Of a stretch of 64,000 nucleotides of DNA, positions 1-64,000 are shown piece by piece. A program made the translations under genes and the position numbers. Below the pieces are notes generated by a model. That model made no database searches, was not told the origin of the DNA, and worked only from the letters and a program-made list of their open reading frames with translations. This DNA is from a virus (Duplodnaviria; Caudoviricetes), in the IMG/VR virus record IMGVR_UViG_3300033066_001296, positions 15,846-79,845 of that record. The stretch is one strand, 5' to 3'. Every line of letters begins with the position of its first letter. The stretch's first letter is position 1.

Positions 1-718
1 CAGTGTCCGTCACTGTGCCAATCTGAGCGAGGAGGCCGCTCGCCGCGCTCACGACGGTGGTGGTGGTGTTGATATGAATGATCGTCCATGCGGTCGGGCG
101 CGCGCCTGCCGACCCGATGCCCCAGGCGTAAGTAAGTGTACCACCATACTTCTCGATCAAGAGCCACAACTGCCCTCCTGTACGATCACCCGAAGGAACC
201 GTCGTCGAGACCGTCGCGTGTGCTCCGTAGGACCCGCCAACGGTGCTGGACGCAATGAGTGTGCCATCGCCAAAAAGAGCAAGAGCGACGTTGTTTGTGG
301 CGTCCACGCCCGCAGCGATGTACGCCTGCCGCTGGCTTCCGCCGTTGCCTGTCACGATCGCGACGCGAGCTGCGAGTGACCAAGAGAGCGGAGATGGTAG
401 AAGTGTTGTATGTCTCACAGCACCAGAACCAGCCCCAGACACATCTACCGTCATCGCAAGCTCGGAGCCATCCCACGTTTCCGTGTGGGTGCCAGATCCC
501 GCAAGTGTAGTCCACCCCGTGCCTGTCATATCCTCCACCGCGATGGAGTCTTGCGATGCATCAATTGCTGCACGCACAGCAGAGGCCCCGCCCATTGCGG
601 TTATGGTCTCTGTAATGTTGTCGGCTTGAGCGATAGGTTCGCCCATTGTTCCGATGTCCGAGAGGTCGCCAAGGCTCGATGCGCCACCGCTCCCGCCACT
701 GTTACCTACGAATGGCAT
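1..718 (-). CDS. Putative distal tail/receptor-binding structural protein (3' end runs off the window)
   Basis: Manually read open frame from ATG at 718 (MPFVGNSGGSGGASSLGDLSDIG...QLWLLIEKYGGTLTYAWGIG...) to window start; G/S/T/A-rich beta-type composition; start overlaps stop of 718..1008; not in the ORF track because it is truncated. Confidence 0.6.
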   Translation of the reverse strand, partial: MPFVGNSGGSGGASSLGDLSDIGTMGEPIAQADNITETITAMGGASAVRAAIDASQDSIAVEDMTGTGWTTLAGSGTHTETWDGSELAMTVDVSGAGSGAVRHTTLLPSPLSWSLAARVAIVTGNGGSQRQAYIAAGVDATNNVALALFGDGTLIASSTVGGSYGAHATVSTTVPSGDRTGGQLWLLIEKYGGTLTYAWGIGSAGARPTAWTIIHINTTTTVVSAASGLLAQIGTVTDT

Positions 719-1008
719 CAGCGTGTCGTTCCTGCCATCACAGTGACGGCCACAGAGCCCGCACTAGCCAGCTTGAGGTAGACCTTCTGGCGTTTGGTGA
801 AGAGCCAAGTAAGACTCTGCGCAATACCGGGGATCAGCTTGCCCGCGTTGTTGATGCCGTCAAACGAAACGTACACAACGTCCGCAGCGGTGCTGGATTC
901 GTTGAGCACAGTAATCTGATCGGTTTCCCATGCAAGCGCCACTTGAGGGCTCGCAAGAGCTGGGTAGCTGGTTGAGTTTACGGTGTGTGTAGTGCATGAA
1001 TCTGGCAT
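718..1008 (-). CDS. Small virion-associated hypothetical protein
   Basis: 96-aa ORF, stop/start coupled to neighbours, beta-strand pattern (DQITVLNES, VYVSFDG, QKVYLK). Confidence 0.55.
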   Translation of the reverse strand: MPDSCTTHTVNSTSYPALASPQVALAWETDQITVLNESSTAADVVYVSFDGINNAGKLIPGIAQSLTWLFTKRQKVYLKLASAGSVAVTVMAGTTR

Positions 1009-1015
1009 TGTTCAA

Positions 1016-2458
1016 TCATCCGTTCGTGAAGAGAAGTGTGGCAGCAACTTCCGCAGCTCCCGCACTAATACCACCTCGACCTTTACCATGCACCGTAATC
1101 TTTTGCCCCTCTGTGACAGATACAGAGTGTGAAAGATCGGAAGCGCTTGTGCCCGAGGCTGCAAGTTCGCAGGTAATTGCGGTGGGGTTACCATCCACAT
1201 AGACCGTAAAGTCTATGCTGGAGGTTCCCGGTCCTGTGAACGCTGTAATGTAGAGCTTGGAGAGCTTGCCTGCTCTTGGTGCGGCAATACTTGGGTATGG
1301 ACCCGAAACAACAGGAGCCGTGCGGGCACCAAAGCCCGGATCGAGGGCCACTTCACTTGCGGATCCGGGCGTATCTTCATTTCCAAAGTAGAGAACACCG
1401 CCACCGGATGTGGAATCTACGTAGCTCTTCGTAGCCGCGTCTGAGGCGTTCGTTGGCGTATCTACGTTGGAAATCTTATAGGGTCCGGGCGTGGCGCTGA
1501 ACTTTCCAGTTGCCCCGTCAATGTTCCAACCCCGATCCGAAGAGTTCGCAAGCAGGTTGATATCTGCGTTGGAAGTCTCGGTCTGGATCGTCAGGTCGCC
1601 ATTCTGTTGTCGGATCTTCGCATCCGAGCCATAGAGCTTGAGGGCACCTTCGTGGTGCCCAAGACTCCCGTCTACAAAGACGTAGTAATCCGAACCGTCA
1701 ATGTAGACGATGTGTCCGATCCTTCGTGCGTACGTGCCTACGGTTACAGAGAGTGCGGCGGCATCTGTGACGTACACTGAGTCAAGTACGGAACCCGCAC
1801 CAAGGCTCAAAGGCCCCACAATTCCCGTCAACTTCGCACGAAAGAGCTCGTTTGCGCTTACGGAGGTGTTGCCTGCAATGTCGTTCATCACGACATAGAG
1901 GGGCTTGTCCATCTCCGCAATGTTGCTGGCTTGCGCCTTCTCGAAGACTGGAACAAGCTCTTCTCCCGGCAAACCGGCTTTGATGGTCGCCATGTCCGTA
2001 ATGACAACTACGTCACCACGAGCAAGGTTTACGTCGGCTTGTCCGGTAATTACGGAAGGATCTGCGAATCCATTATCGAGAATTCGCATGGCTCGGTTCA
2101 AGTCCCGTGCCCAGCCTCTCGAGGTTGACTCCTCGGTGGTCTCCCCCGCTGCGGGAACCCGCATCCCACTCTTCATCTGCTTTACACCGCAGATGACCTT
2201 GTTCACGCTTTCTGTAGCAAGCGTGCGGTTTACCGTGAGTCGAATGAGGTACGTGCCCTCTACATCGGGGGTAAAGGTTGGATTCTCAATCGCAGGATCA
2301 GAAAACGCAGCGGTAGAGCCCTCTGGGCGATCAATCCACTCCCACAGGTACGTAAGCTCTCCTCCGTTGTCGGAGTTTGAGAGTTGCACCAGTGTATCGA
2401 TTGGAAGATCGTTGTTAGAACCAGCAACCGTATTGATTTCAATGAGTGCGCGAGCCAT
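1016..2458 (-). CDS. Tail-associated structural protein with N-terminal PKD/Ig-like domain
   Basis: TYLWEWIDRPEGSTAAFSDPAIENPTFTPDVEGTYLIRLTVN is a PKD-type repeat; internal NVDTPTNASDAATKSYVD tail-fibre-like motif; located distal to baseplate genes. Confidence 0.65.
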   Translation of the reverse strand: MARALIEINTVAGSNNDLPIDTLVQLSNSDNGGELTYLWEWIDRPEGSTAAFSDPAIENPTFTPDVEGTYLIRLTVNRTLATESVNKVICGVKQMKSGMRVPAAGETTEESTSRGWARDLNRAMRILDNGFADPSVITGQADVNLARGDVVVITDMATIKAGLPGEELVPVFEKAQASNIAEMDKPLYVVMNDIAGNTSVSANELFRAKLTGIVGPLSLGAGSVLDSVYVTDAAALSVTVGTYARRIGHIVYIDGSDYYVFVDGSLGHHEGALKLYGSDAKIRQQNGDLTIQTETSNADINLLANSSDRGWNIDGATGKFSATPGPYKISNVDTPTNASDAATKSYVDSTSGGGVLYFGNEDTPGSASEVALDPGFGARTAPVVSGPYPSIAAPRAGKLSKLYITAFTGPGTSSIDFTVYVDGNPTAITCELAASGTSASDLSHSVSVTEGQKITVHGKGRGGISAGAAEVAATLLFTNG

Positions 2459-3687
2459 CAGTTACTCTGGTGATACATAAAGAGGACTTTTTCGGTGTTC
2501 GCAAGTGCGCCGCCCGATGCAGATCGAACTTGTAGCCCGAAGCTAATATAGGGTTGTCCAATTGCAATAAGTGCCGTGTCTGAGAAGTTGGTCCAGCTCG
2601 CACCCGAAGCGTTCAGATTTGTTCTGAGCGTACTGTTTACCAAGCCTCCAAGTGGTTCTGACCAGAACTCCACAATTCTTGCAGTAGACCCCTGTGCATA
2701 TGCTATACCCGTAACGGCTCCGCGACCTACGCCAGAGCCGTTGGAGATCTCGCCACCAAACAGATAACAACTTACGTGGTATGAAGTACCTGCCGTAAGA
2801 ACTTCTGCCGGGTTGAGGGCTGCAAAGATCTTCACACCGCCCGGAACGCTGTAGTTGGCAACTGCATGGGTTCCGAGCCCTCCCACTACACCAGGAACAC
2901 TCAACATGGCTGACGCTGTGAAGCCCCCCTTGGGGAACAGCAAAGGTCTGTGATCTACAATCAGATCTTGTGAAACAGAAGCGAGCGTGCCTGCCGAGTT
3001 ATCGAGGTTGATTCGCCCAATCTTGATGTAACCAGAGGTTGTGGCAGGTTCCGTTGCGGCAGTGATGTCACCTGTTGCCGCAACCCCTTGTTTGTAGGAG
3101 ATCGCAGCGATAGACGAGGCTGGCGATGTAACGTTGCCCGTCAAACCCAGAAGATCCCAAACAAGGCTCTTGTTCCTTGTGGCGGCATCGAAAACGCGCG
3201 TAGCCGTGTTGAAGATACCCACCGTGGCTGCTTCGGTGGCGGTGTACTGAGCTCTCACTTCGATGATATCGATGCGGGAGTCTCCAGAAGCAGGAATTGT
3301 TGGGATTGTGAAACCCTGCGCCGAGGACAGAAGAAGAGGAACGGAAAGACCTCCCGCCCCATCCCAATCTGCACCCGAGCAAGAATCGATGTCCGATGCG
3401 GAAGTTGGGCCTGCAATTGCAAGCCCAAACCCAGGCTTGATGGACACTCCCCAAGGGGTGTTTGCCGCATCCACCTCCACAAAGAACCCTGTTCCGTGGA
3501 ACCCGTACCCACTCAGAAGAGAGTGTCGGTTTGCAAAAGAGCCCGAAAGGGCTGGCTTCGCAAACGTTGCGGAGAGCCCGCTTCGCAACGACTCCAAGAT
3601 GCGCTCTTGCGCACGGTTAAGGTCGGTGCTTGTAGGTCTCTGGCGAAGGGGGACCAGCACCCGCTTGAAGAATTCACTAACAGCCAT
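2458..3687 (-). CDS. Tail fibre/baseplate-associated structural protein
   Basis: 409 aa, G/A/T/S-rich; SRIDIIEVRAQY and GYIKIGRINL segments resemble proximal tail-fibre domains; position after wedge genes. Confidence 0.55.
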   Translation of the reverse strand: MAVSEFFKRVLVPLRQRPTSTDLNRAQERILESLRSGLSATFAKPALSGSFANRHSLLSGYGFHGTGFFVEVDAANTPWGVSIKPGFGLAIAGPTSASDIDSCSGADWDGAGGLSVPLLLSSAQGFTIPTIPASGDSRIDIIEVRAQYTATEAATVGIFNTATRVFDAATRNKSLVWDLLGLTGNVTSPASSIAAISYKQGVAATGDITAATEPATTSGYIKIGRINLDNSAGTLASVSQDLIVDHRPLLFPKGGFTASAMLSVPGVVGGLGTHAVANYSVPGGVKIFAALNPAEVLTAGTSYHVSCYLFGGEISNGSGVGRGAVTGIAYAQGSTARIVEFWSEPLGGLVNSTLRTNLNASGASWTNFSDTALIAIGQPYISFGLQVRSASGGALANTEKVLFMYHQSN

Positions 3688-3690
3688 GAA

Positions 3691-5217
3691 TCAATTCCGT
3701 TTCTGTTGTAGCCCAGCAACAATACCAGCAGCTCGAAGAGATGTCAGCAGATCCCATACAGAATCTAGAAGAGCATCTTGCGCCACATCACGACCATCAA
3801 AGCACAGACCGAGATCCACACCCGTCCCAAACGTAGAGGAATCTACAAGATCATAAGCGGGGATTGCCCGCCTTCCCCCTGAGTTTGGGCTGATGAGCTG
3901 GTCCGCGGTTGTTGCAGGGTCGTCGTAACAACCCCCGTAGTCTTCGATGGGCTCGATCTGGGAGATGTTCACGTAGAACGTGCCCCAAAGCTCCCGCTCA
4001 TCCGAAACCCAATTGATCGCGGGGAACATCGTGGGGCGAGGGTCGTCATACGTGAATACGTTCGAGCCCTCTCCCATGTCGTAAGCGGTCTCGAAGTCCA
4101 AGTCGAAAGGCTCCACAAACTCGAAGGTTGCGCGGTACGGTTCCAACAAGTTCTCGAGTGCCTTGCGAATTGCGACGGGTGTGATGTTCTCTGGAAGGTG
4201 TCGCAGCCTGTATGCAAGCGAGATCGCAGTTTCTCCGTTTGCAGCGGTGATCCCCCGCTCCACAGCAAGGAGCTCAAGCGAAGGGTCGCGACCTCCTGTT
4301 GTGCTTACAAGTTGCCTGACTTTGATGCTCGGATCTCCAAATGGAGGCTCTTCCACAAGCACACGAATGGTATCAATCTCGCCAGGAAGAGTAATTCCAC
4401 CATTTGTAACGACAGTTCCAGTAACGTTGTGTTGGTAGTTCTGGAATAGAGATCGTACGTTTGCGGATACGGGACCAAGATCCAGGGCTCCAAACACTGC
4501 ATCATTGAGCGTACGGAAGAACCTTCCACCTTCTGCTTGTACGATGGTGCCTGCCTTTACAGTAACAGCACCATGTGCCGCAGTGCGGTAGAACTCCACA
4601 ACACCTTCCGCAAAGCTCCCAAGCTGTGCGTAGGTGATGAAAGATCCCTCCGCAGTGTTCTTGATGGCCTCGGATGCCCTTGCATTGATCTTCGCAAATG
4701 CTTGCAGAAGCTCGTAACCCTCCCCTGCTTGTAGACCTTTCACATATTCAGGATCGAGAACCCTCTCTGCAAGTCTCAGATAGTAGGTCTGATCGTGCGC
4801 AGTGAATCCTGAATCGCTGTTAGGTGGAGGAGCGCCCGCTGCAAATTGTGGAATTGCAGTTGTAGGTGTTTCTACGATGGGGTTTTGTAGAGCATAGGAC
4901 CAGTTTTGCGAGAGCTCTTCCGCAGATGTGTTGATCTGGTAGGCGTAAAGCTGCGGAGAGTCTGGCCAGACTGGATCTCTCAAAACGTTGAAACGAAAGC
5001 CGCCTGTAATGGCAGTTCTGGAAGACCTTCCGGCGTACCTCTCCGTAAAGGCTGAGCCGTCGTACACGACCTCTTCAAACTGAAGACCAGGGAATCTGGC
5101 AAACAGCATTGTGCGTTGAAGTGACGGAGAGGATGTCACCTCGTAGGACAGCACTTGAGTGCTCGGAATCGTTGTCGAAGCAGTGGGCGCGACGTTCGCA
5201 ATAACTGGAACTGCCAT
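3691..5217 (-). CDS. Baseplate wedge protein (baseplate J-related domain)
   Basis: Likely start MAVPVIANV at 5217, overlapping the stop of the baseplate J gene; VTVKAGTIVQAEGGRFFRTLNDAVF and TTGGRDP...ETAISLAYRL resemble J-like wedge motifs. Confidence 0.6.
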   Translation of the reverse strand: MAVPVIANVAPTASTTIPSTQVLSYEVTSSPSLQRTMLFARFPGLQFEEVVYDGSAFTERYAGRSSRTAITGGFRFNVLRDPVWPDSPQLYAYQINTSAEELSQNWSYALQNPIVETPTTAIPQFAAGAPPPNSDSGFTAHDQTYYLRLAERVLDPEYVKGLQAGEGYELLQAFAKINARASEAIKNTAEGSFITYAQLGSFAEGVVEFYRTAAHGAVTVKAGTIVQAEGGRFFRTLNDAVFGALDLGPVSANVRSLFQNYQHNVTGTVVTNGGITLPGEIDTIRVLVEEPPFGDPSIKVRQLVSTTGGRDPSLELLAVERGITAANGETAISLAYRLRHLPENITPVAIRKALENLLEPYRATFEFVEPFDLDFETAYDMGEGSNVFTYDDPRPTMFPAINWVSDERELWGTFYVNISQIEPIEDYGGCYDDPATTADQLISPNSGGRRAIPAYDLVDSSTFGTGVDLGLCFDGRDVAQDALLDSVWDLLTSLRAAGIVAGLQQKRN

Positions 5218-6368
5218 CAGACAACTCGTGTGAAGGTAGTAGAAGTGCGAATCACTTCGCCGGGAAGAGGCACCACATCGCCCGTGGGCGAGGCAAGCTC
5301 GTTGCCCGTGTAGTAAACACCCGATGTCGATTGGATAAGAGACCGAATTACGGAAGCTTGGAGCGTCTGTCCGGGCCTCAAAGAGTTTACATACTGAATC
5401 ACACGAGCCAGCACAACGGTTTTTACTGCATCCTGATCCGCACCCGATAGGTACGCAAGGCTGATCTGGATGCTCTGGATGACGACCGTTCCGAATACAA
5501 TCTGGGCACCGACACCCGCGGATCTCCACTCTTCCAACGTGGATTCGATCTGAGTCGCAATGTTTGCGCGTTGTGCTACGTAGGAAGCTGGGAGCGTAGT
5601 TGCAGTAACAAACTGCTCTGTGTAGCTATCCGCAACTACAATCTGCACATAGCCAATCGGTCTGCCTAGTGTGTCGAGGTTCTCGAACACGTTACACTTC
5701 ACAATGCCTGGGATTGAAAGCACAGCCTGCTCAATCGCAGACTTCGTGGCTCTACGCTGCGAGAGGAAGTACCCTCTCGACCTTGTAACATAATCTGTGT
5801 CGCTCTCGCGGTCCTCTCCTCCGAACGTAGCTGCGGTGTTTGAAACCGTCATTCCAGAGGTGGGGGCACCTGTGATCGCTGCGAGGAGTGAGTTGATCGC
5901 ACCGGGCTTGGCCTTTTGCTGAGCCCCTGCGAGCACAGACCGTACAGGTACGGAGATGGACGTTGTGCCGATTGCAACGGATGCTGCGCCCACTGTGATG
6001 AACTGTACGCCGTCCGCAGTTGATAGCTGAGTTCCATCAGGAATGGTGAACGCTGATGCAACCGCGGGAGAGAAACTGAATGTTACATATCCGAAGCTAG
6101 GCGCAGCTTGTTTGCGCACAAACCCAGGGTAACGATCCAAAATCAGCCGATCCAGAGCATCGTTACGTGCTGTACCAGAAAAGATATCCGCCTTGAACTG
6201 AGCGAGTTGCCCCATTGTGTCATCCGACATTGCAGCGGAAGCAGCAATGAGGATGTTCAGATCAGAGCCCTTGCGCTCAATCTCTTCCAGCGTAAGACGA
6301 TCGTTACGGGAAAGCGCCTCGTCTCTCCCAACACGCCACAAATCTGAAAAGTTTGGAAGGTCGCTCAT
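5217..6368 (-). CDS. Baseplate J-like protein (P2 gpJ/Mu gp47 family)
   Basis: ARNDALDRL...RKQAAPSFGYVTF...IPDGTQLST...FGGEDRESDTDYVTR...ATKSAIEQAVLSIPGI motif series. Confidence 0.9.
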   Translation of the reverse strand: MSDLPNFSDLWRVGRDEALSRNDRLTLEEIERKGSDLNILIAASAAMSDDTMGQLAQFKADIFSGTARNDALDRLILDRYPGFVRKQAAPSFGYVTFSFSPAVASAFTIPDGTQLSTADGVQFITVGAASVAIGTTSISVPVRSVLAGAQQKAKPGAINSLLAAITGAPTSGMTVSNTAATFGGEDRESDTDYVTRSRGYFLSQRRATKSAIEQAVLSIPGIVKCNVFENLDTLGRPIGYVQIVVADSYTEQFVTATTLPASYVAQRANIATQIESTLEEWRSAGVGAQIVFGTVVIQSIQISLAYLSGADQDAVKTVVLARVIQYVNSLRPGQTLQASVIRSLIQSTSGVYYTGNELASPTGDVVPLPGEVIRTSTTFTRVV

Positions 6369-7132
6369 CTGTTGCTTGCTCCGAGAGATACTTCGGTTTC
6401 CCCAGAGTCCGTTTGGATCCTGGCTTTGATCGTCAATATTCCGCCAGCGAGGGTAAGGTTTGCAACTGCGCCCGTTACTCCAGGCTCTTTTCTGATCTCT
6501 TCCTCGATTGAGACCTTGAGGGAAGAGAGGGTGCTGATGCGAAGGGGCTCTTTGATCTTCAGATCTTGTCCAAAGTCCGAAGGTGCAATGTGAAAGTAGG
6601 CACCGGGCATTGTGACCAGACGACGGATGACCATCTTACGGATCAGATCGTCACCGTACACGCGCACATAACCGCCCGCTTCGTTCGTTTTCAGACTTCC
6701 TCCGACAATCTCAGTCGAGGCAAGATCGAACGGGCGATAGCGATCCACGATGGCTTCTGCGGGCAACACTCCTCGGAACTCCGCATAGTACGGTGCGGAG
6801 ATCAGAAGTCCGGTGGAAGATCTCAGCTCGGTAGCTGTAACTCTGTGCAGGTAGTTTACGCTGCTAAGGGGTGTTCTTAGAAAGAGCTGAAACCTGCGAT
6901 CTGTAACTTGGAGAACTCCAACCACAGTGTAGGTAAGCCCTCCTGTAACGCGAGTCACAGCCCATGAACGAGGGTTGAGCGCATCCCCAGGTGCGAGAGG
7001 CGAAACAGCCCGCACCGTAGTTGAGGCGGTTACAAGTACGGAGTGTGTTGTAACAGCCGTTGCAGTTTGTAGGTAGAGCGAAGGATCTACCCCGAAGTAG
7101 TCGAGACCCCATGCCCCAATGCCATAGGTCAT
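6365..7132 (-). CDS. Baseplate wedge protein, gp25/gpW-like C-terminal domain with N-terminal Ig-like region
   Basis: C-terminal DDLIRKMVIRRLVTMPGAYFH...DFGQDL...SIEEEIRKEPGV fits a gp25-like fold; immediately upstream of baseplate J. Confidence 0.65.
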   Translation of the reverse strand: MTYGIGAWGLDYFGVDPSLYLQTATAVTTHSVLVTASTTVRAVSPLAPGDALNPRSWAVTRVTGGLTYTVVGVLQVTDRRFQLFLRTPLSSVNYLHRVTATELRSSTGLLISAPYYAEFRGVLPAEAIVDRYRPFDLASTEIVGGSLKTNEAGGYVRVYGDDLIRKMVIRRLVTMPGAYFHIAPSDFGQDLKIKEPLRISTLSSLKVSIEEEIRKEPGVTGAVANLTLAGGILTIKARIQTDSGETEVSLGASNR

Positions 7133-7353
7133 GTAATTGTTCCAGTTCCGGGTCCAGAAATCCCAACACCGGGCGTTACTGCCGACACAGAGGCGACTAC
7201 AACCTGAGCATTTGCTTGGAAGTATTGGACGATGGAGTTACCCAACGCTCGAAAGATGGCCTGCCGCTGAGCCTCGCCTGCAACGAGGCTTGTTGCAACC
7301 GCCGCGTCCACGTTGAGCTTGATAAAATCCCCCAGATCGTTACCGTTAAGCAT
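7129..7353 (-). CDS. Small baseplate/spike-associated protein
   Basis: 74 aa ending SAVTPGVGISGPGTGTIT; coupled to neighbours; position near spike gene. Confidence 0.5.
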   Translation of the reverse strand: MLNGNDLGDFIKLNVDAAVATSLVAGEAQRQAIFRALGNSIVQYFQANAQVVVASVSAVTPGVGISGPGTGTIT

Positions 7354-7945
7354 TAGTCACCTGCTCCAACTCAAATCCCCATCTCTTTTTAGCGGACCTG
7401 TAACCAGTCTCCTTCTTATTGATCGAATGTTGCCTAATTGGACCTCCTACACTCTTCCATTTTTTACCCATAACAATGTCCGATATTGTTGAGGAGTGTA
7501 CCATGAACTCAGAAGCCAAACTGTTCTGCAACTCTCCGCGGTTTGCGCGTTCTCTGATTGCAACAACATCTGTTGCTTTTAGTTTGCTGTGATTGGACTC
7601 TCCTCTCGGACGCGAGAGCGGTTTTGTTCTAGCGCCACTGAAATCTCCACAGGCTGTTCGACCTCTGACATTTCTGTCCGTCATGTTGTCTTTGTGAAGA
7701 CCGACGTAAAGATGTTCTGGGTTACAGCAAGGAGGATTGTCACACTTGTGGAGAACCATAAACCCGGTTAGAGATTTACTCAGGTGAATCTCATAGAAAA
7801 CTCTATGTACCAGCTTGCATGAGCCTTTAACTCCTATTACACCATAACCCTTTTTGTTTTTGGCTCCAGACCAGATCCAACACTCAGTAGTTTTGTCCAA
7901 TTTCGCCAAAATACGATCCTTTAGGTCCATATCTGACTTTAACAC
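7346..7945 (-). CDS. HNH homing endonuclease
   Basis: ECWIWSGAKNKKGYG...VHRVFYE...VLHKCDNPPCCNPEHL...HKDNMTD HNH motif plus C-terminal SKLKATDVVAIR DNA-binding helix. Confidence 0.92.
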   Translation of the reverse strand: MLKSDMDLKDRILAKLDKTTECWIWSGAKNKKGYGVIGVKGSCKLVHRVFYEIHLSKSLTGFMVLHKCDNPPCCNPEHLYVGLHKDNMTDRNVRGRTACGDFSGARTKPLSRPRGESNHSKLKATDVVAIRERANRGELQNSLASEFMVHSSTISDIVMGKKWKSVGGPIRQHSINKKETGYRSAKKRWGFELEQVTNA

Positions 7946-7961
7946 AGCCTTGTAGGGTCAA

Positions 7962-8597
7962 TCAACTTTTCCTGGCAAAAACTTTACTGGATGTACTTCC
8001 AAGTGTCGTAAAAGTCATACCAGTAAATGTGTCGATACCAGAACCATGCACGATACCATCGTTGATTCCATGTGAATCTGATCCAAGGTTCACAGATCCA
8101 GAGTTCACGATAAGGTTGCAGTTCCCTGCACCCTCAACCTTGATATCAACATTCGCACCTGCGGAAACCACGATCGTGGTTTTTGTTCCTGGCTTCGCAC
8201 GAAGGATGACCTCTTCCTTCGGGCGGTACATTCCAGGCGCACCTTCTACTGGTGTTGTGCTTTGGAAGTCTGCATGAGGCTTATCTCCAGAGTTCCAACC
8301 ACGAGAGATGACCCACGCACCTGCATCCGTGTCTCCATCAGGAATGGCAACAAGGACAAGATCGTCCTCTTGAATGGGTGCATGGAATCCAAAGCCATCT
8401 CCGGCGTAGCCAGTTCCGACGAATGCAGTCACGGTTTGTTGCTCTGGAAGCAGCGATACGTCTGCAAAGATCCCCTCATCAGGGTCCGCAACAACAGCGT
8501 CCACATGCGCAAGTTTGATCCAGTATCGGGTGTCAACCCCCGGCCCCCGTACAAACTCCCGAACGTTTGATGGGTTTGCTTTTCTACCCATTACCAC
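7962..8597 (-). CDS. Baseplate central spike (gpV/gp5 OB-fold type)
   Basis: OB-fold-like GFHAPIQEDDLVLVAIPDGDTDAGAWVI followed by beta-helix-like repeats; downstream of hub gene. Confidence 0.75.
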   Translation of the reverse strand: MVMGRKANPSNVREFVRGPGVDTRYWIKLAHVDAVVADPDEGIFADVSLLPEQQTVTAFVGTGYAGDGFGFHAPIQEDDLVLVAIPDGDTDAGAWVISRGWNSGDKPHADFQSTTPVEGAPGMYRPKEEVILRAKPGTKTTIVVSAGANVDIKVEGAGNCNLIVNSGSVNLGSDSHGINDGIVHGSGIDTFTGMTFTTLGSTSSKVFARKS

Positions 8598-10552
8598 CTC
8601 TGTCCAACGCGACGATAAATGTTCCCCATGTAATCTTCAACCGAACCATCCTCACGATTTACGATCGCATCCGCATGTGTTTGAAGATTTTCTCCAGTTT
8701 CTTCAGGGCGTGAAGGCATCGCAGACCTTTCAGGTTGTACAGCCTGTTGAACTTGCTGTGTAGCGTGCCGTCCTCGCGCGTGATCCACGGGGTGATTCCT
8801 CCGAGCCTCTGCTTGACGTTCGCTGGCATTCTGATCCCAACGTGGTGTGAAGTAGTTCTGGATGTCTGCCTTGACCTCAATGGAATCATTGCTCCAATCA
8901 AAGTCAACGCTACCTACTCTGAAGTAGCGTAGCACGCCCATGATGTTACCCCGTGCAGATGCAACGATTGCTCTGCATAGGTTCTCATCGGAGAGGTAGC
9001 GCTGCACCTGTCGCACCGCTTCGGAGAATGGAAGTTGTGCAGTCTGGTTTAGTGTAGAAACAATTGGACTCTGAACCTGAAGACGAGAGGCATCCACAAG
9101 GAGCTCAAGCGCATCTCCAACTCTCAGTCGAAGAAGGTCTGGATCAGCATTCGTTCCTCCGAACGAAGTAAGCTTGGTGGTCGAGATCGAGCCCTTCATC
9201 TCGAGCCTTCCGAGCTGTTCGTAGAAGCTTCTTGCGATGTCTGTAAGTTGCTGAATGTCTCGAACCCCGTGAACGGGAATGTTCAAAATCTCCTGAGACT
9301 CTTCACCACCCACTGCATTGCGTGGGTCTTTGGCACCCTCTCGGCGTGCTTCTCGCACCGTACGCGGAGGCCACGAAGCCTCAAGGAGCTGCTCCCTTCC
9401 CCGCCGTCCTGTGCCTGCGGAGGGGTCCACAGAGATGCATCGGACGGTCTTTGGCTTGTTGTGCCCCGCATACTTTCGTCCAAGGTCCATGGACTCAATG
9501 TCGCGACCCCAAACCATACGTCGAACATTCCAAGTTTCGGTTCCATTCGTTCTACTTTCGTTAGGACGGAAAGGTGTTTCGATGTTCCTTAGACGATCAA
9601 ATAGGGCATATCCTGGTCTGATGATCAGTTTACGACCGACAAACGTTGGAATGCCCCCTACAAGATACACGTAACGTGTTATCGCATCCCAAAAGTTCAT
9701 GTTTGAGTGTGCACCACCTCCACCACCACCTTGACCATTTGCACCTCTGCGATGTCGAGGGATGTGAGATCCTTTTCCGGGCGAAGGAACAATCCCATTT
9801 GGCCACTCCGCGGGATAGATCACCACAGTTGGTCTGAGTTCAACCGGAAGTCTACGAATCGTGTCGTGCTCGTAGAGGAGCTGCTCGACCACCTTGTTGA
9901 TCGGAACGTCCGTGATCAGACGATCCAGAATGTGAGTTCTGCGACGACGTGCGGGCGTGTTCGAGGTGTGAGCTGCACCAGTTTGCGGGGTTGTTGAGTG
10001 CGCAGTTCTCTGAGGACGTGCGGTATCTCGCTCCGAAACGAGCGGAGAGTCCAAGAGGATTCCACGAAGGTCTCTGCCCTCAAGATGCACCTCAGAAGCA
10101 CCTTCGTTGTGCTTCACGGACCAGTCATCCACCGGACCAATCATGACAAGGAATTCCTCGTTCATGGTCCCATCAGCCTTACGAGTCTGGAGAATGCTCC
10201 GACGAACACCGGGCCTTACTTCTCGGTTCATCCCATCCGCAAAGTCTGCTGCGGAGACTGTGCCGATGTAGATCTCGGCAGTTGCAGCGACTACGGTACG
10301 AGGATCAATAGGCAATTCGCGGTAGTCAAACACCAGCTTGTAGGTCGCCGCTTGGGTGTGACCCTGTAGCTGGATGTTGCACTTCACTGGAACCCTGTTG
10401 AGGATGAATGCTCCCGAGTTCTGCGTGCGAACGAGGTTCTGGTTCTCAAAGCCATGAGCCTCTTCTGCACGGATGTACAGTTTAGGATCGATCGTGAGCT
10501 GAAGGTTCACAATACAAGACGGATACTGAACTAGCTCTGAATTTCCTGGCAT
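8591..10552 (-). CDS. Baseplate hub protein (gp27/gp44-like)
   Basis: ~650 aa between LysM protein and spike; GPVDDWSV...VHLEGRDLRGILLD and LRLRVGDALEL...YFRVGSVDFDW...IEVKAD motifs; start at 10552 or 10567. Confidence 0.7.
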   Translation of the reverse strand: MPGNSELVQYPSCIVNLQLTIDPKLYIRAEEAHGFENQNLVRTQNSGAFILNRVPVKCNIQLQGHTQAATYKLVFDYRELPIDPRTVVAATAEIYIGTVSAADFADGMNREVRPGVRRSILQTRKADGTMNEEFLVMIGPVDDWSVKHNEGASEVHLEGRDLRGILLDSPLVSERDTARPQRTAHSTTPQTGAAHTSNTPARRRRTHILDRLITDVPINKVVEQLLYEHDTIRRLPVELRPTVVIYPAEWPNGIVPSPGKGSHIPRHRRGANGQGGGGGGAHSNMNFWDAITRYVYLVGGIPTFVGRKLIIRPGYALFDRLRNIETPFRPNESRTNGTETWNVRRMVWGRDIESMDLGRKYAGHNKPKTVRCISVDPSAGTGRRGREQLLEASWPPRTVREARREGAKDPRNAVGGEESQEILNIPVHGVRDIQQLTDIARSFYEQLGRLEMKGSISTTKLTSFGGTNADPDLLRLRVGDALELLVDASRLQVQSPIVSTLNQTAQLPFSEAVRQVQRYLSDENLCRAIVASARGNIMGVLRYFRVGSVDFDWSNDSIEVKADIQNYFTPRWDQNASERQAEARRNHPVDHARGRHATQQVQQAVQPERSAMPSRPEETGENLQTHADAIVNREDGSVEDYMGNIYRRVGQRW

Positions 10553-11031
10553 GTAAGCCACCCCCATTTTCTACCGCTGTGTATCGCGTAAATTGTCTGC
10601 CAACTTACGTTGTACAACTTTGCTATATCTCTCATGTCGCTGAGTTTGTGACCTTCCAGTAGTTTATCTTTTATTTCTATAACTTGAGCCTCATTCAGCT
10701 TAGATGTGCCGTTTTTCACTCCCCTGCAAGTGCGATTTCTGTTTATTTTGTCTTGTTCATTGTCATGCTGATTGCCAGCATACAGGTGATCGGGGCGCAC
10801 GCAACTTCCGTTATCACAGGTATGGAGTATCCACTTACCGGGTGGGATTGCTCCATGCGTAATCAGGTAAGCATATCGGTGAGCTTGTATTCTTCTGCCT
10901 TTGAAGAAAAACTGTCCATGACCATGATGCAGTTTAGATCTTTTCCATGTCCAGCACCCTGATTCATCTTTTGTAACCCCATCCCAGAAATGTTTTTGGT
11001 AAAGCTCGTCACTCAGATGTGGCCTTGACAT
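10531..11031 (-). CDS. HNH homing endonuclease (paralogue of 7346..7945)
   Basis: GCWTWK...HGHG...QAHRYAY...ILHTCDNGSCVRPDHL...QHDNEQD motif plus SKLNEAQVIEIK helix; start 11031 (alt. 11058). Confidence 0.92.
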   Translation of the reverse strand: MSRPHLSDELYQKHFWDGVTKDESGCWTWKRSKLHHGHGQFFFKGRRIQAHRYAYLITHGAIPPGKWILHTCDNGSCVRPDHLYAGNQHDNEQDKINRNRTCRGVKNGTSKLNEAQVIEIKDKLLEGHKLSDMRDIAKLYNVSWQTIYAIHSGRKWGWLTCQEIQS

Positions 11032-11099
11032 GAAAATTACTTTACCCAACGAATACACGCTATGTCAAGGGTAGTGAACCAGTTCGTTCGAGGTTGGCA

Positions 11100-12296
11100 T
11101 CAGATGATCTCCTCGTTTACACGATCCAGGCGAGGGATTGCAATGGTTTGACCCGCGTAGAGCTCTGGGCTCGAAAGACCGTTGTAGATCATGATGGCTC
11201 TCCATTCGTACGGAGTGCCGAAGTAGAGCTGGCTCACATCGCGAAGGTCTTCACCTTCTCGCGCCTTGTAGGTTCCAAGCGTATCGCTCGTGGACGAAGA
11301 CATGGCTCGCTGGTGTGCAAGTGCAGCGTCTCTCAAACGACGAGCATCTGTGATGAGCTCCCGCTCGTAAAGCTGTGCCTTGAACACTTGTTCAGGGTCG
11401 ATCGAATCGAGCCAGTTCTGGCGAGCTTGTTCCCAAGGAGAAGCTGCCAGATCATCAAAGTCTGGCATGACGCCGACAAAGCCCTGAGCCTGGATCTTCT
11501 CCGACACGGTATCCGCGATGTTACGAATCGATCCAATTGCAGCGAGGATTCCCCCCGATAGCTGGCTTGGAGAAACCGAATCAATCGTGCCCGATACGGA
11601 CTCATCAATGTCATACGTGAACTGTGCAACCGCAGCAATGTTGTTGCGCAAGTCTGTCATGAAGTCATTCGAGAGCCTTCGTGGTGCATCAATTGCACGC
11701 GCAAGCTTCGCGAGCTTATCCCGCAGCGAGGATCCGATCTCACGCTGCCCCGCAGGGGGTCCAAAGAGGGGAGAGGTTTCTACACGAGACTTCGATGTCC
11801 AAACGAAGGACATCGACCATTCGCAGTCATGGATGTTGTGCCACTTGTGTGTGAACTTCTTCATCACACCACGACGCACCACATAACCCCACGAAACCTC
11901 GAGGACTTGACCTTCCGATCGGATGGAGTCGAAGAGTGCTACAGCATCCGCCACTGACGTGACAGGTGTAGCTTCTCCAAGCTGAGCTCCATTCCTGCGA
12001 CTGTACAGGTTGATGGGTGCAGTTTCTCCGGTGTTGTAGCCGAGATACTTATCCTTCCAGAACCCATCGATCGTTGTTTCTCCCTCTGTTGGACCTTGCA
12101 CCGTTGCAAAACCGTGAGGGTTTCCTGCGGGAAACGTCACCTTGACGCGCTGCTCGCCTTCCCAGGTGATCGGACCATACGGCTTGGCTCGCTCCGTCAG
12201 CCAGACGGTGCGCTTTCTTCCAGAAAGCTCCTGAATCTTGAAGCCAGGAACCTCAGAAACCTGAGCAAGTGATCGTGTAGTAGGTGTGAAGGGCAT
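11100..12296 (-). CDS. Tail tube initiator-like protein with C-terminal LysM domain
   Basis: C-terminal TYKAREGEDLRDVSQLYFGTPYEWRAIMIYNGLSSPELYAGQTIAIP LysM consensus; follows tape measure. Confidence 0.75.
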   Translation of the reverse strand: MPFTPTTRSLAQVSEVPGFKIQELSGRKRTVWLTERAKPYGPITWEGEQRVKVTFPAGNPHGFATVQGPTEGETTIDGFWKDKYLGYNTGETAPINLYSRRNGAQLGEATPVTSVADAVALFDSIRSEGQVLEVSWGYVVRRGVMKKFTHKWHNIHDCEWSMSFVWTSKSRVETSPLFGPPAGQREIGSSLRDKLAKLARAIDAPRRLSNDFMTDLRNNIAAVAQFTYDIDESVSGTIDSVSPSQLSGGILAAIGSIRNIADTVSEKIQAQGFVGVMPDFDDLAASPWEQARQNWLDSIDPEQVFKAQLYERELITDARRLRDAALAHQRAMSSSTSDTLGTYKAREGEDLRDVSQLYFGTPYEWRAIMIYNGLSSPELYAGQTIAIPRLDRVNEEII

Positions 12297-12308
12297 GTGC
12301 AGATCCTA

Positions 12309-14243
12309 TCAGGCGCTTGTGAAAGCAGGGGCGAATCCAGAAGAAAGCCGCTGAGATGCCATTGCTTCGAGATCCGAGGCAAACGCCGAGGCAACACGAT
12401 CGGGATCAAAGCCTTCCGCAAACCTCTGAGTAATATCGAATCTGGAGTAACGGAAGTCCTGAACAGCGTGAGGGCGGTTGGTGCGATCTCCATGTCCTGT
12501 TCTGCCAAGATTCGCACCGCCTTTCCCGATCTCCGAGATGCTCTTTTGGATTGCAAGCATCCAATCTGGGATGGCGTTTGTGGATTGTCGCACCGCGCCC
12601 TCTTGAGCGCGAGCAGCTTCGCCCATATGACGACCCGCAAGATCGAATGCGGCACTTACCCCCTCTCCGACACCGGCCAGTGGATTGAACACACTTCCGA
12701 TAACACCAGCCACGGTTTGAAGGACTTGTGCAAGTGCAGAAGTACCTGCCATCAACTCTTGAAAGTACCCGATTACAGCTTGAATTCCAGGTGCTACAAA
12801 CTGGAAGATCGCAATCAGTTGGAGGAACGTCGAGAACAGCGGCGACAGCATTGTCAGAGTTGGTACGAGCAAATTGCTGACATAGAAGGAGATGATGGAG
12901 AACACCATCCCACCCTGCTGCCACAGCATCGAAAAGAAACTCTCAAAGAATGGGAACATCTTGTTGAAGACTGTTCCCATTGCGCTGAAGACGCTTCCGA
13001 TAACTCCATAAGCTGTAGTCGCAACGCCCCAGAAGAAAGTACCGATTGCGATGACCTTATCAACAAGGAACTTGAAAGCTGGCCATACGTAGTCCGTAAT
13101 TCCAGACCAGATGAGCCTGACGGCACCTATGAACAAGTTGCCCGCAACCCCAAAAGCCGAGCGTAGGGGTCCATAGATTCGCATCAGAACTGGAAAGAGC
13201 TCTCCTGTTACGAAGTTGGAGATTCGTGCTCCGAAGTTCTGTAGCTCCGGGAGGATCCCAAGCATGAACTTCTCTGCTCGCATGATGGTGTCTGTGACCT
13301 TATCAATCGCACCCGCACCAAGCTGCGCAAAGTACCTGCCGATACCTGCAATCACAGGGTAGAACGCGGACAACTGTCGGTTGACCTCGATCATTGTGCG
13401 CTTCCAGGCATTGAACAAAGGCTCGGAAGCCTCGAGGTAGAGCTCGTGCTGGAGCGATGTGAAGGTGCCCATGATTGCCTCATAAGCATCTCCAGTTGCG
13501 TCCATCATGGGCTGCAACTGCCCTGCAATGTCCTCAAGAACCTGAACTCGTTGCTCCTGTGTAAGTCGGTTGAACTCTGCGGGAGTGTTGATTCGCTTAC
13601 CCTTGAATCGAGCATAGTTCGAGAACACCTCGGTCCAAGAGCGATCCACGATCGAAGAACGTCCTGTAAGGGCCTGTACGATGTCTCGGCTTGCCTGCGG
13701 CGCATCAATACCCGCCGCAACAGCACCAGCCGTCAAGTAGTTCGAGAGGTGCGTTGCGCGCTCGAGAGTCATCCCCCGCACCTTCGCCATGTGAGGTAGC
13801 GCTACTGAGAAGGTCTGGAGATAGTCATTCAGCTCGCCGGGAAGCAAAGCAGCGTCCTTCGACATCTGTCGAACGATGCCTCTCGAGAACTGGCGAGCAT
13901 CGTTGAACTGCCGTTGGTAGACTTCCGTAAACTGAGCAGAGCGTTGAGCTTCTGTTGCTCCGGGCATCGATCTTGTGATGTCACGGTTGATCTCTGCGAC
14001 AGTCTGGCCGACGTAGCCATACTGACGAAGCGAGCGAGAGATGTTGTTGAGCTGTTGCTCTCTTCCAGACCACGCACTTGCAATGTTCTGAAGAGGTGCA
14101 ACAAGGGCTGAAAGGCTGGCTTGTGCAACGCTGGCAATCTCGGTCACGGACCAGAGACGTGCAGCGATGCCTACGAGGCCAGACGATACGCCCCCGTCGA
14201 TGAATGAGAGCTGGTAGGCAATCGCCTGGGCCATCTGTAGCAT
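12309..14243 (-). CDS. Tail tape measure protein
   Basis: 644 aa, helical, with aromatic/hydrophobic periodic central region; follows the tail chaperone pair. Confidence 0.8.
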   Translation of the reverse strand: MLQMAQAIAYQLSFIDGGVSSGLVGIAARLWSVTEIASVAQASLSALVAPLQNIASAWSGREQQLNNISRSLRQYGYVGQTVAEINRDITRSMPGATEAQRSAQFTEVYQRQFNDARQFSRGIVRQMSKDAALLPGELNDYLQTFSVALPHMAKVRGMTLERATHLSNYLTAGAVAAGIDAPQASRDIVQALTGRSSIVDRSWTEVFSNYARFKGKRINTPAEFNRLTQEQRVQVLEDIAGQLQPMMDATGDAYEAIMGTFTSLQHELYLEASEPLFNAWKRTMIEVNRQLSAFYPVIAGIGRYFAQLGAGAIDKVTDTIMRAEKFMLGILPELQNFGARISNFVTGELFPVLMRIYGPLRSAFGVAGNLFIGAVRLIWSGITDYVWPAFKFLVDKVIAIGTFFWGVATTAYGVIGSVFSAMGTVFNKMFPFFESFFSMLWQQGGMVFSIISFYVSNLLVPTLTMLSPLFSTFLQLIAIFQFVAPGIQAVIGYFQELMAGTSALAQVLQTVAGVIGSVFNPLAGVGEGVSAAFDLAGRHMGEAARAQEGAVRQSTNAIPDWMLAIQKSISEIGKGGANLGRTGHGDRTNRPHAVQDFRYSRFDITQRFAEGFDPDRVASAFASDLEAMASQRLSSGFAPAFTSA

Positions 14244-14246
14244 GGG

Positions 14247-14459
14247 TCAGTCCTTGTTGATTGTGTTCTCTTCTCCGATAAGCTCCACAACACAATCGAT
14301 GAATTTGTGGAGGTCTTTGGAGGGCATCATCATCGCATCGACAATGCCGATATGTCCATACCGACAAGCGATTGCGATCTTCTTCCAGAAGTCCTTCTGG
14401 TACTGCTCAATGTCGATGGACCTTGCGGCGAAAAGCCACATGGGCCACGACACCTTCAT
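14247..14459 (-). CDS. Tail assembly chaperone, downstream (T) frame
   Basis: 70-aa ORF in -1 frame relative to 14456..14845, open back through the slippery site. Confidence 0.7.
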   Translation of the reverse strand: MKVSWPMWLFAARSIDIEQYQKDFWKKIAIACRYGHIGIVDAMMMPSKDLHKFIDCVVELIGEENTINKD

Positions 14460-14845
14460 ACGGTGCTCGCCTGCACCCCTTGGAGAAAAAAATCCAGCTC
14501 TTCACGCTTTGGGTTCGAGATGGTGCTGTATGCGATGGTGAGTAGAGCTCGCCCTTTAGGTCCGATCTCAGACATGAACACATCGACAGACTCGTCGGCT
14601 GCACTGAGCTTTACAACCGAACCATCTGCCTTCTCTGCCTTGATGAGCGAAAGCTTCACAAGGGCTTGCTGAAGAAGTGCAGCATCCGTGCCTGCTGCGG
14701 AGATGGCTCGCGCTTCCATGCTTGGTAGAAGCTCGCGAAGTGAGATCTTCGAATACCCGCCAATCTCCGCTTGAAGCGAAGGTGGGACGGGGAATGTGAA
14801 CTCGGTAGCTGGCCGATACGACTTTACGCTTAGTTGATCTGACAT
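14456..14845 (-). CDS. Tail assembly chaperone (G)
   Basis: 129 aa between tube and tape measure genes; ends GAT TTT TTT CTC...GTA TGA. Confidence 0.8.
   Translation of the reverse strand: MSDQLSVKSYRPATEFTFPVPPSLQAEIGGYSKISLRELLPSMEARAISAAGTDAALLQQALVKLSLIKAEKADGSVVKLSAADESVDVFMSEIGPKGRALLTIAYSTISNPKREELDFFLQGVQASTV
14486..14492 (-). promoter_or_regulatory. -1 programmed ribosomal frameshift slippery heptamer (U UUU UUU)
   Basis: Seven As on + strand give GA-T TTT TTT-C on - strand; -1 shift reads SPRGAGEHR then MKVSW in frame with 14247..14459. Confidence 0.75.
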
Positions 14846-14868
14846 TGGTTACTCGCCTTTCTTGAATC

Positions 14869-15306
14869 TCACGTTAGGACAGCAGAGGCTTCCGAGCAAG
14901 CTGCTTCGAGCTTGACCGTCACGTAGTCGGTGCGGTTCCCGGCGTTGATTGGGAATGCACCAAACTCCACATCACGAAATGTGACACGAGCCTGCTGTCC
15001 GTTTGGATAGGTGATCGTACACTTGATGTTGATCCTCGTTCCAGGGGTGCGACGACGTGCCTTGTCCACCGCGCTCTGGATCAGCGAGAAGATCTTGTTG
15101 TTGTTGGTGTGGAGTTCCATGTCGAGCTTGATGCCCTTGAACACGGAATCCTTACGGTTCGTGGTTTCCCCAATGTAACCCTCGTCCTTGATCTCAAGTT
15201 CGTACGTAAACGAAAAGCTTCGTACGCAGTTAACTTCGTCAAGAATGTCCGAGTCCTGAATGATGATTACTGACACATTCTGACCCAAAACCCTTTGACT
15301 TGCCAT
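14869..15306 (-). CDS. Tail tube protein
   Basis: 145 aa, beta-rich (SFSFTYELEI...GIKLDMEL...VTVKLEAACS), between sheath and chaperones. Confidence 0.8.
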   Translation of the reverse strand: MASQRVLGQNVSVIIIQDSDILDEVNCVRSFSFTYELEIKDEGYIGETTNRKDSVFKGIKLDMELHTNNNKIFSLIQSAVDKARRRTPGTRINIKCTITYPNGQQARVTFRDVEFGAFPINAGNRTDYVTVKLEAACSEASAVLT

Positions 15307-15349
15307 TTCCTCTTGTCAAATCCTCTCTGTTTAGCTACCTTCTGACCAT

Positions 15350-16000
15350 ATGCAACGACTTGATTTGACAGGTCAAAAGTTCGGTAGACTTACGGTGGTA
15401 GAGTACATCAAAAAGGATGAGAAAGGGAAGATCTGGTGGAAGTGTATTTGCGACTGCGGAGAGTCAATCGAAACCTACACGCTGCTCCTAAGATCGAAAA
15501 AACAACAATCGTGCGGATGCTTGAGGAAAGAGACATCATCCAAGCACTGCGAAGGTATGACCAAGCACGGGCACTACAAAGGCAACAAACCCACGCCAGA
15601 GTGGTCTGCTTGGGCGGCGCTCAGAGCTCGTTGCTACGTTAAAACACACAAACAGTACAAGAACTACGGGGGCAGGGGAATCGCTGTTTGCGAACGCTGG
15701 CACACCTTCGATAACTTTCTGGAAGACATGGGGAAGAGGCCAGACAAAGGCTACTCAATCGATCGAATCGATAACTCGAAAGGATACGAGCCGGGAAACT
15801 GTCGGTGGGCAACTACCACCGAGCAAAACAACAATATGCGAACAAATAGACGAGTTTCTTACAACGGCGAGGAACTTACACTGGCGCAGTGGTGTAAAAG
15901 ACTTCACATATCGAGGGGTCTGTTGAAAGCCCCTTTGCAACGACTTGGTTCTTATGAGAAAGCTTTGGAGGAGATTATTGGCAAGCTCAAAGAACTTTGA
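15350..16000 (+). CDS. HNH homing endonuclease, antisense to the tail operon
   Basis: DLTGQKFGRLTV...WKCICDCG...SCGC...YGGRGIAVCERW..F..F.EDMG.RP...SIDRIDNSKGYEPGNCRWAT..EQ.NN phage HNH family. Confidence 0.92.
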   Translation: MQRLDLTGQKFGRLTVVEYIKKDEKGKIWWKCICDCGESIETYTLLLRSKKQQSCGCLRKETSSKHCEGMTKHGHYKGNKPTPEWSAWAALRARCYVKTHKQYKNYGGRGIAVCERWHTFDNFLEDMGKRPDKGYSIDRIDNSKGYEPGNCRWATTTEQNNNMRTNRRVSYNGEELTLAQWCKRLHISRGLLKAPLQRLGSYEKALEEIIGKLKEL

Positions 16001-16079
16001 GAAGCCATCTATATCTCCTAGAGAAGAAGCGCCCTATTGTATCGCACCGGGCCAGTGCGCTTGTGGTCCGCAGGCGAGA

Positions 16080-18113
16080 TCAGACCACAGAGGTTGTTAC
16101 GGTGTCTGGGCCAATCTCCGTAGCGAGGACCAGATCATCGAGAGTTGAAAGCATTCTCACCTTTGTCTTCACAACATGCACCCCTCTTGCGGTGAGTGCT
16201 GGTGTGTTGAGCGTCTTGTCGTCCAGCGAATAGCTATCAATACGCTGCGCTTCAGGGTTGTTCTCCGAGAGAAGGTCGCCAAGGAAGGCATCAAACTCGG
16301 AGAGGATTGCATCCTTGAGAGACTCACGAAGCAGGCGCTTGTTGAGCTGGTTGCCCCGTGCTGCAAGCGTATCCTGAATGAAGTCTGCCATTCTCCGACG
16401 ATTGATGTTTGTCTCGCCTGCCGTTAGAGAGGTAGTTACACCCGATTGGATGATCGGTCCCACAACCCGATCCATGCGAAGTGCGGCCACGCCGTACTGC
16501 TTGAACAGCTTATAGGTTTCCATGTCCAGAGACGGTGTGCCCCTCTGGTAGCCAAGGATCGGAGAGAAGATCTGCGGAACTGGATCCGATGCTTGGCCTG
16601 GGTTCAATTCAGGTTGCAAGTTGGACAACAGACAGGCAAGCCAAGTATCCATCCCCACATCGAGAATTCCATCATCTGTAGTCGTACCATCTGGACAGGC
16701 AATCGAGTAGCCAACTGCTTCTGGGATGTAGGTACGGCAACCGGGCCAGGAGTACCAGACACGCTCGTTGCGCACCGCGCCACCTGTACCTCCGACACCC
16801 GGAGCCGCAGATGCAAGCACCGCAGCGATCGTAAGCGTAGACAGGGTTGGAGACACAAGCGCACAGCGGCTCATCCCACGCGACGTGGACGTGAGTACAT
16901 GATTGTACAAGTACGATTGGATCGTCGCATCCTTGCGTGCGCAAGTGACAATCGAGATCTCGTTCGTCGGATAGTCATCGTTCAGGAGTGCGTTGATGGC
17001 ATCCAAGTAACGATTCCGCATGTCGGATGTTGTGGATGGGTTCGCTGCATGAAGGTCCGCATCGTAGGTCAGAGCACCCGAAGGGTGCGTGTAACCTGCG
17101 AGACCCGAAAGCTCGCTCCAATACGTTCCCGAAGCTGCGGTAGGCGCAGGAGAAGGTGTCAGTGCAGTGCCAGCGCTGATCGTGGCCACGGTTGGACGTG
17201 CCAGAACCGTGTAACCACCCGCCTCAGAGAACTGGTTCAGAGGGCCAGAGTCCGCGTCCGATCCTGCGTGAACACGGTAGGCAAGTGCAGAGCCAGCTTC
17301 CCAATCCGATGTGGTGAAGTTCGCGCCATTCTGCTTCTGGACTGTGATTTCCAGTCCGTTCGCATTGACCGACACGACACGGAGAGTGCCCGCTCCTGCG
17401 CACAGAAGGTTCTGCGAGAGTGCCGCCGCGTTCAAAGAGCCCGGAACGACAGCATCGCCCTCGACCACACCATCCGAAACAAACGAACCTGCGGCTCTTG
17501 TGATGGTTACGGTTGCGGCTGGGAGACCAGAAGTAACCGTCGTACCGTCCACACCCGAACTCTTTGGCGAGCTTCCGGTGAAGTCCACGCTCTGCGCGAG
17601 CTTCAGATAGTTCGAGCTGTTGTAGAACTGAGTACCCGCCCAAACGCGCGCAGGGGTCACTGCAACAATTGGAATTACAGAAGTTGCGGAAGTGTTGGTA
17701 GGGAGTTGACGCCAGATGCGAATGCCGTACTGAGTGCCCGATCCCTGACGAACAAGGTCCACTGGAACCACCACAAGCCTCGAGAAACGCTTGTTGCGAA
17801 GTTCCACGAAGAGGTTACCCATCTCCGCACCGAACTTGCCGAGCGAGCGATCAAATGGGCCGATCTTATCGAGAAGATCTGAACCACCGTACACTTCCTG
17901 GGGTCTGAACTTCGAGATGACCTCTCCCGAGGTGTTCACTGCGCAGCAGTAACTCATGTCGGAACATTCACCGACGACTGCCACAACACCATAACTTGCC
18001 CCGCGAATTGGACCCGGAGAGCGTTGATCCACAATGACAACGCCCTCAATTGCGGTGATCTCTTCGACACCGGGAAAGTATGTGTACTTACGAATAAAAC
18101 CAGCACCAGCCAT
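16080..18113 (-). CDS. Tail sheath protein
   Basis: 677 aa; N-terminal YFPGVEEITAIEGVVIVD, C-terminal INRRRMADFIQDTL...FLGDLL...IDSYSL sheath motifs. Confidence 0.92.
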   Translation of the reverse strand: MAGAGFIRKYTYFPGVEEITAIEGVVIVDQRSPGPIRGASYGVVAVVGECSDMSYCCAVNTSGEVISKFRPQEVYGGSDLLDKIGPFDRSLGKFGAEMGNLFVELRNKRFSRLVVVPVDLVRQGSGTQYGIRIWRQLPTNTSATSVIPIVAVTPARVWAGTQFYNSSNYLKLAQSVDFTGSSPKSSGVDGTTVTSGLPAATVTITRAAGSFVSDGVVEGDAVVPGSLNAAALSQNLLCAGAGTLRVVSVNANGLEITVQKQNGANFTTSDWEAGSALAYRVHAGSDADSGPLNQFSEAGGYTVLARPTVATISAGTALTPSPAPTAASGTYWSELSGLAGYTHPSGALTYDADLHAANPSTTSDMRNRYLDAINALLNDDYPTNEISIVTCARKDATIQSYLYNHVLTSTSRGMSRCALVSPTLSTLTIAAVLASAAPGVGGTGGAVRNERVWYSWPGCRTYIPEAVGYSIACPDGTTTDDGILDVGMDTWLACLLSNLQPELNPGQASDPVPQIFSPILGYQRGTPSLDMETYKLFKQYGVAALRMDRVVGPIIQSGVTTSLTAGETNINRRRMADFIQDTLAARGNQLNKRLLRESLKDAILSEFDAFLGDLLSENNPEAQRIDSYSLDDKTLNTPALTARGVHVVKTKVRMLSTLDDLVLATEIGPDTVTTSVV

Positions 18114-18133
18114 GAGTTACTCCGATTGGGAAT

Positions 18134-18760
18134 TTATCCCGAACTTGTTACAACTTCTACAAGAGCTCTTGGGTTGAATCGCGGAAGAACAACTCCGCGA
18201 ACATATGGACAGGCAACTCGTACTCTTGCGTTGAGCTTTTTGTATCTTCGCTCATTATCAGCCGAGATGTCTTCGTATGCAACAGAGAGCAATTGATATT
18301 CTGCTCTTTGCCCATAGTAGTGAGGCATGTCAAGCATGAACCCGAACATCCATTCGACCGGGTTGAGTGCATCCTCAAGGCACGTAAGACACTGCTCACG
18401 AACCCCCTCATCGTTCGTCCAGACGTGCAATGTCAGTTCCATGCGAAGGTCTCCTGCGAGGAGGAGTGCAAACTCACCTTCCTGGTCGTGGATGACTTGC
18501 TTGTCCAGCACACCATCTTCCGTTCCGTATTGGATGTCCCCTTCGGGGTAGATCCCAACACTCGGATACTCGGCAAGGTCTTCTGGATCCGCCTTCATGG
18601 CTTTTACAGCAGCAAACTTGAAGTGTGTCTGACCATCGATCGGGAATGTGACCGTTTTGAGGTACTCGGCGAGTGCAACAATAGGAGACTTGCTTGCGGA
18701 GTATTTCCGGTATCGGGTGGGGCTAACGTGAATGTTAGGCTCTGTAACGAGGAGACTCAT
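18134..18760 (-). CDS. Tail terminator/completion protein
   Basis: 208 aa immediately upstream of sheath; YPSVGIY...ELTLHVWTND pattern typical of gp37/gp17-like terminators. Confidence 0.55.
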   Translation of the reverse strand: MSLLVTEPNIHVSPTRYRKYSASKSPIVALAEYLKTVTFPIDGQTHFKFAAVKAMKADPEDLAEYPSVGIYPEGDIQYGTEDGVLDKQVIHDQEGEFALLLAGDLRMELTLHVWTNDEGVREQCLTCLEDALNPVEWMFGFMLDMPHYYGQRAEYQLLSVAYEDISADNERRYKKLNARVRVACPYVRGVVLPRFNPRALVEVVTSSG

Positions 18761-19272
18761 TTTGCAGCCTTTGCTCTAGCGCGTTCCAAGGCTTCCTGAA
18801 TTCTCTTGTTGAAGATCTCCGCAATACGATCCGAGCTTTCGCTCACAATGCGACGAGGTTGGAAGCGCCAGCCCTGCCGCTTGTTGATTGCGTGCTTGAT
18901 CGCCTTGGCGACTTTACGAGCCTTTGGACCGGCCACACCGAGCTTCTGGTTGACCCACGCTTCCAAGTTGATGAGAGCATTGGGTCCGAGCTTGCGTGTC
19001 GTGGCGAGCACACCATACTCCACAGGACCCGCGTGCTTCACCTTGTTGAGCACCTTTACGGTCATGGCGGTGGGGGAGTATTCAAAATCCCAACCTGCCT
19101 GGAGCTTGCCTGAGGCTACGGCACCCGCACGCTTTGTCTTTGCAACAAGCACGGTTTTAGCCTGTCGAGCCGCTTGTTTCATTGCGGCTTCGATCTCCTT
19201 TTTGATGGAGATTCCGAGCATTCTTTCAAATGCGCCCACCTTGTTGATGGGAACTCGATACGTTAGGCTCAT
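18757..19272 (-). CDS. Neck/tail-completion protein (HK97 gp10-like)
   Basis: Basic 171 aa; ASGKLQAGW...VKVLNKVKHAGPVEYG motif. Confidence 0.6.
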   Translation of the reverse strand: MSLTYRVPINKVGAFERMLGISIKKEIEAAMKQAARQAKTVLVAKTKRAGAVASGKLQAGWDFEYSPTAMTVKVLNKVKHAGPVEYGVLATTRKLGPNALINLEAWVNQKLGVAGPKARKVAKAIKHAINKRQGWRFQPRRIVSESSDRIAEIFNKRIQEALERARAKAAK

Positions 19273-19799
19273 CCTGGTCTCCCGTCATGCTGGCGGTCGG
19301 AGCCAGCTCGGATCAAGTTCACCGACCATTGCAAAGATTCTGCTTTGAAGCTCGGCACACCCTTCACCATGAAGCGTCTGCGCTTCTTGAGATCGGAGAC
19401 ATCGCCCTTGTCGAGCCTCACTTCCCAGGAGAAGGTTTCATTGTCTGCGATACCAGAACCGTCTGGATTGCGACCAAGTAGTTGATTCTCCGTGTAGCGA
19501 GGAGAGATCTGGCTTACTTGGAGTGAACCTTGCTCATCTATACCAATGTCCAAGAGCTGAAGCTGCACGGACGCCATCTCTTGAATCTTCGGAACGGGAA
19601 GAATCTCTTCCTCTCGGATCAGTGACTCCACACCCTCACCCCGCTCCTCTCCAGACCATCGTGTCCAGATGAGGAAGACTCTGTAGGGCCTTGCCCCAAG
19701 CTCAACTGGAATCTGGCGAATACAATCCACGCATTCCATGAGCTCTCCGAGCATGGACTCCTTGTAATTGAAGTCTTCAAGAGCTTGTTTGAGGTTCAC
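19269..19799 (-). CDS. Head closure (stopper) protein
   Basis: 176 aa beta-rich protein in neck cluster after MCP. Confidence 0.55.
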   Translation of the reverse strand: MNLKQALEDFNYKESMLGELMECVDCIRQIPVELGARPYRVFLIWTRWSGEERGEGVESLIREEEILPVPKIQEMASVQLQLLDIGIDEQGSLQVSQISPRYTENQLLGRNPDGSGIADNETFSWEVRLDKGDVSDLKKRRRFMVKGVPSFKAESLQWSVNLIRAGSDRQHDGRPG

Positions 19800-20206
19800 C
19801 TTGCAACCCTCACGTTCATGTTACCCCCCGCATGTGTTGCGTAGGGGTACATGGTCACACCGAGGCAATCCGCAAGCCTCTGGCACCAGTACTTGTATTC
19901 TTTGCGCAGAAGGTCGGTGGTGTTCTGATTCGCATTGGTGCGGAGAGTAATCTCCCCGACTTGCTGAGCGGAAAGCAGACATGCCGCCTTGATGATCTTG
20001 GCTTCAAAGCCGTCCAGCACACCCAGAAGAGTCTGAACCCGCTCCTTGGATTCCTCCGTAAGATGGTTCATCGCCATCTCGAGAAGGAACGCAGGCTGCG
20101 TAGGTTGCACCATACCCATCGCATAGATGATTGGCGATGTAGATTCTGGATAGCCCAGGTGCCTTCTTGTTCTGGCTTTCTCGTCTTCAGTTAGTAGAGC
20201 TGACAT
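19796..20206 (-). CDS. Head-tail adaptor protein
   Basis: 136 aa helical; LTEDEKARTRRHLGY N-terminus; position after MCP. Confidence 0.55.
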   Translation of the reverse strand: MSALLTEDEKARTRRHLGYPESTSPIIYAMGMVQPTQPAFLLEMAMNHLTEESKERVQTLLGVLDGFEAKIIKAACLLSAQQVGEITLRTNANQNTTDLLRKEYKYWCQRLADCLGVTMYPYATHAGGNMNVRVAR

Positions 20207-20474
20207 GGACTTCCTTGAACTCTACACCAAAAGGCAAGATCTTGTCGGCCCACTCTTTGTTACGGATGATCTTTCCTTTTGAAACGTAGGTAAGACCACC
20301 TGTCAGGCTCGGGACCAAAACTTGCTGCTCGTTCTGGACAATCCAATACGCAACCTCAGGAAGTACATCCTTTGGAAGATCTGGATTGTCAGGGAGTGCT
20401 TCGAGCTCGACAGGAGCTTCGATTGAGGTGTTAGTGGGTGTTGGTTGGAATTTGTTTAGTCTAGGTCTCGCCAT
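20187..20474 (-). CDS. Hypothetical protein
   Basis: 95-aa ORF filling the gap between MCP and adaptor. Confidence 0.5.
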   Translation of the reverse strand: MARPRLNKFQPTPTNTSIEAPVELEALPDNPDLPKDVLPEVAYWIVQNEQQVLVPSLTGGLTYVSKGKIIRNKEWADKILPFGVEFKEVHVSSTN

Positions 20475-20537
20475 GATTTACGAGACTAGCACCAGACAGA
20501 TCGAAGGAAAAGGGCTTTACACCAACCCTAACTGAGA

Positions 20538-21935
20538 TCAAGCCCCGTGAATTAGAAGGGACCAGCGTTTATACCTAGCGCTGGTTCCGGGTGCGGTTGC
20601 ATCCGTGCGTGCTGGCCAGTCGGCATCGAGACGCCACGAAGCCTTCACGAGATCCTGGAAGCGGTTCTGAGGTGCGAGGATGATCATCTTCACACGCTCT
20701 GCGACGATCGAGATGCCATCGTTCGACACTTGAACGTCCGTCATCTTGCCGAGCATACCCGCGTCCGTGAGGTACATCAGAGGATCGCGGTAGTACTCCA
20801 TCATGCCACCGCGGCCCGTGAAGAGCATACGGTGGATTGGAGTGCCCGATGCCGTACCATCGCTGTAAAGCTCGCCTGCGAATGGGTCCTGCTGCGAGAA
20901 CGTGATACCGTCATTTGGATACACGGTGTTCACGTAAGGGCACTGGTTGTTCATGACGAACGAGCAACCAAGCATCATACCGAGCACCATGTCACGATAC
21001 ATATAGTGCTCAGGACGGCCCGTCAGCATTCGCTGGATTTCGGTATCCGCAAGGATTGCCGTCTGCGAGTTCGGATCGATGTGAACGTGATACGTACCAT
21101 CTTGGAAACGAGGCACGTTGTTGATCTGAAGCTTCGAGACCACCGTACGGATGTCCTGAAGGCGAGGAAGGTCCGTCGAACCGATGTCGTTGACCGACGT
21201 TCCGCCACCCACGAACGACACTTCCGAGCGATCGGAGGCAAGAACCGCCGCACGATCGGACCAGTTCATTGCCACTGCGAGCGTCAGAATGCCAGGACCC
21301 ACCTCATCTCCCGCCGTGTCAGGAGTGAAGCCGACCACCGATGCAGCCGTACCCCCCACCGTAATTGCAAGAGGGTTGGACGAAGACACGGTATTGAACC
21401 GAACCTTCGAGCCCGCTGCAAGGTCTGGACGACGGGCGCGAGTGAAGCCATTGAGGCGCTTCACACGGAGCGAGGCCGAGCTTCCGCCCGACGCAGCACC
21501 ATCTGCAACCGTCCAACCCGACTCTGCGGTGTTGTACATGCGGTCACGCACGATGATGTTGAGCGTCTGTGCCGCCTGGAGACCCAGCTTGCGAATGTGC
21601 TGGAGGAACAAGTTCGCAATCGCCATCGTTGCCGTAGGCATGTGGGTGTCGATTGCCGAGCCGTACGTGTGAAGCTCAGCTTCCCACTGCTCGACAGCAT
21701 ACGACTGCGGAGTTGGGTCTTCGCCGGGACGGATCGGACGAGCATCGGGAGCCATCAGACCGTCGCCCGAGAAGACGTAGGTGTCTCCTGCCTCTGCGGG
21801 CCAAGGCACCGCCGACACTTCCCCACGGAAGATCAAGTTGGGGAAGAGCACATCGTGGAAGGCTCTCTCAAGAAGACCTTCCTGAACGATCGCGCGAGTC
21901 GTTGGTGTGTTCAGAAACGTTGAAAAATCTGGCAT
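20538..21935 (-). CDS. Major capsid protein (N4-gp56-like, HK97 fold)
   Basis: 465 aa after scaffold; EQWEAELHTYGSAIDT...LGLQAAQTLNIIVRD and YHVHIDPNSQTAILAD...LGMMLGCSFV motifs. Confidence 0.85.
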   Translation of the reverse strand: MPDFSTFLNTPTTRAIVQEGLLERAFHDVLFPNLIFRGEVSAVPWPAEAGDTYVFSGDGLMAPDARPIRPGEDPTPQSYAVEQWEAELHTYGSAIDTHMPTATMAIANLFLQHIRKLGLQAAQTLNIIVRDRMYNTAESGWTVADGAASGGSSASLRVKRLNGFTRARRPDLAAGSKVRFNTVSSSNPLAITVGGTAASVVGFTPDTAGDEVGPGILTLAVAMNWSDRAAVLASDRSEVSFVGGGTSVNDIGSTDLPRLQDIRTVVSKLQINNVPRFQDGTYHVHIDPNSQTAILADTEIQRMLTGRPEHYMYRDMVLGMMLGCSFVMNNQCPYVNTVYPNDGITFSQQDPFAGELYSDGTASGTPIHRMLFTGRGGMMEYYRDPLMYLTDAGMLGKMTDVQVSNDGISIVAERVKMIILAPQNRFQDLVKASWRLDADWPARTDATAPGTSARYKRWSLLIHGA

Positions 21936-22006
21936 TTACTTACCTTTCAGTCCTTTTGGGCGTTGAGCCCTTTCTTTCTATCTCATCGCCCATTGGGCTG
22001 TTTGTA

Positions 22007-22849
22007 TCACATATCTCCGAGATCGAGGCCCTGAGAACGTGCGTACTCACGAAATTCTGCGGAAGACATCTTCATGGCGTGCTTCCGCTCCGTTGTTTCC
22101 GGTGTGACCTGTTCCTTGATCTCCTTTGGAGAAGGCTTTGGTGCAGATCCAGCGGGTGCTGTATTCGCAGGCACCTCTTCCACCGGAGCTTCCTTCTTCT
22201 CGGGAGCCTGGATGTACTGACGGAAGTAAGCTGGCTTCTTGGCCTTGAGCTCCTTGAAGAACTCGTTGTGGTCGAACTCCTTGCGCTTCGCATCAGGAAG
22301 ACGCTTGAAGTGACCATCGAGCTTGGAAAGCACGGCGTCTACTTCTTCAGGATCAACTTCAGCGAGGTATGCGTCGTGTCGAAGCACCATTTCGTTCTGG
22401 AGATTTTCGCATTGGCTGCGCCAGTGTCGAACCTTCCCTTCGAGCGAACGGATCTCAGCACGAAGCGTACGGACTTGCTCTTCCAGATCTGAGATCTGCT
22501 TTGCAGATCGGTTGTCTGTTTGAGGCTTTTGACCCGAAGGTTGACCCTGAGCTGGCCGCTTCTGGAACATCTCATCCAGCGAGCCGAAGCCCAGCGCCTT
22601 TGCCTTCTTCTCGTACATCTCCTTGAACGAAGTGCGACCCGCTTCACGATCCGCTTGGCGTTGCTTCGCAAGATCGCTTTTGGCGGGTTGTGCCTTCTGT
22701 TGAGGCTTGTACTTGGGAGCGGGCGTAGCCTCTTCAGGCTGCTCCTGCTCCGGTTGAACCTCAACATCGGGCACAACCTCGTCAATAAGTTCTGCCACTT
22801 CGTTTTCGTTTTCCAGATTCACATCCGGTGTATCGTTCTCAGTTGCCAT
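22007..22849 (-). CDS. Capsid scaffolding protein
   Basis: Acidic N-terminus, coiled coil, C-terminal AMKMSSAEFREYARSQG capsid-binding-type helix; directly upstream of MCP. Confidence 0.75.
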   Translation of the reverse strand: MATENDTPDVNLENENEVAELIDEVVPDVEVQPEQEQPEEATPAPKYKPQQKAQPAKSDLAKQRQADREAGRTSFKEMYEKKAKALGFGSLDEMFQKRPAQGQPSGQKPQTDNRSAKQISDLEEQVRTLRAEIRSLEGKVRHWRSQCENLQNEMVLRHDAYLAEVDPEEVDAVLSKLDGHFKRLPDAKRKEFDHNEFFKELKAKKPAYFRQYIQAPEKKEAPVEEVPANTAPAGSAPKPSPKEIKEQVTPETTERKHAMKMSSAEFREYARSQGLDLGDM

Positions 22850-22887
22850 TTTCTACTCGCCTGTAGTTTATGTTCAGATCTGCCTAA

Positions 22888-23352
22888 TCAAAGGCGGGGG
22901 TAGTTATCCGAGAGTGCGGTTGCCGATCGAGGAATGTACTCAAGGATGAACCCTGTCACGGTGCCCTCGAAGGTGAGGGTGGTGCCATCATCCGAAAGAA
23001 GGGCCACACCCGCAATGCCGGTGCTCGGAGCCACTGCTGTGCCGCCTGCATCCGTCACCACACGAGGTCCCGTCGCGCCTGTACCAACGCCGGTCACGCG
23101 AAGCGTCTTCACCGCAAGAATCGCGGGAAGCGGATCCGTGGTCTCACGCTCAAGACCACTCACGGTTGCGGCAAGGCGCACCGCGGTGCTGGTAATGTCC
23201 GGGGTTGCAGTTGCCGTTAGCCCCGTCACTGTCACCTTCACTGGCGAGAGCATGTTTCCAAGCTTCATCTTCTGGAAGAGAGTTGGAAGCAGGTTGGCGT
23301 TAGCCTTGTTAAGCCAGTTCTGGTATGTCTGTTCTGCTGTCGTCGAGCTCAT
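22888..23352 (-). CDS. Putative head decoration/structural protein
   Basis: 154 aa, T/A/G-rich, upstream of scaffold. Confidence 0.5.
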   Translation of the reverse strand: MSSTTAEQTYQNWLNKANANLLPTLFQKMKLGNMLSPVKVTVTGLTATATPDITSTAVRLAATVSGLERETTDPLPAILAVKTLRVTGVGTGATGPRVVTDAGGTAVAPSTGIAGVALLSDDGTTLTFEGTVTGFILEYIPRSATALSDNYPRL

Positions 23353-23353
23353 T

Positions 23354-23737
23354 TCAGTCCTTTTGTCCCATCACGAGGAAAACCTCGGTTTGAATTCCAG
23401 CCTCTCGCAAGAGGTCGATTGCGGTTATATCAACCGTATTGGAGATCAGAATTAGAAGAGAGTCAACAGGAATTGCTTGCGTCGAACCATCTGTACTCGT
23501 GATGCGAACGCGAAGTTCTCCTCCTGATGCTTTGACAAGAAGAAAGTTGACCCCGGTTAGCGGCGAGATGTTCACCGCAACCACAGGATCACCATCCAGT
23601 GTGTAGTTTGCCGCGAGCTGGCGCTCCAAGGGGATCTTCTCTGCGATGGTCGCAAGAATGGAAGGTTGCCCTGAGGGCGTACCAACGGGAGGCTTGGAAG
23701 CCACGGAGCCCGTAAGCTCAAGAATCTGGAAGCTCAT
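23354..23737 (-). CDS. Putative structural protein
   Basis: 127 aa beta-rich, in head cluster. Confidence 0.5.
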   Translation of the reverse strand: MSFQILELTGSVASKPPVGTPSGQPSILATIAEKIPLERQLAANYTLDGDPVVAVNISPLTGVNFLLVKASGGELRVRITSTDGSTQAIPVDSLLILISNTVDITAIDLLREAGIQTEVFLVMGQKD

Positions 23738-23743
23738 TGGGGA

Positions 23744-24040
23744 TTACCACTTCACCTTGTCTGCCCAATATGCAGCGGAGAGCTTGCCCTTGGCGATGTT
23801 GGCCGCATGGCGAGCCTTGAAGGACTTCCGCTTTTTGGTCATACGTTCCGATTCCCCTGCCTTGGGCTTTCCGGCTGTTTCGGCTCCCTGCTCACCAAAG
23901 CGAATGGTCTTCACAGTGTCGCCCTCTTTGGCGACCACAATGTGAGACTTCGTAGGGTGATCGGGCGTGCGCTTTGGCTTGTTGTAGCCTGCTACACCCG
24001 CCTTTTCCAACCTGGGGTCTCTCTTTCCAGAGCCCTTCAC
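23744..24040 (-). CDS. Conserved basic phage protein (IRFG...RH...SAAYW family, DUF5754-like)
   Basis: KSHIVVAKEGDTVKTIRFGEQG...KSFKARHAANIAKGKLSAAYWADKVKW; GTG start at 24040 overlapping previous stop. Confidence 0.6.
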   Translation of the reverse strand: MKGSGKRDPRLEKAGVAGYNKPKRTPDHPTKSHIVVAKEGDTVKTIRFGEQGAETAGKPKAGESERMTKKRKSFKARHAANIAKGKLSAAYWADKVKW

Positions 24041-24153
24041 TTCTTCTTGCCCTTCTTCACGCAAGACTTGTCGATCATCTTTTGGATGAGCTTCTTGTCC
24101 TCTGCTTCGTCATCGTGCTTCTTGGGTGTCTTCTTTTGAGATTTCTTTGCCAT
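24037..24153 (-). CDS. Small lysine-rich protein
   Basis: MAKKSQKKTPKKHDDEAEDKKLIQKMIDKSCVKKGKKK; TGATG coupling to upstream gene. Confidence 0.5.
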   Translation of the reverse strand: MAKKSQKKTPKKHDDEAEDKKLIQKMIDKSCVKKGKKK

Positions 24154-24635
24154 CACATCATCCTTTCCTGCCCCTCGTCCTCTTCGCTTGGACTTGTCGT
24201 GAGCTGTCCTGCGCGCCAGAGCCATGCACCTACGAGGATTGGCTCTACTTCGACAATCTCGTTCTGAACACCCTCCTGTACGGCAAGCGCTTCGTCTGGG
24301 CTAATGCCAGATAGTAGTTCGGGCAGTCCATCACGCCAAAGATCCACCATCTCAAGAATCTGATCTGCGTGGTCTTCGGGAAGTTCGACCTCATCGTTGA
24401 GGAGAACTTCGGGGATCATATCGTGGATCTGCGACTCGATTTCCGGTAGGTGCATCTGGGTCAGCAGAATGATCTGATCCATCTCATTGGGGGTTTTCCC
24501 CTCCATGGCATCCGAACCCTCAAATGGCTCATCGCCGGGGAACGGCTCCTGGTCCTTAGGAGCATCCCAACCCTCGGGCGTGGAGCGAGGCTGATCGCCT
24601 CTAGCTTGTGACCAATTTGAAAGATCGAGTGCCAT
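24153..24635 (-). CDS. Acidic hypothetical protein
   Basis: 160 aa, strongly D/E-rich, coupled to neighbour. Confidence 0.55.
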   Translation of the reverse strand: MALDLSNWSQARGDQPRSTPEGWDAPKDQEPFPGDEPFEGSDAMEGKTPNEMDQIILLTQMHLPEIESQIHDMIPEVLLNDEVELPEDHADQILEMVDLWRDGLPELLSGISPDEALAVQEGVQNEIVEVEPILVGAWLWRAGQLTTSPSEEDEGQERMM

Positions 24636-24672
24636 ATCGAGATCTCAATAATCCTATTGTAATTCCAATAAG

Positions 24673-24870
24673 TCAATCCGCTTGCATTCGCAAAGCAATG
24701 TCGCCGGGATCTTCTTCGTCATGAACCCCCGGCATATCAAGATCGCCAAACTGATTCTCAGTTTGAATGTGCAGAATTACATCAGCTACATCAACCTCCT
24801 TCTGTAGTTCGAGGGGGTGTGAGTGCCCGTGAATCTTTGTTGGAAGATTCATGTTTCTTGGGTGTTTCAT
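24673..24870 (-). CDS. Hypothetical protein
   Basis: 65 aa; ATGA overlap with 24867..25667. Confidence 0.45.
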   Translation of the reverse strand: MKHPRNMNLPTKIHGHSHPLELQKEVDVADVILHIQTENQFGDLDMPGVHDEEDPGDIALRMQAD

Positions 24871-25667
24871 TTGTGACCTTTGCGAAGCAGCCCACGCTTC
24901 TGGAAGAGGCGGTCAAATTCTCGAGCAATGGGATCAAACTCCCAACGATCCCAATACGCGCGATAACCATGCTCACGCCAAGAATTTGCATCTGCAAGGA
25001 ACCCTTTGACGCCCTGTACGGAGCCTTGGCGACGCATGACCCACTGCTCGTAGGAGCGCGCGAAGAGCTCTTGCGGCCTGAGCATATACGTGGTGGTTTT
25101 GAGCCTTGGCTCGTTGTGCTCGGTCTTGTTCCTCGTATGCTGTTCTGTGAGCTTCCGCACGCTATACGATTTGTAGATTGCCCGCATCAAAGGTGCAAGT
25201 TCGTGATTCGGATCTTTGGTTGCCTGAAACGATGCACAAGCTGAGTATGTAGGCTTGCCGCTTCCAAACAATCTGTGATCCAGGAAGTGCCCATACTCAT
25301 GAACGAGCGTGTTGATGGGGTATTTGCCGTGTTTATTGATCAAGATCGAGCTTCGATCCGAGTGTGGCTCCCATGCGCGGTAGACACCCATGGAACCCGT
25401 ATCTCCCACCACGTTGACCTTCAGGTGGTACAAGTCCCTGGGAACCCGATGCGTACGGTCAATGGTGCGTAGCGCCTCCGCAACGCCCTGGTTTGCCTTG
25501 GACGCGAATAGCAAGCCATAGCTTACGGAAAGCCTGTCAGACGCCTTTGCAGGGGCATTAGCGGGCACATGCGGAGACTGGTCCTTGACCCAATAGGCAC
25601 GGCGCACAACGCCCGTGCTGGTGTGTGCGGAGAGAATGCGTCGATGAAGACCGGAAAGGTTTTTCAT
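24867..25667 (-). CDS. Zincin-like metallopeptidase/LPD1-like protein with N-terminal array motif
   Basis: TLVHEYGHFLD (HExxH) and YMLRPQELFARSYEQWV (LPD1-like); N-terminus SGLHRR...GVVRRAYWVK matches the array motif. Confidence 0.75.
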   Translation of the reverse strand: MKNLSGLHRRILSAHTSTGVVRRAYWVKDQSPHVPANAPAKASDRLSVSYGLLFASKANQGVAEALRTIDRTHRVPRDLYHLKVNVVGDTGSMGVYRAWEPHSDRSSILINKHGKYPINTLVHEYGHFLDHRLFGSGKPTYSACASFQATKDPNHELAPLMRAIYKSYSVRKLTEQHTRNKTEHNEPRLKTTTYMLRPQELFARSYEQWVMRRQGSVQGVKGFLADANSWREHGYRAYWDRWEFDPIAREFDRLFQKRGLLRKGHK

Positions 25668-25814
25668 GCGGAAGGTGCCCCGAGAAAAAGAACGGAGGGT
25701 GTATTTTGTCCGTAACCTTTTCCTCGCTTCTCTCGTACTACCATACAGTCTTTATTACTATTATTTATTATATATAGTATAGAGTGGGTTGAGGGGGGCT
25801 CTTTTGATGCTCGC

Positions 25815-26336
25815 TCAACGAGTATAGTTGCGGTACGCATCATAGGCTCGATGAAAGCTCTGATGGTGCTTGTTGTAGAGTCCCGCACCCTCTACTACGG
25901 TTCTATAGAGCCCATACATCTTGAGCCCTGTTCCAGCGAGGTGTGCAAAGCTTCCAAGAGCTCTCTCCGTGGATTCCCTCATATTGAGTGTGCGAGCGAG
26001 AACATGACCACTCAATCTTCCGGCTTGTCTTCCCGCTTGACCTCCAAAGTGACCTCCCACAAGAGCTGCACCAAATGCAGCCTCATGAGCTCCAACTCCA
26101 TGGCTCGCCGCTGCTCTCATTCCATACTTTGCAGCATGGTGAGCTCCCACAAGAGCTCCTAGTCCCGCTCCAAGATTACCCATTCCGTGTCCGAGAGCTC
26201 TGCCTTGATCCTCTCGACGAGATGGATGTTCCATGCTCTTGAACGAGCCTTTGGGATCGGACTTGACCCAATAAGAGCGGAGACCCTTTCGAGTGCTCTT
26301 CTTGATCTTCTTGAGGCCAGATCTAGTCTTCATCAC
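25815..26336 (-). CDS. Array protein 8: basic N-motif plus glycine zipper
   Basis: MKTRSGLKKIKKSTRKGLRSYWVKS; GNLGAGLGALVG...GGHFGGQAG. Confidence 0.75.
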   Translation of the reverse strand: MMKTRSGLKKIKKSTRKGLRSYWVKSDPKGSFKSMEHPSRREDQGRALGHGMGNLGAGLGALVGAHHAAKYGMRAAASHGVGAHEAAFGAALVGGHFGGQAGRQAGRLSGHVLARTLNMRESTERALGSFAHLAGTGLKMYGLYRTVVEGAGLYNKHHQSFHRAYDAYRNYTR

Positions 26337-26827
26337 GCCATTCTAGCAGCTTGAACCGTATCGTACAGCTTCCGAGCGTGGAGGTATCCACCCGCAGCCA
26401 TTGCAAATGTACCCAAAGCTCGCTGATGTCGAAGCTTCATCTTACCTTGAGCAACACGATTTCCAACACCGCGACCGAGCTTATAGCCCGCAAAAGAGCC
26501 TCCGGCGTAACCCGCGATATGGCCCAATCCTCCGGCGACAATGCCAGTTCTCATTCCCGATATGAGGGCTTCTTGAGGTCCAAGACCTTTCTTTGCAGCC
26601 CTGTGCCCGCCAATAAGCCCCCCGGTGATGGCTCCTCCAAAGAGTCCCGCAGTGCCACCTACACGCCCGCCAAGCGCGCTTCCAAGCACGCCCATACCGC
26701 GGCGAAGGTGGTTGTGAGAAAACCTCTTTTCTGCCTCTGCGGAGGTCCAGTAAGCGCGACGAACACGCTTCCCGTTCTTACCCTTTACAGACTTTACGAC
26801 TTTCTTGAGCCCTGCTCGACTCTTCAT
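26333..26827 (-). CDS. Array protein 7: basic N-motif plus glycine zipper
   Basis: MKSRAGLKKVVKSVKGKNGKRVRRAYWTS; GSALGGRVGGTAGLFGGAITGGLIGG. Confidence 0.75.
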   Translation of the reverse strand: MKSRAGLKKVVKSVKGKNGKRVRRAYWTSAEAEKRFSHNHLRRGMGVLGSALGGRVGGTAGLFGGAITGGLIGGHRAAKKGLGPQEALISGMRTGIVAGGLGHIAGYAGGSFAGYKLGRGVGNRVAQGKMKLRHQRALGTFAMAAGGYLHARKLYDTVQAARMA

Positions 26828-27360
26828 GATGATCTCCTTGGTGTGCGAATTGCACGCGCTGTTGCCTTACCAGCCTCAGCAATATGATGATCTGCAATTG
26901 CGTGTCCTAGAAAAGACACAGCCTCGTTAGCGAGGAAGCTACCGACTCTCTTACCATACTTTCCAGTTGAACCTCTCAGGCTGCGACCAACGGCTTTGCC
27001 AGCACGCTCTGCTCCATAATCGATCAGGCGTTGCCCTGCGGCATTGACGAGGTGCTCTCCGAGTCTGGCTCCAAGTCCTTTTCGGAATTTGTGAAAGCCT
27101 TTAACAGCAGCGCTCTTGTGCTTTTCGATTTCAACTTTGTGCTTCCAGAGGTTCTCATTGGAAAACGAGGCTCGGTGCTTGTATGCCAGAGCTCCCAAAC
27201 CTGCGGTTGCAAGAGCGCCCGCAGTACCAATCAGAGCCTTTTTGCCATGCTTCTTTGCGAAAGCAGAAACGGAAGACTTCGCACGCACCCAATAAGATCT
27301 CCGTACAGAGCCCTTCTTGCCTTTGACAGTCTTGGTTACTTTACGAAGTCCAGCTCTCAT
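26824..27360 (-). CDS. Array protein 6: basic N-motif plus hydrophobic helix
   Basis: MRAGLRKVTKTVKGKKGSVRRSYWVRA; KHGKKALIGTAGALATAGLGALAYKH. Confidence 0.75.
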   Translation of the reverse strand: MRAGLRKVTKTVKGKKGSVRRSYWVRAKSSVSAFAKKHGKKALIGTAGALATAGLGALAYKHRASFSNENLWKHKVEIEKHKSAAVKGFHKFRKGLGARLGEHLVNAAGQRLIDYGAERAGKAVGRSLRGSTGKYGKRVGSFLANEAVSFLGHAIADHHIAEAGKATARAIRTPRRSS

Positions 27361-27995
27361 CGCTGCATCCTATTCGCAACCCACTCGGCACCGCGCTTGA
27401 TGTGGGGAGCTGCTCTACCTCTTGCCACAAAGCCTCCCGCGTGGCCACCTAGGAAGCTTCCCACTGCACCTCCTGCACCACCACCAAATGCAGTACCAAG
27501 AGCACCACCAAGACGAGAGCCCACATGAGTTCCAATGTGCTCTGCCGCAGCTTCACCTCCAACGTGGGTCATATGCTCAGCAAGCTTGGACCCTTCACCT
27601 CTGCGCCACTGTGTGAAGCCCTCTCTAGCCTTGCCCCAGGCACTACGAACGTGCTCGTTGGCCCGTTCTCTTGCCGAGGGCTTTCTGTTTGCAGGCTCAT
27701 GAAATGCGGTGTGTCCCGATCCAGAACCGAGTTGCAATGGAGAGCTGCCCGCCCCTAGAAGCTTGCCAGAGCCGCCCTTGCGCATCCGATGGAGTCCATA
27801 TGCCGCAGCCCCGGCAAGAGCCAAACCCCCTACGATCTTCCCCGCGTTACGGCGAAGAAAGCCGGGTTGCTTCTGAGCAACTGGCTGGCCCTTCCTTGCG
27901 GCCTGGTTGGCTTTAACCCAATAGGTTCTGCGAACAGTGCCTTTCTTTCCTTTGACTGTCTTCTGAACCTTCTTGAGCCCCGCTTTGTTGGCCAT
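27357..27995 (-). CDS. Array protein 5: basic N-motif, hydrophobic helix and glycine zipper
   Basis: MANKAGLKKVQKTVKGKKGTVRRTYWVKA; GKIVGGLALAGAAAYG; GSRLGGALGTAFGGGAGGAVGSFLGG. Confidence 0.75.
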   Translation of the reverse strand: MANKAGLKKVQKTVKGKKGTVRRTYWVKANQAARKGQPVAQKQPGFLRRNAGKIVGGLALAGAAAYGLHRMRKGGSGKLLGAGSSPLQLGSGSGHTAFHEPANRKPSARERANEHVRSAWGKAREGFTQWRRGEGSKLAEHMTHVGGEAAAEHIGTHVGSRLGGALGTAFGGGAGGAVGSFLGGHAGGFVARGRAAPHIKRGAEWVANRMQR

Positions 27996-28447
27996 TACTT
28001 CCTCTTTCTAGGCTTGCGTGTGGCTACGATCTTGCCAGACTTGGAAGGTCCAGTTCCAGATCGACCGCTCGAGACCCCTGGGCCAAGTTGCAAAGGAGCT
28101 CTTCCAGAGTTGTGAAGATCCTGGCGCTTCCAGTCCGCATTGGAGTTTGCGTGTTGGGAGACTGCCTTGTTGTGAAGATTCTTCCAGAATCCACCATGGC
28201 GATCCACAACATGCTTCCAGTGTTTTGGGGTCGTCTTGGGCGGTTGGATGCTCTTGTACTTATGATGAGCAAGAGCCAGACCGGCTGCAAGAACCGCACC
28301 CCCAAGGATCTTGCCCTTGTGGCGAAGAGCAAACGTGCCCGCATTCTTTACAGATTGCTTGGCCCGGACCCAATAAGATCTCCGCACAGATCCTTTTCGG
28401 CCTCTGACAGTTTTTGTGATCTTACGAAGTCCTGCTTTGCTCGCCAT
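27995..28447 (-). CDS. Array protein 4: basic N-motif plus hydrophobic helix
   Basis: MASKAGLRKITKTVRGRKGSVRRSYWVRA; RHKGKILGGAVLAAGLALAHH; start at 28447 via TAATG overlap. Confidence 0.75.
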   Translation of the reverse strand: MASKAGLRKITKTVRGRKGSVRRSYWVRAKQSVKNAGTFALRHKGKILGGAVLAAGLALAHHKYKSIQPPKTTPKHWKHVVDRHGGFWKNLHNKAVSQHANSNADWKRQDLHNSGRAPLQLGPGVSSGRSGTGPSKSGKIVATRKPRKRK

Positions 28448-28869
28448 TAGCCGGTTCTCTTGACCCTGCCGTGAGTATTGCCCTGCGCATCTTTGATTGG
28501 ATATCCGCGCCAAGCTCTATAACGCTTTGTAATTGCATCAGAAGCTTTCCCGTACGGCGTTGAGGACCAACCCTGCGCATAGCCTTTTGCAGCGTGCGCC
28601 TGCACCGCATCGGGCATCCACTGAGCTTGCTGTGCAGCTTTCGTGAACTTCACGGACCTCTCCGATGCGTGGAATCGCGCATGTGCCCTTCCAGCCCCGG
28701 CAATGATGGCGAATGTGCCCAAAGTGGCAAGGGCAATCTTACCTTTGTGACGCCCAACCGCTCTTGCTACTTTTGATGCAGAGGTCTTAGCGCGGACCCA
28801 ATAAGAGCGCTTAACCAATCCACGCTTTCCGCGGACGGTCTTCGTAACTTTCTTGAGTCCTGATCTCAT
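28447..28869 (-). CDS. Array protein 3: basic N-motif plus hydrophobic helix
   Basis: MRSGLKKVTKTVRGKRGLVKRSYWVRA; RHKGKIALATLGTFAIIAGAG. Confidence 0.75.
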   Translation of the reverse strand: MRSGLKKVTKTVRGKRGLVKRSYWVRAKTSASKVARAVGRHKGKIALATLGTFAIIAGAGRAHARFHASERSVKFTKAAQQAQWMPDAVQAHAAKGYAQGWSSTPYGKASDAITKRYRAWRGYPIKDAQGNTHGRVKRTG

Positions 28870-29417
28870 TAGTCAGCTCTCTTGCGACTCACAGCCTTGC
28901 GAACTCTCGATCCCGCAGCACGAGCTCCTGATGCGACTGCACTACCTGCACGGGAAGCGAGTCCCGATACCGCATTCTTCGCGATTGAGCTTCGGCTCAT
29001 GCCAGCCTTACGCCCGCCTCTCACGAAGTCTGCGGCATTCCGAGCTGCCCCTCTTGCATCACTTGCGGCCTTATGAGCCTTCGCAGCGACACCCACCACA
29101 CCATGAGCCCCGCGCTCTGCTGCGCCCTTGGCACGGTCCTTCAGACCGCCAAAGACGGCCTTCGCAGCATCACCATGGGACATGCCCATGCCGCGGTAGC
29201 CCTTCACGAACTTGGCACCCTTGTAAGCTGCGGCGGCTCCGAGAGCCAGGCCAGCACCCGCGGCAATCTTGCCCTTGTGCTTGCCGATGAACTTACCTGC
29301 CGACTTTGCTGCACCCTTCACGGCGCTCGAAGCCTTGACCCAATAGGAACGCTGCACCGTTCCCTTCTTACCCTTTACAGACTTTGTAACTTTACGAAGC
29401 CCAGCACGATTTGCCAT
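28869..29417 (-). CDS. Array protein 2: basic N-motif plus hydrophobic helix
   Basis: MANRAGLRKVTKSVKGKKGTVQRSYWVKA; KHKGKIAAGAGLALGAAAAYK. Confidence 0.75.
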   Translation of the reverse strand: MANRAGLRKVTKSVKGKKGTVQRSYWVKASSAVKGAAKSAGKFIGKHKGKIAAGAGLALGAAAAYKGAKFVKGYRGMGMSHGDAAKAVFGGLKDRAKGAAERGAHGVVGVAAKAHKAASDARGAARNAADFVRGGRKAGMSRSSIAKNAVSGLASRAGSAVASGARAAGSRVRKAVSRKRAD

Positions 29418-29468
29418 TTTTTACCTCTTACAGACTTTGGTATCTGTCAATATCAAGCGGACTCAGAA

Positions 29469-29888
29469 TCAGCCGAGTCCGCCCTTACCCTTGCCAAACA
29501 AGTTTTTTCTTCCTGCAACAGCACGAATACCTTCGTGAGCCATTGCACCTGCAAAATGACCAACACCATGGCCAACATCGGAAGAAAGAAAGTTTTTGAT
29601 CTTACCCCCAAGCGTGCGACCATGTGTTTTTGTCTTCTTTCTCATGTGTGCTGCAAGAGTGTGGTTGACTGCCGCAGACGCCAAAGATGCACCTCTCACA
29701 CGATGAGCACCTAGCAGACCACTAGCAAAGCCTATTTTGGCTCCCATTTTTGCGGAAGCCATCTTTGGCCCTTTGCGGAATGCTGCCAAATTACGCTCTC
29801 CGGCTTTAACCCAATAAGAGCGCTTCGTAGAGCCTTTCTTACCCCGCACTGTTTTAGTTACTTTGCGAAGTCCGGCACGATTTGCCAT
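29469..29888 (-). CDS. Array protein 1: basic N-motif plus glycine-rich helices
   Basis: MANRAGLRKVTKTVRGKKGSTKRSYWVKA; start 29888. Confidence 0.75.
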   Translation of the reverse strand: MANRAGLRKVTKTVRGKKGSTKRSYWVKAGERNLAAFRKGPKMASAKMGAKIGFASGLLGAHRVRGASLASAAVNHTLAAHMRKKTKTHGRTLGGKIKNFLSSDVGHGVGHFAGAMAHEGIRAVAGRKNLFGKGKGGLG

Positions 29889-29919
29889 TTTCCGATTCCC
29901 TCCGAGCACTATTGCCCGA

Positions 29920-30174
29920 TCAAATGTTCTCTTTTGTAGAGTCCAGCAAAAGTTTACGCTGGTTTCTCAACTCAAGCCAAGCACGAATTCCAAAAAGATC
30001 ATGGAGGATATAGCGGAGGATCAACCAGATCCCCAACCTCCATGCGGTTCCAGAGGTCATGTGCGCGTGAAAGATGGCGGCATCCCCAGGTCCCGCTACG
30101 TAGAGCTCCACCATCGGACCTGTTCCGATGGCAGTAACCTCTGCGTACCCATCGTTTCGATGAAACGGTCTCAT
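29920..30174 (-). CDS. Hypothetical protein
   Basis: 84 aa; ATGA overlap with methylase gene. Confidence 0.45.
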   Translation of the reverse strand: MRPFHRNDGYAEVTAIGTGPMVELYVAGPGDAAIFHAHMTSGTAWRLGIWLILRYILHDLFGIRAWLELRNQRKLLLDSTKENI

Positions 30175-31088
30175 CGAGTTCTCCCTTCCTTCCTGAGCGT
30201 CTTTTGGAGCGCCTTCTCGAGATTGTTACTTGCAGAGAATTTTGGCTTGAAGCCGTGACGAATTTCAAGTGATTCTGGATAGTTCATCCACAATACTTCC
30301 GTCTTCTGTCGATCCTCTTTATCGAGAAAGTTCGCTGAGCTTGCGTTTGCGCTGTATTCGACCCTTCTCCAGTCTTTGTATGCCTGATCGTAAAAGTCTC
30401 CAGCGTATCCAGAAATTGCAATGAGAGCTCCCCGTCTAGTTGCTTCCAAGTTTGAGGCCAGGAGCTTCTCATGCCATGCAGCATCCATCTCGTGCTGATA
30501 TCCGTGCCCCGCACCCCGGCTTGCCGGATGGTACGGAGGATCTTCATAGATGAAAACGCCACTCTTGCCGTAGTACTTCACCAACTCCACGGCATCGGTG
30601 TTGTTGATCTCGACACCACGAAAGAACTCTGCGTATTCTTGAAAGAGCTCGAGCTTGTTACTTACAGCTCTCGCTACGGAGCCTTTGGGGGTTCCACGGC
30701 GGAAGCCTTCGATGGTTTGCTGCATCCCCGCAAAATTCTGGGTCTGCCGCACCCAAACCCTGCGCGCGAGCTCTAGCTCGTCTTCTGGGTCTTGCGTCCA
30801 ATCTCGACACGCTCGTTGCTCATCAAATGCGTAGGGGGTAAGCTCGCAAACCCTCCGAAGTTCCTCGGGACGTTCTCGAAGTACTTTGAAGAACGTAACA
30901 ACGCCCCTGTTCAGATCATTGATGACTCGATTTGGGTAAAGCCCCTCGGGCAGAGCAAAGAAGAGCGCACCCGAACCGAAGCACGTCTCTACGTAGGTCT
31001 CAGGGCCTTTTGGAAAGTGCGGAAGTATCTTCTCTGCAATCTGGCTCTTTGCTCCGTAGTAACAACCAAATACTGATCCTTTAATCAT
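30171..31088 (-). CDS. dam: DNA adenine methyltransferase (Dam/D12 class)
   Basis: YYGAKSQIA...YVETCFGSGALFF...VINDLN motif I region and IYEDPPY motif IV. Confidence 0.9.
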   Translation of the reverse strand: MIKGSVFGCYYGAKSQIAEKILPHFPKGPETYVETCFGSGALFFALPEGLYPNRVINDLNRGVVTFFKVLRERPEELRRVCELTPYAFDEQRACRDWTQDPEDELELARRVWVRQTQNFAGMQQTIEGFRRGTPKGSVARAVSNKLELFQEYAEFFRGVEINNTDAVELVKYYGKSGVFIYEDPPYHPASRGAGHGYQHEMDAAWHEKLLASNLEATRRGALIAISGYAGDFYDQAYKDWRRVEYSANASSANFLDKEDRQKTEVLWMNYPESLEIRHGFKPKFSASNNLEKALQKTLRKEGRTR

Positions 31089-32044
31089 CCTCGCCTGCGT
31101 CCTCTTGTATGTGCATTAACCTTTACGGAACCTGCACCTCTTGCCGCGGGTGACTTGCTCTTGCGATTTGCCTGCACTTCTTCCTTCGGTGCGACGCGAG
31201 TTCCACCAGCCTTCGTCTTCACAGTTGCAGATCCAGATGCGTGCATCTTGAGGATCTGAAGCTTGCTCTTCTCGCGTAGGGTCTGTCGTATTGACTTCTG
31301 CCGATCCCGCACTCCCTTTGTGTTGGACTCCTGTCCTTGCGACTTCACCTCGTTCAAGCGCTCCTGTGCGGCAATCTTGGCCGCAGCTCTCTGAGCTTGG
31401 GAAGCCTGTGCCACGGAATGCACCTCTCGAAGACGTTGGATCTTCTTCTTGTGAGCTTCTTCCTTGAGCTTGTCACGGGCTGCATAGTCCTGGGCACGAG
31501 TCTGTGCCTTGTGATCCATAAGCTTCTCGTGCTTGATCTTCAGACCACGGACGTGCTCGTCCACCTTCTGAACTTGCCTACGATGCAGCTCACCCCGTGT
31601 GGTTTCTCGGATCATGTCCGCATGAGGCCCACCATACTTCTGTGCGTGGTCCCAGACCTCGCGAAGATGCGTGTGGCTCATTTGTGTGATCTCAGGATCA
31701 CCGCGCTTCACCTTCGCAATGTTCTCGAAGATACGCTGATCGTTCTTGAGCCTGGACATCGTGCCTTGGAATGCAGTGTGTGCAAACGCAAACAGAGCGG
31801 TCTTGAGCAGACCGCTCCTGCCACTGCGCATACCACGTTCGAGGAACTTGCTGATTGCAACACCACCCGCCATACGAGCGGTGGCACGCCCAGCATCCGA
31901 AGTTACGTATTCCTTGGCAGACGGTAGGTTTCCGTGGACACCCTCGTAGTCCCTACGATGCTGGTTGATGTGCTCTTTACCAGCACCATACGCACTCTTT
32001 ACGTGCTCTCCAGCATTACGGATATGCTCACTGAACTTTGCCAT
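31085..32044 (-). CDS. Basic His-rich protein, putative internal virion protein
   Basis: 319 aa K/R/H-rich; GEHVKSAYG resembles NEHVRSAWG of 27357..27995; C-terminal SVKVNAHTRGRRRG. Confidence 0.6.
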   Translation of the reverse strand: MAKFSEHIRNAGEHVKSAYGAGKEHINQHRRDYEGVHGNLPSAKEYVTSDAGRATARMAGGVAISKFLERGMRSGRSGLLKTALFAFAHTAFQGTMSRLKNDQRIFENIAKVKRGDPEITQMSHTHLREVWDHAQKYGGPHADMIRETTRGELHRRQVQKVDEHVRGLKIKHEKLMDHKAQTRAQDYAARDKLKEEAHKKKIQRLREVHSVAQASQAQRAAAKIAAQERLNEVKSQGQESNTKGVRDRQKSIRQTLREKSKLQILKMHASGSATVKTKAGGTRVAPKEEVQANRKSKSPAARGAGSVKVNAHTRGRRRG

Positions 32045-32056
32045 GCGAGAAGATTA

Positions 32057-32446
32057 TCAAGTTCCAGGACCAAAAACGAGCTTATCGGGGTTTGGGCCTC
32101 TGTCAATCCAGACATAAACCCAATCTGGATGCTTTGCCGCTGCCTTTTCCGCAGCAGGCGCACAGGACTTGCACGCAAACGCCTCAGAGATTCTGAAAAG
32201 AGGCCCCCACTTCGAGTGCATGATCATGTCGTAGAACTTCTCTGGATTCTCATTCTTCAACACCGTAAGCGCAGGGTCCTTCTCCATCATGGTTTTGTAC
32301 TCACCATACGTATGAATGCGAATCAGCGGAGGAGCTTCGCATCCCATGCACTTGTCTGTAGGACGAAATGCATACTTCTGATGGAACTCCTGCGGAGTAA
32401 TGAGCCCATCTTGGAACTTTTTACGGTGGGTGATCTTGTTATTCAC
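32057..32446 (-). CDS. Hypothetical Zn-binding protein
   Basis: GTG start at 32446; CMGC...CKSC. Confidence 0.55.
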   Translation of the reverse strand: MNNKITHRKKFQDGLITPQEFHQKYAFRPTDKCMGCEAPPLIRIHTYGEYKTMMEKDPALTVLKNENPEKFYDMIMHSKWGPLFRISEAFACKSCAPAAEKAAAKHPDWVYVWIDRGPNPDKLVFGPGT

Positions 32447-32885
32447 GATCCCATTTCTCTTTCTTTGTCTTGTCAGGTGTCTTTTTGACAGTTTTTTGAG
32501 GTGCAAATGCAGATTCCGCAAGCACCTTCTTCGGGTCTCGGATGCGAAAGAGGGGCACTGTGCTCCCTCGCACCATCGCGGCGTCAATGGCACCGTCCTG
32601 AACTTGCCCTGTAACCCACTCTTCCGTCTCTCGTACAAGTTTTCGGAGTGTGAGCATGTCCATCCAATGATCCTCTGGATGTGCCTTCTGGATCTTTCGA
32701 TAGCGAATTCCCCAGGGGCCATCTACGAATGAATCATTCTCTCTGGGTTTTCCGAGAAAGACAGGGGTGTTCAAGATGTCCACATCCTTTACGTGGAGAG
32801 GCTCTATGACTCTGCCCTTGTTGTAGACGATGTTCCGGCCTTTGCTGTGGATGATTGTTGGCATCGGACTGGACAAATGTTCCAC
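32439..32885 (-). CDS. Hypothetical protein
   Basis: 148-aa ORF coupled to downstream gene. Confidence 0.5.
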   Translation of the reverse strand: MEHLSSPMPTIIHSKGRNIVYNKGRVIEPLHVKDVDILNTPVFLGKPRENDSFVDGPWGIRYRKIQKAHPEDHWMDMLTLRKLVRETEEWVTGQVQDGAIDAAMVRGSTVPLFRIRDPKKVLAESAFAPQKTVKKTPDKTKKEKWDRE

Positions 32886-32907
32886 GGATGGGTATCCGTA
32901 GTCAAGT

Positions 32908-33267
32908 ATGTGTGATCAGACCGTGTGGATCGATGACAAAGGCACACTCCATCGATTGACACTTCAACTTAAAGAGGAGAGATGCCTGCACTGCATGTGT
33001 AGTGTATGTGTGCAAGACTTTACAACTAGAGATGATAGAGAGCCTATCATTGTTCATGGTGTAGGATTCGAGAATCAGAAAGGTTCATGGGAAATAATCC
33101 CATACTCGAATCACATTGTGGTGTGCCTTGCTTCGTATGAGGTTCCCGGTGAAAGCAAAGAGATCAAGAAGAGAGATCGTCTGGTGCGAAAAGTCAAAGA
33201 TCGATGGGATTATCACGCACCGACTCAAGATGAACTGGAAGAAGGATCCAATGTGCAGGTTTTGTGA
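32908..33267 (+). CDS. Hypothetical Cys-rich protein
   Basis: 119 aa with CLHCMCSVC. Confidence 0.45.
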   Translation: MCDQTVWIDDKGTLHRLTLQLKEERCLHCMCSVCVQDFTTRDDREPIIVHGVGFENQKGSWEIIPYSNHIVVCLASYEVPGESKEIKKRDRLVRKVKDRWDYHAPTQDELEEGSNVQVL

Positions 33268-33357
33268 GGCTGGAGTTTGTATTCAGGACTACCAAAGCTC
33301 GCCAAAGTGGTCTTGCGGTGTAGTTGTTCACGGATTTGGATGGGAGGAGTATGGCAA

Positions 33358-33978
33358 ATGATTGTCCTCGGGCTCGACATCTCAATGACCGCAACAGGTT
33401 GGGCTATTGCCAATGTAAGCGGTCAGAAACCAAGCTTGCTTCGTTGCGGTGTGATTGAAACCAAGAAGAGCAAAGGTAAAGGTTCCGGTACGCTCGACTC
33501 CATTCGCAGAGCGCACCACATCTATGTTGAACTTGGAAAGGTACTTTCTTCAGAGCTTGGGCTGAAGATCGATCTGATCTGTCTGGAATCGATGAGCTGG
33601 CCCCGCAACGCCTCATCTTCGATCAAGATGGCAATTGCATGGGGGGCGATTGCTCCGCTACTTGCGGATCGCCCCCTCATTCCTGTTGGGCCGATGGCTT
33701 TGAAGTTGGCGGTTAGCGGGAAGAAGACTGCTTCAAAGGCAGAAGTGGCTTCTGGGGTTCGCTCTTTGATGCCGAAGGCGACTTCGCGGGTTTTGAAGGA
33801 GTTTGTCCCGAAGGCTTCTTTGCAGGAGCATTGTTGGGACGCGCTTGGGGCGATCCTGGCTTCGATGAAGACGGAGAAGTTCCAGCTTTTGAAGGCTGGC
33901 CTTTCGGAGCGGAAGACTGCCCCGATTTCGCCACCCGAGGAGCTCCGGGTTTCTGGAGAGCCCCCTGCTTACCCATGA
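33358..33978 (+). CDS. RuvC-like Holliday junction resolvase
   Basis: MIVLGLDISMTATGWA (D), LICLES (E), KLAVSGKKTASKAEV, HCWDALG (D). Confidence 0.88.
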   Translation: MIVLGLDISMTATGWAIANVSGQKPSLLRCGVIETKKSKGKGSGTLDSIRRAHHIYVELGKVLSSELGLKIDLICLESMSWPRNASSSIKMAIAWGAIAPLLADRPLIPVGPMALKLAVSGKKTASKAEVASGVRSLMPKATSRVLKEFVPKASLQEHCWDALGAILASMKTEKFQLLKAGLSERKTAPISPPEELRVSGEPPAYP

Positions 33979-35782
33979 CGCCCATCTGGTTTGGATCTGG
34001 TTGAGGCTGTGAAGCCTGTACCATCGCCTTGACCATCTCCTGACTCTGGGCTGCTGTGTTGGCTACCCAGATGTCCTGGTGCTTCGATCGATACTGAACA
34101 AGCGTCAGATCTCCATCGGGGATTGCACCAAGCTGCAAAGCACCTTCACGATACTCGTTGATCGTGCAGATACCCTGCGCAAGAGCTTCCTTCCACGTCA
34201 TTGCATCAGGCCCCTCTGGCTCTTCGGGAGCTGCTCCTTCTTCGCCTTCTGCACCCTCTTCGCCCGTATCGGCAGACATTGCCGCGTCCTCTTCCGCCTT
34301 CTTCAGCGCATGGATCTCCTTGAGCGGATCCAACTCTGTGAGACCCATCCAATACTTGATGGCTGTCTCCTTGGTCAGAACCTCGGAGTCTTTGCCAGTT
34401 GTAGCAATGCGCTGTGCGGTCTCGATATCTGTGAATGTAGGTTTGAAGTAGTGAGGCCACTGGAGCTCGCAAACCTGTCCATTGCCCACCACACGAGGAA
34501 TCGTAACTTGATCTCCATCTGGCTGCGCGATGACCCTCTTTGGAACGTAGACACGATAGCGAATGCGCCGCACCGAACCATCTTCGTTTTGTACTTCGCG
34601 AATACCCTCTACAGTTCGTACAGCCTTTAGCACCTTCTGGCAGATACGGATGATTGCAGGTCCATACTGTTCTCGGAGAGAGTCTGCCTTCTCGATCATG
34701 GAGTGGAAGATTCTCTCGATCTCCATGGCAGTCTTTTCGCCATTGTTCTGGAAGAGAATCTGATCTGGAACACACTGGCAGAGTCGATAGATGCGCTCCT
34801 CTAGCTTCTCAAGAACTGTGATTCCAATAGTAGGTCCAGAACCGCTCAGTTCGAGATACTGAGCGGTGCTGCTTGGCCCAAGAAACAGAGCATTGTCCGA
34901 ACCCTTTCTAACAGTGCCGGGGTTCTCCATATCTGTAACGATATTAAGCGTTGGATCACAGTTAGATACGGTCCCGTACCAGATTTCAGCGAGCAACTGA
35001 TCGACTGCTTCGAGCATTCGATAGGCACCGTGACAATCGGAGTCCCCATCGATCTCGTCATCCGATCGGAGGTTTTGGATCCACTCGTACGGCACAAACC
35101 CCAGACCGTGAGGAACTGTGTTTCGCTGCATGTACTCCCAGCGAGGTTCCTTGTTACGGCATTTGATGGGCCTCCATACCGTATCGTTCTCTTCGTCCAC
35201 AACGCGCCGATACCAGTACCAGATGGTCTTGTAGCGACCGTCTTCCTGCTTCTCGTCCTTCGGGTACGTATACTGAATGGTCAGCTTCGTGAGCCTGTTG
35301 GAGCCCCTACCATCGAACTCAGGTTCAGTCCAACGAGGGTCCAGCGCTTCAAACTGGCACATACCATCCAGAATCTTGAAACCCACACAAGCCGAGCCTG
35401 TAGCACCTCCGTAGTTACGGGCTTGCGTCATTGCAGCCCAGAACTCGCCCTGCTTTAGAAGTGCGGAGAGGTAATCCTGTGTGCGCTCATCATCAGGCAC
35501 AAGAACTCTTGGTTGCTTCTGATTGGAAAACAGAAGTCCTGTGAAGCGGGAGACAATGTTTCGTACAATGCCAAGTGGAGCGACGGGACGACGGAAGTCA
35601 CGGGGGACATCTCCTGCGTTCTCCATTCCGGGCGGCACAACACCCTCTCGCTGGACGGCATCCCACATATCGCCCGAGAGGACGGGCCTCCCGTTCCATT
35701 CGTGACCCTTTCCGTCGTGCTCGCAGACACGGAAATAGCTCCATAGGTTATTGAGCTCTCTTTGCCGTTTGGAGAGCTTCAT
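33713..35782 (-). CDS. Portal protein (SPP1-like) with long acidic then P/K/S-rich C-terminal tail
   Basis: IVRNIVSRFTGLLFS...ARNYGGATGSA...HGLGFVPY.WIQN...DGDSD...LEAVDQLL portal motifs; start 35782 (alt. 35869). Confidence 0.85.
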   Translation of the reverse strand: MKLSKRQRELNNLWSYFRVCEHDGKGHEWNGRPVLSGDMWDAVQREGVVPPGMENAGDVPRDFRRPVAPLGIVRNIVSRFTGLLFSNQKQPRVLVPDDERTQDYLSALLKQGEFWAAMTQARNYGGATGSACVGFKILDGMCQFEALDPRWTEPEFDGRGSNRLTKLTIQYTYPKDEKQEDGRYKTIWYWYRRVVDEENDTVWRPIKCRNKEPRWEYMQRNTVPHGLGFVPYEWIQNLRSDDEIDGDSDCHGAYRMLEAVDQLLAEIWYGTVSNCDPTLNIVTDMENPGTVRKGSDNALFLGPSSTAQYLELSGSGPTIGITVLEKLEERIYRLCQCVPDQILFQNNGEKTAMEIERIFHSMIEKADSLREQYGPAIIRICQKVLKAVRTVEGIREVQNEDGSVRRIRYRVYVPKRVIAQPDGDQVTIPRVVGNGQVCELQWPHYFKPTFTDIETAQRIATTGKDSEVLTKETAIKYWMGLTELDPLKEIHALKKAEEDAAMSADTGEEGAEGEEGAAPEEPEGPDAMTWKEALAQGICTINEYREGALQLGAIPDGDLTLVQYRSKHQDIWVANTAAQSQEMVKAMVQASQPQPDPNQMGVMGKQGALQKPGAPRVAKSGQSSAPKGQPSKAGTSPSSSKPGSPQARPNNAPAKKPSGQTPSKPAKSPSASKSEPQKPLLPLKQSSSR

Positions 35783-35937
35783 GTGCTTCGATCCAGGCTC
35801 CCCACTCGATTCTCTTAGGAGATCCCCTGTAAATTCCCGAGCTGTGTCGGGTTCGCGCGTTACTGGCATGAGTAAAGATTACACTCCCATTTGATGCGTG
35901 TCATTGTCTTCCTGTACAGATGTTGTACTCTGCCTGT

Positions 35938-36189
35938 ATGTCTGAACAGGAAGAACTGTCAAAACCCTCAGAGCGGCAGCTTGAGCTTCTCAGAGTGGTG
36001 CATACTTATTCAATCGAGCAAGGATACTCCCCTTCTCGAAGAGATCTAGCAGAGAAACTTGGCGTAAAGAGCATCCACACAGTGCAGGGTCTTGTGGATC
36101 TGCTCGTCGAGAAAGGGTTTCTACTTCGACAACCCCGAATCTCCCGTAGCTTGTCGCTCACTGCACGCGGCAAGGAGTTGCTTGTATGA
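35938..36189 (+). CDS. Stand-alone LexA-type winged-helix DNA-binding domain
   Basis: SERQLELLRVV...GYSPSRRDLAEKLGVKSIHTVQGLVDLLVEKGFL.R.PRISRSL; no peptidase domain. Confidence 0.85.
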   Translation: MSEQEELSKPSERQLELLRVVHTYSIEQGYSPSRRDLAEKLGVKSIHTVQGLVDLLVEKGFLLRQPRISRSLSLTARGKELLV

Positions 36190-37037
36190 GCATCTTGAAG
36201 CCCGGACAGCAAAGACCCTCGATCAACCTTACGAATCGGAAGTCCTTTGTAGAGAACTCTGTGCCAGCCCAAGTACCTGTAACGGAGAACTTCGAGTCTC
36301 CCAATCCTGGTCTTGCAATCCAGACTATCGCAAAGCTTCCCAACCAGCGAGGGAAGGGCGGAAGACCTACCAAGGCCCAGAGTCGCGATGCAGGCTACAT
36401 GGAAGGTGCTCAGAAGGCCATCGAGGAGATTCGAGAAGCAAACCCTCCGCTTCTCGCTGCCGCACCTCACCGTTCTGGAAAGATGGAGATTCAGAGATCC
36501 TGGGAAAAGGCATACGACGCCAAGGAGAAGTCTCTCGAGCGGCAGGAAGCCGAAGCCATCCTTGCAGCGCGGAGCGAAAGGCTTGCCGCACTTGAAGAGG
36601 AAACCGCCATTCGCAGAGCCAACCGAAAGGTTGGCGTCGCCGCAGGGCTTGCTGCATTCACGATGGTGCGAACGCTTGGAGATGTGGCAGAGCGACTCGA
36701 CAAAAAGGTGCGAGAATCGAAGGACATGAGCTTCTCGGAGCTTCGGGGTGCAATCAACACACTTTCGGGCTCTGTATCCAAGATGCAGTCCGCAATGGAG
36801 ACTGTGGCACGCCTCGAACGCACGATTACGCGGCGACCGCTTGATGAAGAGGGTGTAAATTCTGTTAGCGAAGACGATCTTTCAAACCTCTCTGTTGAAG
36901 ACGCAGAGAAGATCCTCGAGAACATTCTCAAAACGACCTATCACACGGCAAAGAGCGCAGGAATCAAAATTTACGATGGTACTGCGGAGGTGGTAGAGAC
37001 TTCAGAAGAGGTGAGCAATGGCGAAGTTGAATCCTGA
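36186..37037 (+). CDS. Probable terminase small subunit
   Basis: 283 aa helical protein overlapping the TerL start; GKGGRPTK basic motif and coiled coil. Confidence 0.55.
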   Translation: MSILKPGQQRPSINLTNRKSFVENSVPAQVPVTENFESPNPGLAIQTIAKLPNQRGKGGRPTKAQSRDAGYMEGAQKAIEEIREANPPLLAAAPHRSGKMEIQRSWEKAYDAKEKSLERQEAEAILAARSERLAALEEETAIRRANRKVGVAAGLAAFTMVRTLGDVAERLDKKVRESKDMSFSELRGAINTLSGSVSKMQSAMETVARLERTITRRPLDEEGVNSVSEDDLSNLSVEDAEKILENILKTTYHTAKSAGIKIYDGTAEVVETSEEVSNGEVES

Positions 37038-40000
37038 TCTCATCAAGTTCATCGCAAAAGAAGATCCAGAGCACGCTGTACAACTTGAACGAGACTACAA
37101 GCGTGCCATGATCATTCTTGCGCGTAATGATCCCGCCATGTTTTGTCAGTATGTCCTTCGTAATGGCAAAACAGGAGGTGCGATCTACCTCACACCCGAG
37201 CATGTGGCTTTGCACAAGCTGATTCAGCCGTGCTCTAGAACTGCGGTTTGGACTTATCCTGAGTTTGGCAAAGGTCTAGACCTAAATACTGACATTCCGA
37301 CACCATCAGGATGGGTAAAGATGTCAGATATTCAAGTTGGGTCATCTGTATTCGGATCTGACGGCATAGAGGCTCGTGTCATTTGGGTAAGCCCTATCCA
37401 AAACATCCGAGTTTTTGATGTAGAGTTTGACGATGGTGTAGTTATTCGTTGTGACGAGTCTCATTTGTGGTCCGCATACTCATGCAAAGATCGTCACAAG
37501 AATCCACAACCGCTCAAACTCGTGAGCACGTTGGAAATGTCCAACTCCGTCAAGCATGGAGATAGGAACCAGTGGGGAATTCCAATCGCACCTCCGGTCC
37601 AATATCCATCCAAGCAATTGCCGGTGCATCCATATCTTTTGGGTGCTTGGCTAGGAGATGGTGACAGTAAAGGACTAACTTTGACTTGTCACCAAGAAGA
37701 CATTGCGATTGTGGATCGGTGTTGCCAGCTATCCGGTGAGTTGGTCAAAAAGGTTCCAGACAAGCGTAAGCCTCATGTACTGCGCTGTAAGATTGGTGGT
37801 TCTGAACTTCAGAAAAAGTTCAGGCAGCTTGGGGTTCTTGGAAAAGCAGGTTGCAAATTCATTCCTGCCGAATACCTCACAGCTTCCGAGGACCAAAGGA
37901 GGGAGTTGTTGGCGGGGCTGCTAGACACTGATGGTACTGTCTACACGAGATCTAACGATGTGTCGTTTGTAGAAGTATCTTTTTGTGTTGAACGTCTGGC
38001 ACTCGACACGCTTGAGCTTGTCAGGTCCCTGGGCTTCAAGGCCAGGCTCCGTTCTGAACCCTCTAAACTCTACGGCAGGGTTGTAGGTGCACGACATAGG
38101 ATTTTCTTCACAGCCAGGGAACCAGTCTTCAAACTGGAACGCAAGCTCAACAAGCAGAAACTCCAAGCTGCTCACGGGAGCAAAGCAAACGCGCGATACG
38201 TTGTAAGCGTTACGGAAGTTCCCTCTGTTCCGACCAAATGCATCAAGGTTGATTCGCCTGATCACACCTTTCTTGCGGGGCGCAGCTACACAGTCACGCA
38301 CAACTGTGAAGAGTCTGGAAATTCTGTACTCCTTCGGGATGGCACTTGGAGAAAGATCGAAGATCTGGCAGATGGGAACTTTCACGAACTTCTAACGTGG
38401 GATCTACACCAACCCGCACTCAAACCAGTTACAGGACGTGTAACTGCGAACGGGAAACGTCCCGTGGTTCGTTTCCACTTGGCAAACGGGCACAAGATCG
38501 GCGTTACACAGGAGCATCCTCTTTGCGCTGCGGACGATGTTCAGTGGCGGCAAGCTCAGAATTTGAAGGTGGGGGACCGAATCGTCTGCCTCCGTCATCT
38601 TGAGCTCGAGTCCACAACACCCGAAAGTGACGTACCCTCCGAAGAAGCAGAGATTCTTGGATATCTCCTAGCGGGCGAGGTTCGAGGTCGGAGAGTCTTT
38701 GTTCGCAAGCTCTGGAAAAGCGAGCATTGGAGCTCTCGCCGTGCTCGGATGTTCAAGAAAGCCATGTGGGAGCTTGTGGACCACGATCGGGATTGGTTGG
38801 AAGTGGTGCTCTCCAAGAGCGCTGATTCCACCGATATGCACCCTTACGTGTTCATAAATCAGCTCGCCACAATTCAAGACAAGTATCCCGTGGATCTGAG
38901 CCCAGAAATCTGGAGGCTCCACAAGACGGGACTTCAGAGGCTCCTTACTGCATTCTTTGTAACGGCATTTTGTGATCCTCGGAGGAAGATCTGGACAAGG
39001 GGTCGCACAGTAGGCGTCTCTGACAAGCGCTACCCCAAGGGCTTCGTTCACAAGTGTTACGAAACTGGTGACATGATCCGCAGGCTTGCACTGCGATTGG
39101 GGGTGTCCATAATCGTAAAGCAGGACTATTACTTTACGAAAGAGTGGCTGATCAGCGTACCTAATCCCCAAGTAAAGATCTTTTACCCATCGAAGGTAGA
39201 ATACCCAGACCAGATTCCGTTGATGGAGGCTGTTGAGATTGTAAAGATCGAACATGCAGAGGCGGAAACCTGGGCAGTTGAGATTCTGGATAGCGAGCAC
39301 AGCTACATTTCTGGGGGTGTGCTCTCTCACAACACCACGCAGATGATCGGGCATGTTCTCTGGCGTCTTGGGAAAGACCCCAACATCTCGATTGGTATCT
39401 TTCAGAACTCCAAAGGCTCCGCGATCAACACCCTCAAGACGATCAAGGAGTACATTGAGGATTCTGTAGAGCTCCACGACGTGTTCCCGAACTTGGTTCC
39501 GGGTACAACATGGAGCGAGCATCAGATCACGGTTCCACGAAGCACCTTCCGACGTGACCCTTCCGTCAAGGCGGTGTCTCTCGGATCGAAGTTCATGGGG
39601 GACCGCTTTGATGGTCTGATCCTTGACGACGTGGACAACCCTGATACCGTGCTCACAGAGGAATCGAGAAAGAAGACAGAGGATTGGGTTCGTCGAAGTG
39701 CTCTCTCCCGTCTTACAGAGGAAGCCTGGGCAATCGCCATCGGCAACATCTGGCACGAAGGCGATCTCATGCACCAGCTTGTTAAATCGGGCTGGAATGC
39801 AGTAAAGCACCCTGTCCTTCGCCCTGATGGAACACCTCTCGATCCAGACCGCTTTACGTTGGAGCGCATCTACCACATTCGCGATGTGGATCAGAAGCCC
39901 ATCGAGTTTGAGCGCCTTTACATGCTCAAAGAGCGGAGGGATGGCGATCAGAGATTCCGTATGGAATGGATTGCCAACGCCTTGAAGAAGGGCAATCAGA

Positions 40001-41814
40001 ATATCCTCGTGAAGTGCGAGGAGCACATTCCAAAGATCCCATCGGGATGCCGTGCGATTACGGGCGTGGACCTTGGTGTGAAAAAGAAGGCATCTTCGGA
40101 CCCTACAGTGATCACTACGATTCTCGAAGCCCCAGCCGGGAAGGATCGCTACGAATATCAGATTCTCAACATCAAGAAGGGTCGTTGGGATGCTGATGAG
40201 ATCATGAAGAACATTGCGGAGCAGCAACGCTGGTTCGGATCTCAAGTATTCGTGGAGTCGAACGGCTGTTTTGTTCCGGGCACTCGGGTGCTTACACCCT
40301 CCGGGTATGTGCCTATCGAGAAGGTTGAACCTGGAACTCTGGTGTGGACTCATATGGGACGTTGGAGAAAGGTCATCAATCGATACGACGGCACTGCGCG
40401 GCATGTGACTCCCGTAAAGGCAACCGGAAGTCTTTCAGTAACATGCACACCTAACCACGCATTTTATGTGCGGCAGGCTGGTAGAACATCTGGGCGTGGC
40501 GGGGGCCATCACAGACCGCTGGACCCAAAGGGCTGGTGCTCTATTGGGTTCCCCGACGTGCCCCTGTATCTGAATTTGGCTCTGCCAGTCTGGCCCGCCA
40601 AATCACCGGAGCTTCACTTGGAGCAGACCAAAAAGCTTCCGGCTCGTGCAATTCCTGTTAACGAAAAGTTGGCGCTTGTTCTCGGTCTTTTCATGGCAGA
40701 AGGGCACACAACGACGGGTCAAGTGTTTTGGACGTTGAACAAAAACGAGGGTTATCTTGCAGACCTGATCGACGAGGTGTTGAGTCCTCTTGGCTTCAAA
40801 TCCAGCCGCCGCATTTACAACAACACACTTCGTGTCGTAATTTCTCAGGTGCAACTTGCAAAGACCCTCAAATGTGGAAAGGGTCCGAACAAATGCCTGC
40901 CATTGGATTGGATGGGGTGGCCTCTGGATCTGCGTATTGCTCTTGTCAGAGGTTGGCTACTCGGAGATGGCTGTGCAGGTAAGAACGGCAACAGAAAGAA
41001 GTTGCCGTCTATTAGTCTTTCTGGTGTGACGATCTCTAGGGATTGGGCTTTGTTTGTGAGGTCAACCCTTCATCAAGCTGGAATCACTGTTGCGCTTAGG
41101 GAGTCCACACGTAAACAATCTGTGATCGAAGGGCGCATAGTTAATAGAAATCCGTCGTTCCTCTTGAATCTTACACAAGATGGTTCTGAGCAACTTCGCA
41201 AGCACATGACGCATTCTGTCGAAGCTGAGCGTTGGGGAGCAAAGTGGTGGGATCAGTCTCTTCCAAATGCAAGGCAGCATGGATGTCCGACTGTAATCCA
41301 AGCTGATGGTGTTTGGGCTCGAATGAAAGATCATGATCTAGACCCAAAGAAGACGTACATTCCATACGAAAACGGGCCTGTTCATAATCTAGTTGTTGAG
41401 GAAGATGAGTCCTTCACTGTTGAGGATTTTGTTGTTCACAATGCCCAGGACTTTCTTGTTCAGCTCATCAACTTGTCGGGTTCCAACTTCCGCGTTACAC
41501 CCTTCAACACAGGCCGTAACAAGTACGATCCAATGTACGGTATCGAGTCTCTTGCGGGGGAAATGGCGGTTGGTTACAACGAGGGCTCTGAGAATGAGTT
41601 CGGCCTCTGGTATTTCCCTTCGATCGATGGGACGCTCGAGAGCGCAGACGATGAGATCCAGGAGCTCGTTCAAGAGATGCTCGCGTACACGCCGGGGGAT
41701 CACACGGGCGACCTTCTCATGTCGCTCTGGATTGCCCGTGAAGGCGCAAGAAACTCGCGGATTCAAGTGAAAGAATCCAAGTTTCAGTGGGGTCGCCTTC
41801 GTCTTCGCCACTGA
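37018..41814 (+). CDS. terL: Terminase large subunit with three inteins (519 aa after removal)
   Basis: Reconstituted Walker A PEFGK|TT, Walker B LILDD, nuclease GVDLG...SD and GDHTGDLLMSLWIA; three Hint/LAGLIDADG insertions. Confidence 0.93.
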   Translation: MAKLNPDLIKFIAKEDPEHAVQLERDYKRAMIILARNDPAMFCQYVLRNGKTGGAIYLTPEHVALHKLIQPCSRTAVWTYPEFGKGLDLNTDIPTPSGWVKMSDIQVGSSVFGSDGIEARVIWVSPIQNIRVFDVEFDDGVVIRCDESHLWSAYSCKDRHKNPQPLKLVSTLEMSNSVKHGDRNQWGIPIAPPVQYPSKQLPVHPYLLGAWLGDGDSKGLTLTCHQEDIAIVDRCCQLSGELVKKVPDKRKPHVLRCKIGGSELQKKFRQLGVLGKAGCKFIPAEYLTASEDQRRELLAGLLDTDGTVYTRSNDVSFVEVSFCVERLALDTLELVRSLGFKARLRSEPSKLYGRVVGARHRIFFTAREPVFKLERKLNKQKLQAAHGSKANARYVVSVTEVPSVPTKCIKVDSPDHTFLAGRSYTVTHNCEESGNSVLLRDGTWRKIEDLADGNFHELLTWDLHQPALKPVTGRVTANGKRPVVRFHLANGHKIGVTQEHPLCAADDVQWRQAQNLKVGDRIVCLRHLELESTTPESDVPSEEAEILGYLLAGEVRGRRVFVRKLWKSEHWSSRRARMFKKAMWELVDHDRDWLEVVLSKSADSTDMHPYVFINQLATIQDKYPVDLSPEIWRLHKTGLQRLLTAFFVTAFCDPRRKIWTRGRTVGVSDKRYPKGFVHKCYETGDMIRRLALRLGVSIIVKQDYYFTKEWLISVPNPQVKIFYPSKVEYPDQIPLMEAVEIVKIEHAEAETWAVEILDSEHSYISGGVLSHNTTQMIGHVLWRLGKDPNISIGIFQNSKGSAINTLKTIKEYIEDSVELHDVFPNLVPGTTWSEHQITVPRSTFRRDPSVKAVSLGSKFMGDRFDGLILDDVDNPDTVLTEESRKKTEDWVRRSALSRLTEEAWAIAIGNIWHEGDLMHQLVKSGWNAVKHPVLRPDGTPLDPDRFTLERIYHIRDVDQKPIEFERLYMLKERRDGDQRFRMEWIANALKKGNQNILVKCEEHIPKIPSGCRAITGVDLGVKKKASSDPTVITTILEAPAGKDRYEYQILNIKKGRWDADEIMKNIAEQQRWFGSQVFVESNGCFVPGTRVLTPSGYVPIEKVEPGTLVWTHMGRWRKVINRYDGTARHVTPVKATGSLSVTCTPNHAFYVRQAGRTSGRGGGHHRPLDPKGWCSIGFPDVPLYLNLALPVWPAKSPELHLEQTKKLPARAIPVNEKLALVLGLFMAEGHTTTGQVFWTLNKNEGYLADLIDEVLSPLGFKSSRRIYNNTLRVVISQVQLAKTLKCGKGPNKCLPLDWMGWPLDLRIALVRGWLLGDGCAGKNGNRKKLPSISLSGVTISRDWALFVRSTLHQAGITVALRESTRKQSVIEGRIVNRNPSFLLNLTQDGSEQLRKHMTHSVEAERWGAKWWDQSLPNARQHGCPTVIQADGVWARMKDHDLDPKKTYIPYENGPVHNLVVEEDESFTVEDFVVHNAQDFLVQLINLSGSNFRVTPFNTGRNKYDPMYGIESLAGEMAVGYNEGSENEFGLWYFPSIDGTLESADDEIQELVQEMLAYTPGDHTGDLLMSLWIAREGARNSRIQVKESKFQWGRLRLRH
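37273..38304 (+). mobile_element. Intein 1 (344 aa, class 3 WCT type, Gly1) with LAGLIDADG endonuclease
   Basis: GLDLNTDIPTPSGW start; block B CDESHLW, block F TKCIKV, block G VTHN; YLLGAWLGDG and LLAGLLDTDG motifs. Confidence 0.9.
38305..39333 (+). mobile_element. Intein 2 (343 aa, class 1, Cys1) with degenerate LAGLIDADG region
   Basis: CEESGNSVLLRDG start, TQEHP block B, ends GGVLSHN before Thr; EILGYLLAGE remnant. Confidence 0.88.
40267..41442 (+). mobile_element. Intein 3 (392 aa, Cys1) with LAGLIDADG endonuclease, followed by Ala
   Basis: CFVPGTRVLTPSG start, CTPNHAF block B, LGLFMAEG and VRGWLLGDG motifs, ends DFVVHN then GCC (Ala). Confidence 0.88.
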
Positions 41815-41877
41815 CGTAACCCCTTCTCAGCCCTTCCCGTACTTGCTAGTCTAGGCTTTCAACCATTCGGAGGATTC

Positions 41878-44190
41878 ATGTCTCGTTCCAAGGCTTCGGC
41901 CTCAAGGTCTTCTATTTTTCAGATTCAGGATGCAGATCGTTTCCTTCTCGACGACGCTTTCATCGAGAAATACAAGGGACAAGAGCCTAAATGGGGTCCA
42001 GTTGGTAAGATTGCATACGTAAGAACCTATGCAAGAGAGCTTCGCAACGAGGAGCTTGTCCAATTCTTCATGCGCGACATGAAGATGAGCCGAAAAGATG
42101 CCAGAGCAGCAGCTCGCAAGGCGGGTGTGCGCCGTGAAGAGTTCTGGCAGACGGCTCGCCGTGTCGTCGAGTTTGCTTGGACTGTGTTTCAGCGACAGGC
42201 TCGCATGGCGCATCACTCCTGGGATGCTGCGGAGGCTCAAGTAAAGGCGCAGGAGATGTTTGAGCGTCTTTGGGCCTTCAAATGGCTCCCACCCGGCAGA
42301 GGTATGCAGTTCGCAGGAACCCCTGTGGTGGAACTCAAAGGGGGTGCAGTGCTGAACAATTGCGGATTCGTGAGCACAAGACACCTATCCGCAGACCTTG
42401 CATCTCCTTTCTGCCGTTTCATGGACTTCTTGATGCTTGGTGTGGGCATGGGTGCCGATGTTCGAGGTGCTGGGTCTGTCACAATCAAAGCCCCCATCCA
42501 AGGCAATGACCCTCCTTATCGCGTCGAAGACAGTCGCGAGGGCTGGGTAAACGCACTTCGGGTGAAGCTCGACACCTACTTTCACGGACTCATGGAAGTA
42601 GAGTTTGATTTCTCAAACATTCGAGCAGAGGGCAAGCCTCTGAAGACTCTGGGGGGCACTTCGAGCGGTTCCGCACCTCTCGAAAGGCTCTTGAATCGTG
42701 TGGATGAGATCCTCAAGCCACTAATCGACCGTACGATTACTGTGTCTGCGATTGCAGACATCTTCAACGAGATTGGCGTGTGCGTTGTCTCTGGTAACAT
42801 TCGCAGATCTGCCGAGATCATGATCGGAGAGAACGGAGATGACGCATTTGCAGCATTGAAAGACCCATCTGATCTCAATAATGCGTTCGCAGAGCGCAGT
42901 CTTATTGAGGATCAGATCCCCGAGGTTTCCAGACTGCATCAAAAGATCGCAAGACTGCGTGAGAAGCAAGCAGACCTGTCTGCTGCCAACGCCAAGTTCC
43001 TCTATCTCCAAGACAAAATCGATCGGGCCAACGCAAGGCTCCACAAGATTGCCAGCTCGAACGAAGCCTGGTTGGCTGTAACGGACAAGATCAACAAGCA
43101 CCCCCTCAATACACACCGCTGGGCATCGAATAACACCCAACTCTTCTCGACCAAGGACAGCTTTGAAGAGGTCGCAGCAAGAATCATATCCAATGGAGAG
43201 CCCGGTATTGCCTTCATGGACAGCATTCGCGCATACGGGAGAATGGGCGACTTTGTTCACTATCCTCGAAGTGCAGATCTGAAAGACCCTCGTGTTGAGG
43301 GCTTCAACCCTTGCTCTGAGCAGTCTCTCGAAGATGGTGAGCTGTGTTGCCTCGGGGAGCTCAACCCCAACGCGCACGAAACCCTCGAAGACTTCCTCAT
43401 GACCATCAAGTTTGCGTATATGTATTGCAAGGCGGTCACGCTGGTGCCTACCCATGACCCTGAAACCAATCAGATCATGACGAGAAACCGCCGTATCGGG
43501 CTCTCCATGATGGGCATCTGGAAGATGTACGAACGACTTGGAATGCAGGAGTGCATTCGTTGGTGGGATCGCGGCTACGAAGAGGTGCGCAAGTGGGACA
43601 GGACCTACTCTTCGTGGCTTGGTGTGAACGAATCCATCAAAGTTACCTCCGTGAAACCCGGAGGCACAATCCCTCTTCTCGTTGGGGAAGAGGGCGGCAT
43701 GAAGATTCCTACTGCCAAGTACTACTTCCGCACCATTCGCATGGATCACAAGTCGCCGCTCGTAAAGGCTTGCAAGGATGCGGGTTATCGTGTGGAGAAG
43801 GACCGTGTTTCACCAAGAACGGCGGTTGTGTACTTCCCAATCCACGATGAGTCCACAAAGCGCACCTCGGAGCAGGTTACGCTTTGGGAGCAGATGGGGT
43901 TGCTTGCAGCTCTGCAAGCCCATTGGTCCGACAACATGGTGTCCAACACCATCACGTTCCGTCCTCACGAGGCAGATCAGATCGCGTCTGCGGTGGGAAT
44001 GTTCGCAAACCGAATCAAATCGGTGAGCTTTCTACCCCTGATGACGCACGGATACGCGCAAGCCCCCTACATCCCAATCGAAGAGTGGGAGTACGAGCTT
44101 GCAGTTGGAAAGTTGGGGAATCTAGATCTGTCAGGCGGGGGTCACGAAGTAGACGAGAAGTACTGCACCGGAGATGTCTGTATGCGCTGA
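41878..44190 (+). CDS. nrdJ: Class II (adenosylcobalamin-dependent, monomeric type) ribonucleotide reductase
   Basis: WLPPGRG, LNNC, GVGMG, VVSGNIRRSAEI, GFNPCSEQ, CCLGE, SVKPGGT motifs. Confidence 0.93.
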   Translation: MSRSKASASRSSIFQIQDADRFLLDDAFIEKYKGQEPKWGPVGKIAYVRTYARELRNEELVQFFMRDMKMSRKDARAAARKAGVRREEFWQTARRVVEFAWTVFQRQARMAHHSWDAAEAQVKAQEMFERLWAFKWLPPGRGMQFAGTPVVELKGGAVLNNCGFVSTRHLSADLASPFCRFMDFLMLGVGMGADVRGAGSVTIKAPIQGNDPPYRVEDSREGWVNALRVKLDTYFHGLMEVEFDFSNIRAEGKPLKTLGGTSSGSAPLERLLNRVDEILKPLIDRTITVSAIADIFNEIGVCVVSGNIRRSAEIMIGENGDDAFAALKDPSDLNNAFAERSLIEDQIPEVSRLHQKIARLREKQADLSAANAKFLYLQDKIDRANARLHKIASSNEAWLAVTDKINKHPLNTHRWASNNTQLFSTKDSFEEVAARIISNGEPGIAFMDSIRAYGRMGDFVHYPRSADLKDPRVEGFNPCSEQSLEDGELCCLGELNPNAHETLEDFLMTIKFAYMYCKAVTLVPTHDPETNQIMTRNRRIGLSMMGIWKMYERLGMQECIRWWDRGYEEVRKWDRTYSSWLGVNESIKVTSVKPGGTIPLLVGEEGGMKIPTAKYYFRTIRMDHKSPLVKACKDAGYRVEKDRVSPRTAVVYFPIHDESTKRTSEQVTLWEQMGLLAALQAHWSDNMVSNTITFRPHEADQIASAVGMFANRIKSVSFLPLMTHGYAQAPYIPIEEWEYELAVGKLGNLDLSGGGHEVDEKYCTGDVCMR

Positions 44191-44469
44191 TCAAGCACCG
44201 TCGAGTGTGGCGTCCTGGGCGTTCTGGGACGTCACACTCACGAGGAGCTGCATCTTGGCGTACTCCAAGTTGCCGATCATTCGCATCTGATCCGACACTT
44301 CCTTCACAATGTGCGATCCCTGATTCTTCGACTCTGTAACAACGAGAGCTCCGTAGATCTCCCCCTTCTTGGCAAGATCCAGCAAGTGCTGAAGCACGCC
44401 CACAAGAATGAGGTTCGGAGGATCACGATCAATTACGGTCAGATTGGATTTCTTGTTCTTCCTGGCCAT
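44191..44469 (-). CDS. Hypothetical protein
   Basis: MARKNKKSNLTVID... 92 aa, start 2 nt after KTSC stop. Confidence 0.5.
   Translation of the reverse strand: MARKNKKSNLTVIDRDPPNLILVGVLQHLLDLAKKGEIYGALVVTESKNQGSHIVKEVSDQMRMIGNLEYAKMQLLVSVTSQNAQDATLDGA
44203..44239. terminator. Long hairpin at convergence of nrdJ and minus-strand genes
   Basis: GAGTGTGGCGTCC...GGACGTCACACTC stem just after nrdJ stop; no U-tract. Confidence 0.4.
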
Positions 44470-44470
44470 A

Positions 44471-44680
44471 TCACACCTTTTCGTAGGGGAACTTGTTACG
44501 GACGTTCTTCCAGAAGAACTTACCCTTGGAGGGAGCTTGAAGCAAGAAACGAGCGGTGTTCGGGTGGACACCCTCGTATTGGTAGATAGAGCCTGTCCAA
44601 AACTCCACCTCAAGGGTCTGCTGGCTCTTGTCGTAGCCGACAGATTTGAGGTTTGAGCTTCGGACAGGTTTTCTATTCAT
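44471..44680 (-). CDS. KTSC domain protein
   Basis: PVRSSNLKSVGYD...LEVEF..GSIYQYEGV...LLQAPSKGKFF..NVRNKFPY. Confidence 0.92.
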   Translation of the reverse strand: MNRKPVRSSNLKSVGYDKSQQTLEVEFWTGSIYQYEGVHPNTARFLLQAPSKGKFFWKNVRNKFPYEKV

Positions 44681-44685
44681 GGGGA

Positions 44686-45495
44686 TCAGGTGGCAATCAG
44701 ACCGAGAGTCCGAAGACGGGCCAGCAAAGCGTTGAGCGCTGTCCGAGCTTCCGCATCCGTTGTGGCCCCACCTGATGCGTCAGCCACAGCGGTAGGCTGA
44801 GCAGCTTCCGCAGCGCCGAAGAACCCGATGCCCGTTGCACCCACCACGATTCGGGTTGCGTTGTCCGCGGGGTTACGAAGCTGGAGAGCTCCGGTTCCCT
44901 TGGCTCGGATGCGAAGGCTGACGTTGGTCTCTCCGTACGCTGCAAGCAGGGCAGGGACGGTCGTAGCGCCGGGGACAACCTCCACACCGTTTACACCCGC
45001 CGCCGCCTCTGCGCGGGCTCTGAAGCCCGCTGTGTGGGCCGTTCCGGCATACGCAGGTCGGAACTCCAGGAAGCCTGACTCCGAAGCCGCCGTAACCACT
45101 GCGAGCCCGCCTGCGATAGAACCTGCAAGAACCTCTGTACCCGAACCATTCTCCGTCTTCAGAACGGCACGAACACCGATACCTGCCGTGGCAGTTCCCG
45201 ATGTGGTGTGCGAAAGTGTAATTGCAGTTGTGAGGTTGTCCGCAACCGCATCGTTCACCGTATAGGTGGGTGCCGAAGCGGAAACCGGACCAAACGTTGC
45301 ATCATCATTCGATCCGGCATACGAAGCGCCAAGATCCTGAAGCTCCAATGCACCATCATCCAGCGATGGGCACAGCGCCACAAGGGAAGCAAGCGACGCC
45401 GAAAGAACGATCCGCTGCCCGCCACGAAGAATACCCTGAAGAGGGTAGGGAAGAGCGCAGATCTCAACTGATGGATTTCTAACTAGAACTGCCAT
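44686..45495 (-). CDS. Putative head fibre/decoration structural protein
   Basis: A/G/T-rich; C-terminal EARTALNALLARLRTLGLIA trimerisation-type motif. Confidence 0.6.
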   Translation of the reverse strand: MAVLVRNPSVEICALPYPLQGILRGGQRIVLSASLASLVALCPSLDDGALELQDLGASYAGSNDDATFGPVSASAPTYTVNDAVADNLTTAITLSHTTSGTATAGIGVRAVLKTENGSGTEVLAGSIAGGLAVVTAASESGFLEFRPAYAGTAHTAGFRARAEAAAGVNGVEVVPGATTVPALLAAYGETNVSLRIRAKGTGALQLRNPADNATRIVVGATGIGFFGAAEAAQPTAVADASGGATTDAEARTALNALLARLRTLGLIAT

Positions 45496-45585
45496 TGAGT
45501 CTCCTGTTTTGTCAGAAGCCTACGAAAAACCACTTCAAGAGTCGAGCGAAACTTTGTAGTTTCGTATTCCGTAAAAGGGGGGTGT

Positions 45586-45915
45586 ATGACGTTTTCAGAG
45601 TACACATGGGAATATGGCAAGTTTGGTGCGGACTCCATACGCACCACCACGATGTTCGGACGGAAGGTAGACATCTGTCAGAAGAGCCGAGGAGCTCCGG
45701 GTGAAACTCAGCACGGTATGGGTGTAGACAAACCCAGCACCTACTACCGCATCAACAACGGAGACTGGATCTGGTCCAATTACAGATCCATGGTGGAAAC
45801 TGTGAATGTACTTTCTGGGATTCTGGAAGATCTTTCTATTCAGGATCGTAACTTGGAGATTTGTCGCCAGCTTGATCTGGAAAGAAACAAGTTTGAGTTC
45901 AAGGAACGGAGATGA
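45586..45915 (+). CDS. Hypothetical protein
   Basis: 109 aa; ATGA overlap with next ORF. Confidence 0.5.
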   Translation: MTFSEYTWEYGKFGADSIRTTTMFGRKVDICQKSRGAPGETQHGMGVDKPSTYYRINNGDWIWSNYRSMVETVNVLSGILEDLSIQDRNLEICRQLDLERNKFEFKERR

Positions 45916-46106
45916 GCCTTCATCTCGATCTTGATCCAAAACTCCAAGAGCACTTCTCCCGATACGGAGACAAGCTGATCCTCTGGTCTCGCCTCGAAGC
46001 TCTCAAAGAGTGGGAACCCTTCCTCAAGGAAGGTTACTACGAAAAACTACTCCGAGCTGCCTACCGCACTCCAGTCCATGAGGACTACCCTCCCAAAACC
46101 CTATGA
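45912..46106 (+). CDS. Hypothetical protein
   Basis: 64 aa, coupled to previous ORF. Confidence 0.45.
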   Translation: MSLHLDLDPKLQEHFSRYGDKLILWSRLEALKEWEPFLKEGYYEKLLRAAYRTPVHEDYPPKTL

Positions 46107-46370
46107 AACAAGAGGTTACGCAAGAATCGTAAGCCGGTTTCATTTTCTTTCCGAAATAGCGTAACCTTTTTCCGCCAGACCTCGTACCGAGTGTTATCGG
46201 TTTCGAGAACCAGAAAACCAAGTCAAGAATACCTCACCATTCCTGACCATTCACAACCACAGATTCCAGAAAAATCAAACTCATTCGAGAGGGGGTACCC
46301 CACCCCCACCTGGAATCTGGAAAAGACCCCTCCCCCCACTAGCTAGGACAATCCGAAAAACCGGGAGAAA

Positions 46371-46397
46371 GCCCTGTCCTACACTGTAGGACAGGGC
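46371..46397. repeat. Perfect palindrome with 13-bp arms
   Basis: GCCCTGTCCTACA-C-TGTAGGACAGGGC. Confidence 0.9.
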
Positions 46398-46481
46398 GGG
46401 GAGAAAACCCGGAGAGTCGGAAGGCGCCTAGACGGTTCTAGAGGGTAGAAAACAGGGGATAGGACACCCCCCAAAAACAGC

Positions 46482-46523
46482 CCCGTAAAGGCCCCTAGCA
46501 GCCCCTACAGTGGCAGGAAAGGG
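46482..46523 (+). repeat. 42-bp element, inverted copy at 60707..60748
   Basis: 35/42 ungapped identity to the reverse complement of 60707..60748. Confidence 0.85.
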
Positions 46524-46640
46524 AGGGGGTAGGTAGGGGGGTAGCCACCCCGTTGAAACCCCCCTTCTAGAACGTCCAATAGCACTAGTCAAGAATCCCT
46601 GTAGAATCGTAAAAGAACTCGGTTGAGTTTCCTCCCGAAT

Positions 46641-46684
46641 ACGACACCGGGAGGGGGTTGAGACGACACCGGGAGGGGGTTGAG
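46641..46684 (+). repeat. Tandem 22-bp direct repeat, 2 copies
   Basis: ACGACACCGGGAGGGGGTTGAG x2. Confidence 0.9.
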
Positions 46685-46727
46685 GGTTGACTCGGTTACA
46701 GATAGTCCAGACTTCTGTGCTATGAAC

Positions 46728-46752
46728 ATTCGACCCCGTAACGGGGTCGAAT
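46728..46752. repeat. Inverted repeat with 11-bp arms
   Basis: ATTCGACCCCG-TAA-CGGGGTCGAAT. Confidence 0.85.
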
Positions 46753-47029
46753 GGGTGCAATCGATGGAATGGAGAAAGCGATGTTGCGGTGCAACAATCG
46801 ACATTGCAGAAGTGAAAGGAATCGGAAAACGCTTGAAAACAAGTGCTACGGTGCGCCACACCGATGCAAAACGTTACGAAAACAGGCATTTCAGATTTGA
46901 AAGGTTGCCTTTCAGTTTTGAAAGGGAGGAGTGCTCGGAAACGGGCAAAAAACGAAGTGAAAACAAGCACTTACAACGAATTGCCTGTTTCTCCGCTGAA
47001 AACGCTCAAACCCCTTCTAGCAAAGCGTT

Positions 47030-48390
47030 TCGTGCGGTTGGCACCGTCCCTGCACTATGCCCTTTCGCCCCGTCGCTCCCCACGCCGCGACGGGTGCCGC
47101 GCTGTGTGGCGCGGTGGACGGCGAGGGTATCCCGCACGGGAGGCAGGGCGCTCAGGGCGTCCGCGGCGCAAGGCCGCTGAGCGTGCGGGAGGGGGTTAGG
47201 CCCCCCGTAGACGCTAGCTGTGCGTGCCAACAAGCGCGCAGCAAACTGGAAACTGCGAAGTCTGGAAGACTCTCCAACGGCACAACGTGCGCCGAGCCTC
47301 TGCTTGCAAGCTCATAATGCACAACGAATGCCAACGAGCCTCTAGCGGGATTCAACCCGGTACGCTCGGAGACGATTCAGACATGCGGCCAACGCGCAAA
47401 CCCCCACGCAAACGGTGTGGTCAGGGACGCGAAGGGACGGTAGCAAGCCTACCGCACAATCCGGCGCAATGCCGGTCCCGAAACACCGCAACGCACGGGC
47501 GAATCGGCCATTCTATCCCAACGCTCCCAACGTTGGGTCATGAACCCCGATTCCCTCGAAGACCGACGGGACAACGGAAAGCGACTCGGAACGAGCGAGT
47601 TTGCAGGGTATCGAAGGGAACCGGGGCATTGAAGGTGCGGCTCTATGAAGGCCGATAAGCGCCAAGGTCGCCAAGGGCGACGGTATGCAACCCCACAATG
47701 GGCGATCCCCCTTCGCTGCAAACAAGCAAGCTTCGAGGGTTCTTGAAACAGCGTGTAGGGCGCTACATCCAACCGGAGAAAGACTCCCGTGCGGAACCTT
47801 ACTGCGATCGTACGGCGCGCATGAATCGACCCGTGGCATAGCGGTAAAGCCATGAACCCGCGGTGTGTGTGGAGTGACCCGAGTGAAGGTTGCCACACAC
47901 GAGAACGAAGCTAATCGGAAGTGCGTTCCTGTGCGGTGTGGTCTGCCATATCGTAACGGGCAACGTGAAGCCTCGTACCTAGCGCGACACATGGAGGTCT
48001 GTGCGTCCAGTGGGCTAATACTAGCCTAACCGGAATGTCTGTTCTGAAGTGTGTTGTAGCTTGGCGAGTGTCGAATGTTGTCGCTGTGAATGGTGGTACA
48101 GCCTACACCGCACAGGGCGCACGTCCGTTTCGACGATACACAAGTCCGAATAACGCGCTCATGGCGCGTAGCGCCCTAACGGGCAAAGCACAGTCGCGGT
48201 TTGACTGCGATGCACTGTGCGGGAAACGACGGTTCGCCGCCGTTCGTTTTCCAGTGTTTCCATTCTGGTCTGTGAGCCTGTTTCAAGGTGCCTATTCCAG
48301 AATGCAAGCACTGAAAAGCGAATGGTCGATATTCTCGTAACGTGGCTCGCGATCTTCGCGTTCGCGGGTCTTTCTCTCCGAAAGGGGCTC
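47030..48390 (+). ncRNA. Candidate large structured non-coding RNA (boundaries approximate)
   Basis: No credible ORF; dense nested stems and GNRA/UUCG tetraloops (see finding). Confidence 0.6.
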
Positions 48391-48398
48391 AAGTGAAT

Positions 48399-48596
48399 AT
48401 GTCTCCGATCCGTGCAGTGGTTTGTCTCATGCCGAGCTTCATGCTCGGTCTCTCGGTTGGGGGCGCGCTCCGCGTGGCGATCCCCAACCCGTACGTTCGG
48501 GCGCTGACGGGCATCGTTGTCATGCCCGCCGTGGGCTATGCGGGAGGGTTCATCACCGAGCGCATGGTCCGTTGGACGGAAGGGCGCATCGCCTAG
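48399..48596 (+). CDS. Small membrane protein
   Basis: 65 aa, two hydrophobic segments. Confidence 0.5.
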   Translation: MSPIRAVVCLMPSFMLGLSVGGALRVAIPNPYVRALTGIVVMPAVGYAGGFITERMVRWTEGRIA

Positions 48597-48694
48597 GAAC
48601 ATCGATGACTGTTCACGTTCTGTAATGTGAACAGTAATGGGCGTTTCTAGCCAACCACGGCGGTTGTGTAACCGCCATTCTCAGGAGAATCAGC

Positions 48695-49924
48695 ATGACA
48701 AAGATCGGTGTGACTGCGGGGTGCCTGCGGGCGCTGCTCGCGGGGGATGTACTCACGCACGAAGTGAGCAAGGCGGACGTGGCATCCAAGGGTCTCGCGC
48801 ACTTCTGCAATTGCGCGGAGCGTGCTCACAAGGCGGGGGGGATCTCTCTCCGTGAGCTCAACAATGCGGGGTTCGCCCTGCAATGCGCCCATGTGAGCAA
48901 CATTCAGGGATCGGGGGCTCCGGCCAGCAAGTCGGACATCGAATGGTACAACACTCACCACGGGCGCGCGGCTCACGCGCTGTGCAGCGGTGCGACGTGT
49001 CCGAGCGGTCTCCGACCCCTTTCGATCCCCAACGGTGGGGGGGCGCACAAGGTCAATCGCGACACGATGCTCAACTGGACTCAGCGGCTCAAGGAATACC
49101 TCAACGATCCGGTGCGTCCCTTGCCGGACGACGCCATCGTCAACATCAACGACGTGCCGTTCATCGTGGGGATCGATGATCGCTCCGGGGGGGCGGCGAT
49201 CATCGGGACGGACAACGGCGGCGGGTACAACCGCAAGTCTGACGGATCGCCCGGTCACTCCCGCAAGCATGACGGCGCGGTCGGTGCGCCGCGGTCGTCC
49301 GATCGTCTCCCGAAGCTCTGGAAAGAATACGTCGCGGCCAAGGAGAGCGTGACGCGGGGGATCGCCACGATGCACGATCTTCTCCACCGTGCCGAGGTTC
49401 CTCAGAACGATGTCTGCGACGCTCTGGCCGCGTGGGCGCTTTCCGCCCCCCTCGAAGCCATCGAGGGTGTCAACCCCGGCGTGTTCGATGGTACGATCGT
49501 CCGCGAGGGTGTGATGGTCCGTCCCGCGGACAACGAGCTCGGGAAGGCTCTCGTCACCCGGCTCAAGGTGACGCGCAAGCCTGCCATCGACCCCGCGGTG
49601 GGGGTCAAGGTCGTGAAGCGCAACGACGACGGGACGTTCGTGATCGCGATCATGGAAACTCTGCACATGACGGTCGCGCCGGGTTCCATCGAGCGCGTTC
49701 CGCCCCCCGAGCCCGTGAAGGCTCTCGCGGCGTGGAAGCCGCGGGTTGGAGAAGCCGCTCTCTACGTTCCGACCGGGGTTCAGGGCTCGACCCCCATCGA
49801 AGTGTTCATCGAGGGGGTCAACGGCGAGAAGTTCATCGTTCTCTTCGCCATGGAAGACGGCGAGGAGATTCGACTCAACGACGTGCTCCCCACCGAGCTC
49901 TCCGAGGTTCCCTCGGAAGCCTGA
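48695..49924 (+). CDS. Hypothetical protein
   Basis: 409 aa, AGGAG RBS, strong GC3 codon bias. Confidence 0.7.
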   Translation: MTKIGVTAGCLRALLAGDVLTHEVSKADVASKGLAHFCNCAERAHKAGGISLRELNNAGFALQCAHVSNIQGSGAPASKSDIEWYNTHHGRAAHALCSGATCPSGLRPLSIPNGGGAHKVNRDTMLNWTQRLKEYLNDPVRPLPDDAIVNINDVPFIVGIDDRSGGAAIIGTDNGGGYNRKSDGSPGHSRKHDGAVGAPRSSDRLPKLWKEYVAAKESVTRGIATMHDLLHRAEVPQNDVCDALAAWALSAPLEAIEGVNPGVFDGTIVREGVMVRPADNELGKALVTRLKVTRKPAIDPAVGVKVVKRNDDGTFVIAIMETLHMTVAPGSIERVPPPEPVKALAAWKPRVGEAALYVPTGVQGSTPIEVFIEGVNGEKFIVLFAMEDGEEIRLNDVLPTELSEVPSEA

Positions 49925-49942
49925 TTCTCCTCCCACCGAAAC

Positions 49943-50002
49943 AACCCCGAATGGTTGGACGCTGGTGTACAGCGTCCGCGGGTTCGATTCCCGTACGGGG
50001 TT
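49943..50002 (+). ncRNA. D-arm-less tRNA-like element E1
   Basis: Acceptor AACCCCG/CGGGGTT, AATGGTT linker, 8-bp hairpin, T-arm CGGG-TTCGATT-CCCG. Confidence 0.6.
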
Positions 50003-50152
50003 CCGAAGCCTCCAAGGCGCTGCACACGGGAAGTGAGGGTTGCATAGCGCAACCCTTGCGCCCGTCAGATGGCCAGGAGGCTTCTTTTTTTTCTCTTTTT
50101 TTAACTTCAGAAACCCTGATTTTTGAGGGGGAGACCCCCTCGGAGGTTCATC

Positions 50153-50620
50153 ATGAACAAGCAGATCGAACGTGCGATCCTCGATGCGATGGCGGTCGCG
50201 TGGGCCGAAGAGGCGTACGACGCGCGCAAGGTGCTCAGGTTGGCTCTCAAGGGGAGCATGTCTGAGGCGCAGAGCACGCTCATGGCTCTGGAGATGTTCC
50301 TCGTGAAGCGTGAGGAGAGGCTCACGAGGAACGCGGTCGGATGGGCTCTCAACACGATCAACACCACGATCCACCGTAACGAAGAGGCTCGAAAGGCGAA
50401 GATCATCAAGGAGCGCATCGCACAGCTCAAGGTCGGCAACATCGTGATCATCAAGGGCTACGAGGACGGTAACGACGAGTACATCGACAAGTCCGTCACG
50501 GTCAAGGAGGTGGGCGCAATCACCATCTCCGTTCAAGATGCAGATGGGAAGCTCTACAGTTTCCACAAGAAGTCTGGAATGAGCGTCTTCAGCAAAGAAC
50601 TGAGCCTGATGCCCTACTGA
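50153..50620 (+). CDS. Hypothetical protein
   Basis: 155 aa, GGAGG RBS. Confidence 0.7.
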   Translation: MNKQIERAILDAMAVAWAEEAYDARKVLRLALKGSMSEAQSTLMALEMFLVKREERLTRNAVGWALNTINTTIHRNEEARKAKIIKERIAQLKVGNIVIIKGYEDGNDEYIDKSVTVKEVGAITISVQDADGKLYSFHKKSGMSVFSKELSLMPY

Positions 50621-50640
50621 TCTTCTGGCCCATGAAGGGC

Positions 50641-50755
50641 CTTGACAGGCATCCCACGACGGTTGGACGTGTTGCAACCTCGGCACTTGGCAATGGTGCA
50701 AAAGACTGAGGATTTTCAACGTGGGATGTCTGTCAAGACTCTTCATAGAGTCTAA
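50641..50755 (+). ncRNA. Structured RNA element: 18-bp closing stem plus terminal hairpin
   Basis: CTTGACAGGCATCCCACG pairs with CGTGGGATGTCTGTCAAG (one G-U); followed by GACTCT-TCAT-AGAGTCTAA. Confidence 0.5.
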
Positions 50756-51012
50756 GGGAACGATTGCGGATTCTAACACTCTCCTTTGAAGCTCGAACGA
50801 ACTGGACCCGCAGAGCCTCTCCCGAACAACGGATACAGCACGAGCACTCGATGCGCGCTAGAGAGTGACGTGTCAATCGTCAGTGATGACGCGAGACAAG
50901 CGAAGGGTATCGTTGGCCTTCTGGTAGATCAGGAATCGTCAGAATCGTTCTTGGATTGCCTGTCTCCCTTGACGCGGTGAGGGGGAGGGGATCTATGTCC
51001 AACCGCAGGAAC

Positions 51013-51080
51013 GCCCAATGGTAGGATCCTCTTGAGCGCTCAAGAGGATGTCTCAGGTTCGATTCCTGAGATGGGCACCA
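51013..51080 (+). ncRNA. D-arm-less tRNA-like element E2 ending in ACCA
   Basis: GCCCA/TGGGC acceptor, ATGGTAGG linker, 24-nt palindrome hairpin, T-arm TCTCAGG-TTCGATT-CCTGAGA, A-CCA. Confidence 0.65.
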
Positions 51081-52003
51081 TGAAAAAGCTCTTCGGTTTC
51101 TCTCGGGGATCGTTTTACCGATCCCCAGATGTGGAGGTAGACGTAACAGATGCATCGATTGAGGAGATCGATGCAGAGTATGTTGCTCTTCGGAGCAACT
51201 ATCCGATCGTAACTGCCAATGATCGGAACACCGTGATTGTCCGGTTTGGAAAGTGCATCTTTCATGAGATGGTCGCGATCCCCGGACGGAACGGTCTTTC
51301 TGACTTTGCGATCGGGAAGTTTCCGATCACAGAGATGGAATGGCGGGTGCTCATTTGCGGGACAGACCCCCGTTGGGAGAAGTCCCGCAAACCTGTAACG
51401 TATGTTTCCGCATCACAAGCGGAACGGGTGATCGAGAAGCTCGGGTTGAGGTTGCCCTCCGAGCAGGAATGGAACCTCGCCGCATATGGTACAGATGGCA
51501 GACCTTATCCATGGGGATCGGCTCCTCCGAGCGATCGAAGGCTTATCTGGGCAAGAGAGTTCTATAGATTTGAGCCCGAATGTGTGGGCAAGCGACCCGA
51601 TGGGGCGTCTCCCTTTGGCGTCGAAGACATGCTCGGCAATGTTCGCCAGTGGACGAGCACCGGGGCATATACGGCGCGTGTGTCAATGGGCATGAGTTTC
51701 GAGTCTGATTGGATTCGAGATCGTGACAACACACAATCACACAAGGATAACAAGCTCGCCGATGAGCTTGTGAAAGAGCTTTCTCCAATGCAAGTTGGGA
51801 AGCTCGCAACGAAACTGGTTCTCCGCACCATGAGGGGTGACTCGCTTGGACGGAGAATCAGGAAAGCGGTAATGGGAGATAAAACCCCAAACCTGCTCAA
51901 TGAGATCGAAACGGGGCTGAGGAATGACTCCTCAGTCCGAACCTTCTCCATGGACATCGGAAACGCCTTTACAGGATTCCGATGCGCAATGGATCTCTCG
52001 TGA
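51080..52003 (+). CDS. Formylglycine-generating-enzyme (SUMF1/FGE-sulfatase, C-type lectin fold) domain protein
   Basis: FAIGKFPITEMEW...KPVTYVS...RLPSEQEW..AA.GTDGRPYPWG...ASPFGVEDMLGNVRQWT...TGFRC. Confidence 0.88.
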   Translation: MKKLFGFSRGSFYRSPDVEVDVTDASIEEIDAEYVALRSNYPIVTANDRNTVIVRFGKCIFHEMVAIPGRNGLSDFAIGKFPITEMEWRVLICGTDPRWEKSRKPVTYVSASQAERVIEKLGLRLPSEQEWNLAAYGTDGRPYPWGSAPPSDRRLIWAREFYRFEPECVGKRPDGASPFGVEDMLGNVRQWTSTGAYTARVSMGMSFESDWIRDRDNTQSHKDNKLADELVKELSPMQVGKLATKLVLRTMRGDSLGRRIRKAVMGDKTPNLLNEIETGLRNDSSVRTFSMDIGNAFTGFRCAMDLS

Positions 52004-52076
52004 TCATCCCCACCATATTCTTTCTCAGTGCAACTCTCTGCACTCTTCTCACACTCGCATCGAACAGGAGCCCATC

Positions 52077-52448
52077 ATGACCACCCGATCGACCAAGCGC
52101 ACGAACAGCATTTTCCGTCGCCATCTCGCCATCGCGCTCATGCGAGGGGATACGAGCATCCCCGGCGTCAAGGAGATCCTCCAGAGCGCCCCCTCTTCCC
52201 AGAACCGCATCGGCTACGATGGCAAGCAGGGTACGCGAGGGTTCTCTCCCTCGTTCGGCACCACGTCTCGCACCCCTGGCGGTGCTCAGGGAGCGAAGAC
52301 CCTCGTGATCAATGCCTTCGTCAACACGACCACGAGCAAGGGCCGAGAGAAGGCCAAACACCCCCACAACATCACGCATCGCATGACGCGAGCATGGGCC
52401 GAAAACCTCGCGGGGCAGTGGCTTCGCGAGAGCAACTACGAGATCTGA
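52077..52448 (+). CDS. Hypothetical basic protein
   Basis: 123 aa, AGGAG RBS. Confidence 0.6.
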   Translation: MTTRSTKRTNSIFRRHLAIALMRGDTSIPGVKEILQSAPSSQNRIGYDGKQGTRGFSPSFGTTSRTPGGAQGAKTLVINAFVNTTTSKGREKAKHPHNITHRMTRAWAENLAGQWLRESNYEI

Positions 52449-52474
52449 TCCCCCTCCGACACATCCCGCCTTTA

Positions 52475-52542
52475 ACAACCGCTCAGTGGTGAGTTTCAGG
52501 ATGTGTGTCCTGAATTGGGTTCGATCCCCTTCGGTTGTTCCA
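52475..52542 (+). ncRNA. Aberrant tRNA-like element E3 ending in UCCA
   Basis: ACAACCG/CGGTTGT acceptor, mini D hairpin CTCA-GTGG-TGAG, 7-bp stem with 6-nt loop, GGG-TTCGATC-CCC, T-CCA. Confidence 0.6.
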
Positions 52543-52644
52543 AACTTCTAATCTCAATAGGAGGTTCATCGTGTGGGCACGATGCGTACATCTGTTTCTC
52601 ACCTATAACGTCGAGATCTGCCGAGCGCTGGAGGCGCTGTTCTG

Positions 52645-52926
52645 ATGACGATGCAAGAACTCGACTCGCTGCTCAAGCGTAGCGAGAAGCTCAATCCCAT
52701 GCCAGAGATCGTGTATCCGGCTGAGCAGGGGGAGAAGCTCAATCCCATGCCAGAGATCGTGTATCCGGCTGAGCAGGGGGAGAAGCTCAATCCCATCATC
52801 CTGGCGAGCGGAACGTCGGAGAAGGACGCGATCCGCATCGCCAAGGATCTCGGAAGGGTGCTCGGTCATAACCGAGCTCAGATCATTCTCAACAACGGCT
52901 TCAAGATCGAAAACATCGAGGTGTGA
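52645..52926 (+). CDS. Hypothetical protein with internal 16-aa duplication
   Basis: EKLNPMPEIVYPAEQG x2 plus EKLNP. Confidence 0.6.
   Translation: MTMQELDSLLKRSEKLNPMPEIVYPAEQGEKLNPMPEIVYPAEQGEKLNPIILASGTSEKDAIRIAKDLGRVLGHNRAQIILNNGFKIENIEV
52684..52796 (+). repeat. Perfect 48-bp tandem repeat, 2 copies plus 17-nt partial
   Basis: GAGAAGCTCAATCCCATGCCAGAGATCGTGTATCCGGCTGAGCAGGGG x2. Confidence 0.95.
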
Positions 52927-53279
52927 TCATGGAAGGTTCTCAGTTCGACTTCAGCACGCACAAGAAGGCTCGCAAGGCCATCGCCATCTACGAGACGATG
53001 GGCAAGGGTCCGCGCCACCCTCACAAGCACTCTGGACGGCGCGAGATGCGAGCTCTCATGAAGAGCCTTCAAACCTACTACATGCCCGGAAGCTCTCATG
53101 GGAGGGTGGAAAGCTTCCTCGGTGAAGGGGTGGTCTACTCTGGTGAGGGCCTGAGCTTCGCTCAGTACGAGGGGCTGTGGAAGGTGGGCAATCCGCACCC
53201 CTTCAACAGAGCTGCGCGCCGCGAGCGCGGGCTCCCCTGTGGCCGGTGGAGTCGCTCCCACCAACACACCAAGTCGTGA
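52923..53279 (+). CDS. Hypothetical protein
   Basis: 118 aa, overlaps upstream stop. Confidence 0.55.
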   Translation: MIMEGSQFDFSTHKKARKAIAIYETMGKGPRHPHKHSGRREMRALMKSLQTYYMPGSSHGRVESFLGEGVVYSGEGLSFAQYEGLWKVGNPHPFNRAARRERGLPCGRWSRSHQHTKS

Positions 53280-53724
53280 TGGACCCTGTAGAGGGGGTCA
53301 TCCTCGTTCTCTCCATGTTCGCAATCGGATTCCAGCTCATTCTGGAGTTCACGGGGTTGTAAGAGATGGAAACTCCAATCGCGCTGATCAAGTTCGACAA
53401 GCAGGGCAGTCCGTGCCCCTGCGGCAAACGAAAGCTGTGTGCTCTGTGGTGTGATTTGTGCGACAAGCACAAGGAGCACTGCGAAGCGTACAAAGCCTCC
53501 AAGAAGAGCTAAAGGAGGGTCTATGCATTTCGCAAGAGGCCCGCCTGAGTAATTCTCCGTGAGAATGGAAAGTATTGATGTATGCGGACTAGGTAACTCC
53601 CGAACCCTATGAAGTGCAGAGGGTTGGTAGCGAGACGGGAGAATCTGGGGGAGGTGGCTCTGACCCCATACAAAGAAGCATGGAGGTGTGTTATGTAGGC
53701 TTGACCGCCTATACGCTCCAATTT

Positions 53725-53756
53725 AAGATGGTGTTAAGAGATTAACACCATCTTTT
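53725..53756 (+). terminator. 13-bp hairpin with short U-tract
   Basis: AAGATGGTGTTAA-GAGA-TTAACACCATCTT-TT directly before tRNA-Thr. Confidence 0.55.
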
Positions 53757-53831
53757 GCCACGCTCGTATAAAAGTAATTACTCGGCCCTTGTAATGCCGA
53801 TATCAGAGTGCAAGTCTCTGGCGTGGCTCCA
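53757..53831 (+). tRNA. tRNA-Thr(UGU)
   Basis: GCCACGC/GCGTGGC acceptor, loop CT-TGT-AA, T-arm CAGAG-TGCAAGT-CTCTG, encoded CCA. Confidence 0.85.
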
Positions 53832-53848
53832 TTTCTGCTCGTATCTAA

Positions 53849-53884
53849 GCCCCTATAGCTCAATGGACAGAGCGCGCGGCTTCT
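53849..53884 (+). pseudogene. 5' half of tRNA-Arg(UCU), interrupted after the anticodon
   Basis: GCCCCTA-TA-GCTC-AATGGACA-GAGC-G-CGCGG-CT-TCT; matching acceptor strand TAGGGGT only at 54571..54577. Confidence 0.7.
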
Positions 53885-54405
53885 GGTTTCGGTGGGATTT
53901 TTCTCGCCGGAATCTGCTCCAGCGTAAGTTTACCATTATCAAACTCCCAATGATGATTTGGGCACAAAACAAGAATGTTGGATGGTGCATTCACAATCCC
54001 AAGTTGCGTGTTGGCATCAAAAGATGAAACTGATTTGATGTGGGCAAGCTCTATGTGGAGTGAATAGCCGCAAACTTGGCAAGGTAGCTTCGTTAGATCT
54101 CTGTTCCAAGTTCTACAAAACATCCGAACTCTTACATTCTTCCAAGACGGATGACGCCCTTTTATGGATATGCCATCGGAAAACTCTTTGATGGTCTTGC
54201 CCTTGTTTATGCTCTTACCATCGCTAATGATACAAGCTCTGTGTCGCTTACCTCTAACAATATCACCGCAAAATGAACAAACCTTCCATACCTTACTTGT
54301 TCGTTTTCGCTTCACATAGAGTTTGTTGGTGATAATTGCGCTGCATCTTCTGCTGCAATATTTTACGTTTGCGATATTGCTACAGTCTGGATTTCCACAT
54401 TTCAT
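53860..54405 (-). CDS. HNH endonuclease with N-terminal Zn-binding motifs, antisense within tRNA cluster
   Basis: CGNPDC...YCSRRC; PCQVCGYSLHIELAHIKSV...NILVLCPNHHWEFD; AT-rich; start MKCG at 54405. Confidence 0.88.
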   Translation of the reverse strand: MKCGNPDCSNIANVKYCSRRCSAIITNKLYVKRKRTSKVWKVCSFCGDIVRGKRHRACIISDGKSINKGKTIKEFSDGISIKGRHPSWKNVRVRMFCRTWNRDLTKLPCQVCGYSLHIELAHIKSVSSFDANTQLGIVNAPSNILVLCPNHHWEFDNGKLTLEQIPARKIPPKPEAARSVH

Positions 54406-54481
54406 CTTGGCGTATCCTCTCTGCCTTCTAAGCAGTAGAAAAGGTAATCGGAACATGAGGGTTCGAGTCCCTTCGCCAAGG
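54406..54481 (+). tRNA. D-arm-less tRNA-Arg(UCU)-like element E4
   Basis: CTTGGCG/CGCCAAG acceptor, CTGC-CTTCTAA-GCAG anticodon arm, T-arm GAGGG-TTCGAGT-CCCTT; no D-arm. Confidence 0.55.
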
Positions 54482-54553
54482 CTAAACCACCATAAAACAA
54501 GAATCAAGTCAGCGCCATTATCAAAAGTTCGATTTCGGCTATTCAAGTCTTGT

Positions 54554-54578
54554 GAAGGTTCGAGTCCTTCTAGGGGTG
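54554..54578 (+). pseudogene. Orphan tRNA 3' part (T-arm plus acceptor strand)
   Basis: GAAGG-TTCGAGT-CCTTC-TAGGGGT-G, complementary to GCCCCTA at 53849. Confidence 0.65.
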
Positions 54579-54584
54579 CTATCA

Positions 54585-54659
54585 GTGCCGTTTGCTGATG
54601 CTGGTTTCAGCAATCGCCCTATAAGCGATAGGACATGGGTTCGATTCCCATACGGCACA
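54585..54659 (+). tRNA. tRNA-Ile(UAU), atypical C33
   Basis: GTGCCGT/ACGGCAC acceptor, GCTG/CAGC D-stem, ATCGC-CCTATAA-GCGAT anticodon arm, ATGGG-TTCGATT-CCCAT. Confidence 0.75.
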
Positions 54660-54778
54660 CAGCGGTTGATGTGGTGAGATTTGTTTTCCGTGGAGGGCTG
54701 CTTCTGATTGCTTCTCAGCCCGACGAAGCGGAGCATATCGATGTACCCGACTCTTCACTAGAGTCTAAAACCACATCT

Positions 54779-54850
54779 GCTAGCGTATCTCAATGGTAGA
54801 GAAGCGACCTTTTAAGTCGCGATATGAGGGTTCAACTCCCTCCGCTAGCA
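54779..54850 (+). tRNA. tRNA-Lys(UUU)
   Basis: GCTAGCG/CGCTAGC acceptor, TCTC/GAGA D-stem, GCGAC-CTTTTAA-GTCGC, GAGGG-TTCAACT-CCCTC. Confidence 0.92.
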
Positions 54851-54890
54851 CTATCGATCAATGGAGATCGGTAAAAGAGGAGTGTCTGCA

Positions 54891-55028
54891 ATGGACGATG
54901 ATTCAAAGATCGTGAGTGGCGTATTCGGGTTGGGTTGCCTCACGGTGATCCTGAACTTCGTGCTCAGCATCGCGTTTCTCGCGGCGGTCGCCTACGCGGT
55001 CGTCTGGGTGATCAAGCACGTCAACTGA
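54891..55028 (+). CDS. Small single-pass membrane protein
   Basis: MDDDSKIVSGVFGLGCLTVILNFVLSIAFLAAVAYAVVWVIKHVN; GAGGAG RBS. Confidence 0.6.
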   Translation: MDDDSKIVSGVFGLGCLTVILNFVLSIAFLAAVAYAVVWVIKHVN

Positions 55029-55056
55029 GCCGCCAACGCACAGAAGGGAAACTTTC

Positions 55057-55449
55057 ATGAACATCAACACGCAATACCACCCCACCGCCCGCGTCAAGAT
55101 CCGCCGCACCGAGATCCTGGACGGAGGCTCGATGGACGAAGAGGTTTTCCACTACACCTACCGAGTCTTCGAGAAGGGTCCGGGCTCGAACAAGCGCACG
55201 ACGTGGATCTACAAGAGCGACATCACGCTCAAGGACGCCATCGCCGGATACTGCAAGTTCAAGGGCACGCTCGACAAGTTCCCCTCGTTCTGGTTCGAGG
55301 GGCGAGAGGTGCGCGATCAGTGGGAGAGGCTCCTGATCCTTCACCACCTCATCGAGAAGTGCAAGATCGCCGAGAAAGCGGTCGTCGAAGAGCTCGAGAG
55401 GGAGATGGGGATGCGGGATCTGGCCTGCCTCGTCCCTCCCGGTCGCTGA
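55057..55449 (+). CDS. Hypothetical protein
   Basis: 130 aa, GC3-biased, preceded by 18-bp leader repeat. Confidence 0.65.
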   Translation: MNINTQYHPTARVKIRRTEILDGGSMDEEVFHYTYRVFEKGPGSNKRTTWIYKSDITLKDAIAGYCKFKGTLDKFPSFWFEGREVRDQWERLLILHHLIEKCKIAEKAVVEELEREMGMRDLACLVPPGR

Positions 55450-55476
55450 ACTCAACACAGAAGGGAAACTTTCGCC

Positions 55477-55950
55477 ATGAAGATCCGTCGTCGCAACCAT
55501 CCCGAGGGTCACGTCGCCCGAGGCAAGAACAACCCGAGCCCGACGCGCGGAGCGCGCACGAAGTCGGGAGCGCTCCGAGTTCATCCCCGTGACAAGATGG
55601 GGAGGGTCTACGCCCAGAGCACTGATGGAGGGCTCGTCCGTACGTGGGGGGCTCTCTACAACCACAACGGCGAAGAGATCAACCCCGTCGAGATCCAGGC
55701 CAAGATCGACGAGCGCACCGCTATGACCTCGTGGGTCAGGTCGGGACAGTCCACGACGATCGAGCTCGGCAAGAAGCTCTTCCTCACCGTGGACGACAGA
55801 GGCAAGCAGCCGACCGTGTTCCTGCACACGTCGAGCAACCCAACCCACACGCAGAAGTTTCCCAAGGGCATCAGGACACTGCCCAACCTCAAGGTGGCGC
55901 GTCGCTACGCCCGCGAGCTGCTCAACTACCACGCGCAGAAGGCGGCGTGA
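55477..55950 (+). CDS. Hypothetical basic protein
   Basis: 157 aa, preceded by 18-bp leader repeat. Confidence 0.65.
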   Translation: MKIRRRNHPEGHVARGKNNPSPTRGARTKSGALRVHPRDKMGRVYAQSTDGGLVRTWGALYNHNGEEINPVEIQAKIDERTAMTSWVRSGQSTTIELGKKLFLTVDDRGKQPTVFLHTSSNPTHTQKFPKGIRTLPNLKVARRYARELLNYHAQKAA

Positions 55951-56165
55951 GAGTTCACGCCACGTTCGTGAGGACTCGTCGGGAAGTGGTGGAGATGGAC
56001 TTCATCCTTCCCGACGATTCTTCTCGCCAAGCCATCTTCGAGAAATTCAGAGAAGTCCAGAACTCTGGAAATCTTCGCTACACACCGACAGACGAGATCG
56101 ATGATCAGTGGGCTTACCTCAACGATGAGGAAGAGCCGCTCCAGAACACGAAGAAAGGTCCGTGA
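55947..56165 (+). CDS. Hypothetical protein
   Basis: 72 aa, GTGA overlaps at both ends. Confidence 0.5.
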   Translation: MRVHATFVRTRREVVEMDFILPDDSSRQAIFEKFREVQNSGNLRYTPTDEIDDQWAYLNDEEEPLQNTKKGP

Positions 56166-56740
56166 TCATGCCCCGTAATCTCGTCGCCAAGCTCACCCGT
56201 TCAACCAACCAGATCGGAAAGGTCGCCCTCAATGGCGTCTCCGATGCCGCCACGCCCGAAGAGATCCGCAACTACGCGATGCTCTTCGGCAAGCTCTTCC
56301 CCGATCGTGTGCAGTGGGAGGCTCCCGAACAGACGGCGAGCGCCATCACGATTGTGGACAACCTCTTCAACAAAGCGACAAGTGTCGAACCGGGTGCCAA
56401 GGTCAAGCTCGTCTCCGGGCTCTTGGGGGATCGCTCTCCCAAGCCACTCTTCAAGCAGACGGTCAAGCTCCCCGCCAAGGGGACCAAGATCTTCTCGATC
56501 CTCACCTACCTGCTCTCGAACCCCGGCTCGACCGTGACGGAGCTGTCGAGGGTGCGCGGTCACAATCTCCACAAGGAGCACGAGGATGCAAACAAGCTCA
56601 CGAACGCTCTCGTGAGCGCGTACTCCAGACTTCTCGATCGTGTGCGCAATCCCTCCAGCCTCCGCGCTGGGACCGAGGTCTGGTGCTACTCGCTCAGGCC
56701 CGAGGTCGCCGAGGCCGTGCGCGAGGCTCTGAAGGTCTGA
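56162..56740 (+). CDS. Hypothetical protein, possible C-terminal winged helix
   Basis: SILTYLLSNPGSTVTELSRVRG...VWCYSL pattern. Confidence 0.6.
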   Translation: MIMPRNLVAKLTRSTNQIGKVALNGVSDAATPEEIRNYAMLFGKLFPDRVQWEAPEQTASAITIVDNLFNKATSVEPGAKVKLVSGLLGDRSPKPLFKQTVKLPAKGTKIFSILTYLLSNPGSTVTELSRVRGHNLHKEHEDANKLTNALVSAYSRLLDRVRNPSSLRAGTEVWCYSLRPEVAEAVREALKV

Positions 56741-56755
56741 CACAAGGAGGGCTTC

Positions 56756-57103
56756 ATGGCACTTCGTGAGTGCAGCGAGTGTGGTGTGAGTTTCGACCCG
56801 CACTCTCCTGCAAAGCGAAAGGCCGGGGGGAAGATCTTTCATTGCCCCGACTGCTCCGAAGAGGTATCTACACCATACCTCGGGGTGGTCGGGGGCGATG
56901 GAAAGCAGAGTTCGGTCTCGGTCATCAAGTTCGACTCGCAGAGTGACCGAGACAAGTATCAGAGGTGGTTCCAATCCGTTTCTGGTTACAATACGGGCAA
57001 GAACTGTCAGATGGGTCATGAGCCACCGCCGTGTCCTGTCGCTCACTTCACCACAGTTGCTCACAATGGGGGCAACTCAAACCACAAGGGGAAAGCATCA
57101 TGA
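56756..57103 (+). CDS. Zn-ribbon protein
   Basis: CSECG...FHCPDC. Confidence 0.6.
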   Translation: MALRECSECGVSFDPHSPAKRKAGGKIFHCPDCSEEVSTPYLGVVGGDGKQSSVSVIKFDSQSDRDKYQRWFQSVSGYNTGKNCQMGHEPPPCPVAHFTTVAHNGGNSNHKGKAS

Positions 57104-57330
57104 AGAACTGGTCTCACCGAGGAATGCCTCGGATGCTTCAGAGCGAAGGGGCGGTCAACACCGCCCCCAACTTCAAGATCAAGAAGACGGACAAGGGAGA
57201 GGTTCCGGTGTCACACCTCGAACCTCTCAACAAGACCGTCCGATGGAACTCAAACGAGTTTCAGTACGTGCGGAACATGCGACCGCTCTCGCGGCGCAAG
57301 CATCGTCGGGGTGCTCCAAGCGGGTACTGA
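57100..57330 (+). CDS. Hypothetical protein
   Basis: 76 aa, ATGA overlap. Confidence 0.5.
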   Translation: MKNWSHRGMPRMLQSEGAVNTAPNFKIKKTDKGEVPVSHLEPLNKTVRWNSNEFQYVRNMRPLSRRKHRRGAPSGY

Positions 57331-57369
57331 TCTGACAACGTGGGCCGCGATTACGTAAAACGCGGATCT

Positions 57370-57518
57370 GCCGCTCGTTGAAGTTGCCTCACATCTGGCT
57401 CAGAGACCTCTATCCCGAGAGTATCTGGGAGGGTGTGGGTGCAATGGCAGCACGTTCTTGTCGAGTGCGGGATCACAGACACAAGATCGTATGGGTTCGA
57501 TTCCCTTGAGCGGAACCA
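57370..57518 (+). ncRNA. Expanded tRNA-like element E5 ending in ACCA
   Basis: D-arm GTGC-AATGGCA-GCAC, T-loop GGG-TTCGATT-CCC, 3' GAGCGG-AA-CCA pairing with CCGCTC at 57371; no anticodon loop. Confidence 0.5.
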
Positions 57519-57533
57519 AGAAAGGAGAGGGTA

Positions 57534-57764
57534 ATGCGATACTACGCAGTGCAGTTCTGCTGCAAGAGGGCCGGTTGGACAACTCTGGAACATCTCGGCT
57601 TCAAAAAGCTCCACGAAGCTGTGAAAGTTCTTCAGGAACTCTCGAGCCAAAGGCCCTATTTCGCGATGAGAACTCACCAGATGCCAAAGAGCTGGGCACC
57701 CTCTCCTTGTGAGGGGGATGTGATCGAGGTTGCCAAGGAGACCATGGACAAATGTCATTTCTGA
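57534..57764 (+). CDS. Hypothetical protein
   Basis: 76 aa, AAGGAG RBS. Confidence 0.55.
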   Translation: MRYYAVQFCCKRAGWTTLEHLGFKKLHEAVKVLQELSSQRPYFAMRTHQMPKSWAPSPCEGDVIEVAKETMDKCHF

Positions 57765-58096
57765 CAAGTCACCACGGATCTTACATTCACGACTATGAAA
57801 AGTCTTGCAACCTCAAACAAATCGCGACTCTCAGCCGGGAGGGTGCGGAGGATGTGCTCCGTGGGAGCCCCTTCGTCGATCCCAGGAACATCCGATGGGG
57901 TTCTGAGTACCTCTTCATGAACAAGGGGTGGTACATCGTCGCCCACAACGCGAAAGAGGATACCTGCGACATCCTCTACCTTGCCGATGGTAGGTACTAC
58001 CTCTGGCAAGCATCGCCCGCTTCCAGACTCCTCCAAGAGATCAACCGCTATCGGGATAATCCAATCACAAGCATCGAGCAGATAAGGGTGAGGTAA
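57752..58096 (+). CDS. Hypothetical protein
   Basis: 114 aa. Confidence 0.55.
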   Translation: MSFLTSHHGSYIHDYEKSCNLKQIATLSREGAEDVLRGSPFVDPRNIRWGSEYLFMNKGWYIVAHNAKEDTCDILYLADGRYYLWQASPASRLLQEINRYRDNPITSIEQIRVR

Positions 58097-58103
58097 TCCT
58101 CTG

Positions 58104-58328
58104 ATGTTCAAGCACGGAGATATCGTAAAGTACAAGGGCGAGTTCCTTCGCTCTGTGGGTTGGTACACCAACGTTCCGAAGGACGGAAAGGTGATCATCA
58201 ACGATCAGAATCCCATCATGGGAGATCCTTCCGAAAAGTTCTGTTGCGTGGCGGTGCATTGGTGCGACTCGCCCGCACCCAAGCTTTGCAACATCAAAAA
58301 CATCATGCTCGCATCGAAGCCGGGGTGA
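58104..58328 (+). CDS. Hypothetical SH3/KOW-like small protein
   Basis: MFKHGDIVKYKG...GKVII...VAVHW pattern. Confidence 0.55.
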   Translation: MFKHGDIVKYKGEFLRSVGWYTNVPKDGKVIINDQNPIMGDPSEKFCCVAVHWCDSPAPKLCNIKNIMLASKPG

Positions 58329-58331
58329 ACC

Positions 58332-58847
58332 ATGGGCATCGTAGTGCAAAAAGTCGCAGAGCTTCTCAACTGCACGAAGGGGGGAGTATTGATCCTTTCT
58401 GGACTTCCGGGCTCTGGTAAAAGCAAGCTCGCCAACGAGCTTTCAGAGCAGCACGCGAACACTCGCGTGATCTCCTCCGATGATTACTTCATGCGGAATG
58501 GAAAGTACGAGTTTGATCCAAGAAAGCTTGGAGAAGCTCACGATCGGTGTTGGGAGAGCTTCCTTCGAGAGTGCGATCGTTGGGACTCTTGGAGACTGTC
58601 TGATGGGCTGCTCATCGTGGACAACACGAACACCTCTCCGTTCGAGCTCGCCCCCTACGTGAGATACGCAACGGGGTGCGGAATTCCTACGCTTACACTC
58701 TTCGTGAGCCGTTCGTTCGAGTGGTGTGCTCGCGATCAGACACACGGGGTGTCTATCGAGACCATGCAACGCATGGATCAGAACATCACACGTACGCTCA
58801 AGGACTTCCCTCGGTATTGGGATCGCAAGATCTGGAGTTGGTCATGA
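58332..58847 (+). CDS. P-loop nucleotide/polynucleotide kinase (AAA_33, N4BP2-like)
   Basis: ILSGLPGSGKS...ISSDDYF...YEFDPRKLGEAH...LIVDNTN...THGVS.ETMQRM. Confidence 0.85.
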   Translation: MGIVVQKVAELLNCTKGGVLILSGLPGSGKSKLANELSEQHANTRVISSDDYFMRNGKYEFDPRKLGEAHDRCWESFLRECDRWDSWRLSDGLLIVDNTNTSPFELAPYVRYATGCGIPTLTLFVSRSFEWCARDQTHGVSIETMQRMDQNITRTLKDFPRYWDRKIWSWS

Positions 58848-59068
58848 AAGTCATCGAAACACTCTACGAAACGATCAAGGACTCTGCCGTCGGGGCGGTG
58901 GGATCGTTTGTCGCGAAGAAGGTTCGCGACAAGATCACAGAACGCCTCGAAGAGACCGATTGGGAGAGGTTGCAAGCCAACCTCCGCAAGCGGGTCGAAG
59001 AAGCCAATCGGGCCAAGGCTCAGCAGAAGCCCAACTACATCAAGGTAACGAGGTTGGACAAGCAATGA
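58844..59068 (+). CDS. Hypothetical helical protein
   Basis: 74 aa, ATGA overlaps. Confidence 0.55.
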   Translation: MKVIETLYETIKDSAVGAVGSFVAKKVRDKITERLEETDWERLQANLRKRVEEANRAKAQQKPNYIKVTRLDKQ

Positions 59069-60345
59069 ACGGACAAACCTACAAGGTCGTGACCGAAGCT
59101 CTTCTGGCCGCATTCCCCTCTCGGAGTGCATTGAGTAGAGCGCTCTTGTTCGGCTGTGAGCTTCGGCTCAACGAGATTGCTGGAGATGGTATCCCTCTCC
59201 CTGCGGTTGTCGGTGAGCTCCTCACCTACATGAACTCCCAAGGAGTCGCTGCAACCGTGCTCAAAGGGCTTCTGAGCCAGAATCCCCTGAACCCGAAACT
59301 CCAGAGCGCCGTTGCTCTGGTTACGGGATCGCCCATCGAAGTCACAACCCCAACCCAAGAAAGCACTCCTACAGTGAGCAACGCCAATCAGAAGATCCAC
59401 AGCGTACATCGTATGGGGCTTCTCGCCGTGCTCTGTCTCGCGCTCAAGGCTCCGAGCGAAGAGGTGGAGGGATTTCTCGATGAGCTCATCGAGGAAGACA
59501 CCACCTACAAGGGGCTCGCCGACATCGACCGCGACACCATCTCCGATGCGGCACGAGCCACCATCAAGGGGGTCAAGGCGATCCAGATCAACAACGCCGT
59601 GAAGGTTCTTCAGCTCTTCGGACCCGAGATCAAGGTCTCGGAGAAGGGGAGGCTCAACATCGTCAAGAACGAGCTCACAGGCGAGTGGGAAGTCTCCTCG
59701 CGCACGACAGACGCCGAGGATGGCACGCTCTACAAGCCTGTGGAGTTCCCGAAGCCCATCGTCGGTTGGTATGACGGGAAGACATACCCGATGGGGGCTC
59801 TCGTCGATGACAACGACCTCCCGCTCACAAGCGAAGGCATCGAGTCTCTCCTTCAGAGGAACTACCAGATGGGGGCGCACCCGTGGTGGTCCAGAAACCT
59901 CGGGAACTTCTCCGTGGTGGACCTCTGCCGCGCTCTGAAGGACGGAAAGCAACCCGTTCAGATCTTCAAGATCCTCATCGACCCGCTCAGCAACTTCTGT
60001 CTGCGTGAGCAGGACTGCCAGATCTTCATCGAGAAGATGAAGACGGCGGTGCCCAAGAACACAGATGCGACGAGCACCACTCAATCGTTCGAGTGGACGC
60101 GAGAGAGGAAGATCGCGCTGCGAAAGGCTCTGGCCAAGCTCTTTCCATCGAGCTCCAAGCTCAGGACCCTCGCATCCGACTCTGCACTGAACACATCGAG
60201 GGTCGATTTCAACGGTGCGGAGGAGAACATCGCCTTCTCCATCATCCAGGAAGCGGAGGCGGCACAGAAGCTCGACAGGCTCTACGCGGTCGCCCTCTCG
60301 GAGTGGCCCAACTCGACCATCCTCCGTGATGTGAGGCTCGCGTGA
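59065..60345 (+). CDS. Protein with N- and C-terminal Effector-Associated Domain 1 (EAD1)-like domains
   Basis: N: EALLAAFPSRSALSRAL...RLNEIA...VVGELLTYMNSQG...LSQNPLNPKL; C: LRKALAKLFPSSSKLRTL...IAFSIIQEAEAAQKLDRLYAVALSEWPNS. Confidence 0.75.
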   Translation: MNGQTYKVVTEALLAAFPSRSALSRALLFGCELRLNEIAGDGIPLPAVVGELLTYMNSQGVAATVLKGLLSQNPLNPKLQSAVALVTGSPIEVTTPTQESTPTVSNANQKIHSVHRMGLLAVLCLALKAPSEEVEGFLDELIEEDTTYKGLADIDRDTISDAARATIKGVKAIQINNAVKVLQLFGPEIKVSEKGRLNIVKNELTGEWEVSSRTTDAEDGTLYKPVEFPKPIVGWYDGKTYPMGALVDDNDLPLTSEGIESLLQRNYQMGAHPWWSRNLGNFSVVDLCRALKDGKQPVQIFKILIDPLSNFCLREQDCQIFIEKMKTAVPKNTDATSTTQSFEWTRERKIALRKALAKLFPSSSKLRTLASDSALNTSRVDFNGAEENIAFSIIQEAEAAQKLDRLYAVALSEWPNSTILRDVRLA

Positions 60346-60656
60346 GTAAGGACTACGCAAACCTCTTTTCTTGGCTTGCCAAGCAAGATGCGAGCAAACC
60401 CCACATTCAAGAGCTCATCGATCTGATCGGGGCCTCGGTTGAGGCGAAGCAAGCCGCGGAGAACTTCGATCGTGCGATGGGCATCGCCGAAGCGACCGTG
60501 GATAAGCTCAGAGCAGCCTCAGAGGAGCTCAACAAGCTCAAAGAGGAGCGTGCAATCCTTGCGGAGATGCTCGGAACGGTCTCGATCCTCGATGCCGTGA
60601 AGGAGCTCAGGGAGATCGCTCGAAGCATCCCCAACGACCCTCCGGGTTTGGACTAG
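60342..60656 (+). CDS. Hypothetical coiled-coil protein
   Basis: 104 aa, GTGA overlap. Confidence 0.6.
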   Translation: MSKDYANLFSWLAKQDASKPHIQELIDLIGASVEAKQAAENFDRAMGIAEATVDKLRAASEELNKLKEERAILAEMLGTVSILDAVKELREIARSIPNDPPGLD

Positions 60657-60706
60657 GCCCTTTAAAGCCTTCCAAACCCCTTCTAGCTACCCACCCCTAT
60701 CCCCGA

Positions 60707-60748
60707 CCCTTTCCTGCCATTGCAGCGCCTCGTAGGTGCCTTTACGGG
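60707..60748 (-). repeat. Inverted copy of the 42-bp element at 46482..46523
   Basis: 35/42 identity. Confidence 0.85.
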
Positions 60749-60868
60749 CATGGTTCAAGGCACCCTTCCGACCTTCAACCCGGATGGGGTTTGGGAAGGG
60801 GGTAGGGGGATGGGTAGTAATACCTAATACTAAGTATAAGAATATATAGGGAGACTGAAAAAAACTCA

Positions 60869-63349
60869 GTGAGGTGCCTTGTGAACATCGAAGAGATCGT
60901 CAGAAATCCGACATCATTTAGAGTGGAGAAGCTCTCCGCTACTGAGTACGAAGAGCTCTTCAATGCTCTCAAGGATCGCTACAACCCTCATGTGAAGTAC
61001 CGCGGAGGGGGCGGTGGTCTGATCCTCTGTCGTGCAGAGCTCATAGCTGGCAGTTCCATGCCACACGATACGGACTGCTACTGTCGTGGGCGTCTGATCT
61101 ACGAAACAGTTGCGACCTCGGGCTGGTTGCGCGAGCACAACGAGACAATGGAGAGAGCCAAAAACCTGAGAGCCACCATGGAAAAAACTGCAATCGACAA
61201 ACTCAGAGATCTCGTCGTCAGAAACTCAAGCACAACGTGGATTGGTGTCGACAGGTTCTCGGAGAGCGTGACCTTCGTTCTCCGAAACGAACAAGGTCAT
61301 TACTTGTACAGTGCTGACCTCAAAGATCCCAAGACACAAATCGCTGTTGCCAACGCTAACAGCATCGGATCTTGGGACAGCTCTCTGTGGTCAAACGGGA
61401 TCGGCAGCGAACTCAAAGCATTTTGGTCCACGATCCGTTGGGGCTACGATGCCTTCCCAAAGGATGCGTTGAGTTTCACGTTCAAGGATGGTGTCATCAC
61501 CTACACCAACGCGAAGGGCGAGAAGTTCAGTGAGCCAGTCTGTGTAGTGGATTCTGCTCACAAATCGCAGTGGTCAACGCTACCCACTACCGCAGCAAGT
61601 GCGACTCCCCCACTGACTCACAAAGCGTTGATCGAGAAGAGAGACATCCTTGGGCTCATTACGAAGTTCAAAGATGGCCCCCTGGAGATCTGCCTTGTCG
61701 ATCCGGGGCACTCACACTACGACCCCACGCTGCTCAACATCGCCGATTTCCTGAAATCTCTGTCCGGTTTCAACTGGATTGATGGTTTCAACACGGATTC
61801 TAGAGTGCAAGAGTCGTGCGGGCTCTTCCGAGAGATCAAAGCTCGGCTTGAGTGTAACGAGCTCAAGTTCAAGCCAGAGTGCGTCCGACTCACCATCTTC
61901 TACGATGGAAGCTATCGAGTAACTCGAGTTCCTGGTAGCCCTGCGGGTGTCACAAAAGGTCTTGAGGGCATTCGCAGACTCAAGGAATTTCTCGTGGATG
62001 CCACCCTCGCAGGTCAGTTCAAAGCCTACGTGACCTCGGAAAACCCCACCATCGAGGGGGCTTTGGCACTCTTGGATGGAAAGAGGATCAGCCTGTCGGG
62101 TACTGTGGGCATGGAGGCAGAAGGTGCGGTACTCGATAATCGAGATCTTGATCGGTACGCTTGGAACGATGACTTCTGGAATACGGTCATCAGGAGTGAA
62201 TCGGGTGGTACGGCTCTTCGATGGCTTCGCACATCGAACCGGGGTGATCACATCCGATATGCGCTCGTCTATCAGAGCGCAGAGCTCATCGAAATGGTGG
62301 GGCACGATGGAAAGCAGATCCGAGTCCGCTTCAAAGACCTCTTCGATGCCAACACTGCGGTTCTGATTCGATACAACCCAACCACGATCCAAGAGGCGCT
62401 CAGTCTGCTCGCAGTGGCTCCCCTTGAGCCCGAGAAGTGCATCGATGCCGCTGCGCCCATCTTGGATGGGATCACCGTCACGCTCAAGGGATATCCCCAC
62501 GTCGCGCGCCCAATCCGATGGGAGGCGTTCCAAGAGCTCTTCCATTCGGGGTGTCCGGTTTGGGATAAGGTTGTGCAGGATCGTAGGCCCAATCAGATCA
62601 ACGGAGATCAGATCTCGGACATTTCCTACTACCTTGCCGGATTTCCTGAGCTCTACAGGGAGCTCAGTCACATCACGTTCAATCTCTCCCGACGAGAGGT
62701 CATTCTCACAAACATGAAAGGTGTGTCCGTAGTCTGGACGCACACTCAATTCACCCACAACCGCAAGCCCGTAGAGTTCCCCGCAACAACCGTGAAAGAA
62801 GAGGCTCCCATGGCAACTCCCAATTCCAATGATTCGCTCGTCAACTTCGTGAACAACGCCCGTCGGGATGGTCGCAAGATGGCCACTCGCATGGCAGGCA
62901 AGCAGATCGTCAAGGCGATCCAGGAACCGCTCGTGGCTGCACTCGCGGCGCAGCTCGGACCCGGAGATGAGGCCCTCAAGGCGAAGATCGCGCTGTTTCT
63001 CGCCACGGACATCGGCAAGGCTCTTCTGGGCGGTCTCGTCTCTGCGGGCCTCTCTGCGGCCAACGGGACGATCATCAAGAAGTCCGATCAGATGGTGATC
63101 TGCGCGGAGCTCGCCGAGGACATGAAGATCGAGGCGGGTGCCGTGGCGATGGATGCCGTGGTCGATGTGATCATGGGACCGGCGCGCAGCATCATCACCG
63201 GGACGATCGCCTCCCTCGCGGAGAGCAATGGCAATGAACAGATCGCGCCTCCCGAGCCTCCCGCAGCGGGTCTCGGGAACGGGAACGGAGAGAAGCTCAA
63301 CATGAACGTCGAAGAGTGTGTGGCCGAGAAGGTCGAGGTGGTCAAGTGA
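60869..63349 (+). CDS. Large hypothetical protein
   Basis: 826-aa ORF with no recognised motifs. Confidence 0.75.
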   Translation: MRCLVNIEEIVRNPTSFRVEKLSATEYEELFNALKDRYNPHVKYRGGGGGLILCRAELIAGSSMPHDTDCYCRGRLIYETVATSGWLREHNETMERAKNLRATMEKTAIDKLRDLVVRNSSTTWIGVDRFSESVTFVLRNEQGHYLYSADLKDPKTQIAVANANSIGSWDSSLWSNGIGSELKAFWSTIRWGYDAFPKDALSFTFKDGVITYTNAKGEKFSEPVCVVDSAHKSQWSTLPTTAASATPPLTHKALIEKRDILGLITKFKDGPLEICLVDPGHSHYDPTLLNIADFLKSLSGFNWIDGFNTDSRVQESCGLFREIKARLECNELKFKPECVRLTIFYDGSYRVTRVPGSPAGVTKGLEGIRRLKEFLVDATLAGQFKAYVTSENPTIEGALALLDGKRISLSGTVGMEAEGAVLDNRDLDRYAWNDDFWNTVIRSESGGTALRWLRTSNRGDHIRYALVYQSAELIEMVGHDGKQIRVRFKDLFDANTAVLIRYNPTTIQEALSLLAVAPLEPEKCIDAAAPILDGITVTLKGYPHVARPIRWEAFQELFHSGCPVWDKVVQDRRPNQINGDQISDISYYLAGFPELYRELSHITFNLSRREVILTNMKGVSVVWTHTQFTHNRKPVEFPATTVKEEAPMATPNSNDSLVNFVNNARRDGRKMATRMAGKQIVKAIQEPLVAALAAQLGPGDEALKAKIALFLATDIGKALLGGLVSAGLSAANGTIIKKSDQMVICAELAEDMKIEAGAVAMDAVVDVIMGPARSIITGTIASLAESNGNEQIAPPEPPAAGLGNGNGEKLNMNVEECVAEKVEVVK

Positions 63350-63708
63350 GCTACAAGAAGGCAATCGAGGTTCTCGAGGCTCTGCCCGAGGATCAGAAGA
63401 TCATGATCCGTCGTTACTACAACGATCACAATGGGCGGCACTGCGCGATCGGGCACCTTGTCCGAGTGAAGCCCGAACACGAAACAGGAATCCGAATCCT
63501 GCTCGATCCCAGGTGCTACGTCTCCCAAGTGCCGAGCATCAATACGAAGTACATCAAGGATCGTCTCGATGAGCTCGAGATGACCGAAGATGAGGCTGGC
63601 CGACTTCAAGAGTACGTGGACACCGAATCGGAACGCGCGGGTGTTGAGATGGGCAGAACCCTCTTCGATGCGGCGCTCAACTTCATGCGAGAACAGGAGA
63701 GTCTGTAA
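63346..63708 (+). CDS. Hypothetical protein
   Basis: 120 aa, GTGA overlap; HCAIGH motif. Confidence 0.6.
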   Translation: MSYKKAIEVLEALPEDQKIMIRRYYNDHNGRHCAIGHLVRVKPEHETGIRILLDPRCYVSQVPSINTKYIKDRLDELEMTEDEAGRLQEYVDTESERAGVEMGRTLFDAALNFMREQESL

Positions 63709-63944
63709 TGTCGTACAACGTACGTGGTGCATCGGTCGCCGAACAAGTCATGCTCGAACAAGCTGGATTCAGGAAGAGTTCGCTCGAAAGTCTTCCGGTC
63801 GAGCGCTTTCATGGACCGTGGCACCACCCTGAGTACCCCGGCAGAATCTTCTCCGTCGAAGAGGCTCTGGCACTCATGGCAAAGCGCCAGCAGAGCTTCC
63901 AGAGCAAGCCGGATGGGATCGGACACACCACCTCAGACTTCTGA
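63708..63944 (+). CDS. Hypothetical protein
   Basis: 78 aa, TAATG overlap. Confidence 0.55.
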   Translation: MSYNVRGASVAEQVMLEQAGFRKSSLESLPVERFHGPWHHPEYPGRIFSVEEALALMAKRQQSFQSKPDGIGHTTSDF

Positions 63945-64000
63945 GAGTGTAATCTCATGGAATCCTACGACTGGCTCGACGAGATCTGCGAGCTTGGCTT

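Follow-up and report, generated by a model that had tools for sequence, protein, structure and literature searches.

P0001, a 426-residue protein of an uncultured tailed phage, carries at each terminus a bona fide EAD1 domain with a modelled death fold and, between the two, a new conserved domain (hereafter the core). A domain-precise swap of its C-terminal EAD1 has happened between phages that are ~95% identical. In our reading, P0001 serves the phage in counter-defence, reaching the EAD1 hubs of the host via exchangeable plugs, an interpretation to which we give roughly even credence.

The window (the whole stretch of DNA analyzed, 64,000 nucleotides) is most of an 80-kb tailed-phage record, an IMG/VR virus record that is 90% complete. 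The phage setting assigned in the original prediction is borne out by this record and by its genes for sheath, tape measure, capsid, portal and terminase. The P0001 gene lies inside an accessory block together with a tRNA, a kinase and small ORFs (Table 1). Its ATG overlaps the stop codon of the upstream gene (ATGA), GAGG is found ~12 nt 5′ of the ATG, and on four other contigs gene callers predict an ORF that matches it in extent (423 or 426 aa). Across the two conserved domains, 33 of the 51 differences between P0001 and a 95%-identical sister contig fall at third codon positions; pN/pS is 0.19–0.22, indicating purifying selection. The ORF is real and its plus frame is coding; because third-position bias and pN/pS mark this frame, a 441-aa antisense ORF is a shadow ORF. 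The idea that the N-terminal EAD1 evolves under positive selection was rejected (pN/pS 0.19). A promoter and terminator scan around the gene gave results at chance level only. Runs from RNA libraries contain the P0001 region as contigs; since such libraries may contain DNA, these contigs are not evidence of transcription.

Table 1. Features of the P0001 locus (positions in the window; residues of P0001)
Feature	Positions	Strand	Residues	Basis
74-aa helical protein gene, upstream, translationally coupled	58844-59068	+		conserved alongside the EAD1 gene in the closest clade only
EAD1-core-EAD1 protein gene (P0001), 426 aa	59065-60345	+		ORF and translation, two Pfam EAD1 matches, purifying selection
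N-terminal EAD1, subtype A, NP.NP.L motif at its end	59068-59316	+	2-84	PF19955 47.9 bits, death-fold neighbours
Linker 1	59329-59394	+	89-110	disordered at aa 94-101, Thr/Pro/Ser-rich
Conserved core, ~220 aa, three sub-domains	59395-60054	+	111-330	confident fold, family conservation
Exchangeable cassette: linker 2 and nearly all of the C-terminal EAD1	60043-60327	+	327-421	comparison with sister contig L018
C-terminal EAD1, subtype B	60091-60333	+	343-423	PF19955 42.2 bits, death-fold neighbours
104-aa protein gene, downstream, overlapping	60342-60656	+		start overlaps the EAD1 gene stop

Compared with the Pfam EAD1 profile (PF19955), whole P0001 matches over two stretches (E 4.3e-23), and each terminus matches by itself: 47.9 bits at the N terminus (E 1.8e-12) and 42.2 bits at the C terminus (E 1.1e-10), both above the gathering cut-off of 24.2 bits. 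The EAD1 call of the original prediction is thereby borne out at both ends. When all 79.8 kb of the record were searched in six frames, exactly two EAD1 matches came up (48.5 and 41.4 bits), both in P0001; the six-frame search of 14 control genomes returned none. In the AlphaFold2 model of P0001 (mean pLDDT 89.7) both end domains are all-helical, six-helix death-fold bundles (aa 3–87 and 346–425) with pLDDT mostly >90. Their structural neighbours are nearly all CARD, DD, DED and PYD domains, with one bacterial death-like domain (VIA Z 5.3–7.5, 74–87 residues aligned). Death-fold neighbours of the N-terminal EAD1 score Z 5.3–6.1; those of the C-terminal EAD1 reach Z 7.5 and include a CARD (9frr), the FADD DD (3ezq) and the bacterial death-like domain (8ss1), with MC159 and a vFLIP also present at Z about 5.2–5.5.

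The two ends show no BLAST similarity to each other and are joined by profile comparison alone; the N-terminal EAD1, used as a single-sequence query, retrieved nothing but P0001. Because the ends are so dissimilar, a symmetric version of the cross-linker first envisaged is unlikely. The nearest cellular EAD1 domains are 25–39% identical to those of the phage, the range for the N-terminal domain being 25–35% with bDLD1-EAD1 and EAD1-trypsin proteins as carriers. Overall, the most similar cellular carriers are EAD1-Trypsin_2 and bDLD1-EAD1-Trypsin_2 proteins, a bDLD1-EAD1 adaptor and an EAD1 protein beside a TIR protein. Since cellular EAD1s are no closer than members of the phage family are to one another, nothing points to recent mimicry of any one host protein.

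Disordered linkers tie both EAD1 ends to the core, with pLDDT <50 at aa 94–101 of linker 1. Folded by itself, the core reaches pLDDT 92.8 and pTM 0.74. Its first sub-domain (aa 113–184) comprises five helices and is SAM/HhH-like; the second (aa 187–255) is beta-rich; the third (aa 256–328) is helical. The counterpart of sub-domain 2 in distant relatives is a zinc-ribbon-like element with Cys ligands: the cysteines are absent from P0001, and CxxC...C is invariant in a distant clade of the core family. Invariant residues of the core are H115, Y148 and W208. The middle of P0001 (233 aa scored alone) matched nothing in Pfam, nor did the core in NCBIfam, PHROGs or PADLOC; no recognisable inhibitory or enzymatic feature emerged from these searches. 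A PDB sequence-profile search gave nothing relevant, the ESM Atlas no usable match, Foldseek against PDB and BFVD no match at E≤0.001, and VIA-align against 48,161 chains nothing above noise (best PDB Z 5.3). The best of these noise-level matches, spanning core residues ~11–125 only, are the helical domains of HhH glycosylases (Z 5.3) and the SAM-like n-NafY (Foldseek probability 0.85). The core is a new conserved domain with no assigned fold; none of PDB, BFVD, Pfam, NCBIfam, PHROGs and PADLOC yielded a convincing match to it. The idea that it consists of cryptic EAD copies was dropped because profile–profile probabilities for the three sub-domains against the EAD1 ends are below 1%.

Two alternative readings draw on these structural likenesses. 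In the first, P0001 is an adaptor: its core would bind a target, such as a host factor, DNA or a competing element, and its plugs would bring in proteases, TIR or other effectors that the host links through EAD1, to the phage's advantage. Such hijacking would follow the constant-module-plus-variable-EAD logic of bacterial effector recruitment (PMC7159879), the two EAD1 subtypes could bind two different partners, and both the weak resemblance of sub-domain 1 to HhH/SAM nucleic-acid- or protein-binding modules and the zinc-ribbon-like CxxC...C element kept in distant relatives would suit a target-binding core. However, the core likenesses are at noise level (Z≤5.3), and turning on host death effectors is usually harmful to a phage; we consider hijacking unlikely. 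In the second, death-fold ends, which belong to a class of domains that polymerise, would self-assemble or serve as the scaffold for a process of the phage, for example a factory for replication or transcription, while the core binds DNA. The HhH-like sub-domain, the ancestral zinc-ribbon-like element and the nucleotide-metabolism and tRNA-related neighbours at several loci are consistent with this non-immune role. Yet the ends match the conflict-system EAD1 family specifically rather than a generic helical bundle, their dissimilarity speaks against simple homopolymerisation, and the exchange of a cassette at one end (below) better fits turnover of partner specificity; a role of this kind appears improbable.

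The core family is rare: a search of 1.84 billion representatives gave 19 matches, and the clusters number about 27 in all. Every member found bears at least one EAD1 (eight clusters have a single one), and nearly all come from metagenome assemblies. Searches with tblastn of GenBank phages (50,697 records) with P0001 and P0010 gave no match; P0001 had nothing significant in PHROGs; no relatives were found in 185,579 species genomes (two queries), and no core in 401 genomes of one phylum. The core stays constant throughout the family; how many EAD1 domains flank it, and of which subtype, differs from member to member.

Identity to the sister contig L018 is 94.9% as far as position 60042 and 95.4% from 60328 onward; between these positions blastn detects no match. 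At the protein level P0001 and its L018 counterpart are 93% identical in the N-terminal EAD1 and 95% in the core, compared with 12% in linker 2 and 52% in the C-terminal EAD1. Within the C-terminal EAD1, positions 398–400 are hypervariable, and a 9-aa in-frame insertion variant occurs behind 60300. N-terminal EAD1 alleles reassort as well. Near-identical phages retain the core at 95–100% identity while EAD1 alleles change.

These data bear directly on whether P0001 is simply a decoy or cross-linker, in which the EAD1s do all the work, sequestering or bridging EAD1 proteins of the host, with only a passive spacer between them. Two genuine EAD1 domains on flexible linkers are what such a protein would need, and viral death-fold decoys are known, single or tandem: phage 133 encodes a CARD-only protein, and the vFLIP MC159 is among the structural neighbours noted above. 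Against this, the core is well folded, it alone is common to all members (including the eight clusters with one EAD1), it stays nearly unchanged as EAD1 alleles are exchanged, and the two EAD1s are of different subtypes. The view of the core as a mere spacer does not survive these comparisons, and an adaptor-only function seems to us unlikely.

Genomic context was inspected for eight relatives (L003, L007, L010, L012, L013, L015, L016 and L017). Most contexts are phage-like, with co-directional small genes and nucleotide-metabolism genes, and include a 200-kb IMG/VR record and a 96-kb contig; the short L010 is classed solely through synteny shared with L016. The context of L013 looks bacterial. 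P0015, which consists of the core and one EAD1, is encoded on a 74-kb, 72% GC contig of an NCBI assembly, with genes on mixed strands and Ser/Thr kinase, TPR and CAP-domain genes as neighbours. Because this contig looks like a bacterial chromosome, the core possibly has a cellular role too. It could be, then, that P0001 is a phage-borne copy of a cellular sensor or effector linked to EAD1 and keeps its bacterial mode of action, directed against other phages through, for instance, superinfection exclusion or abortive infection: P0015 would fit, and phages do carry defence genes. Nonetheless, the 90%-complete record has no integrase match, contexts are mostly phage-like and members nearly all metagenomic, the genome searches above found no relative, and P0001 has no PADLOC match; we regard this origin as distinctly unlikely.

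The immediate neighbours of P0001 are a small P-loop kinase (AAA_33) and proteins with no assigned function. The protein encoded upstream shares 46% identity with the product of the equivalently placed L003 gene, compared with only 37% between the EAD1 proteins of the two loci; the upstream gene is absent from more distant loci. Conservation of the downstream protein with its L003 neighbour is limited to the first 29 aa. A functional tie to the adjacent kinase was dismissed because the kinase gene is missing from sister genomes. PADLOC returned weak P-loop or chance matches only for the neighbours, the record has no match to AAA_5 or DUF2201, and the P0001 neighbourhood holds no NTPase, vWA or VMAP core component and no known effector. 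Nor does the phage record encode a second EAD1-bearing protein that could be a cognate copy, both matches lying within P0001; such a copy would need to be encoded by the host.

The host group, at which the original prediction took the domain to hint, cannot be deduced in this way; the phage is found in wastewater, river and freshwater runs. Its capsid and portal are only 23–30% identical to those of Streptomyces, Ralstonia and Komagataeibacter phages. For the class II RNR the nearest genes are from actinophages (37–41%), in a collection dominated by actinophages, which is a faint hint of the host at most. G002 (~60% GC, compared with 54% in the phage) serves as an example of a cellular EAD1 network and not as the host.

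To our knowledge, EAD1-coupled conflict systems are known solely through comparative genomics, with EAD–EAD pairing and a role in phage defence lacking experimental proof. In bacterial conflict systems, EAD1 is the docking module predicted to connect NTPase hubs with trypsin, caspase or TIR effectors by pairing like with like, the homotypic binding itself being a computational prediction (PMC7159879). From the sequence and models described here we infer that P0001 binds host EAD1, with inhibition as the outcome. In the proposed mechanism P0001, laid out from N to C terminus as an EAD1 of subtype A, a flexible linker, the ~220-aa core, a second flexible linker and an EAD1 of subtype B, would after infection dock on host EAD1-bearing proteins through its two different plugs. 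Docking would bring the constant core to the host immune assembly, where it may prevent recruitment or activation of effectors. The plugs would determine specificity and pass between phages as cassettes, and the core would be a payload – a blocking or binding module – and not a spacer.

In favour of this counter-defence reading, the conflict-system carriers of the nearest EAD1s fit the principle of EAD coupling (Kaur et al., PMC7159879). The bona fide EAD1 ends with their death fold, a small core family whose members all bear EAD1, the location in an accessory block, the mostly phage-like contexts, the C-terminal EAD1 swap, purifying selection elsewhere in the gene and the precedent of phage 133 also count towards it. 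Against it stand EAD1s only 25–39% identical to cellular ones, a homotypic binding that is itself predicted, a core with no recognisable inhibitory or enzymatic feature, the apparently bacterial P0015 and an N-terminal EAD1 without positive selection. A broader proposal, which we offer more tentatively, is that P0001 represents a dedicated family of plug-and-payload anti-apoptosis proteins in phages of environmental bacteria. EAD1 plugs of differing specificity would steer the new core to death-fold signalling hubs of the host, and populations of a single phage would swap the plugs as cassettes to track host EAD1 variants. If true, the family would be a bacterial-virus counterpart of vFLIP-type inhibitors and would provide the first experimental handle on homotypic EAD coupling. 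With its two different EAD1s, P0001 is a natural bait for finding EAD1-paired host proteins, and it permits a direct test of whether EAD1 systems act against phages. Should it inhibit, viral mimicry of death-fold adaptors, exemplified by a single CARD protein, would reach into the far larger EAD network, and the anti-defence repertoire would gain a new conserved protein domain. The cassette swap, for its part, suggests a route by which specificity may evolve.

Known EAD1 systems include vWA-MoxR-VMAP, iSTAND, GAP1 GTPase, TRADD-N and NucA-peptidase systems (Kaur, Burroughs, Iyer, Aravind; PMC7159879, PMC8195603). P0001 has in common with them the PF19955 family, small all-helical terminal domains and the logic of a constant module with variable EADs. 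The bacterial proteins, however, are cellular and fused to known effectors, and their cognate EAD1 is usually on a core component nearby or in the same genome; P0001 is carried by a phage, has both copies on one polypeptide and a novel core, and lies near no conflict-system component.

Among phages the closest precedent comes from Acinetobacter phage 133, whose CARD-only protein weakens a CARD-dependent gasdermin defence (Wein et al., bioRxiv 2023, PMC10312443). Because that protein inhibits the gasdermin system, the decoy idea advanced in the original prediction has experimental precedent (PMC10312443); as a description of P0001 it falls short, P0001 not being adaptor-only. Both proteins are phage-encoded and bear a death-fold adaptor of the kind used by host immunity for effector recruitment. 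The phage 133 protein has 141 aa with one CARD-like domain and nothing more, and was detected by structure alone, whereas P0001, known here from sequence and model, has two sequence-recognisable EAD1s of different subtypes around a 220-aa core.

Among cellular proteins, the 210-aa bDLD1-EAD1 adaptor P0047 resembles P0001 in joining two death-like adaptor domains in a single chain, presumably as a bridge between two networks, and its EAD1, at 35% identity, is one of the cellular domains nearest to the N-terminal EAD1 of the phage. P0047 differs from P0001 in that it lacks a core domain, its two adaptor domains belong to different families, and its gene lies amid housekeeping genes of a bacterial chromosome.

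Animal-virus decoys (tandem-DED vFLIPs such as MC159, and poxvirus pyrin-only proteins) join host death-fold assemblies homotypically and block caspase activation. In vFLIP/MC159 the two DEDs are packed as a rigid tandem unit with no domain between them; the EAD1s of P0001 are about 250 residues apart on flexible linkers, and the likeness is in fold only. What P0001 shares with viral death-fold decoys is a virus-encoded immune-adaptor fold; what sets it apart is that it is more than an adaptor, with a conserved 220-aa core between its two adaptor domains.

Profile searches with Pfam bear out the original prediction of an EAD1 pattern at both termini of the phage protein P0001. The Pfam EAD1 family (PF19955) matched two stretches of the protein with an E of 4.3e-23, and when the ends were searched separately aa 2-84 scored 47.9 bits and aa 343-423 scored 42.2 bits, the cut-off being 24.2 bits. 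An AlphaFold2 model built on an 18-sequence family alignment (mean pLDDT 89.7) has three well-folded units, with disordered linkers between them at aa 94-101 and aa 331-341; its low pTM of 0.47 is in keeping with independent domains on a string. Among 48,161 PDB representatives the structural neighbours of both ends are almost only death-fold proteins: the end domains match a CARD (9frr; Z 7.5, rmsd 2.8, 77 aligned), the FADD DD (3ezq; Z 7.2), a bacterial death-like domain (8ss1; Z 7.2) and DED and PYD entries, and the N-terminal EAD1 aligns with death-fold structures at Z 5.3-6.1, all values being modest by the standard of helical bundles. Given the homogeneous neighbour list and the Pfam match, the assignment of both ends as death-fold EAD1 domains is secure. 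BLAST detects no similarity between the two domains, yet profile-profile comparison joins the family's N- and C-terminal blocks (98.9% probability, E 1.7e-17); the two are therefore diverged subtypes, A at the N-terminus and B at the C-terminus.

The virus record (IMG/VR; 79,845 bp, rated ~90% complete) contributes its bases 15846-79845 to the window. Tail sheath, tape-measure, major head and portal genes lie on the minus strand; the plus strand carries a large terminase with inteins, a class II ribonucleotide reductase (RNR), three tRNA genes and many small ORFs. The record yielded no integrase match. Compared with the ~95% identical sister contig, the P0001 gene differs mostly at third codon positions, with a pN/pS of 0.19 in the N-terminal domain and 0.22 in the core, a pattern that shows purifying selection on the + frame. 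Because this pattern marks the + frame as coding, the almost co-extensive antisense ORF is a shadow ORF.

Features of the P0001 locus and of related loci (window positions unless a locus or aa is given)
Feature	Position	Strand	Remarks
EAD1-core-EAD1 gene (P0001)	59065-60345	+	426-aa ORF; ATG overlaps stop of upstream gene; GAGG ~12 nt upstream
Antisense ORF	59035-60360	-	441 aa
Core sub-domain 1	aa 113-184		five helices
Core sub-domain 2	aa 187-255		beta-rich
Core sub-domain 3	aa 256-328		helical
AAA_33/polynucleotide-kinase-like P-loop gene	58332-58847	+	directly upstream; presence/absence polymorphism
Segment with no counterpart in sister contig L018	57529-58099		includes 114-aa gene, 57752-58096
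Gene for 826-aa protein	60869-63349	+	downstream; Gly/Ala-rich hydrophobic tail at end
DUF2201_N + DUF2201 protein (vWA-like/metallopeptidase), sister contigs	L004:13203-14434; L005:10506-11734		~8.8 kb downstream of EAD1 gene
Loci of distant family members and their neighbours	L016:4755-12534; L010:560-2356		two or three genes from tRNA_bind-domain gene
bDLD1-EAD1 adaptor-only protein (P0047), genome G002	L019:10001-10633		stand-alone, among housekeeping genes
EAD1-Trypsin_2 effector, genome G002	L024:670-1755	-	another contig; beside astacin-like metalloprotease
EAD1 protein (286 aa, function unassigned) and TIR-domain protein (270 aa), genome G194	L030:883-2590	-	adjacent genes

With the core alone as query, an exhaustive HMMER search of 1.84 billion representatives returned 19 proteins; more members came from a profile search that used the N-terminal EAD1, and family-built HMMs run over all proteins collected bring the total to about 27 clusters. 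Thirteen of these have the architecture EAD1(A)-core-EAD1(B), eight are core-EAD1 and a few are truncated. A core without EAD1 occurs in none of the clusters, in agreement with which Pfam EAD1 matched 18/18 members checked. Subtype A is also found C-terminally, in the members P0015 and P0020. By this census the core is the constant element; what differs between members is how many EAD1 plugs there are, where they sit and which subtype they belong to. The interpretation originally given is partly supported: the EAD1 ends and the phage setting agree with it, whereas the dissimilarity of the ends by BLAST counts against a symmetric cross-linker and the constancy of the core against a passive middle; that P0001 is an adaptor-only decoy we consider unlikely. 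GenBank phages contain no homologue, two scans covering 185,579 species genomes revealed no relative, and among 401 genomes sampled from one phylum there were EAD1 matches only, with no core match.

Variation among close relatives also bears on the plugs. The 90% cluster of P0001 comprises 13 sequence variants from many samples. The counterpart in sister contig L018 (P0029) keeps 93% identity over the N-terminal EAD1 and 95% over the core, but identity falls to 12% for linker 2 and to 52% for the C-terminal EAD1. The nucleotide sequences are 94.9% identical up to 60042 and, from 60328 on, 95.4% identical, with no blastn match over 60043-60327; this amounts to a domain-precise cassette replacement. 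The N-terminal EAD1 has haplotypes that reassort independently of the remaining gene, two N-terminal alleles occur together within single samples, and positions 398-400 are hypervariable. The plugs thus undergo exchange, and the core is retained. One wastewater run carries a 27-nt in-frame insertion (9 aa) at window position 60300, which falls within the final loop of the C-terminal EAD1; the 435-aa variant P0024 corresponds to this form.

The 233 residues between the EAD1 domains have no Pfam match, and P0001 has no NCBIfam match and no significant PHROGs match. Folded by itself the core (pLDDT 92.8, pTM 0.74) has three sub-domains. Foldseek against PDB and BFVD gave no match at E<=0.001; VIA-align gave a best Z of 5.3, which is at noise level, to SAM-like domains and to the helical domains, with HhH, of DNA glycosylases (first sub-domain only), and the core is assigned no fold. 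Profile-profile comparison with the EAD1 ends rejected the sub-domains as cryptic EAD copies. In distant relatives the beta-rich part contains an invariant CxxC...C, plus a fourth Cys or Asp, that looks like a zinc ribbon; P0001 has none of these cysteines, which have been lost in its clade. H115, Y148 and W208 are invariant family-wide.

The accessory block is mosaic at the level of whole genes. In two runs there are contigs with 58324/58329 joined to 58843, L018 also lacks the AAA_33 gene, and forms with and without it both occur in one run (X3); present or absent among sister genomes, the kinase is rejected as an obligate partner of P0001. An upstream 74-aa gene is conserved in the closest clade only. 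The 826-aa protein, kept in sister contigs (822 aa), has no match in Pfam, PHROG or PADLOC. The DUF2201 gene is missing from the window's record, which stops before that point. A vWA-type protein is of interest here, since vWA-MoxR pairs form the basis of many EAD1 systems.

Most of the relatives' contexts examined are phage-like. One contig is syntenic with the window (L003); others place the family member alongside SNF2 helicase, dNMP kinase, dCMP deaminase and NT5C genes (L007) or in stretches of small co-directional genes (L015, L017), and one lies on a 200-kb IMG/VR record (L012). L016 comes from a 96-kb contig with RNA ligase, aminoacyl-tRNA synthetase (class I) and tRNA_bind genes, all near the family member; the short contig L010 shares its synteny, which recurs in large phages. 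L009 is too short for a call. The P0015 locus, a 74-kb contig of 72% GC from an NCBI assembly, has genes on mixed strands, among them a neighbouring Ser/Thr kinase-TPR pair and a CAP-domain gene; this context looks bacterial, and P0015 is probably a bacterial family member. Set beside the prevailing phage contexts, a cellular-type defence component carried by the phage is a very improbable identity for P0001.

Runs from about nine studies of wastewater, rivers and fresh water contain near-identical DNA. Relatives of the structural proteins among cultured phages are only 23-30% identical; RNR similarity hints at actinophages, weakly so because of database bias.

The best-matching cellular EAD1 carriers are three EAD1-Trypsin_2 proteins, a bDLD1-EAD1-Trypsin_2 protein, a bDLD1-EAD1 adaptor-only protein, an EAD1 protein adjoining a TIR protein, and a protein with three EAD1 domains, EAD7 and an FHA domain. 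They match the repertoire given by Kaur et al. for EAD-coupled conflict systems, where the proposal is that EADs link effectors with core components via homotypic contacts (PMC7159879). A P0001 that hijacked such host effectors seems unlikely to us, and self-assembly through its EAD1 domains, with no relation to immunity, very improbable. Because cellular and phage EAD1 domains are just 25-39% identical, close mimicry of one particular host protein is not indicated. In the 4-Mb bacterial genome G002, P0047 and the EAD1-Trypsin_2 effector look like a minimal cellular EAD1 network; in G194 the pair at L030, with a second EAD1-like match in a neighbouring frame, is a candidate EAD1-coupled TIR module.

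Our preferred reading, held with evenly balanced confidence, is that P0001 is a putative phage accessory protein that would reach host EAD1 hubs via its plugs and interfere there. A literature search found no report of a phage-encoded EAD1 protein. Among validated proteins the nearest parallel comes from Acinetobacter phage 133, whose CARD-only protein weakens a CARD-dependent gasdermin system (PMC10312443); unlike that protein, P0001 belongs to the EAD1 family, carries two dissimilar adaptor copies and includes a conserved domain with a predicted role as payload.
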